A DNA stretch of 32,000 bases from assembly GCF_000007985.2 (NCBI RefSeq), contig NC_002939.5, positions 1,080,001 to 1,112,000 on the forward strand, given 5' to 3'. Positions 1-32,000 of this stretch are shown piece after piece. This DNA comes from Geobacter sulfurreducens PCA. GTDB taxonomy: Bacteria; Desulfobacterota; Desulfuromonadia; Geobacterales; Geobacteraceae. The notes under the pieces were generated by a model that saw only the letters and a program-made list of their open reading frames with translations, searched no databases and was not told the origin of the DNA. Position 1 is the first letter of the stretch. Each line of letters starts with the position of its first letter. A program made the position numbers and the translations under genes.

Positions 1-74
1 CCCGGCTCATCCTCCGGAACCGACCGGCCCCGGCGGCTGGACGTCAGTACCCATTACGAATCGAGGAATCAATC

Positions 75-1382
75 ATGACCACATACACTCCGCTCCGTGA
101 CGTTCCCGCTGCTGCCGGCTACGGTCCCGGCGACGTTTTCGTCCTCTTCGGCGAACTGTTCGGCCGCGGCTACGCCAACGGCATCGTTGACGAGGCTCGG
201 AAAGCCGGCATGACCATTATCGGCGCCACGGTGGGCCGCCGTGACAACAACGGGCCGTTGCGCCCTCTCACCGCCGAAGAACTGGCCGAAGCCGAGGCGA
301 ACCTGGGGGGGAAGATCATTAATGTCCCGCTGGAAGCCGGTTTCGATCTGGAGCCTGCCGGCGACGGGCTCACCCCGGTCGACCGCCTCAAAGGGGTGAA
401 GCCCGAGACCGTAGCCACAACCGCTCTTGATATGGCCGCCATTGAGGAGTCGCGCCAGAAGGGGCTTGCCCGCTTCCGGGGCAACCTGGCCGATTTCGCG
501 CGGGAGCTCGACGGGCTCGTGCCATCGGGGGCCAATCTCCTGATCGTGCACACCATGGCTGGCGGCATTCCCCGCGCCCGGACCCTCATGCCGCTTCTCA
601 ACCGCGTGTTCAAGGGACAGGGAGACCGCTTCCTCTCCTCGGAGCTCTTCTGGAACTCCGACGTGGGTCGGCTGTGCAGTCTCTCCTTCGACGAGGTGAC
701 CGCCGACACCTTCGGCGCCCTTGTGGACGCCACTGCCTCACTGCGGGCGCGGGTGGAGGTCGCCGGCGCCAGGGTCTCCTACGCAGCCTACGGCTACCAT
801 GGCTGCGAGGTACTCATCGGCGGCGAATACCGGTGGCAATCCTACACTCCCTATCTGCAGGGATGGGCCAAGATCCGCCTTGAGGAATGGGCCTGCCGGG
901 TTTGGCAGCAGGGTGTGAAGGCTACGGTCTACAATTCGCCGGAGATCCAGACGAATTCCAGCGCTCTGTTCCTTGGGGTTGAACTTTCTCTGTACCCGTT
1001 GCTGGCTGCCCTTGCGCGAGAGGGTGGCTCCTCGGCGGCAGCCGGCATCCGCGCCGCCTGCCAGGCGCTGCTCAGGGAAGGGGAAACCATGGATGCCGTG
1101 TTGGCCCAGGCCGATGCCTACCTTGCTTCTCCGGTTCTGGCATCCTTCGGCAAACTGGAAGAGTGGCCCCGCCATAACACGCCGGATCAGGCCGCCCTGA
1201 TGCTCACCGCGTCGGACGCGCTCATGACCATGAACGCCGATCCCAAGAACATCGTTTGCGCAGAGCTTTCCAAGGCGGTTTTCCAGGCAGTGGGCCAACT
1301 CATGTTCGATCACTCCTGGGTGCCCCAGGCACCGGTCCTCTGGCTCAATCACGACGTGATTGCGCGAAGGCTTGCCGTCTGA
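75..1382 (+). CDS. conserved hypothetical protein (435 aa); no family recognised by eye
   Basis: Long ORF with ATG at 75 and GAGGAA 63..68 upstream. Codon usage resembles its neighbours. The overlapping minus-strand ORFs look like shadow frames. A 13-bp hairpin follows the stop. Confidence 0.6.
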   Translation: MTTYTPLRDVPAAAGYGPGDVFVLFGELFGRGYANGIVDEARKAGMTIIGATVGRRDNNGPLRPLTAEELAEAEANLGGKIINVPLEAGFDLEPAGDGLTPVDRLKGVKPETVATTALDMAAIEESRQKGLARFRGNLADFARELDGLVPSGANLLIVHTMAGGIPRARTLMPLLNRVFKGQGDRFLSSELFWNSDVGRLCSLSFDEVTADTFGALVDATASLRARVEVAGARVSYAAYGYHGCEVLIGGEYRWQSYTPYLQGWAKIRLEEWACRVWQQGVKATVYNSPEIQTNSSALFLGVELSLYPLLAALAREGGSSAAAGIRAACQALLREGETMDAVLAQADAYLASPVLASFGKLEEWPRHNTPDQAALMLTASDALMTMNADPKNIVCAELSKAVFQAVGQLMFDHSWVPQAPVLWLNHDVIARRLAV

Positions 1383-1386
1383 TCGC

Positions 1387-1419
1387 GACCTTTTCCGTCA
1401 TTGGACGACGGAAAAGGTC
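1387..1419 (+). terminator. perfect 13-bp stem hairpin (gaccttttccgtc / gacggaaaaggtc) just after the stop of the 75..1382 ORF; no U-tract
   Basis: Inverted repeat read directly from the sequence. It lacks a T-run, so the terminator function is uncertain. Confidence 0.4.
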
Positions 1420-1496
1420 ACCTTGCGGTCGTTCTTGTTCGTCGCGCTCTCGCTTGAATAGGGGGTTTCAAAAGGGGAACAATACTGTTACTTGAA

Positions 1497-1513
1497 TGGT
1501 ATGCGGTTTGCAT
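1497..1513 (+). promoter_or_regulatory. sigma-54 (RpoN) -24/-12 promoter, TGGTATG-CGGT-TTGCA
   Basis: GG at 1498-1499 and GC at 1510-1511 are separated by exactly 10 nt. This matches TGGYAYG-N4-TTGCW. It lies about 170 nt upstream of the ORF at 1681. Confidence 0.5.
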
Positions 1514-1532
1514 GACACATGCAAACCGCATA
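1500..1532. repeat. perfect 33-bp palindrome (15-bp arms tatgcggtttgcatg / catgcaaaccgcata, 3-nt spacer) overlapping the -12 element
   Basis: Arms verified base by base. Confidence 0.9.
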
Positions 1533-1680
1533 TCGTTGATACACGACAATACTAAACCATCCGCGAGGGTGGGACGGAAAGCCCACAGGGTCTCTCTGAG
1601 ACAGCCGGGATGCCGAAATGTCAGCACGACGACGTTCGGCCCCGGCTTGCTCTTTATCCGGTGCCGGAAGGAGACGAGCC

Positions 1681-2064
1681 ATGGGAGTTTCTCGGGAGTG
1701 TTGTCGCAGATGGGGCAAGGCCGTTGTTGCGCAGGTTGTACTGTTCGTCGTTGCCGTTGTGGCGATACCGGCGCTGGCGGACTCAATCCCCGCTTACCTC
1801 GCATCGGCCACCAGCCATGATTCTCCGGCTATAGTTTCTCCTCCTCCCGCTTCACCCGCCTCCCAATCGGAAAATGCCACCTTTTTCAGCATATCAGCCA
1901 GCCCAACCGGCGATGTGACGCTCAACTGCGGCGGTGTTCCCGTTGAAATCGGCTACACGGATCTCGCCCCCCATGACGAAATCCGGGAGCAGAGCCAGCG
2001 GATAACGCGGCAACAGGACCCGCTCATCAACGGGTTTTCGGTCAAGGTAACCTTCCTCTTTTAA
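1681..2064 (+). CDS. small secreted or envelope protein (127 aa) of unknown function
   Basis: Internal ATG at 1681 with AAGGAGA 8 nt upstream. Signal-peptide-like N-terminus (VVLFVVAVVAIPALA/DS) and a C-terminal ...VKVTFLF. A strong intrinsic terminator follows. The 1618 start proposed by the ORF track lacks an RBS. Confidence 0.5.
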   Translation: MGVSRECCRRWGKAVVAQVVLFVVAVVAIPALADSIPAYLASATSHDSPAIVSPPPASPASQSENATFFSISASPTGDVTLNCGGVPVEIGYTDLAPHDEIREQSQRITRQQDPLINGFSVKVTFLF

Positions 2065-2083
2065 CCCATCCTCCCGTTCTTGT

Positions 2084-2122
2084 GCCCCCTCGTCCTTCCT
2101 CCTGGGAGAGGGGGCTTTTTTT
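2084..2122 (+). terminator. rho-independent terminator (gccccctc...gagggggc followed by T7)
   Basis: 8-bp GC stem followed by ttttttt. Confidence 0.8.
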
Positions 2123-2163
2123 ATCCCGGAACCCGTGATGCCGGGTAGTCCGGCGCATGCAAC

Positions 2164-2198
2164 AACAAAAAAAGGGCCGTCCTCTTCGGACGGCCCGG
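2164..2198 (-). terminator. rho-independent terminator for the minus-strand operon (gggccgtcc-tcttc-ggacggccc; T-run on the minus strand)
   Basis: 9-bp GC stem. The A7 run on the plus strand becomes a U-tract on the minus strand, just downstream of the stop at 2221. Confidence 0.8.
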
Positions 2199-2220
2199 AA
2201 TGGCGTGCGACCGCGATCTG

Positions 2221-2784
2221 CTAGCGCACCAGTTTCGACAGTTTTTTGAACTCTTCGCTGCCGGCCACGCGGAGGAGCTGGAACAGGGCCGCTTCGGTGG
2301 AGGTGATGACCGCGCCGGCGTCCCGCGCCACTTCCATTCCCACGAACCAGTTTTCCTTGCGGCGGCTCATAATGGCATCCCGCACCAGGTGGACATGGTA
2401 GCCCCGCTCCAGGAGCTCGATGACCGTCTGGAGCACGCAGACATGGGTTTCCATGCCGGTGATGATGACCTGCTTGCGTCCCAGTGCCGCGAGACGGTTC
2501 AGGAACGCGTCGTCGCCGCAGCAGCTGAAGGTCATTTTCTCGCAAGCGTCTCCCTCGATCTTTTCCTTCAGGACCGGAAGGGTGCAGCCGAGGCCTTTCA
2601 CGTACTGCTCAGTGGCAACCACCGGCATGCCGAGATCCTGGGCGGCCTCCAGCAGAATGCCGGTATTTTTCGTGAGCCGTTCCAGAACTTCCGGGTCCAT
2701 GGCCGCGCAGAGCTTTTCCTGCACGTCGATGACCACGAGCACTGCCTGCTGCCGGTCGAGGAAGAACTTCTCCATAATTCCCAT
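2221..2784 (-). CDS. isochorismatase-family cysteine hydrolase (187 aa)
   Basis: Starts VLVVIDVQEKL, with ITGMETHVCV containing the catalytic Cys context typical of the isochorismatase/YcaC family. AAGGAGG SD lies immediately after the upstream gene's stop. Confidence 0.8.
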   Translation of the reverse strand: MGIMEKFFLDRQQAVLVVIDVQEKLCAAMDPEVLERLTKNTGILLEAAQDLGMPVVATEQYVKGLGCTLPVLKEKIEGDACEKMTFSCCGDDAFLNRLAALGRKQVIITGMETHVCVLQTVIELLERGYHVHLVRDAIMSRRKENWFVGMEVARDAGAVITSTEAALFQLLRVAGSEEFKKLSKLVR

Positions 2785-2800
2785 CAGATGCTCCCTCCTT

Positions 2801-4246
2801 TCAGTCTTTTCTCAGTTCGATGCCCAGCTCCTGAATCTTCTTGCGTAGCGTGTTGCGGTTAATGCCGAGGATCTCAGCTCCTTTCACCTGGTTGCCACGC
2901 GTCTTTTCCAGGACGAAGCGGATGAGAGGCCGCTCGATCTGCTTGAGGACCAGGTTATAGATATCCCCGCTCTCCATTTTGTCCAGGTTGGTGAGGCTTG
3001 CCCGCAGTTTCATGTCCACCAGGGCTTCCAGGGAGAGGTCGTCCGCAGCGGTCGCCTCGCTTCCCGTCTGGCGGGCACGCAGCCCCGGAAAGTCGGATGG
3101 GGTGAGAAGCGGGTCGGACGAGAGGATCACCGCCCGCTTGATGGTATTCTCCAGTTCCCGTACGTTGCCCGGCCAGCTGTGGGTGGTGAGGAGCGCCATG
3201 GCCTCGGGAGAGCATTTTTTTGGCGAAACCTCCAGTTCCGCGCAGGCGTTTTGGAGGAAATAGTCCACCAGAAGCGGCACGTCTTCCTTACGCTCCCTCA
3301 GCGGTACCAGCTGAATAGGCACCACGTTGAGCCGGTAGAAGAGATCCTCCCGGAACTGCTTCTTGCGGACCAGTTCCTCCAGGTTCTGGTTGGTGGCTGC
3401 CACGATCCGTACGTCCACGGCGATGTTCTGGCTGCCGCCGGTGCGGGTAACTTCCTTCTCCTGGAGCACCCGCAGGATTTTTGCCTGGAGATCGAGGGGC
3501 ATGTCGCCGATCTCGTCAAGGAAGATGGTGCCGCCGTTGGCCTGCTCAAACTTGCCCAGCTTGCGCTCGACGGCGCCGGTGAACGCCCCCTTTTCGAAGC
3601 CGAAGAGTTCGCTTTCCAGCAAATCTTTGGGAATGGCGGCGCAGTTGAGGGCGATGAACGGCTTGCCGATCCGCTTGGAGTTGAAGTGAATAGCCCGGGC
3701 GATGAGCTCTTTGCCGGTCCCTGACTCCCCCTGAACGAGAACGGTCACGTCGCTGGGGGCAACCTTGCCGATGGTCTTGTAGACTTCCCGCATGGCGGGG
3801 GAGTTGCCGATGATGTTCTTCTCCAGGTGATAGCGCTCTTTCAGCTCTTCCCGCAGAATAGTCATTTGGGAGGTGATCTCCCGGGCCTTGTGCACCTTTT
3901 CGATGATGGCATCGATTACATCCAGGTCGAAGGGCTTGGTGATGTAATCGTAGGCCCCCCGCTTCATGGCCTCCACGGCGTTTTTCATGCTCGCCTCGGC
4001 GGTCATGATCACCATGAGGAGATCGTGCTTGAGCTCCCGTACCTTGTCGAGCAATTCCAGCCCGGTGAAGCCGGGCATCTTGATGTCGAGGATGGCCAAG
4101 TCGTACTCGTTGGACTGGATCAGTCGCAGGGCTTCCTCTCCGTCGCGGGCGAGGTCCACGGTGAATCCCTTTTTGCGCAGGGCCTTCGAGAGGACCCAGC
4201 GCATGCTTTCTTCGTCATCGGCAACCAATATGCGGTTCAGTAACAT
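2801..4246 (-). CDS. gnfM: sigma-54-dependent response regulator, NtrC family (REC + AAA+ + Fis-type HTH), 481 aa
   Basis: REC domain (ILVADDE...DLAILDIKMPG), Walker A GESGTGKE, GAFTGA sigma-54 contact motif, and a C-terminal HTH (NQVKGAEILGINRNTLRKKI). The symbol comes from my recollection of the G. sulfurreducens GnfL/GnfM nitrogen master regulators. It is not derivable from the sequence alone. Confidence 0.9.
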   Translation of the reverse strand: MLLNRILVADDEESMRWVLSKALRKKGFTVDLARDGEEALRLIQSNEYDLAILDIKMPGFTGLELLDKVRELKHDLLMVIMTAEASMKNAVEAMKRGAYDYITKPFDLDVIDAIIEKVHKAREITSQMTILREELKERYHLEKNIIGNSPAMREVYKTIGKVAPSDVTVLVQGESGTGKELIARAIHFNSKRIGKPFIALNCAAIPKDLLESELFGFEKGAFTGAVERKLGKFEQANGGTIFLDEIGDMPLDLQAKILRVLQEKEVTRTGGSQNIAVDVRIVAATNQNLEELVRKKQFREDLFYRLNVVPIQLVPLRERKEDVPLLVDYFLQNACAELEVSPKKCSPEAMALLTTHSWPGNVRELENTIKRAVILSSDPLLTPSDFPGLRARQTGSEATAADDLSLEALVDMKLRASLTNLDKMESGDIYNLVLKQIERPLIRFVLEKTRGNQVKGAEILGINRNTLRKKIQELGIELRKD

Positions 4247-4301
4247 TGCAGACCTCGAACTGTGGATATGGAAGTGAACATGGTTAAGGGAAAGATCCCG
4301 G

Positions 4302-5393
4302 CTACTGAATCAGGGGGAGCATCACCGTGAAGGTGGTCCCTTTGCCGGGGTACGATTCCACCTTGATCATTCCCCGATGCTCCGTCACGATTTTCTGGCA
4401 GATGGCCAGCCCCAGGCCCGTCCCCTTGGTCTTGGTGGTGAAAAAGGGCGTGAAGAGCTGCTCGAGCCGCTCCGGCGGGATGCCAGGTCCATCGTCGGCC
4501 ACGTCGATGGCCACCATCCGCGAGCGTCGCTCGCCCTTCTGGGTCATTGAGTAGTCGGATATCACCCGGCTGGCGACCCGGATGCAGCCGCCGTCATCCA
4601 CCGCCTCCATCGCGTTTTTCACGAGGTTCAGAAAAAGCTGGGTCAACAGCCCCTCGTCGGCAAGGATGGGCGGGATGCTGGGATCGAACTGCTGCTGGAA
4701 GGCGACGTTCTTCCCTTCGGTCGAGCGCTTCTGGAGCGTGAGGATGTCGCCGATGACCTTATGGAGGTTCACCTTGCTCAGTTGCAGTCCCCGGGGCGAG
4801 GCCAAGGCCAGAAGCTCCTCAACAATCCGGTTGACCCGCTCCACCTCCTTGAGCATGATCCGGACGTTGTCGCGCAACTCGCTTTCGGTGGGCAGTTCCA
4901 GCTCCAGGAGCTGGGCCGCTCCCTTGATGCCCCCCAGGGGGTTCTTGATCTCGTGGGCCAATCCCGCGGCCAGGGTTCCCAGGGTGGAAAGCCGGTCGGC
5001 ATTGCGGACGGCATCTTCCAGCTCCCGGATGCTGGTGATGTCGCGCAGCACCAGGATCGTCCCGGTGGTTTCGCCGTGAGGAAGCATAAGTGGGAAGGTG
5101 GTCGCCGAAACCGGCGTCAGCTGCTTCAGCTTCCGGATGACGATGTTCTCGTGGTCGGAGATGGTCATGCCGCTGGTGGCGGTCTTGCCGACCATCTCCC
5201 GCAGCACCGCCTCCCGGTGGAAGACGAGGGCGAAGCGATGTCCCACGGCCTGCCGCCGCGAAATGCCGGAGATCTCCTCCGCAGCGGGGTTCATCAGGGC
5301 GATCCGTCCGTCCAGGTCGATGACGATGACGCCGTCTCCGACGCTGTCGATCACGGTGGCAAGGAATTCCTCTTTCTTTTCTTCGGTGGTCAT
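4302..5393 (-). CDS. gnfL: PAS-domain sensor histidine kinase, NtrB-like (363 aa)
   Basis: PAS domain (DGRIALMNPAAEEISG), H-box LAHEIKNPLGGI, and N/G boxes (LVKNAMEA, DDGPGI, GTGLGL). Its ATG overlaps the dusB stop in ATGA at 5390..5393. The symbol is from recollection only. Confidence 0.9.
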   Translation of the reverse strand: MTTEEKKEEFLATVIDSVGDGVIVIDLDGRIALMNPAAEEISGISRRQAVGHRFALVFHREAVLREMVGKTATSGMTISDHENIVIRKLKQLTPVSATTFPLMLPHGETTGTILVLRDITSIRELEDAVRNADRLSTLGTLAAGLAHEIKNPLGGIKGAAQLLELELPTESELRDNVRIMLKEVERVNRIVEELLALASPRGLQLSKVNLHKVIGDILTLQKRSTEGKNVAFQQQFDPSIPPILADEGLLTQLFLNLVKNAMEAVDDGGCIRVASRVISDYSMTQKGERRSRMVAIDVADDGPGIPPERLEQLFTPFFTTKTKGTGLGLAICQKIVTEHRGMIKVESYPGKGTTFTVMLPLIQ

Positions 5394-6367
5394 GGCGCCC
5401 CCACAGCCGTGAAAAAGCGGCTCACTGCTTCCATCAGGGCGCCATTGCCCTCAATCTCGTTGATTTCCTTCCGGAACTGTGCCGCACCGGGGAGTCCGTG
5501 GGAGTACCACCCCAGGTGCTTGCGCATCTCTCTCGCGGCTACCCGTTCGCCGGCCATTTCCGTGAACAGGGCCAGATGCCTCCGGGCCACCGCCAACCGT
5601 TCGGCCGGGGAGGCCGCCGCCGGCTCGCGTCCGGCCATCAGGTCCAGGGCCTGCCTGAAGATCCACGGATTTCCCAGAGCACCTCGGGCGATCATGACCC
5701 CGTCGCAGCCGGTCCGGTCGAGCATGGCGGCCACGTCGGCCGCGCTGAAGAGGTCGCCGCTGCCGATGACCGGTATGGCGACGGCCTGCTTCAGTTCGGC
5801 GAGCTTCGTCCAGTCGGCCGTGCCTTCGAACATCTGTGCCCTGCTCCGGGGATGGAGCGTAACTGCATTGCATCCCTCTTCCTCGGCAATCCGGGCAATC
5901 TGGATAAAGTTGGCATCTTCGCAGCTCCACCCGCTCCTGATCTTCACGGTCAGCGGCAGCCGCGTGGCTCGCCGGACGGCCCTGACAATGGCCCGCACCT
6001 TGTCCGGCTCACGCATGAGGGCGCTCCCGGCGCCGGTCCCCACCACCTTCTTCACGGGGCATCCCATGTTGATGTCGATGAGGTCCCCGTATCCGTCCAC
6101 AGTGGCCGCCACCCGGCCCATGACGTCCGGGTCGTCCCCGAAAAGCTGGATGCCGAGGGGGCGATCCCCCGGCACGCTCCGCAGGAGTTCGAAACTCTTT
6201 TTACCTTCCCGGACAAGGCCGTTCACGCTCACCATCTCGGTGAAGCAGAGACCTGCCCCCTGTTCGCGGGCCAGGAGGCGGAAGGGAAGGTTGGTTATCC
6301 CGGCCATGGGGGCGAGGATGAGATTGTTTCCCAGGGTCAGGGAGCCTATGGTAAGAGAACGGATCAT
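5390..6367 (-). CDS. dusB: tRNA-dihydrouridine synthase (DusB/NifR3 family), 325 aa
   Basis: LILAPMAGITNLPFR, the INMGCP motif and a TIM-barrel Dus signature. It sits in the classic nifR3-ntrB-ntrC gene order. Confidence 0.9.
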   Translation of the reverse strand: MIRSLTIGSLTLGNNLILAPMAGITNLPFRLLAREQGAGLCFTEMVSVNGLVREGKKSFELLRSVPGDRPLGIQLFGDDPDVMGRVAATVDGYGDLIDINMGCPVKKVVGTGAGSALMREPDKVRAIVRAVRRATRLPLTVKIRSGWSCEDANFIQIARIAEEEGCNAVTLHPRSRAQMFEGTADWTKLAELKQAVAIPVIGSGDLFSAADVAAMLDRTGCDGVMIARGALGNPWIFRQALDLMAGREPAAASPAERLAVARRHLALFTEMAGERVAAREMRKHLGWYSHGLPGAAQFRKEINEIEGNGALMEAVSRFFTAVGAP

Positions 6368-6560
6368 TCGTTGGCGATCGCACGATTTTATTGCTTAAAA
6401 TTTAGGCATAGTAGCATGGGGCCGGAAAAACGCAAGCTTTTATTTTGGTGTTGTCCAACGTCGCCGGGGGGGCAGTCCTTTGAGATGATTGACTTTTCGC
6501 CGGGCGAAAGGTACGCTTCGACGGGGTAAGGTTGCTCAATTGCGCCCCGGGAGTGGAGAG

Positions 6561-6809
6561 ATGGAAATCTTCGGCGGCATGATGGTTATGATGGCGATTC
6601 TCGGCCTGTTCGTGGTGGCCGTCTGGCTGGTGCTCCCTTTCGCGGTCTTTGCGGTCAAGGCGAAAATGGAGCGGGCGCTGGATCTTCTCGAATCGGTGGA
6701 GCAGCGTCTCGGTCGCGTGGAGGAACGTCTTGCACGGCTGGAGGAAGTGCGTGGCGCTCGCGAACCGGTGAGTCCCGCCCCTGCAGCTCCGCCGGAGGAG
6801 ACGGAATAA
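6561..6809 (+). CDS. small membrane protein with a C-terminal coiled coil (82 aa)
   Basis: ATG at 6561 preceded by GGAGAG. One TM segment (MMVMMAILGLFVVAVWLVLPFAVFAV), then a heptad-like LESVEQRLGRVEERLARLEE stretch. Confidence 0.5.
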   Translation: MEIFGGMMVMMAILGLFVVAVWLVLPFAVFAVKAKMERALDLLESVEQRLGRVEERLARLEEVRGAREPVSPAPAAPPEETE

Positions 6810-6840
6810 ACCGTCGCCCGCCGTTCACCCCCTGATCCCT

Positions 6841-8493
6841 TCAGGCAGCTTCCCAGAGCACACCGGGCGTGTTGCCGCCCCCTTTGCCCATTACCCGCTT
6901 GACATACCTGGCGAAGCATTCGACCACGACCGGATCGAACTGGCTGCCGGCGCCGGCACGAAGCTCTTCCAGGGCCTCCGTGAGGGTGTTGGCATGCTTG
7001 TAGGGCCGCTCCGACACCATGGCGTCGAAGGAGTCGGCCACCGCCACGATGCGTGCCCCCAGGGGGATGTGATCACCGGTGAGCCCCTCGGGGTAGCCCG
7101 AGCCGTCCAGCCGTTCATGGTGGTAGAGGATAACGGGGAGCACCTCCTTCAGCTGGGCGATGGGGGCCAGGATGGCAACCCCCTTTTCCGGATGGAGCCT
7201 CATGGGAGGGAATTCGTCCTCAGAAAGGAGCGCCGGCTTCTCCAGAAGCGCCTCGATGACGCCGATCTTGCCGATATCGTGCAGCAGCCCCCCGAGCCGG
7301 ATCTGTTCCACTTCCTGTTCCGAAAGCCCCATCTCCTTGGCGATGCGGGTCGAAATGTGCATGACCCGTTCCGAGTGTCCCTTGGTCCAGGGACTCTTGG
7401 CATCGATGGCATTGGCCAGGCTGGACACGGTGTTGAAGAACAGGCTGCGCATGTCTTCATAAAGCCGGGCGTTTTCCAGTGCCACCGCCATCTGTGACGC
7501 GATCTTCTCAATAGTAAAGGTCTCGCCCCGGGCGAACTTGTCGGGTTCCGTGTCGCCCAGCAGCAGCACGCCCTTGACCTGGTCGCGCGACATGAGGGGA
7601 ATGGCCAGGAGCGACCGGATGCCGGCGGCCAGAAGGGTCCGGGAAACGGTGCCGGGCTTCCTGGTATCGGCCAAGTCGGCAATGCTCGCGCTGCGGCCGG
7701 TGCGGAAGGCAGTCCAGGCGGTACAGCCAGCAAGCGACAGGGGCGCACCGGGGCGGAGGGCCGCGGGGATCTCAAGCCCCGAGGCATGGGACGACATGAC
7801 CTTGAGCCCTCCGTTTTCCGCCTGGAGGATTGCCACGAACTCGCAGCCGGTAATCCGCTCCACCTGCGCCATGGCCGTTTCCATGATCCTTTCCCGAGAA
7901 AGAGAAGAGGAGATGGCCTTGTTGATTTCGTCGATGGTGAGGATTACGTCGATACGGCCCGCCAGGTCCAGGGCCATGTCCAGAGACTCGTCGAAGAGCT
8001 GCATGTGGGAAACCACCAGTGCCGCGTGGGAGACCAGGTCGCGGATGATGGCGGTTTCAGCGTCGGAGAAGGGAGGATTGTCGCGAGTCCGGGCCATGAA
8101 CACGGCACCGATGACCTGGGTCCTGACCACCATGGGGACCGCCAGGACGCAGAGGTTCCGGAGGAGTTTCCGGAGCTTCGGGGTGAGCAGGTCCGAGGAG
8201 CCGGGATCAGTGAGCATCAGGTGCTGCCGCTTGCGGAGCATGCTTTTCAGGAGGGGTATCTTGTCCGGAGCCAGCGGCATCTCGCGAAACACGGGAAGGA
8301 AGCTGGCAGGGAGTCCCGTGCTGCGGGCCGGGGCGAAGTCCCTCCGTTCCCGGTCGAAGAAATAAACGGCGATCCATCGGGTCTTGACGAGCTTGCGCAG
8401 CAGACGGGAGAGGTCTTTGATTACCTCGTCCACATCAGTAAGCCCGCTCAATCGCTCGCTTCCCTCGATGAGTTCGGTGTAGGTGCCGGTCAT
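6841..8493 (-). CDS. GAF-domain / HD-GYP-domain cyclic-dinucleotide phosphodiesterase (550 aa)
   Basis: HD motif LLHDIGKIGV and HHERLDGSGYP (HD-GYP). GAF-like N-terminal regions. I chose the ATG at 8493, which has a GGAGG SD, because the longer ORF reaching 8751 would overlap the fabI start. Confidence 0.85.
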   Translation of the reverse strand: MTGTYTELIEGSERLSGLTDVDEVIKDLSRLLRKLVKTRWIAVYFFDRERRDFAPARSTGLPASFLPVFREMPLAPDKIPLLKSMLRKRQHLMLTDPGSSDLLTPKLRKLLRNLCVLAVPMVVRTQVIGAVFMARTRDNPPFSDAETAIIRDLVSHAALVVSHMQLFDESLDMALDLAGRIDVILTIDEINKAISSSLSRERIMETAMAQVERITGCEFVAILQAENGGLKVMSSHASGLEIPAALRPGAPLSLAGCTAWTAFRTGRSASIADLADTRKPGTVSRTLLAAGIRSLLAIPLMSRDQVKGVLLLGDTEPDKFARGETFTIEKIASQMAVALENARLYEDMRSLFFNTVSSLANAIDAKSPWTKGHSERVMHISTRIAKEMGLSEQEVEQIRLGGLLHDIGKIGVIEALLEKPALLSEDEFPPMRLHPEKGVAILAPIAQLKEVLPVILYHHERLDGSGYPEGLTGDHIPLGARIVAVADSFDAMVSERPYKHANTLTEALEELRAGAGSQFDPVVVECFARYVKRVMGKGGGNTPGVLWEAA

Positions 8494-8638
8494 GGCGTCC
8501 TCCCCATTCACACTTGTATCATAAAATCGCCATATGTCTTGCCAACGAGGGGGTTTTTTTGTATTACTATCCCCTCTGCGCCGAGCCGAAGTGAGTGCTC
8601 CGCGCAGGTGACAGCATCCGGTAGGGAGGAGCGGATTC

Positions 8639-9409
8639 ATGGGTCTTTTGGAAGGCAAAAAGGCGGTCGTTTTCGGCATCGCCAACGAGAAAAGCATCGC
8701 GTGGGCCATTGCCCAGGCGTTCAGGCGGGAAGGCGCCGATCTGGCGATCACCTATGCCAACGAAACCCTGGCCAAGCGGGTGATCCCGCTTGCCGAAAGC
8801 ATCGGGGCGAGCCTCATTCTCCCCTGCGACGTTCGCAACGACGACGACATTGCGGCAGTTTTCGCCCGGATTGAGCGTTCGTGGGGAAGGCTCGACACCC
8901 TGGTTCATTCGGTGGCCTTTGCCAACAAGGACGAACTGAAGGGGTCCTTTCTCAATACCACCCGGGAAGGCTTTTCCCTCGCCATGGACATCAGCGCTTA
9001 CTCCCTCATCGCCCTGGCCAAGGGGGCCCATCCCCTCCTGAAGGAGCGGCAGGGGAGCATTATCACCCTTTCCTACTATGGCGGCCAGAAGGTTTTCCCG
9101 AGCTATAACGTCATGGGGGTCGCCAAGGCGGCACTGGAGATGAGCGTCAGGTATCTTGCCGAGGCCGTCGGCCCCGACGGCATTCGCGTCAATGCCATCT
9201 CTGCCGGTCCACTGAAGACCCTCGCCGCAGCAGGCGTGGGCGGCTTCAACCAGATCGCCGGCCACGTGGCCGAGAAAGCGCCTCTTCGCCGCAATATCAG
9301 CCAGGAGGAAGTGGCCGGCGCGGCTCTTTATCTGGCCAGCGATCTGTCGAGCGGGGTTACCGGGGAGGTGCACTTCGTCGACAGCGGGTATAATATCATA
9401 GGACTTTGA
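8639..9409 (+). CDS. fabI: enoyl-[acyl-carrier-protein] reductase (NADH), FabI
   Basis: GLLEGKKAVVFGIANEKSIAW Rossmann motif and the SYYGGQKV...YNVMGVAKAALE (Tyr-x6-Lys) catalytic signature. Confidence 0.9.
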   Translation: MGLLEGKKAVVFGIANEKSIAWAIAQAFRREGADLAITYANETLAKRVIPLAESIGASLILPCDVRNDDDIAAVFARIERSWGRLDTLVHSVAFANKDELKGSFLNTTREGFSLAMDISAYSLIALAKGAHPLLKERQGSIITLSYYGGQKVFPSYNVMGVAKAALEMSVRYLAEAVGPDGIRVNAISAGPLKTLAAAGVGGFNQIAGHVAEKAPLRRNISQEEVAGAALYLASDLSSGVTGEVHFVDSGYNIIGL

Positions 9410-11136
9410 CAAACGAGGCTGCTGCCGGCCTCAAGGAGTTTTCAATCAAACAGCTGCACGGCAACCTCATGGGGCTCAAGCCGAGCCAGGTGGCGGCCCT
9501 TGAACGGCTCTACCGGCGCAAGGTGCCGCCCGACGAACTGATCACCCCCGAACTGGCGGCCCGGATGGTGGATATCACCCGGGACATCCGCCGGCGGGTG
9601 GGGATTCTCGTCAACCGCCACGGCTCCGTCGAGTATGTCATTATCGGCGACGAGCGGGGCCTCTTCATCCCCGACCTGTCCGAGTATCCGCTGGGCCGGC
9701 GGCTCCTGAGAGGGCTTCGCTATATTCACACCAACCTGAGGGGCGGTTCCTTTACCGAGGACGACCTCACCGACCTGGCGCTCCTGCGCTTCGATCTGAT
9801 GGCGGTCATCCAGGTCCACGAGGACGACCGCCGGCTCGCCATCCAGACCGCATCGCTCAATCCCTCCGACGACAGTGCCCATCCCTACCGCGTGGAGTCA
9901 GCCGAGCCGCTGGCCGCCCACCGGATGGATTTCGGCGCCTTTATTTCGAACCTCGAACGCTCTCTGGAAAAGGCCGTCGCCACCGACTCCCGGGAAGTCG
10001 CTGCCGGTACGGAACGGGCAATCCTCATCTCGGTCACGAAACATCCCCGGGAGGAGGCCGAGGATTCCATGGACGAGCTTCGGGAGTTGGCCCGCACCGC
10101 CGGCGTGGCAGTTCTCGATATCGCGATCCAGCGTCCCCGCCAGTTCAATCCCCGCTACCTGATGGGGGAGGGCAAGATGCGGGAAGTCGTGATCCGGGCG
10201 CTTCAGCTGGGAGCGACGCTTCTGATTTTCGACCAGGAGCTTTCCCCGGCCCAGGTTCGTTCCATCTCGGCCCTGACCGAACTCAAGGTTATCGACCGGA
10301 GCCAGCTGATCCTCGACATATTTGCCCGCCGGGCCACCAGTCTTGACGGCAAGGTCCAGGTGGAGCTTGCCCAGCTTAAGTACATCCTGCCGCGCCTCAC
10401 TGGTCGCGGGGTGCAGATGTCGCGTCTGATGGGGGGGATCGGCGGCCGGGGGCCAGGCGAGACCAAGCTGGAGATTGACCGCCGCCGCATCAGGGACCGC
10501 ATTGCCAAGCTGGAACGGGAGCTCGAGGAGCTTTCCCGGGGCCGCCAGCAGCGGCGTCAGAAGCGGGTTCGGGCCGGCCTTCCCATCGTCTCGATCGTGG
10601 GTTACACCAATGCGGGGAAGTCGACCCTGCTCAACGCCCTGACCAAGAGCGACGTCTTTACCGAAAATCTCCTCTTCGCCACCCTCGATACTTCAACCCG
10701 CCGGCTCCGCTTCCCCCGGGAGCGCGAGGTGATCATCACCGACACGGTGGGCTTCATCCGCTCCCTGCCCGCGTCCTTGCTGGGGGCATTCAAGGCTACC
10801 CTGGAAGAACTCCAGGACGCGGATCTCCTCCTTCACCTGGTGGACTGCGCCAATCCCCGCATCGAGGAGCAGATCGAGCAGGTGGGGAAGATCCTCGAAG
10901 AGCTTAAGCTTGGCGATAAACCGCGCCTGGTTGTGTTCAACAAGGGGGATCTGGTGCCTGAGCTGAAGCGGAAGGCCCCTCTGGCATTCATGAAGATCCG
11001 CCAGCTGGCTCGCCGTCACGGGGCCATCACCATCAGCGCGACAGACCGCTCGAGCCTTGAACCGCTCCTACTGGAGATGGAGCGGCGTTTCTGGCCCGAC
11101 GAGGCAGGGCAGGATGTGCCGTCCGACCTCTCCTGA
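9406..11136 (+). CDS. hflX: GTPase HflX with an N-terminal extension of about 200 aa
   Basis: HflX N-domain from about residue 200 (ERAILISV...). G1 GYTNAGKSTLLNALT, G3 DTVGF, G4 NKGD. The start is uncertain: TTG at 9406 overlaps the fabI TGA, and the first ATG is at 9469. Neither has a convincing SD. Confidence 0.8.
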   Translation: MTNEAAAGLKEFSIKQLHGNLMGLKPSQVAALERLYRRKVPPDELITPELAARMVDITRDIRRRVGILVNRHGSVEYVIIGDERGLFIPDLSEYPLGRRLLRGLRYIHTNLRGGSFTEDDLTDLALLRFDLMAVIQVHEDDRRLAIQTASLNPSDDSAHPYRVESAEPLAAHRMDFGAFISNLERSLEKAVATDSREVAAGTERAILISVTKHPREEAEDSMDELRELARTAGVAVLDIAIQRPRQFNPRYLMGEGKMREVVIRALQLGATLLIFDQELSPAQVRSISALTELKVIDRSQLILDIFARRATSLDGKVQVELAQLKYILPRLTGRGVQMSRLMGGIGGRGPGETKLEIDRRRIRDRIAKLERELEELSRGRQQRRQKRVRAGLPIVSIVGYTNAGKSTLLNALTKSDVFTENLLFATLDTSTRRLRFPREREVIITDTVGFIRSLPASLLGAFKATLEELQDADLLLHLVDCANPRIEEQIEQVGKILEELKLGDKPRLVVFNKGDLVPELKRKAPLAFMKIRQLARRHGAITISATDRSSLEPLLLEMERRFWPDEAGQDVPSDLS

Positions 11137-11186
11137 GTCGAAACACCCGTCCCTTCAATTGGTTATCATCTAAAAACCTCCTAATC

Positions 11187-11215
11187 TTGACAGTTTGGTG
11201 AAATGCGACTATACT
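11187..11215 (+). promoter_or_regulatory. sigma-70 promoter, TTGACA-N17-TATACT
   Basis: -35 at 11187..11192, -10 at 11210..11215, 17-nt spacer. It lies about 65 nt upstream of the ATG at 11281. Confidence 0.6.
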
Positions 11216-11280
11216 GCCGCATCCGGCATGGCACCGGCTTCCCACATTATTCCCTCGCGAAAGTGCGTGGAAGGGCTCCC

Positions 11281-12801
11281 ATGAATCGATCTTTTTTCCT
11301 GCTGGCCATAGTCCTGCTGTTTACACCCATTGCCCAGGCATCCGATCTTCACTTGAACCCCCTGCGGGAGTTGACCTCCCTGGGGAGCGGTTCGCTGCAG
11401 GCCGATCTGTCGGGAGTTGTTCCCCGCGTGGGATCGGCGCGGCCAAAGGCTGCCTCCCCTGCCGAGGGGCGCCGGGCGAATCCGCTGGAGCCGTCCATGG
11501 GAGAGCTCATCGTCGTGGAGGACGAGACATCCCTTGAGGATGATTTCGAACTGCAGCTCCCCGGCCAGGACCTCCCCGAATCGGACATCCCGCTTGCCCT
11601 CAACGGCAAGGTAGAGTACTTCATCTCCTATTTCCAGACCTCCGGCCGCAAGTCCTTTTCCCGCTGGCTTTCCCGCTCCGAACGATACATTCCCATGATG
11701 CGCGAGGTTCTCAGGAAGGAAGGACTTCCCGAGGATCTGGTCTACCTGGCCATGATCGAGAGCGGCTTTACGCCCCATGCGGTTTCCGTGGCGAGCGCCG
11801 TGGGCCCCTGGCAGTTCATCTCGGGCACGGGAAAACGTTACGACCTGAGGATCGACCAATGGATCGACGAACGGCGCGATCCGCTCAAGTCGACCGTTGC
11901 CGCCGCCATGTACCTGAAGGAGCTTTACTCCCTCTTCAATCAGGATTGGTATCTGGCTGCGGCAGGCTATAACGCCGGCGAGAACAAGATCCTGCGCGCC
12001 ATCGACAAATACAACACGCGGGACTTCTGGGAAATATCCAAGGGCTCGTATTTGAAGAGGGAGACCAAGGATTACGTGCCGAAGCTCCTGGCCGCCGCCA
12101 TCATCGCAAAGGAGCCGGCCCGCTACGGCTTCGCCGATGTGGCGTATCTTCCCCCCATCGAGTTCGACTTAGTTGCCATTCCTTCGCGCACCGATCTGGA
12201 CCTGGTGGCCAAACTCTGCGAGGTGGATGTCAAGGCCATCAAGGAATTGAACCCGGAACTGCGCCGCTGGTGCACACCTCCCGACTACCCCGACTACGAG
12301 CTCAAAATCCCCAAGGGAAAGCGCACGTCCTTCGAGGAGGCATACGCCCATCTCCCCGCGGACCAGCGCTACGTCGAGCGGATTGTCTACAGCCGCTACC
12401 GGGTTAAGAAAAAGGATACCCTGCAGGCGATCGCGCGACGCTACGGCACCACTGCCGAGACCCTGGCCGAGGTTAACAAACTGAAGCCGACCTCGAAGCT
12501 CCGGGGCCGCACCCTGCTGGTGCCGGTGCCGGTCGCGACGGAGGATGCCGCGGAAAGGACCGTCGCCAAGGCGTCGCCGAAGAAGGACGAGTCCCGCGCA
12601 TTCAACAAGTACTACACGGTCAAGAAAGGCGACACCGTCGCCTCGCTGTCCAAGAAATTCAACATTTCCCAACGGATTCTGGCAGCATGGAATAATTTGA
12701 AGGGCAAAATGGCCCTTCACCCCGGCAAGCGGATCATCGTCGCCAAGTATGTGGAGAAAAAAGGGTCGATGGTGCCGGTCGACGGCGGGGAGAACAGCTA
12801 G
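11281..12801 (+). CDS. membrane-bound lytic murein transglycosylase (MltD-like; SLT domain plus two LysM repeats)
   Basis: Signal peptide MNRSFFLLAIVLLFTPIAQA. SLT catalytic region (LAMIESGF...AGYNAGE). Two C-terminal LysM-like repeats (YRVKKKDTLQAIARRYG, YTVKKGDTVASLSKKFN). Confidence 0.85.
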   Translation: MNRSFFLLAIVLLFTPIAQASDLHLNPLRELTSLGSGSLQADLSGVVPRVGSARPKAASPAEGRRANPLEPSMGELIVVEDETSLEDDFELQLPGQDLPESDIPLALNGKVEYFISYFQTSGRKSFSRWLSRSERYIPMMREVLRKEGLPEDLVYLAMIESGFTPHAVSVASAVGPWQFISGTGKRYDLRIDQWIDERRDPLKSTVAAAMYLKELYSLFNQDWYLAAAGYNAGENKILRAIDKYNTRDFWEISKGSYLKRETKDYVPKLLAAAIIAKEPARYGFADVAYLPPIEFDLVAIPSRTDLDLVAKLCEVDVKAIKELNPELRRWCTPPDYPDYELKIPKGKRTSFEEAYAHLPADQRYVERIVYSRYRVKKKDTLQAIARRYGTTAETLAEVNKLKPTSKLRGRTLLVPVPVATEDAAERTVAKASPKKDESRAFNKYYTVKKGDTVASLSKKFNISQRILAAWNNLKGKMALHPGKRIIVAKYVEKKGSMVPVDGGENS

Positions 12802-12849
12802 CACGCTCTATTCTTCACTGCACTCACGAATGAAAGGACTTCATCCGCA

Positions 12850-13578
12850 ATGTACAACTTCCTGATTTCCGGCGCGATCGCCCTTGTCGCCATTGTCGTC
12901 ATCATCCTCGCCGCCGGCACCTCGTCCTGGTGGTGGGCCATTCTTGTTGGGCTGACGCTGTTCGGCGGCTCTTTCCTCCTCATCTCCCGCGTGGTCATGA
13001 AAAAGGTTCTTGCCCTCATGGAGAGCGCATCCCGGGATATCCAGGCCCAGCGGGTGGAAAAGGCGATCCGCGACCTGAAAGAGGGACTCCGCTACTCTCG
13101 CTGGCAGATTTACGTGGAGGGGCAGATCAACGCCCAGATCGGCATCATCTACTACCTGAAACGGGATTTCTCCGGCGCGTTTCCCTATCTTGAGAAGGCC
13201 TTCAACAAGAACTGGGTTGCCATGGCCATGCTCGCCATCACCTACATGAAGCGGAACAAGCGGGACAAGATGAAGGAGACCTTCGAGAAGGCGGTCCAGT
13301 GGAGCCCCAAGGAGTCGCTGCTCTGGAGCGTGTATGCCTACTGCTGGACCGAGTGCGAGGATATTGGGCAGGCTCGTGAGGTCCTGGAGCGTGGACTCAA
13401 GAAGATCCCGGGCGACGACAAGCTAACCGCCAACCTTGAGGCACTCAAGGAAGGGAAGAAGATGAAGATGAAGAACTACGGCGAGATGTGGCTCCAGTTT
13501 CACCTGGAGCGCCAGAGCGTCGTCATGAAGCAGCAGGCGGCCGCCATGGGGATGAAGCGGCGGTTCGTCCGGAAGTAG
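12850..13578 (+). CDS. membrane-anchored TPR-like protein (242 aa)
   Basis: Two N-terminal TM helices followed by helical repeat-like sequence. Confidence 0.6.
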   Translation: MYNFLISGAIALVAIVVIILAAGTSSWWWAILVGLTLFGGSFLLISRVVMKKVLALMESASRDIQAQRVEKAIRDLKEGLRYSRWQIYVEGQINAQIGIIYYLKRDFSGAFPYLEKAFNKNWVAMAMLAITYMKRNKRDKMKETFEKAVQWSPKESLLWSVYAYCWTECEDIGQAREVLERGLKKIPGDDKLTANLEALKEGKKMKMKNYGEMWLQFHLERQSVVMKQQAAAMGMKRRFVRK

Positions 13579-13606
13579 ACGTCGCCGTCTAACGCAAGGC
13601 AGCACG

Positions 13607-13634
13607 AAAAGGGACGGTTCCGTCCCTTTTTTTG
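13607..13634 (+). terminator. rho-independent terminator (gggacgg..ccgtccc followed by T7)
   Basis: GC stem followed by tttttttg. Confidence 0.7.
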
Positions 13635-13673
13635 TTCGCGGGCAGGTAACCCAACCCTCTCTCCGGGCCAGAC

Positions 13674-14888
13674 ATGAATGATCTCCTCAGAACACTCGCC
13701 GTCCTCGTCGTGGTGGTCATCCTGCTGCGGCGCAAGATGCACCTGGGACTCGTGATGCTCATTGGAGCGGCGATCCTGGCGCTTCTCTACCTGACGCCGC
13801 CGCTCGATTTTCTCGCCGGGGCCTGGGTGGCGCTGGTTTCTCCCAGTTCGCTGGAGATGACGGCTACCCTCATCTTCACCATGATCATGGAGAATATTCT
13901 CCGCTCCACCGGTACCCTGAAGCGGATGGTGGAAAGCCTGTCCGAGGTTTTCCCCGACGCCCGGTTCGTCATGGCATCCATGCCGGCCATGATCGGGATG
14001 CTGCCCTCTCCGGGCGGAGCGGTCTTTTCGGCGCCAATGGTGAGCGAGGCCGCGTCCCGCCTATCGATTCCCGCTGACCAGAAGGCGTTCGTCAACTACT
14101 GGTATCGCCATATCTGGGAATACGTCTCCCCCCTCTATCCCGGCATTATTCTCGTGGCCGGACTGGCGCATATCCCCTACCAGAAGATTGTCCTGGCCAA
14201 CCTTCCCTATGCCCTGTCGGTGGTGCTCTGGGGGGGGGTGTTCGCCTTTTCGGGGGTTGGTCCCACTCCGGCCAGCAGCAGCACGTCCGTGGGGCGTGGG
14301 AAGGCGCTGCGCGTGTTCCTCATTACCATATCGCCCATAATGGCCGCCCTTGTCCTGGTGGTTGTCTTCCGGGTTAATCCAGTCCCGGCCATGGGTGGTG
14401 TGACCGTGCTCATGTACCTGGCCCACCGGTATTCGCCGGCCGCCATCGTCCGGTCCCTCAGGGAGAGCATATCGCTCAAGGCCATGACCCTCGTCTTCGG
14501 GATCATGATCTTTCAGGAGACCCTGCGGCTGACCGGGGCGCTGGACGGCATCTCGCGCTTTTTCGCCGAGAGCGGCCTGCCCACAGTGCTCATCATTACG
14601 GTCATTCCATTCCTTGCGGGGACTATGACCGGCCTCACCGTGGCCTTCGTGGGGATCACCTTTCCGATCCTCATGCCGCTGATGGGGGGCGACGTCCCGT
14701 CTTTAGGTCTGCTTTCGCTTGCGTTTGGAAGTGGATTTGCCGGGGTCATGATCTCGCCGGTCCATCTATGCCTCGTCCTTACGCGCGAGTATTTCGGGGC
14801 GGATATGACCAAAGTCTATCACCGGTTGTGGATTCCCCAGGCCCTTGTGCTTGCGGCAGCCGTGGTGCCGGTGTATATTTTTCAATGA
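13674..14888 (+). CDS. polytopic inner-membrane protein (DUF401-like), 404 aa
   Basis: About 10 hydrophobic segments throughout. The family assignment is from memory of similar proteins. Confidence 0.6.
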   Translation: MNDLLRTLAVLVVVVILLRRKMHLGLVMLIGAAILALLYLTPPLDFLAGAWVALVSPSSLEMTATLIFTMIMENILRSTGTLKRMVESLSEVFPDARFVMASMPAMIGMLPSPGGAVFSAPMVSEAASRLSIPADQKAFVNYWYRHIWEYVSPLYPGIILVAGLAHIPYQKIVLANLPYALSVVLWGGVFAFSGVGPTPASSSTSVGRGKALRVFLITISPIMAALVLVVVFRVNPVPAMGGVTVLMYLAHRYSPAAIVRSLRESISLKAMTLVFGIMIFQETLRLTGALDGISRFFAESGLPTVLIITVIPFLAGTMTGLTVAFVGITFPILMPLMGGDVPSLGLLSLAFGSGFAGVMISPVHLCLVLTREYFGADMTKVYHRLWIPQALVLAAAVVPVYIFQ

Positions 14889-14972
14889 TTCCAGACATGA
14901 TGCAGCTCGCGTCCGTGGCGCCGTTCCTCGACGGGGCCGTGCCGGTTGCTGCAGAGCGAAAAGGAGGGTTTC

Positions 14973-15842
14973 ATGCTGAAACGATTGGTGATCCTGGCGG
15001 TACTGTCTCTCTCGTCCTTAATGCTGTCCGGGTGCCTTGTCGGCGAAGGAAAGTATCTGAAAAAAGTAGAGGAAGCCGATAACCTGTCGAAGGAACTGAC
15101 GACGCTTCAGGAGAAATATTCAGCCCTGTCCTCGGAGAACGAAGGGCTCAAGGGGGCGCTTGCCAAGCTCAAGGACGAGGCCGCCGGTCTTGCCCAGGAC
15201 AAGGAGAAGCTCACCGCTGACAACCGGGAGCTCCAGCAGGTGCTCCAGGCGAAATCTGACTCACTTTCCCAGAATATTGTGGAGTTGCGCCAGAAGGTGA
15301 GCCAGCTGGAAGCCGAAAATGCCCGCCTCAAGGCCGACATCGCCTCGACCCAGAAAGCCAAGGAGGAGCAGGTCCGGGAAGTGAGCAAGACCTACGAGGA
15401 TCTGCTCGACAAGATGAAGGGCGAGATTGCCCAGGGACAGGTGACCATCTCCGAGCTCAAAGGAAAGCTGACAGTGAACATGGTGGATGCAATTCTCTTT
15501 GACTCGGGCAAAGCCGAGGTGAAACCGGCGGGTATGGACCTTCTCCAGAAGGTGGTCGAGATCCTGAAGGATGTAAAGGACAAGGCCATCAGGATCGAAG
15601 GACATACGGACAACGTTCAGATCGTCGGCAACCTTGCCAAGCGCTTCCCCACCAACTGGGAGCTTTCCTCAGCCCGCGCCATCAACGTGACCCGTTTCCT
15701 CCAGAGCCGTGGAATTGATCCCGCCGTGCTGTCTGCCGTGGCCTACGGAGAGTATCACCCCGTCGCTCCCAACGATACCGATGAAGGCAAGGCCAAAAAC
15801 CGGCGCATCGAGATCATCCTGGTGCCGAAGGATGCCCCCTGA
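14973..15842 (+). CDS. OmpA/MotB-domain lipoprotein with a long coiled coil
   Basis: AAGGAGG lies 5 nt before the ATG at 14973. Lipobox LMLSGC. A coiled-coil middle region, and a C-terminal OmpA_C domain (IEGHTDN...NWELSSARA...NRRIEI). Confidence 0.85.
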   Translation: MLKRLVILAVLSLSSLMLSGCLVGEGKYLKKVEEADNLSKELTTLQEKYSALSSENEGLKGALAKLKDEAAGLAQDKEKLTADNRELQQVLQAKSDSLSQNIVELRQKVSQLEAENARLKADIASTQKAKEEQVREVSKTYEDLLDKMKGEIAQGQVTISELKGKLTVNMVDAILFDSGKAEVKPAGMDLLQKVVEILKDVKDKAIRIEGHTDNVQIVGNLAKRFPTNWELSSARAINVTRFLQSRGIDPAVLSAVAYGEYHPVAPNDTDEGKAKNRRIEIILVPKDAP

Positions 15843-15848
15843 CGCGCG

Positions 15849-16574
15849 ATGTCCATGAAGAAGAAAAGCACACAATCCGGACAGAAAACGAAAAAGTTCT
15901 CCCCCAGCCCCTTCAGCGGCCTCAAAGGATTTCGTCCCGAGCCGGCCGAGCCGGAGAAAAAACAGCCGGCGGTTGCCGCTCCTCCGCCCCGGAGCACGGC
16001 GGAACCCGACGATCTGAATCTTTTTCTGAGGGAAATGGCCGGTGTAAACCGCATGGATCGGTCGGGCAAGGGGCCGTCGGAACAACGCCCGCCGAAAGAA
16101 CCGGCCGGGCAGGCTCGGACAGCTGACGATGATCTGGTCAAGGGGCTGGAAGCTGCCGACCAGGCAGCCTTTGCCGAAGCCATCGCGCGGTTGAAGCTTG
16201 ACGTGAGTTTTCGCGAGAGTCTGCCGGGCGACAGCGGCGCTCCCCGTCCGGTGAGCCGGTTGCGCCAGCTCAAGAGCGGCCAGATACGAATCGATCTGGA
16301 GCTGGACCTCCACGGGCTCACCCGGGAAGAGGCCGTGGCGAGCCTTGAGCGGTTCATCACCGGTGCCCATCGAAGGGGGCAGAAGGCTGTTCTCGTCATT
16401 ACGGGAAAAGGGAACAACTCTTCCGGTGAGCCGGTGCTCCAAGGGGCGGTCCTGTCCTGGCTCCGGGAGCGGGGCAAGAGCATGGTGGCCGAATTCGCTC
16501 CGGCCCCCCGGGACATGGGGGGCAGCGGCGCAGTGGTCGTGTTCCTCAGGACGACGAGAGTAAAGGCTGGCTAG
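15849..16574 (+). CDS. Smr-domain protein (241 aa)
   Basis: C-terminal Smr domain (LDLHGLTREEA...VLVITGKGNNS...LQGAVLSWL). The N-terminal half is low-complexity. Confidence 0.75.
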   Translation: MSMKKKSTQSGQKTKKFSPSPFSGLKGFRPEPAEPEKKQPAVAAPPPRSTAEPDDLNLFLREMAGVNRMDRSGKGPSEQRPPKEPAGQARTADDDLVKGLEAADQAAFAEAIARLKLDVSFRESLPGDSGAPRPVSRLRQLKSGQIRIDLELDLHGLTREEAVASLERFITGAHRRGQKAVLVITGKGNNSSGEPVLQGAVLSWLRERGKSMVAEFAPAPRDMGGSGAVVVFLRTTRVKAG

Positions 16575-16604
16575 CGGTAATCCCTGATCGGCCAGGAGGC
16601 AGCC

Positions 16605-17027
16605 GTGTTCGGACTGTTCAAACGTAAAAAGGCGGACCCAGCCATCTTCGACAGCGCCGAAGCCGCTTTCGACTATGCCTGCCGGAATCTGGAAAACCGT
16701 ATTCTCCTCGAAGCGGTGATACCCGCCCTGGTGGAGGAGTTCGTACGCGTAAGTCCCGAGGGTGAGCGCTACTTTCGCATCCGTCTGGCCAACAGCCAGG
16801 GCGGCCAGGCGATCGAGGCGTGTACCCTCAAGGAGTCCTCGCGCGCCCCCTCAGTCGGCGACCTGATCGGCTACAAGGTGGTCCGGTACGACCCGGACAT
16901 GCCGCCTCCTTTTGACCTCCTCGGTTTCATCGCCTACCGGTTCGAGTTCGTTCACGTGCCGGGCAAGGGGTGGCGCACAGCCGAGAGCTTCATTCCCGAC
17001 ACCATCAAGCCCACGCTCCGGATGTGA
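16605..17027 (+). CDS. hypothetical protein (140 aa, GTG start)
   Basis: ORF fills the gap between neighbouring genes with compatible codon usage. No motif recognised. Confidence 0.45.
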   Translation: MFGLFKRKKADPAIFDSAEAAFDYACRNLENRILLEAVIPALVEEFVRVSPEGERYFRIRLANSQGGQAIEACTLKESSRAPSVGDLIGYKVVRYDPDMPPPFDLLGFIAYRFEFVHVPGKGWRTAESFIPDTIKPTLRM

Positions 17028-17038
17028 GCCCCGCTCCC

Positions 17039-18679
17039 ATGCTTTCAATCCTCCTTGAAAACCCTCTTCTTGTGTTGTTCCTCGTGGCGGCAATCGGCTA
17101 TCCCCTCGGCAGGATCAAAATCCGGGGATCGAGTCTCGGAGTTGCGGCCGTGCTCTTCGTGGGGCTGGCCATGGGATCGCTCCATCCCGAGTTGAAGCTC
17201 CCCGAAATCGTCTATGTCCTGGGCCTCGCCCTGTTTGTCTACACCATCGGCCTCTCCAGCGGCCCCGCCTTTGTGGCATCCCTGAAACGCGAGGGAATCC
17301 GCAACAACGCCCTGATCATCGGAATGCTCCTGGTCGCTGCCGGGCTGGTCGTGGGAGCCCAACGACTCCTGGGGTTCAAGGGGACCGTCACCGCGGGCCT
17401 CTTTGCCGGAAGCCTCACCAATACCCCCGCCTTGGCCGGGGCACTGGAAACCATCAAACACATCGCCTCGCCGGAACTGCGTGAACTGCTGCTGGCCGAA
17501 CCGGTGGTGGGTTACTCGGTGGCCTACCCTATGGGGGTCATGGGGGTGGTGCTCGCCATCAGTCTGGTGCAGAAGCTCTGGAACGTCGATTACGGCGAGG
17601 AAGGGAAACGGCTCAGGCTTGCTGGAACCGCGTCGGAGGCGCTGCGGAGCATGACGGTACGCATCGCCTGGCCCGGGGCAGGGCGCCACACCGTGGCCGA
17701 GCTGGCCCGCCATGAGAAGTGGGACGTGATTTTTGGCCGGATCCGGCGCGGGGATTCATATCTTCTCACCGGCCCGCAGGTTCGCTTCCAGCCGGGCGAT
17801 CTTGTTACCGCAGTGGGAACCGAGACGGAGCTGCGGCGGGTAGCCGCCTTTCTGGGGGAAGTGAGCGAAGAAGAGATCACCGTTGACCGGAGCGAGTACG
17901 ACTACCGGCGGATCTTTGTCTCGAATCCCCGGGTAGCCGGGCGGCAGCTGGGAGAGCTTAACCTGTTCGAGAACTACGGTGCCACCGTTACGCGGGTGCG
18001 GCGTGGCGACGACGACTTCCTGCCCCATGACGACATGGTCCTCGAGCTTGGCGACCGGGTACGTGTCGTCACGCACCGCGATCACATGGCAGAAGTGACG
18101 GCCTTTTTCGGCGATTCCTACCGGGCCGTAAGCGAGGTGGATATCCTCACTTTCAGCTTGGGACTGGCCTTGGGACTCCTGCTCGGCATCATCCCCATTC
18201 CCCTGCCCGGAGGCATCACCCTCAAGCTCGGTTTCGCCGGCGGGCCCCTCATAGTGGCGCTGATTCTCGGCACCATCGGCCGGTCGGGCTCTATGGTCTG
18301 GAGCCTGCCCTACAGCGCCAACATGACCCTGCGCCAGATCGGCCTGGTATTGTTCCTGGCCGGAGTCGGCACACGGGCGGGCTACGGTTTCGTCACCACC
18401 CTCGCCAAGGGGGGCGGATTGGCCATCTTCGCCGCCGGTGCGGTCGTCACCTGTCTTACGGCCCTCGCCACCCTCTGGATCGGTCACAAACTCATGAAAA
18501 TTCCCATGAGCATCCTCATCGGTATGGTCGCCGGCCTCCAGACCCAACCCGCCGTTCTCGGCTACGCCCTGGAGCAGACCGGCAACGATCTCCCCAATAT
18601 CGGCTACGCCTCGGTCTATCCCGTGGCGACCATCAGCAAGATTCTCATTGTGCAGATACTGCTTACGATGCTCATGTGA
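17039..18679 (+). CDS. YidE/YbjL-type (AAE family) transporter with two central TrkA_C/RCK_C domains
   Basis: Duplicated membrane halves flank two soluble RCK_C-like segments. The ATG at 17039 gives the typical MLSILLENPLL... N-terminus. Confidence 0.8.
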   Translation: MLSILLENPLLVLFLVAAIGYPLGRIKIRGSSLGVAAVLFVGLAMGSLHPELKLPEIVYVLGLALFVYTIGLSSGPAFVASLKREGIRNNALIIGMLLVAAGLVVGAQRLLGFKGTVTAGLFAGSLTNTPALAGALETIKHIASPELRELLLAEPVVGYSVAYPMGVMGVVLAISLVQKLWNVDYGEEGKRLRLAGTASEALRSMTVRIAWPGAGRHTVAELARHEKWDVIFGRIRRGDSYLLTGPQVRFQPGDLVTAVGTETELRRVAAFLGEVSEEEITVDRSEYDYRRIFVSNPRVAGRQLGELNLFENYGATVTRVRRGDDDFLPHDDMVLELGDRVRVVTHRDHMAEVTAFFGDSYRAVSEVDILTFSLGLALGLLLGIIPIPLPGGITLKLGFAGGPLIVALILGTIGRSGSMVWSLPYSANMTLRQIGLVLFLAGVGTRAGYGFVTTLAKGGGLAIFAAGAVVTCLTALATLWIGHKLMKIPMSILIGMVAGLQTQPAVLGYALEQTGNDLPNIGYASVYPVATISKILIVQILLTMLM

Positions 18680-18812
18680 TGTCCTGCCGGGTTCAGCCGC
18701 TCCCGTCGGGGCGTGGTGAAATGGTTTGGTTGTTTTCATGTCAACCTGCTTGTCAATGCGAGCGCCTTGGGCTACTGTAACCTGCGATCACCATTTTTCC
18801 GCGAGGTCTTTC

Positions 18813-19370
18813 ATGTCCGTAACTCTCGATGAAATCAAACAAGTCTACCAAGAGGCCGACTGTCTCTTTTCCGAAGCAGAGGTGGAGGCCGCCATCGGCC
18901 GGCTTGCCACCGCGGTCACCGAACGTCTGGCCGAGGCCAATCCCCTGGTCTTCTGCGTCATGAACGGCGGGCTCATCGTCACCGGCAAGCTGCTGCCCCG
19001 GCTCGGATTCCCCCTGGAGATCGAATACCTGCACGCCACGCGCTATGGGCACCACATCTTCGGCAAATCCCTCGACTGGCGGGTGCGTCCCACTGTGGAC
19101 CTGAGAGGACGGACGGTACTGATTGTGGATGACATACTGGACGAGGGGGCGACGCTCGACGCCATTACCGAATGGTGCCTGCAGGAGGGGGCGGCGAAGG
19201 TCTTCACCGCCGTGCTCGTGGACAAGGAGCATGACCGGAAGGCCCGGCCGGGGTTGAAGGCCGACTTCACGGGGCTTGTGTCCCCGGACCGGTTCCTCTT
19301 CGGCTACGGAATGGATTACAAGGGATACTGGCGCAACGCGCCGGGGATCTATGCGGTGAAGGGGTATTAG
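18813..19370 (+). CDS. hpt: hypoxanthine/guanine phosphoribosyltransferase family protein
   Basis: PRPP-binding loop VLIVDDILDEGATL. The 185-aa size fits a type I PRTase. I chose the ATG at 18813 over the longer ORF. Confidence 0.75.
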   Translation: MSVTLDEIKQVYQEADCLFSEAEVEAAIGRLATAVTERLAEANPLVFCVMNGGLIVTGKLLPRLGFPLEIEYLHATRYGHHIFGKSLDWRVRPTVDLRGRTVLIVDDILDEGATLDAITEWCLQEGAAKVFTAVLVDKEHDRKARPGLKADFTGLVSPDRFLFGYGMDYKGYWRNAPGIYAVKGY

Positions 19371-19416
19371 CCGTTCAGGGCGGGCCGGGGAACGGCTCGG
19401 GTTCGCCCTGAACGGC
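19370..19416. terminator. 13-bp stem hairpin between convergent genes (gccgttcagggcg / cgccctgaacggc); no U-tract
   Basis: Inverted repeat read directly. It contains a 12-nt direct repeat, gaacggctcggg, at 19390 and 19410. Confidence 0.4.
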
Positions 19417-19427
19417 TCGGGCACCGC

Positions 19428-19979
19428 TTAGGGCTGCTTCCATACGTAGGTTTTGCTGATGCTTGCGGCGGCCTGGTCGGTGGAAATCTCGGCTCCCGAG
19501 ACGTCCAGCACTCGGTAGCTCAGGACCTTGAAGTCCGCGTTGCTGACATTCTGTGTGGTCGTGTTGTAGTTCGGCACGAATCCCGGCTTGAAGTCGAACC
19601 AGAGCGAGCCGAACGTCCCGAACTTGACCCCGTAGGGGTTGACGAGCAGGAACTTCACGGTGTCGCCCACACTGGGATCCGTCGAGGGGGTCAGGGCGGA
19701 AGAGACGAGCGTGCCGGTGTTCAGCATACTGTTGTCCACCATGACGACCGTTGCCGGATCGAGGAAGTACTTGCCCGGGGTGAGCGGGTCCAGTTTTGGC
19801 GTGATCCCCACGGGGAGCTGCAGCACGACTTCGAGGCCGTAGAATTCCGTGGGTGCCGGTTTGATGACCGTGCCGGTAAGAGCCGTTGCAGTGGTTGCAA
19901 GAACCACCTGCAACGGTTGGGCAAGGGCCGATGCCGATGCCGCGAAAAGGATAACGAGACTCAGTACTGCCGCTTTCAT
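19428..19979 (-). CDS. secreted protein of unknown function (183 aa; Sec signal peptide, no Cys and no heme motif)
   Basis: AAGGAGG SD before the ATG at 19979. Signal peptide MKAAVLSLVILFAASASALA/QP. The mature part is rich in Thr, Val and Pro and looks beta-rich. It lies directly downstream of the riboswitch-terminator. Confidence 0.8.
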   Translation of the reverse strand: MKAAVLSLVILFAASASALAQPLQVVLATTATALTGTVIKPAPTEFYGLEVVLQLPVGITPKLDPLTPGKYFLDPATVVMVDNSMLNTGTLVSSALTPSTDPSVGDTVKFLLVNPYGVKFGTFGSLWFDFKPGFVPNYNTTTQNVSNADFKVLSYRVLDVSGAEISTDQAAASISKTYVWKQP

Positions 19980-20012
19980 GGTTCCTCCTTCGTGTGTGTG
20001 GTGGGTGCGGGC

Positions 20013-20058
20013 AAAAAAAAAGAAACAGCCTGCCCCTGTGGGACGCGGTACTGTTTCT
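20013..20058 (-). terminator. intrinsic terminator forming the riboswitch expression platform (AGAAACAG...CUGUUUCU followed by U8)
   Basis: Minus-strand reading is gaagaaacag-[22 nt with an inner GUCCC/GGGGC stem]-ctgtttct-tttttttt. It ends 33 nt before the ATG at 19979. Confidence 0.75.
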
Positions 20059-20144
20059 TCGCCAACCCGGCTGTCCCGCTGTTTCAGGCGGGACCCGCAG
20101 CTTTGTGCCCCCCGGTTACCCGGGGTTTACCTCTTCGAAAACAG
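20051..20144 (-). ncRNA. GEMM-I cyclic-dinucleotide riboswitch aptamer (c-di-GMP or 3',3'-cGAMP class)
   Basis: Minus-strand RNA: CUGUUUUCGAAGAGGUAAACC-CCCCGG-GUAA-CCGGGG-GGCACAAAGCUGCGG-GUCCCGC-CUGAAACA-GCGGGAC-AGCCGGGUUGGCGAAGAAACAG. It aligns with the Vc2/GEMM-I core (GGCAAACC, a GNRA-capped hairpin, GGGACGCAAAGCC, a second hairpin, CGGGGUUACC). Confidence 0.75.
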
Positions 20145-20201
20145 TGCGTAACGGATTACGGACCTTTTGAGCAATTCTAGCCCGTGGCAGCACAGTTTTG
20201 C

Positions 20202-20217
20202 TGTGAGCGGCGTCACA
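20202..20217. promoter_or_regulatory. perfect CRP-family operator, TGTGA-gcggcg-TCACA
   Basis: The only perfect TGTGA-N6-TCACA I found in the window. Its centre (20209.5) is about 42 bp upstream of the TSS predicted from the minus-strand TAGAAT at 20179..20174. Confidence 0.5.
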
Positions 20218-20285
20218 GAACAAGGGGCTGCCCCCTGGTACCCTGAGCGCCGTCCGAAACTCATATCCATTTTTCTGAGGCGTCC

Positions 20286-21587
20286 ATGAAACATTTTTTT
20301 CAGTTCGAGCGCTACAACACCACCTACCGCAAGGAGACGGTGGCGGGCATTACCACCTTCCTGACCATGGCGTACATCATCATCGTCAATCCCGCCATCC
20401 TCGAGGCGGCGGGGATTCCGCGGGGCCCCTCCACAACGGCCACCATCGTGGCCGCGGTCTTCGGCACGGTAGTGATGGCGTTGTACGCCAACCGCCCCTT
20501 TGCCATTGCTCCGTACATGAGCGAGAACGCCTTTATCGCCTTCACCGTGGTCAAGGTGCTGGGATATTCATGGCAGACAGCCCTGGGAGCGGTCTTCGTG
20601 GCGGGCGTACTGTTCACGGTCCTGACCGTTTTCAAAGTGCGGAGCTGGCTGGCCGAGGCGATCCCGCTCTCGCTCAAATGCGCTTTTGCCGTCGGTATTG
20701 GACTGTTTCTCACCTTCATCGGCCTGAACGAAACCGGTCTCGTTACCCTCGGCGTGCCGGGGGCGCCGGTCAAGATGGGTAACATCGCCTCTCCGTCGGT
20801 GCTTCTGGCGGTCTTCGGCTACCTCCTCACTGTCTTTCTCATGACGCGCAAGATTCACGGGGCCATTGTGATCGGCATCGTCGCCACCACCGTCCTGTCG
20901 GTGGCCTGCGGGGTGACGCCCATGCCGACCGAATTCGTGAGCATGCCGCCGGATCTCTCGCCGATCCTGTTTCAGCTCAACATCGGTGATGCCCTCGACA
21001 TCCGCTTCTTCCCCGTGGTCCTCACCATCTTCATAATGGCGTTCCTCGATACGGTGGGCACCCTCATCGGCCTCTCCATGCGGGCCGATCTGCTGGATGA
21101 GAAGGGGAACCTGCCGGAGATCGAGAAACCGATGCTGGCCGATGCCCTTGCCACCACCGTGGCGCCGTTGCTGGGCACCACTACTACCGGCGCCTACATC
21201 GAATCGGCCACCGGCATCGAAGAAGGGGGGCGCACCGGCTTCACGGCACTGGTGGTGGCGGGGCTCTTCCTGATGTCCCTCTTTTTCGCGCCGCTGTTCA
21301 CCATTGTGCCTCCCCATGCTTACGGTATCGCCCTCATCGTGATCGGTTCCTTCATGATCGAGCCGCTCCGCCGGATCGACTTCGAGGACTTCACCGAGCT
21401 GGTTCCCGCTTTCCTTACCATCGTGCTGATGATTTTCACCTACAACATCGGCGTCGGCATGAGCACGGGGCTGCTTACCTATCCCCTCCTCAAGACCGCC
21501 GCCGGCAAGAGACACCAGGTCTCTGCTGGTATGTGGGTCCTGGCGGGGCTTGCGGTGCTGCTGTTCGTCTTTTTCCCCAAGATGTAA
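20286..21587 (+). CDS. NCS2/AzgA-family purine (adenine/guanine/hypoxanthine) permease
   Basis: 433 aa. The N-terminus FQFERYNTTYRKETVAGITTFLTMAYIIIVNP is typical of the AzgA/PbuG family. About 12 TM segments. Confidence 0.85.
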   Translation: MKHFFQFERYNTTYRKETVAGITTFLTMAYIIIVNPAILEAAGIPRGPSTTATIVAAVFGTVVMALYANRPFAIAPYMSENAFIAFTVVKVLGYSWQTALGAVFVAGVLFTVLTVFKVRSWLAEAIPLSLKCAFAVGIGLFLTFIGLNETGLVTLGVPGAPVKMGNIASPSVLLAVFGYLLTVFLMTRKIHGAIVIGIVATTVLSVACGVTPMPTEFVSMPPDLSPILFQLNIGDALDIRFFPVVLTIFIMAFLDTVGTLIGLSMRADLLDEKGNLPEIEKPMLADALATTVAPLLGTTTTGAYIESATGIEEGGRTGFTALVVAGLFLMSLFFAPLFTIVPPHAYGIALIVIGSFMIEPLRRIDFEDFTELVPAFLTIVLMIFTYNIGVGMSTGLLTYPLLKTAAGKRHQVSAGMWVLAGLAVLLFVFFPKM

Positions 21588-21608
21588 GCTGTAAGCGCGT
21601 CGGACTTC

Positions 21609-21652
21609 CGACGCAAAAAGGCCCGCACATGGTGGCGGGCCTTTTTGCGTCG
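21609..21652. terminator. bidirectional intrinsic terminator (18-bp stem cgacgcaaaaaggcccgc / gcgggcctttttgcgtcg)
   Basis: Perfect inverted repeat with embedded A and T runs, between convergent genes. Confidence 0.8.
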
Positions 21653-21664
21653 GGGCGGGAAACC

Positions 21665-22318
21665 TTAGCCGTGCTCGACCGTCACGGCCAGTTCCTCCAG
21701 TTCATTCTCCAGGTGGGCAACCAGTCCTCTCACCGCTTCCCGGTGGCCGTCCGGCAGCCCGTCCACCCCTGCCAGGGCGGTTTCGAGGCGCCGGGCCGCG
21801 GCAAGGGCGCCCCTGACCGTGACTGCCGGGTCCCGCACCGGCTCCTGACGGCTCCTGGCAACCTCCTTGAACTGCTTGAGCACCGTGGGGTGGCTCCGCT
21901 CCTCCTCCACGACCCGCTTGCGCAGGTCGGCGTATTCCTGGTCGGAAAACCCCTTTTCTTCCCGGGCTTGGCGCAGGAGGTCGATGGAGCGGTAGTCGGG
22001 AAGGGGGCGGGGCTCTTCCCGCCGTGCCAGGAGCTGGGGTTCGTGCTGCTCCATGAAGCGGTAGGCCAGCGTCAGCTTCTGGGCCGTTTCCTTCTTGATG
22101 CGGATTTCCCTCGTGCAGTATTCCTCGAAGCTGCCGTATCCCCAGTCACGGTAGAGATTGCGGTTGTTCACGCCGAACAACCGGTCGCCCAGCTCCACCC
22201 AGGATGATTTGAACTTTTTTGCGGTTTCCAGTACCTGGAAGCGTTCCGATGAGGGATCGAGTTCCTCCATGATCCGTTCGATATGGCGTTCGCCGGAGGA
22301 TTGGGGCAGGTCGGTCAT
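21665..22318 (-). CDS. hypothetical protein (217 aa)
   Basis: Clean ORF with coding-like composition. No motif recognised. Confidence 0.55.
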   Translation of the reverse strand: MTDLPQSSGERHIERIMEELDPSSERFQVLETAKKFKSSWVELGDRLFGVNNRNLYRDWGYGSFEEYCTREIRIKKETAQKLTLAYRFMEQHEPQLLARREEPRPLPDYRSIDLLRQAREEKGFSDQEYADLRKRVVEEERSHPTVLKQFKEVARSRQEPVRDPAVTVRGALAAARRLETALAGVDGLPDGHREAVRGLVAHLENELEELAVTVEHG

Positions 22319-22489
22319 TGCTGGTTCTCCTGTAGGGGGGTGAAGATGGTAACCATGAAACTATCACAGGTTATGGCCCGGCAGGAACGAAGAGATTGCA
22401 GCGGCATGGAATTTTTACTTTGAGCCTCCGGGGGTTCGGGCTACAATCCCCCGGTTTGACTTCCATTTCCACAACACGGAGTGTTTGAC

Positions 22490-23995
22490 ATGACACGACT
22501 GAACATCCTCATGGCCGCGTCCGAGTGCGTCCCCTTTGCCAAGGAAGGGGGACTGGCGGACGTGGTGGGGGTGCTGCCCAAGTACCTGGCCCATATGGGG
22601 CACGATGTGCGGGTGGTGATGCCCCTCTACTCCCGGATCGACCCGGAGCGGTTCGGGCTGGAGCGGCTTCCCGGCGTGCTCGTGGTTCCCATGGGAATCA
22701 TGGGCAATCAGTACTGCGGCGTCTGGGAGGGACGGCTTCCGGGCTCCGCCGTGCCGGTCTATTTCCTCGAACACGAGGGGTACTACGGTCGGGAAGGGCT
22801 CTACGAGGAAGACAACGTGGGGTACATGGACAACGACAACCGGTTCATTTTCCTCTCCCGGGCCGCCATGGAACTGCCCAAGTTGATCGGCTTCGCCCCC
22901 GATGTCTTCCATGCCCACGACTGGCACACTGCCGCCGTGCCGGTCTTCCTCAACACCCTTTACCGTGACGACCCGCTGGTGGGCGGTGCCGCATCGGTGC
23001 TCACCGTCCACAATATGCAGCACCAGGGCAATTTCTACCCCGGTGCCATGGAGGTCCTGGGCATCGGCTGGGAGCACTTCACCTTTCTGGGGCTCGAAAA
23101 GGACAACCAGACCAACCTGCTCAAAGGGGGGCTTTACCACGCCACGGTCCTCAACACCGTGAGCGAGGGATACGCCCGGGAGATGCAGACGCCGGAGTAC
23201 GGGTGGGGGCTCGACGGCGTGGTGCGGGCACGGTCCGCCGATCTGGTCGGCATCCTCAACGGCGTCGATTACGAGGAGTGGAACCCGGAGACCGACCCGC
23301 ACATCGTGGCGAACTATTCCCGTTCCGACCTGTCGGGCAAGAAGCTCTGCAAAAGGGACGTGCAGCGATTCTTCGGCCTGCCCGAGCGGGATGACGTGCC
23401 GTTGTTCGGCCTGGTGGGGCGGCTGGTGAAGCAGAAGGGAATCGATATCCTGGCCGAGGCGATTCACCGTATCCTTGCCCTGGATGTTCAGGTCGTCATG
23501 CTGGGGGCGGGTGAGCCCTGGTCGCACTTTTATTTCGGGGATGTCAGAAACGAATATCCTGAGAAGTTCGGCCTGTATATCGGGTACAACAATGGGCTTT
23601 CCCACCGGATCGAGGCGGGGAGCGACTTCTTCGTGATGCCGTCGGCCTTCGAGCCGTGCGGGCTCAATCAGATGTACTCGTTGCGCTACGGGACCCTGCC
23701 CATTGTCCGGGCCACGGGGGGGCTCGACGACAGCGTGGAGAACTTCGACGAACAGAACCTGACCGGCAACGGTTTCAAGTTCTGGAGCCACGATGCCGAT
23801 GCCCTGTTCGATACGGTGGGGTGGACGGTGCATACCTGGTACCGCCGCAAGGACGCCATGGCAGCCCTCATCGGCAATGCAATGGCAAAGCGGTTCACCT
23901 GGGAGGATTCGGCGGCCAGGTATGAGGAACTCTACTGCCGGGCCCTGCGCAAACGGCTCGGCGTCGGGGTCTTTGTCCGGCGCTTCGGGGGATGA
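22490..23995 (+). CDS. glgA: glycogen synthase (ADP-glucose type), GlgA
   Basis: N-terminus MTRLNILMAASECVPFAKEGGLADVVG (the KxGGL motif), and a C-terminal GT1 domain (PSAFEPCGLNQMYSLRYGTLPIVRATGGLDD). ATG at 22490 is 9 nt after GGAG. Confidence 0.9.
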   Translation: MTRLNILMAASECVPFAKEGGLADVVGVLPKYLAHMGHDVRVVMPLYSRIDPERFGLERLPGVLVVPMGIMGNQYCGVWEGRLPGSAVPVYFLEHEGYYGREGLYEEDNVGYMDNDNRFIFLSRAAMELPKLIGFAPDVFHAHDWHTAAVPVFLNTLYRDDPLVGGAASVLTVHNMQHQGNFYPGAMEVLGIGWEHFTFLGLEKDNQTNLLKGGLYHATVLNTVSEGYAREMQTPEYGWGLDGVVRARSADLVGILNGVDYEEWNPETDPHIVANYSRSDLSGKKLCKRDVQRFFGLPERDDVPLFGLVGRLVKQKGIDILAEAIHRILALDVQVVMLGAGEPWSHFYFGDVRNEYPEKFGLYIGYNNGLSHRIEAGSDFFVMPSAFEPCGLNQMYSLRYGTLPIVRATGGLDDSVENFDEQNLTGNGFKFWSHDADALFDTVGWTVHTWYRRKDAMAALIGNAMAKRFTWEDSAARYEELYCRALRKRLGVGVFVRRFGG

Positions 23996-23997
23996 TG

Positions 23998-24037
23998 AAA
24001 AAAAGAGGGGATAGCCAGTGGCCATCCCCTCTTTTTT
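23998..24037. terminator. bidirectional intrinsic terminator (agaggggat / atcccctct flanked by A7 and T6)
   Basis: 9-bp stem between the convergent glgA and cytochrome genes. Confidence 0.8.
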
Positions 24038-24054
24038 CCTCCAGAAGTCAGCAG

Positions 24055-24333
24055 TTACTTCTTGTGGCACTCACCGCACTTGGTGGGGCCTTTCCCCATT
24101 TCCTTGTGACAGCCGGTACAGGTCTTGTGGGCCCAGTCCTTGCCCATGCCGGCGATCTTGCCCCCAGCCTCGGTTTCGTGGCAGGCCTTGCACTCGCCCT
24201 TCACCCCGGCGTGCTTTTTGTGGTCGAAGGTGACGTTGCCGTTCTTTGCTTCCAGGACCACGACCTTGTCGTGGGCAACGGCGAGGCCGGCACAGAACAG
24301 GGTGAGTGCTGCGGCTGCTATCAGTCGTTTCAT
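24055..24333 (-). CDS. ppcD: periplasmic triheme cytochrome c7 (PpcA family)
   Basis: Signal peptide MKRLIAAAALTLFCAGLAVA. A mature protein of about 72 aa with three CxxCH motifs (CKACH, CTGCH, CGECH) and the family C-terminus GPTKCGECHKK. The mature sequence matches my recollection of PpcD. AGGAGG SD before the ATG at 24333. Confidence 0.9.
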   Translation of the reverse strand: MKRLIAAAALTLFCAGLAVAHDKVVVLEAKNGNVTFDHKKHAGVKGECKACHETEAGGKIAGMGKDWAHKTCTGCHKEMGKGPTKCGECHKK

Positions 24334-24368
24334 GGTGCTCCTCCTTTGAGTACGAAAGTCTGCCCCCA

Positions 24369-24396
24369 ATTGTACGAGCAGACGGCCGCTTTGCAA
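24369..24396 (-). promoter_or_regulatory. sigma-70 promoter, TTGCAA-N16-TACAAT, with an A/T-rich UP-like tract upstream
   Basis: Minus-strand -35 at 24396..24391 and -10 at 24374..24369. The tract aataaataaagaaaaa lies just upstream. The leader to the ATG is about 29 nt. Confidence 0.6.
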
Positions 24397-24515
24397 GGAG
24401 CACCACACATTTTTCTTTATTTATTAGGCTGGTACCGGAGTACTCGCGGCACTCGAACGGCCCGTCTCCGCTCCTCTGCCGTTCATCCGCCCCGGCAGGC
24501 CTTCCGGCACCAGTC

Positions 24516-25118
24516 TCAGGTGACAGCTTCCTTCCCTCCAGACTCAGCGCCCGCCTGCTGTGACCACTCATCCAGCTTCCGCATGACTGCTTCGAAGGTT
24601 TTCTGGGATATTTCGGGCAACTCCATGCCGAAATCCTTTTTGGCCATCTCGAAGCCCTTCACGACACCTTCCTTGATCTTTTCCAGGAGGGCCACGTCTC
24701 CTCCCGCCAGAGACGTGGCAAATTCCACGATCCGGTCCGACGTCTGCTCCACCCCCCAGTAACCGTCGTCCGCCACCAGCTTTGCCGCCTCATCGGGGGT
24801 CAGGTCCTCCAGGTTTACCGTTTTCCCCTCGCCCACATCGATGGTCGTGGAAATGCCCTGCTCTTTGAAGGTCTTCGCCACAAGCTCCCGCAGCATGAGA
24901 AACTTCGAGTCGAGGATCTGCTCCCGGTCCAGCGGTTTACCGTAGGTGACCTCTTTGGACTCTTCAGAGGATTCACCGATGGTTACCCGGTCTTTGACTT
25001 CATTGCGGACGTCCTTGTCACCCTTTCGCTCCGCTCCGCGGAGGAGTTCGTCGTTGCGCCGGTCCCGTTCCGCTGACTGTGGTGGGGTTACTCCACCCAT
25101 GCCGATGCCTCCGACCAT
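24516..25118 (-). CDS. hypothetical cytoplasmic protein (200 aa)
   Basis: GAGGAGG lies 7 nt before the ATG at 25118. Acidic and Lys-rich, with no signal peptide and no recognised catalytic motif. Confidence 0.6.
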   Translation of the reverse strand: MVGGIGMGGVTPPQSAERDRRNDELLRGAERKGDKDVRNEVKDRVTIGESSEESKEVTYGKPLDREQILDSKFLMLRELVAKTFKEQGISTTIDVGEGKTVNLEDLTPDEAAKLVADDGYWGVEQTSDRIVEFATSLAGGDVALLEKIKEGVVKGFEMAKKDFGMELPEISQKTFEAVMRKLDEWSQQAGAESGGKEAVT

Positions 25119-25163
25119 GACACGACCTCCTCACAAAGGAAATATGACCATCTTTTAAGTACT

Positions 25164-25191
25164 AGTGTAGCAAATTGAAAGCTGTTTTCAA
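25164..25191 (-). promoter_or_regulatory. sigma-70 promoter, TTGAAA-N16-TACACT
   Basis: Minus-strand -35 at 25191..25186 (overlapping the upstream gene's stop) and -10 at 25169..25164. Confidence 0.5.
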
Positions 25192-25721
25192 ATGTCCTTC
25201 GTGTGCTTTCCGTTCTGCTTGCCGTACTGCTCTTCCAGATATTCCACGAAATCGATGTGACGGTTGATGAAGGTGAGGTTGTGGCGGCTTTCGTAGATGA
25301 GGATGGCGCTGGCGGCGAAGAGGAAGAGGCCGCCGGAGAGGGCGAGAGCAGTGGGTATCCAGCTGGTTTCCCTGCTGCCGTAGGCCACGTTGAAGGCAAT
25401 GCCGAGGCTCGATGCCACAAACAGGGCCGTAGCCGTATAGAGGGCCGCCAGGGCGTGCTGGATGAGCCGGGCGCGGACTCGCTGCTTCTGTACCTGCACC
25501 TTCAGGAACTCCATCCGCTCCGCGGCAAAGGGGAGCGTGCCGGCAAGGACCGACTCGATCTCGCTTTTCAGGCTGTTCACCCGGTCGAACACGCGCCCCA
25601 GGCGGTTGGAGGTGGAAAAGATAAGAGTGCCGGCGGCTGAAATAAGCACCGCCGGCGTGATCATGGAGGTGAGGACCCGGGCGCTGGAGAGGGCTTCGAG
25701 CAGTTCCTTGTCCTGGAGCAT
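25188..25721 (-). CDS. DUF2721-like membrane protein (177 aa)
   Basis: The pattern of three TM helices plus an amphipathic linker is as I recall for DUF2721. It starts 9 nt after the aguB stop, so it is probably co-transcribed. Confidence 0.6.
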   Translation of the reverse strand: MLQDKELLEALSSARVLTSMITPAVLISAAGTLIFSTSNRLGRVFDRVNSLKSEIESVLAGTLPFAAERMEFLKVQVQKQRVRARLIQHALAALYTATALFVASSLGIAFNVAYGSRETSWIPTALALSGGLFLFAASAILIYESRHNLTFINRHIDFVEYLEEQYGKQNGKHTKDI

Positions 25722-25730
25722 GGGGGCCTC

Positions 25731-26615
25731 TCAGTCTCGGTAGCGGCGCAGCAGGTCGCCGTAGGCGTCAATGCGCCGGTCACGCAGGAACGGCCAGATG
25801 CGACGGACCGCCTCGCTACGGGCCAAGTCCAGTTCCGTGATGAGCAATTCCTCCCCGTCGTTGGAAGCCTGGGCCAGGATCTCGCCCTGGGGGCCGGCCA
25901 CGAAGCTCGAACCCCAGAACTGGCTGCCGGGGAGGACTCCCGAGGGATCCGACTCGTGTCCCACGCGGTTGACGCTCACCACCGGGATGCCGTTGGCCAC
26001 GGCATGGCCCCGTTGGATGGTGATCCAGGCTTCCTTCTGGCGGATCTTCTCGTCGTCGTCGTCACGGGGGTCCCAGCCGATGGCCGTGGGATAGATGAGG
26101 AGGTCGGCGCCAGCCAGGGCCATGAGCCGGGCGGCTTCGGGATACCACTGATCCCAGCAGACCAGGACCCCTAGTTTTCCCACCGAGGTCCGGATCGGCT
26201 CGAAGCCAAGGTCGCCGGGGGTGAAGTAGAACTTCTCGTAATAGCCCGGGTCGTCGGGAATGTGCATCTTGCGGTAGGTGCCGGCCATGGAGCCGTCTTT
26301 TTCGAAGACCACGGCGGTGTTGTGGTAAAGCCCCGGCGCCCGGCGCTCGAACAGCGAGGAAACGAGCACCACGCCGAATTCCTTGGCCACGCCGCCGAGC
26401 AGTTCCGTGGTGGGGCCGGGGATCGGCTCGGCCAGGTCGAAATGGGCGGTATCCTCGTTCTGGCAGAAATAGGGACCCGTGTGCAGCTCCTGGAGCACCA
26501 CGAGCTTTGCGCCCAGGACGCTCGCCTTGCGGATGTTCTCGATGCTTTTGGCCAGGTTCAGATCCTTGTCGGCGGTGCAGCTCTGCTGGACAAGGGCGAC
26601 GCTCAGTTTGGACAT
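25731..26615 (-). CDS. aguB: N-carbamoylputrescine amidase (carbon-nitrogen hydrolase family)
   Basis: Nitrilase-superfamily Glu-Lys-Cys context (VVLQELH, YRKMHIP, LVCWDQWYPE). It is paired with agmatine deiminase. Confidence 0.85.
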   Translation of the reverse strand: MSKLSVALVQQSCTADKDLNLAKSIENIRKASVLGAKLVVLQELHTGPYFCQNEDTAHFDLAEPIPGPTTELLGGVAKEFGVVLVSSLFERRAPGLYHNTAVVFEKDGSMAGTYRKMHIPDDPGYYEKFYFTPGDLGFEPIRTSVGKLGVLVCWDQWYPEAARLMALAGADLLIYPTAIGWDPRDDDDEKIRQKEAWITIQRGHAVANGIPVVSVNRVGHESDPSGVLPGSQFWGSSFVAGPQGEILAQASNDGEELLITELDLARSEAVRRIWPFLRDRRIDAYGDLLRRYRD

Positions 26616-27637
26616 GGAAGCACTCCTTTGGGCAACTGCATGGTTACGCAGTGGAGCGAACCGTGCTGGATGATGAGGGGGCGGCAGTCGATGCCGACGA
26701 TCTCGCGGCCCGGAAACGCCCGGCCGATGGCCTCCAGCGCCGCCTCGTCCGCTGGGTCGTCATAGACCGGGACCAGCACGGCGCCGTTGATGACGAGGAA
26801 ATTGGCGTAGGTGGCCGGCAGCCGCTGCCCCTCGTGATCGAAGCAGGCCCGGGGCCAGGGAAGCGGGATGAGGCGGTAGGGGCTCCCTTCGCGGGTGCGC
26901 AGGTTGGCCAGCTCCTTCTCCATCATGAACAGGGCCGCATAGTGCTCGTCCGTGGCGTCGTCGCAGCGGACGTAGACGATGGTGTCGTCCGGCGCCAGGC
27001 GGGCCAGGGTGTCCACGTGGGAGTCGGTGTCGTCGCCCGCCAGGAACCCGTTTTCGAGCCAGAGTACCCGCTCGGTCCCCAGGTAGCGGGCAAGGGCCTC
27101 TTCGATCTCCGCCCGCGAGAGATGGGGGTTGCGATTGGGGTTCAGGAGGCACTCGGCGGTGGTGAGGACCGTGCCCCGGCCGTCGCTCTCGATGCTTCCC
27201 CCTTCCAGGACCAACCCCACCATCTCGGCGGGGATATCCCCGAAAATGCCCAAATGGCGAAGGCGCCGGGTCACCAGGTTGTCCCGGTCGGCGGCGAACT
27301 TGAGACCCCATCCGTTAAAGCCGAAGTCCAGCAGAACGGGACGGCCGTCCCGTTCCACGGTAACGGGTCCGAAGTCTCTGGCCCAGGTGTCATTGGTGGG
27401 AAGTTCCACGATGGCCACCCGTTCCATTCGGGCGCCCACGGCCTCCAGAAGCGCGGCGGTCCGCTCGCCGTCGGCCGCCACCACCAAGGCGGTCTCGAAC
27501 CGGGTGATCTCTCTGACGATCTGGGCGAAGACCGGCTCCACCAGCCGGAGCCAGGGGTACCAGTCACTGCCGGGATGGGGCCAGGCGATGAGCACCCCGT
27601 CCTGCTCTTCCCACTCTGCGGGGAGGCGTATGGCCAT
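26603..27637 (-). CDS. aguA: agmatine deiminase
   Basis: PAEWEEQDGVLIAWPH at the N-terminus, internal ND(T)WARD, and C-terminal GSLHCVTMQ with the catalytic Cys. I prefer the ATG at 27637 (AGGAAG 7 nt upstream) over 27658. It overlaps aguB by 13 nt. Confidence 0.85.
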   Translation of the reverse strand: MAIRLPAEWEEQDGVLIAWPHPGSDWYPWLRLVEPVFAQIVREITRFETALVVAADGERTAALLEAVGARMERVAIVELPTNDTWARDFGPVTVERDGRPVLLDFGFNGWGLKFAADRDNLVTRRLRHLGIFGDIPAEMVGLVLEGGSIESDGRGTVLTTAECLLNPNRNPHLSRAEIEEALARYLGTERVLWLENGFLAGDDTDSHVDTLARLAPDDTIVYVRCDDATDEHYAALFMMEKELANLRTREGSPYRLIPLPWPRACFDHEGQRLPATYANFLVINGAVLVPVYDDPADEAALEAIGRAFPGREIVGIDCRPLIIQHGSLHCVTMQLPKGVLPCPN

Positions 27638-27676
27638 GAAAATACTTCCTAACGTCATGGGATGATTGAAAAGGTA

Positions 27677-27705
27677 AGTCTAGGAAAATCAGGCGCGGAA
27701 TGCAA
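27677..27705 (-). promoter_or_regulatory. sigma-70 promoter, TTGCAT-N17-TAGACT, for aguA-aguB
   Basis: Minus-strand -35 at 27705..27700 and -10 at 27682..27677. Confidence 0.5.
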
Positions 27706-27807
27706 TGGTCATTTCCGGAGCAAGACGAGTTTTAATAAAGATTACATAGTTGTGACTCCCGAACCAACAGGTAATCGTTACCTTTTTGGTATTGAATTGC
27801 TTTCTCC

Positions 27808-27834
27808 TAAAGTTTAGTCGAACCGTGCCGATAG
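27808..27834 (+). promoter_or_regulatory. sigma-28 (FliA) promoter, TAAAGTTT-N11-GCCGATAG
   Basis: Matches the TAAAGTTT-N11-GCCGATAA consensus at 15 of 16 positions. It lies about 75 nt upstream of the chemoreceptor ATG at 27911. Confidence 0.65.
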
Positions 27835-27910
27835 GGTTACGTAAACAGTCATGGCATTAGTTGGTAATGCCGAATCGGATAATTACTTGTCTGGAAGGAG
27901 ATGGGATACG

Positions 27911-29560
27911 ATGAGCGCATGGCGGGACTTGAAGGTGAGAACAAAAATTTTCGTCCTGGTGATTGCCGGATGTCTGGGGCTCGTGGTACTGGGATCGGTG
28001 GCGCTTTACAATATGCGCAACCTGAGCGGCAGCGTGAAGGAAGCCAACATCGGCATGGAGCACGTGGCGGGGCTTTCCGGTATGAAGAGCGACTTTCTCG
28101 AGATGAGGCTGGCGCTCGTCTACATGCTTGCCCTGAAAGATGCGGAAAAGATCGGCGGCAAGGAACAGGATTTCCTGAAGGCCGCTGACAGGATCAAAAA
28201 GACACTCGACGACCTGGGCAAGCAGGAACTGACTGACACCGAGAAAAAGTCCCTCGTCGAGTTCAGGGGTGGCTTCGAGTCTTATGTCGAGAAGGGAACG
28301 AGACTCGCCGAGCTAATCAAGGACGCTACCGCCAAGGGAGACGAGGTGGGCCGGGCCGATGCCATGACCTTCGCCACCCAGAGCGTGGCCCCCCTCTACG
28401 ATACCCCGGCCAAGATCATTGCCTCGATGGTGCAGGAAAATATCGGCGAAGCTCATAAGATGTATGAGCAGGACATGGCCTCGTACCGAGCTTCCTTCAT
28501 TATGATGGTGGTGATCATTCTGGGGGTGATCGGCGTCGCCGCTGCGGCGGGCCTGGCCATCGCCGGTTCCATCAGCGGTCCTCTCAACAAGGTGCTCGAT
28601 GTACTCACCCGCGTGGCCGCCGGTGACCTGACAGCCCGGGCCGACGTCGTCAGTGCCGACGAAATGGGGCTGCTGGCGCGTGAGGTGAACACTACCGCGG
28701 CCAAGATCAACGAGATCATCGGCCTTGTTGCCCACAATGCCTCCCAGGTGACTGCCGCGGCGACCCAGCTCCATGCCACCTCCACCCAGATGTCCACCGG
28801 CGCTGAGGAGGTGGCCCAACAGGCCGCCACCGTGGCCACGGCCAGTGAGGAGATGGCTGCCACCTCGGCCGAGATCGCCCATAACTGCTCCCTGGCGGCT
28901 GAAAGCTCCCGACACGCCAACGATCGGGCCGAGAACGGTTCGGATGTGGTGCAGGAAACCCTGACCGTCATGAACCGCATCGCCGAGCGGGTGAAGGATT
29001 CGGCACGCACCGTCGAATCTCTGGGCGAGCGGAGCGACCAGATCGGCGAGATCATCGGCACTATCCAGGACATCGCCGACCAGACCAATCTCCTTGCTCT
29101 CAACGCGGCCATCGAAGCCGCCCGCGCTGGCGAACAGGGACGCGGCTTCGCCGTGGTCGCCGACGAGGTTCGGGCCCTGGCCGAGCGGACAACCAAGGCC
29201 ACCAAGGAGATATCCCAGATGATCAAGGCGATCCAGGGGGAAACCAAGGGCGCCGTCACTTCCATGGAGGAGGGGGTCAAAGAGGTGGAAAAGGGAACCT
29301 CGGACGCATCCAAATCGGGCGAGGCCCTGCAGGCGATCCTGGAGCAGATCGGCGGCGTTACCATGCAGGTGAGCCAGATTGCCACTGCCGCCGAGGAACA
29401 GACCGCGACCACGGGTGAGATCAACAACAACATCCAGCAGATCACGGAGGTGGTCCAGCTCACCGCGCGGGGCGCCGAAGAGTCGGCCCAGGCCGCCGAG
29501 CAGCTGGCGAAACTGGCCGAGGAACTGCAGGACCTGGTGTACAAGTTCAAACTCGCCTGA
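27911..29560 (+). CDS. methyl-accepting chemotaxis protein with a four-helix-bundle periplasmic sensor and HAMP domain
   Basis: Two TM segments, HAMP, and the conserved signalling hairpin ([39 protein letters not shown]). GGAAGGAG SD lies 10 nt before the ATG at 27911. Confidence 0.9.
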
Positions 29561-29577
29561 TCAGCCATCATATCCGT

Positions 29578-29608
29578 AAAAAAACCCGGCAACCGCCGGG
29601 TTTTTTTT
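29578..29608 (+). terminator. rho-independent terminator (cccggc-aacc-gccggg followed by T8)
   Basis: Hairpin flanked by A7 and T8. Confidence 0.8.
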
Positions 29609-29653
29609 GTGCTCCGCTCCCGGGTCCGCCATGGACGGCAACTGCCGGGATCA

Positions 29654-29672
29654 TATCAGGAAATTCCTGATA
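29654..29672. repeat. perfect 19-bp palindrome TATCAGGAA-A-TTCCTGATA (candidate operator)
   Basis: All 9 arm pairs verified. It lies about 77 nt upstream of the ATG at 29749 and 18 nt upstream of a GCCGATAT sigma-28-like -10 element (29690..29697). Confidence 0.85.
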
Positions 29673-29748
29673 GTCCCGTCGGATTTCCTGCCGATATCAA
29701 CTGATATGAAGTTTATGGGGCCTGCGGGCCCGGAGAGCGGAGGATGCA

Positions 29749-31398
29749 ATGGCAATCAAGAGTTTCAAGGATTGGAGAATACTGCCGAAGATCATCGGCG
29801 CGGCGCTCCTCGGAGTGGCGCTCCTGGCGGCGGTAGTGCTCTTCTACTTCCTGCCCATGGTCGAGAAGCAGGAGATGGAAAGCCGCAAGCGTGCCACCAG
29901 ACAATCGGTGGAGCTGGCCTTCGGCATCGTGGGGGCCTATGAGGCACGGATCGCGGCGGGAGAGCTGACCGTTGACGAAGCAAAGGAGCGGGCCGCTGCT
30001 GATATCAAAAAACTGCGCTACGCCAAAAAAGAGTACTTCTGGATCAACGACTCCAGCGCGCGTCTCGTGGCCCATCCCCTCAGGCCGGAAAACGAAGGAA
30101 AGGACATGGGGGATTTCAAGGATGCCGACGGCAAGCTGATTTACCGCGAGTTCGCCAAGGCGGCCGGCGCAGAAAACGGCGAGTTGTTCGTGGACTACCG
30201 CCAGATCAAGCCCAACGAGAAGACGCCCCTGCCGAAGGTTTCCTTTGTGAAGTACCACAAGCCGTGGGATTGGGTGATCGGTACCGGCATCTACGTGGAC
30301 GACGTGAAGCGGGATATCACCATGCTGCGCTGGAAGATCATCGGCGCCATCGTTGTGGCCGGCGCGGTTGCCTGTCTGCTGGTTCTCTTTGCCGGGGTCA
30401 GGATTACCCGCCCGCTCAAGGTCGTCGTGTCGAGCCTTGAGGATATTGCCCAAGGCGAAGGGGACCTGACCCGGCGGATCGACGTGGTGACCCGGGATGA
30501 GGTGGGCGACCTGGGGCGTGCCTTCAACCAGTTCATCGAGAAGTTGCACAACATCATTTCCCAGGTTGTCCAGAACAGCATGCAGGTGGCGTCGGCCGCC
30601 GCCCAGATTCACAGCACCTCCGAGCAGACCGCAACGGGCGCCGAGGAGGTTGCCGCTCAGGCCGGCACCGTGGCCACGGCCGGCGAAGAAATGGCCAGCA
30701 CTTCGTCGGAGATCGCCCGCAACTGCATGGCTGCCGCCGAAAACTCGCGCCAGGCCAATGACACCGCCCTCAAGGGCTCCCATGTGGTGAAGGAGACCCT
30801 GACGGTCATGACCCGCATCGCCGACCGGGTCAAGGAGTCCGCCCATACGGTCGAGTCCCTCGGGTCGCGCAGCGATCAGATCGGCGAGATCGTCGGTACC
30901 ATCCAGGATATTGCCGACCAGACCAACCTGCTGGCGCTTAACGCCGCCATCGAGGCGGCCCGGGCCGGCGAGCAGGGCCGGGGGTTCGCCGTGGTGGCCG
31001 ACGAGGTGCGGGCGCTGGCGGAGCGGACCACCAAGGCCACCAAGGAGATCGGCCAGATGATCCGGTCGATCCAGCAGGAGACAAAGCTGGCGGTCTCTTC
31101 CATGGAGGAAGGGGTCAAGGAAGTGGAGAGGGGAACGTCAGAGGCCGCCAAATCGGGTGAGGCGCTGGAGGAAATCCTGCACCAGATCGGCGAGGTGACC
31201 AACCAGGTCAATCAGATCGCCACCGCCGCCGAGCAGCAGACAGCTACCACCAGCGAGATCAGCAGCAACATTCATGAGATCACCGAAGTTATTACCCAGA
31301 CAACCCGCGGCGCCCAGGACTCAGCCTCCGCCACCAGTGACCTGGCGCGTCTGGCCGAAGAACTTCAGCGTTTGGTGGGACAATTCCGCCTCTCCTGA
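29749..31398 (+). CDS. methyl-accepting chemotaxis protein with a single-Cache (sCache_2-like) sensor and HAMP domain
   Basis: Cache-like periplasmic region ([15 protein letters not shown]...DADGK...[14 protein letters not shown]), HAMP, and a signalling domain highly similar to that of the preceding MCP. Confidence 0.9.
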
Positions 31399-31430
31399 AG
31401 AGTAAATGGCTCCACAGAATCCCCATTGAT

Positions 31431-31459
31431 AAACCCGGCTCAGGCCGGGTTTATTTTTT
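31431..31459 (+). terminator. rho-independent terminator (aaacccggc-tcag-gccgggttt followed by a T-run)
   Basis: 9-bp stem followed by attttttg. Confidence 0.8.
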
Positions 31460-31481
31460 GTGACCATTGCGAACTGCCGAT

Positions 31482-31508
31482 TAAAGTTTTTCGGGATTGT
31501 GCCGAAAT
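31482..31508 (+). promoter_or_regulatory. sigma-28 (FliA) promoter, TAAAGTTT-N11-GCCGAAAT
   Basis: Perfect -35 octamer, exact 11-nt spacer, and 6 of 8 matches in the -10 element. Confidence 0.6.
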
Positions 31509-31655
31509 TACTATTGAATACGGCTTTCCCGGACGTGTCCCTCAAACGTCCCGTGGTACGGCAGTGGATACGGTTGGAGCGGCTCATCGTGAAGTTGTGA
31601 TGGAAGAGGAAGGAGAGGTTCGATGTGAATTTCCATTGGTACAAAGTTGTACGGA

Positions 31656-32000
31656 ATGGCAGGGCTTACGGTGCTGGGGCTGGCGGCGGTAACGGCGCTC
31701 TCCCTCTATGGGGTCAACCGCCAGGTTGCGGAGACCGAGACCATCGTTCAGGTGGACGCAGCCCAGGTGGATGTTGCCCTGAAGTCGCAGGTGAGCCTGG
31801 CGGAGGCGGTCCGGGCCTACAAGAATTACCTGGTGCGCAAGGACGACAAGCATGTGACCGGTTTCCGCGAGAGCATCGGTACCTTTGAGAAAAACATCGC
31901 CGAATTCGAGAAACTGGCCAACACCGATGGGGAAAAGGCCGCGGTCGGCAAGGCAAAGGAAGAGCTGGGCAAGTACCGGGGATGCATCGATGAACTGGTA
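31656..32000 (+). CDS. methyl-accepting chemotaxis protein, N-terminal fragment (four-helix-bundle sensor); runs off the window end
   Basis: This frame is absent from the ORF track because it has no stop in the window. Translation gives MAGLTVLGLAAVTALSLYGVNRQVAETETIVQVDAAQVDVALKSQVSLAEAVRAYKNYLV..., which is collinear with the N-terminus of the MCP at 27911. The true start is uncertain (see the findings). Confidence 0.7.
   Translation, partial: MAGLTVLGLAAVTALSLYGVNRQVAETETIVQVDAAQVDVALKSQVSLAEAVRAYKNYLVRKDDKHVTGFRESIGTFEKNIAEFEKLANTDGEKAAVGKAKEELGKYRGCIDELV

Follow-up and report, generated by a model that had tools for sequence, protein, structure and literature searches.

GSUR3004 of Geobacter sulfurreducens, a probable cGAMP-activated transcriptional ON switch with the GEMM-I fold and an unusual ligand pocket

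Riboswitches of the GEMM-I class are assigned to c-di-GMP or to 3',3'-cGAMP by single nucleotides of the ligand pocket. At the alpha site, the residue at position 20 of the Vibrio cholerae aptamer Vc2 directs the choice, A favouring cGAMP and G favouring c-di-GMP, and A20 is the mark of the cGAMP-selective subclass GEMM-Ib (PMC6140456). At the beta site, a C at position 92 forms a Watson-Crick pair with the beta guanine of the ligand. The same ligand-pairing C is C92 in Vc2, C87 in Cd1 of Clostridioides difficile (from C87A versus C88A mutants) and C75 in Gs1761, where the residue list gives G8:C76 as the adjacent P1 pair. ON logic has been established experimentally for the Geobacter pgcA and pilM cGAMP riboswitches. 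The genome of G. sulfurreducens contains 17 annotated GEMM-I riboswitches, 12 of which are reported to bind cGAMP in vitro. In this organism cGAMP is made by the synthase GacA, and c-di-GMP is reported to be unchanged when gacA is deleted; EsnD is a diguanylate cyclase, the loss of which lowers c-di-GMP and raises cGAMP. Work published between 2015 and 2019 covers the class, the way in which it acts as an ON switch and its membership of the cGAMP regulon, which controls extracellular electron transfer in Geobacter; as a finding none of this is new. The element described here is itself known: it is one of the 17, has its annotation in the genome and is represented in published expression data. 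Its pocket departs from the single-nucleotide rules.

The window analysed is a 32,000-nucleotide stretch of the chromosome of G. sulfurreducens PCA. Comparison of the whole window with 4227 families of Rfam 15 by cmscan returned a match to RF01051 (c-di-GMP-I/GEMM-I) at 20058..20141 on the minus strand, with a score of 63.0 bits (E = 2.9e-10) against a gathering score of 35. All 87 model positions (1-87) are aligned, with no pair marked as non-canonical. The curated threshold is thus passed over the full model, bearing out the assignment to GEMM-I made in the initial annotation, which had proposed this very search. The minus strand was also read directly between 19700 and 20500. The probability that the likeness is fortuitous, with no structured RNA at the site, is very small: the G+C-rich context and a whole-leader fold z-score of only -1.87 could be held in its favour, but this reading is refuted by the E-value over the full model and by RF01051 matches upstream of every orthologue, and it is further opposed by a published annotation and a published expression response.

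As the initial annotation had allowed, the element is already catalogued: it is GSUR3004, a riboswitch annotated upstream of GSU1018. In the RNA-seq table of Hallberg et al. 2019 (PMC6456294, supplementary file 1), GSU1018 lies at 1103115..1103666 on the minus strand, pbuG (GSU1019) at 1103973..1105274 and the end of GSU1017 at 1103057. Window coordinates are obtained by subtracting 1083687 from those of the published table, an offset which fits GSU1017, GSU1018, GSU1019, GSU1001, GSUR3003 and GSUR3004 exactly. The published span describes the same locus; it ends at the end of P1 and leaves the 3' arm of the terminator (20050..20013) outside. RF01051 has a second match in the window, with 42.8 bits, at 1541..1617 on the plus strand; this is GSUR3003, which lies upstream of GSU1001. 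The features of the GSUR3004 locus, in the order in which they are transcribed, are as follows.

20174..20217, minus strand: putative promoter, comprising the palindrome TGTGA-N6-TCACA (20202..20217) and a TAGAAT -10-like hexamer (20174..20179)
20050..20144, minus strand: GSUR3004 as published (genome 1103737..1103831), enclosing the RF01051 match
20136..20144, minus strand: 5' strand of P1, CUGUUUUCG, pairing with 20061..20051
20132..20135, minus strand: J1/2, AAGA, 4 nt, from the alignment and a table of 48 aptamers
20131, minus strand: G at the Vc2 G20 / Gs1761 A14 position, the alpha-site specificity nucleotide (model position 11, cmscan)
20105..20130, minus strand: P2, with G:C and U:A pairs, an AAA bulge, a 6-bp stem CCCCGG/CCGGGG and a GUAA tetraloop (cmscan)
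20104, minus strand: first A of CAAAG, equivalent to the intercalating A47 of Vc2 and A41 of Gs1761 (model position 38)
20064..20102, minus strand: P3, a bulged hairpin that includes GUCCCGC/GCGGGAC (cmscan)
20062, minus strand: G in the column of the ligand-pairing C (Vc2 C92 / Gs1761 C75 / Cd1 C87), a cmscan mismatch at model position 83
20051..20061, minus strand: switching sequence CGAAGAAACAG, both 3' strand of P1 and terminator 5' arm, from sequence and structure evaluation
20013..20060, minus strand: intrinsic terminator, with outer stem GAAGAAACAG/CUGUUUCUUU, inner stem CC..GUCCC-ACA-GGGGC.GG and a U tract running to 20013
19984..19990, minus strand: ribosome-binding site AAGGAGG of GSU1018
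19428..19979, minus strand: GSU1018, 183 aa with an N-terminal signal peptide, identical to AAR34345.1

All of the structural elements listed in the initial annotation, namely P1, the GUAA hairpin, the core, GUCCCGC/GCGGGAC, the tail and the terminator, are found in the minus-strand sequence where it had placed them. Seven outer pairs of P1 are present in the minimum-free-energy fold, both of an aptamer-length transcript and of transcripts ending at 20045..20029. For the J1/2 strand that follows, the typical sequence among the nearest relatives of G20 type is AAAG or AAAU, and that of GEMM-Ib is NNAAU, according to the alignment and the table of 48 aptamers. The P2 segment (20130..20105) opens with GGUAAACC and continues into the CCCCGG/CCGGGG hairpin under its GUAA cap. 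The core reads GGCACAAAGC, with the CACAAAG junction present, and the tail reads CCGGGUUGG. The equivalence of 20104 to the intercalating adenosine follows from an offset of 9 from Vc2 numbering and agrees with the residue lists for Gs1761. The two-hairpin junction is complete in the cmscan alignment, which covers the GUAA loop, the AAA bulge, CACAAAG and the bulged P3. The 11-nt tetraloop receptor, a feature of the 'type 1' members with GRRA loops, is absent from P3, the model positions CUAA and uAu being deleted. GEMM members with GYRA loops, here GUAA/GCAA, commonly do without the 11-nt receptor, according to the original description of the motif, and its absence does not therefore exclude membership of GEMM-I.

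Downstream of the aptamer, a terminator hairpin AGAAACAG...CUGUUUCU (20060..20019) is followed by U9 and has a calculated energy of -19.6 kcal/mol (RNAfold). A simple terminator scan with a loop limit of 3-8 nt did not return it, the loop being longer than that limit. The 5' arm of this hairpin (20060..20051) contains the 3' strand of P1, and P1 and the terminator are for this reason mutually exclusive. Evaluation of defined structures gives -33.3 kcal/mol for P2 and P3 together and -37.0 kcal/mol when a 7-bp P1 is included, so that P1 contributes about -3.7 kcal/mol. Transcripts were folded from the inferred start at 20167 to successive 3' ends. P1, with its seven pairs, belongs to the minimum-free-energy structure for 3' ends between 20045 and 20029, and gives way to the terminator for 3' ends at 20023 and beyond. 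In the ensemble of the full-length transcript the outer pair of the terminator has a probability of 0.985 and that of P1 is approximately 0; since the terminator dominates this predicted ensemble, the default state is expected to be termination. A stable, G+C-containing hairpin with a U tract and a 5' arm overlapping the closing helix is thus predicted, and the folds support the ON-type logic that had been put forward from the same overlap.

The mechanism envisaged is as follows. Transcription would begin near 20167, and the aptamer, comprising P2, P3 and the closing helix P1, would be complete once 20051 has been transcribed. Binding of a cyclic dinucleotide at the three-helix junction within the next 25-30 nt or so of synthesis would hold P1 shut, so that CGAAGAAACAG could not serve as the terminator's 5' arm and RNA polymerase would read into GSU1018. 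Without ligand, the much more stable terminator hairpin with its U9 would displace P1 and transcription would stop near 20013. As the ligand must capture P1 within this interval of approximately 25-30 nt, the folding model points to a switch under kinetic control.

Orthologous loci were drawn from other genomes of the G. sulfurreducens group and from a lineage in which the protein is 46% identical. A protein-guided scan of genome contigs for relatives of GSU1018 returned none, and the loci were obtained through the contigs encoding them. Every orthologous locus with enough upstream sequence, that of the 46%-identity lineage included, has an RF01051 match at the same place. P1, the junction strands, the switching sequence, the outer stem of the terminator and the U tract are invariant, whilst sequence differences have accumulated in the promoter region, the terminator loop and the downstream part of the leader. 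The inner terminator stem of two diverged orthologues (L008 and L003) differs in sequence but keeps a predicted fold, of -18.8 and -21.4 kcal/mol respectively. Across the aligned orthologues, 97.8% of cells are paired, compared with 37-50% in slid controls; for P3 the figure is 95%, with one-sided changes at three pairs. A single compensatory change is seen, C:G to U:A in P2 (pair 23/36) of the 46%-identity lineage. Support from covariation is minimal, the orthologues being few and close, and it does not bear on P1 and the terminator, which never vary.

These patterns bear on an improbable alternative, according to which the aptamer has lost ligand binding through the change in its C92 column, the leader acts as a fixed attenuator and dependence on cGAMP is set at the promoter, for example through a conserved palindrome of CRP/FNR type or through the XRE regulator GSU2033, which is itself under riboswitch control. 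Near-invariance of aptamer, P1 and terminator down to 46% protein identity, amid diverged flanks, would be unexpected of a dead aptamer, and the compensatory change in P2 points in the same direction. A fixed attenuator with a hairpin of -19.6 kcal/mol, U9 and a probability of 0.985 should moreover silence GSU1018, yet its expression in the wild type is 294. The promoter region does provide this alternative with material. A perfect TGTGA-N6-TCACA palindrome, the only match in the window, is situated some 30 nt upstream of TAGAAT, or some 42 nt from the inferred start, and the diverged orthologous loci keep it as TGTGG-N6-TCACA; the transcription factor GSU2033 belongs to the cGAMP regulon (PMC6456294). 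A simple promoter scan found no sigma-70 consensus in the region, and the candidate promoter put forward here consists of TAGAAT and the palindrome.

The initial annotation had assigned no function to the regulated gene. No Pfam or NCBIfam family was found for GSU1018, and its family is tiny, with 8 matches at E <= 1e-3 among 1.84 billion representative proteins. Two long matches (P0016 and P0018) look like repeat or low-complexity sequence. AlphaFold, given 9 sequences, predicts an all-beta sandwich with moderate confidence (pLDDT 68, pTM 0.65). The best PDB matches to this model are cohesin modules, albeit weak ones (best E = 3e-4, TM-score 0.39-0.55), which is a hint at a cohesin-like fold. 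A secreted, cohesin-like surface protein, if such it is, would fit a regulon tied to surface-associated growth.

The residue at the Vc2 position-20 equivalent had been read as G, and cmscan agrees, placing it at model position 11, window 20131, anchored on one side by the AAA and on the other by the P2 hairpin. G20131 is kept in every orthologue, and the hallmark A of GEMM-Ib at this position (A14 in Gs1761) is absent from GSUR3004. The second departure is on the 3' side of the pocket, where the conserved gCC that follows P3 in the model reads GGC at 20063..20061, leaving G20062 in the column of the ligand-pairing C. To sample this column elsewhere, a collection of genomes was scanned with GAYAGCCGGGNNGSCGAA and the matches were parsed by regex; all 48 other aptamers so sampled, from Geobacterales and many other phyla, have C, whereas G20062 is conserved in all orthologues of GSUR3004. 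GSUR3004 looks like the G20-type aptamers L066 (Zixibacteria), L038 ('Bacterium BMS3Bbin05') and L022 (a planctomycete). It aligns without gaps to the first two, and in this alignment GSUR3004 reads CUGUUUU-CG-AAGA-G-GU...UUG-G-CG-AA-GAAACAG and L066 reads UGUUUC-CG-AAAU-G-GU...UUG-C-CG-AA-GAGACAG, and the 3' junction strand differs from L066 and L038 solely at 20062. By homology, G20062 would sit in the C92 column with G20136:C20061 as the top pair of P1. The initial annotation had passed over G20062, although the P1 that it drew, with G20136:C20061, implies the same register. A shifted register, in which C20061 would serve as the ligand-pairing base, could be accommodated structurally. An insertion of one nucleotide, making C20061 the C92 equivalent and J3/1 GG, was considered and set aside, a substitution being the more parsimonious by the gap-free alignment with L066 and L038. 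A metagenome scan with GGCGAA listed at least 120 stretches, and those listed are chance matches, none of them with the 5' half of GEMM-I; a known orthologue contig is also not among them. Since the C92 column holds G, direct binding of a cyclic dinucleotide by GSUR3004 is not self-evident.

Expression in mutants altered in cyclic dinucleotide synthesis has been published for both the gene and the riboswitch (PMC6456294 supplement). In the wild type, delta-esnD and delta-gacA strains the values are 294, 533 and 55 for GSU1018 and 106, 275 and 26 for GSUR3004, corresponding to log2 ratios to the wild type of -2.42 and -2.03, respectively, in delta-gacA and of +0.86 and +1.38 in delta-esnD. An ON switch for c-di-GMP should fall in delta-esnD and ignore delta-gacA; the opposite is observed, and c-di-GMP is therefore disfavoured as the ligand in vivo. 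Expression downstream of GSUR3004 depends on GacA and does not follow c-di-GMP, the evidence here being published RNA-seq (PMC6456294). The 'cGAMP regulon' sheet of the same study lists all 17 GEMM-I elements, so that it is the numbers and not the listing which discriminate. The ligand had been left open in the initial annotation; the published RNA-seq indicates cGAMP in vivo despite G20.

A classical c-di-GMP-sensing GEMM-I ON switch is nevertheless what several features of GSUR3004 would lead one to expect. It has G at position 20 and opens P2 with a G:C pair, as Vc2 does; its 5' half and its P1 almost match those of the G20-type aptamers L066, L038 and L022, which come from unrelated phyla; and the genome annotation itself reads 'cyclic diguanylate-responsive' riboswitch (PMC6456294 supplement). 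This is very improbable in view of the expression data, since expression rises in the EsnD deletion and falls 4-5-fold in the GacA deletion, in which c-di-GMP is reported unchanged. In addition, G takes the place of the C to which the beta guanine is paired in Vc2, Cd1 and Gs1761. The omcS riboswitch GSUR3014, the sole one reported to be dual-specific, changes by only -0.5 log2 in delta-gacA (PMC6456294 supplement), against -2.0 for GSUR3004.

The same table contains a further point for control at the promoter. The ratio of gene to riboswitch reads for GSU1018 and GSUR3004, computed from the published values, is nearly constant at 2.8, 1.9 and 2.1 in the wild type, delta-esnD and delta-gacA, whilst the corresponding ratio for GSU1761 (pgcA) falls about 4.5-fold in delta-gacA (both computed from PMC6456294). 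A constant ratio could reflect a GacA effect at the level of the promoter; it could also arise if the terminated RNA of about 155 nt were lost from the library or degraded. The accepted cGAMP riboswitches of GSU1247, GSU1556 and GSU1945b show the same constancy, which weighs against reading it as a sign of promoter control. The best reading is that GSUR3004 responds in cells to the cGAMP made by GacA, presumably by binding it directly. Taken with the folding results, this leads us to regard GSUR3004 as a kinetically controlled transcriptional ON switch of the GEMM-I fold in the GSU1018 leader, activated by cGAMP in cells, with a probability of about 0.8.

GSUR3004 thus breaks both single-nucleotide specificity rules of GEMM-I, having G and not A at position 20 and G and not C in the C92 column, yet it is cGAMP-dependent in cells. 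If it binds cGAMP directly, specificity calls made from position 20 alone would be unreliable and the pocket would be a natural example of reprogramming at the beta site. As to how a G20/G92 pocket would select cGAMP, one tentative and rather doubtful proposal, drawn from the pocket residues, is that GSUR3004 and its orthologues recognise 3',3'-cGAMP in the orientation opposite to that of GEMM-Ib, in which case G20131 would read the alpha-site guanine as in Vc2 and G20062 would read the beta-site adenine through a G-A pair. A pocket column that holds G throughout the orthologues and in none of the 48 other aptamers, beside a gene that follows cGAMP in vivo, is compatible with such an arrangement. 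A register shift of one nucleotide, with C20061 pairing with the ligand, would fit the data equally well. A flipped orientation, if true, would mean that cGAMP selectivity has evolved from a c-di-GMP aptamer a second time, independently and by another route.

The cGAMP-activated switch favoured here shares features with both groups of known GEMM-I riboswitches. Classical c-di-GMP-I aptamers, among them Vc2, Cd1, L066 and L038, have in common with GSUR3004 the RF01051 fold, G20, a GNRA-capped P2 and the CAAAG junction, and in the form of P1, GUUUC-CG...CG-AA-GAAAC, GSUR3004 is almost identical to L038 and L066. These aptamers keep C at the ligand-pairing position, where GSUR3004 has G, and the response of GSUR3004 in vivo is opposite to that expected of a c-di-GMP sensor. 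L038, moreover, appears to be wired as an OFF switch, the 3' strand of its P1 being able to pair with the 5' arm of a distinct terminator further downstream.

The GEMM-Ib cGAMP riboswitches of Geobacter (Gs1761/pgcA, PDB 4YAZ; Gm0970/pilM) share the fold family with GSUR3004, as well as organism and regulon, and both are intrinsic-terminator ON switches whose expression decreases in delta-gacA and increases in delta-esnD. In the table of 48 aptamers, typical GEMM-Ib RNAs of Geobacter have the sequence GAUAAU-A-CU-AAA...GAC-GG-AAAG...GCCGAA-AUAUC. They have A20, a wobble beside the pocket (U15-G38 in pilM), J1/2 of the form NNAAU and C at the C92 position, whereas GSUR3004 has G20, a neighbouring G:C pair, J1/2 AAGA and G in the C92 column. 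The platforms also differ. In GEMM-Ib the terminator invades the 3' strand of P3 and sequesters the ligand-pairing C, while the terminator of GSUR3004 competes for the 3' strand of P1 only and leaves P2 and P3 intact. Because the A20 hallmark fails and the canonical C92 is absent, GSUR3004 is best filed as a riboswitch of the GEMM-I fold with cGAMP-dependent behaviour, outside the sequence-defined GEMM-Ib subclass.

The minus-strand GEMM-I riboswitch GSUR3004 lies upstream of GSU1018, whose product carries a signal peptide and has no known domain. A search of 1.84 billion representative proteins yielded only 8 relatives of it. Its AlphaFold model suggests, with moderate confidence, a beta-sandwich, to which cohesin modules were weakly matched. 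GSU1018 is flanked by two purine-salvage genes:

18813..19370, plus strand: GSU1017, hypoxanthine-guanine phosphoribosyltransferase
19428..19979, minus strand: GSU1018
20286..21587, plus strand: GSU1019 (pbuG), hypoxanthine/guanine permease

This gene order is kept in the loci of the G. sulfurreducens group but not in the lineage whose GSU1018 protein is 46% identical, and neither GSU1017 nor GSU1019 responds to deletion of gacA, the cGAMP synthase gene (PMC6456294).

Three features were located upstream of the riboswitch:

20174..20179: TAGAAT, a -10-like hexamer
20202..20217: TGTGA-CGCCGC-TCACA, a perfect CRP/FNR-type palindrome and the sole match in the window
20223..20236, minus strand: AGGGGGCAGCCCCU, a G+C-rich hairpin just upstream of the palindrome, terminator-like in the terminator scan

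Judged by the hexamer, transcription would start some 42 nt downstream of the palindrome's centre, a class-II-like geometry, and in the 46%-identity orthologue loci the palindrome persists as TGTGG-N6-TCACA despite the diverged DNA around it. Its placement and retention suggest that the riboswitch promoter may be under the control of an activator. The hairpin has no minus-strand gene upstream of it, the neighbouring pbuG diverging on the plus strand.

The window holds a second riboswitch, GSUR3003:

1541..1617, plus strand: GSUR3003, RF01051 match (42.8 bits), upstream of GSU1001
1681..2064, plus strand: GSU1001

With A at the position-20 equivalent, a P2 base of C:G and U-G, and GCCGAA present, GSUR3003 is a typical GEMM-Ib. 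On its 3' side is the hairpin AGCCGGG...CCCCGGCU, followed by an interrupted U tract. Expression of the GSUR3003/GSU1001 locus in the wild type, delta-esnD and delta-gacA is 81, 281 and 11, respectively (PMC6456294). Gene reads were divided by riboswitch reads across the published table for GSUR3001-3017 (PMC6456294). The ratio is roughly constant between wild type and delta-gacA for GSU1018, GSU1247, GSU1556 and GSU1945b; for pgcA, GSU1001 and GSU1060 it falls 3.5-4.5-fold in the mutant. Either short terminated RNAs are lost at some loci, or the cGAMP response is exerted partly before the terminator.

A G20-type GEMM-I locus from 'Bacterium BMS3Bbin05', L038, offers a comparison with GSUR3004:

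2873..3075 of L038, plus strand: G20-type GEMM-I

The closing helix P1 is almost identical in the two (GUUUC-CG / CG-AA-GAAAC in L038). L038, however, differs from GSUR3004 in having a separate terminator downstream, GAGCCUGUUUUCC...GGAAACAGGCUC and then U7, whose 5' arm is complementary to the 3' strand of P1. This complementarity implies that L038 would act as an OFF switch, assembled from sequence modules which it has in common with GSUR3004.
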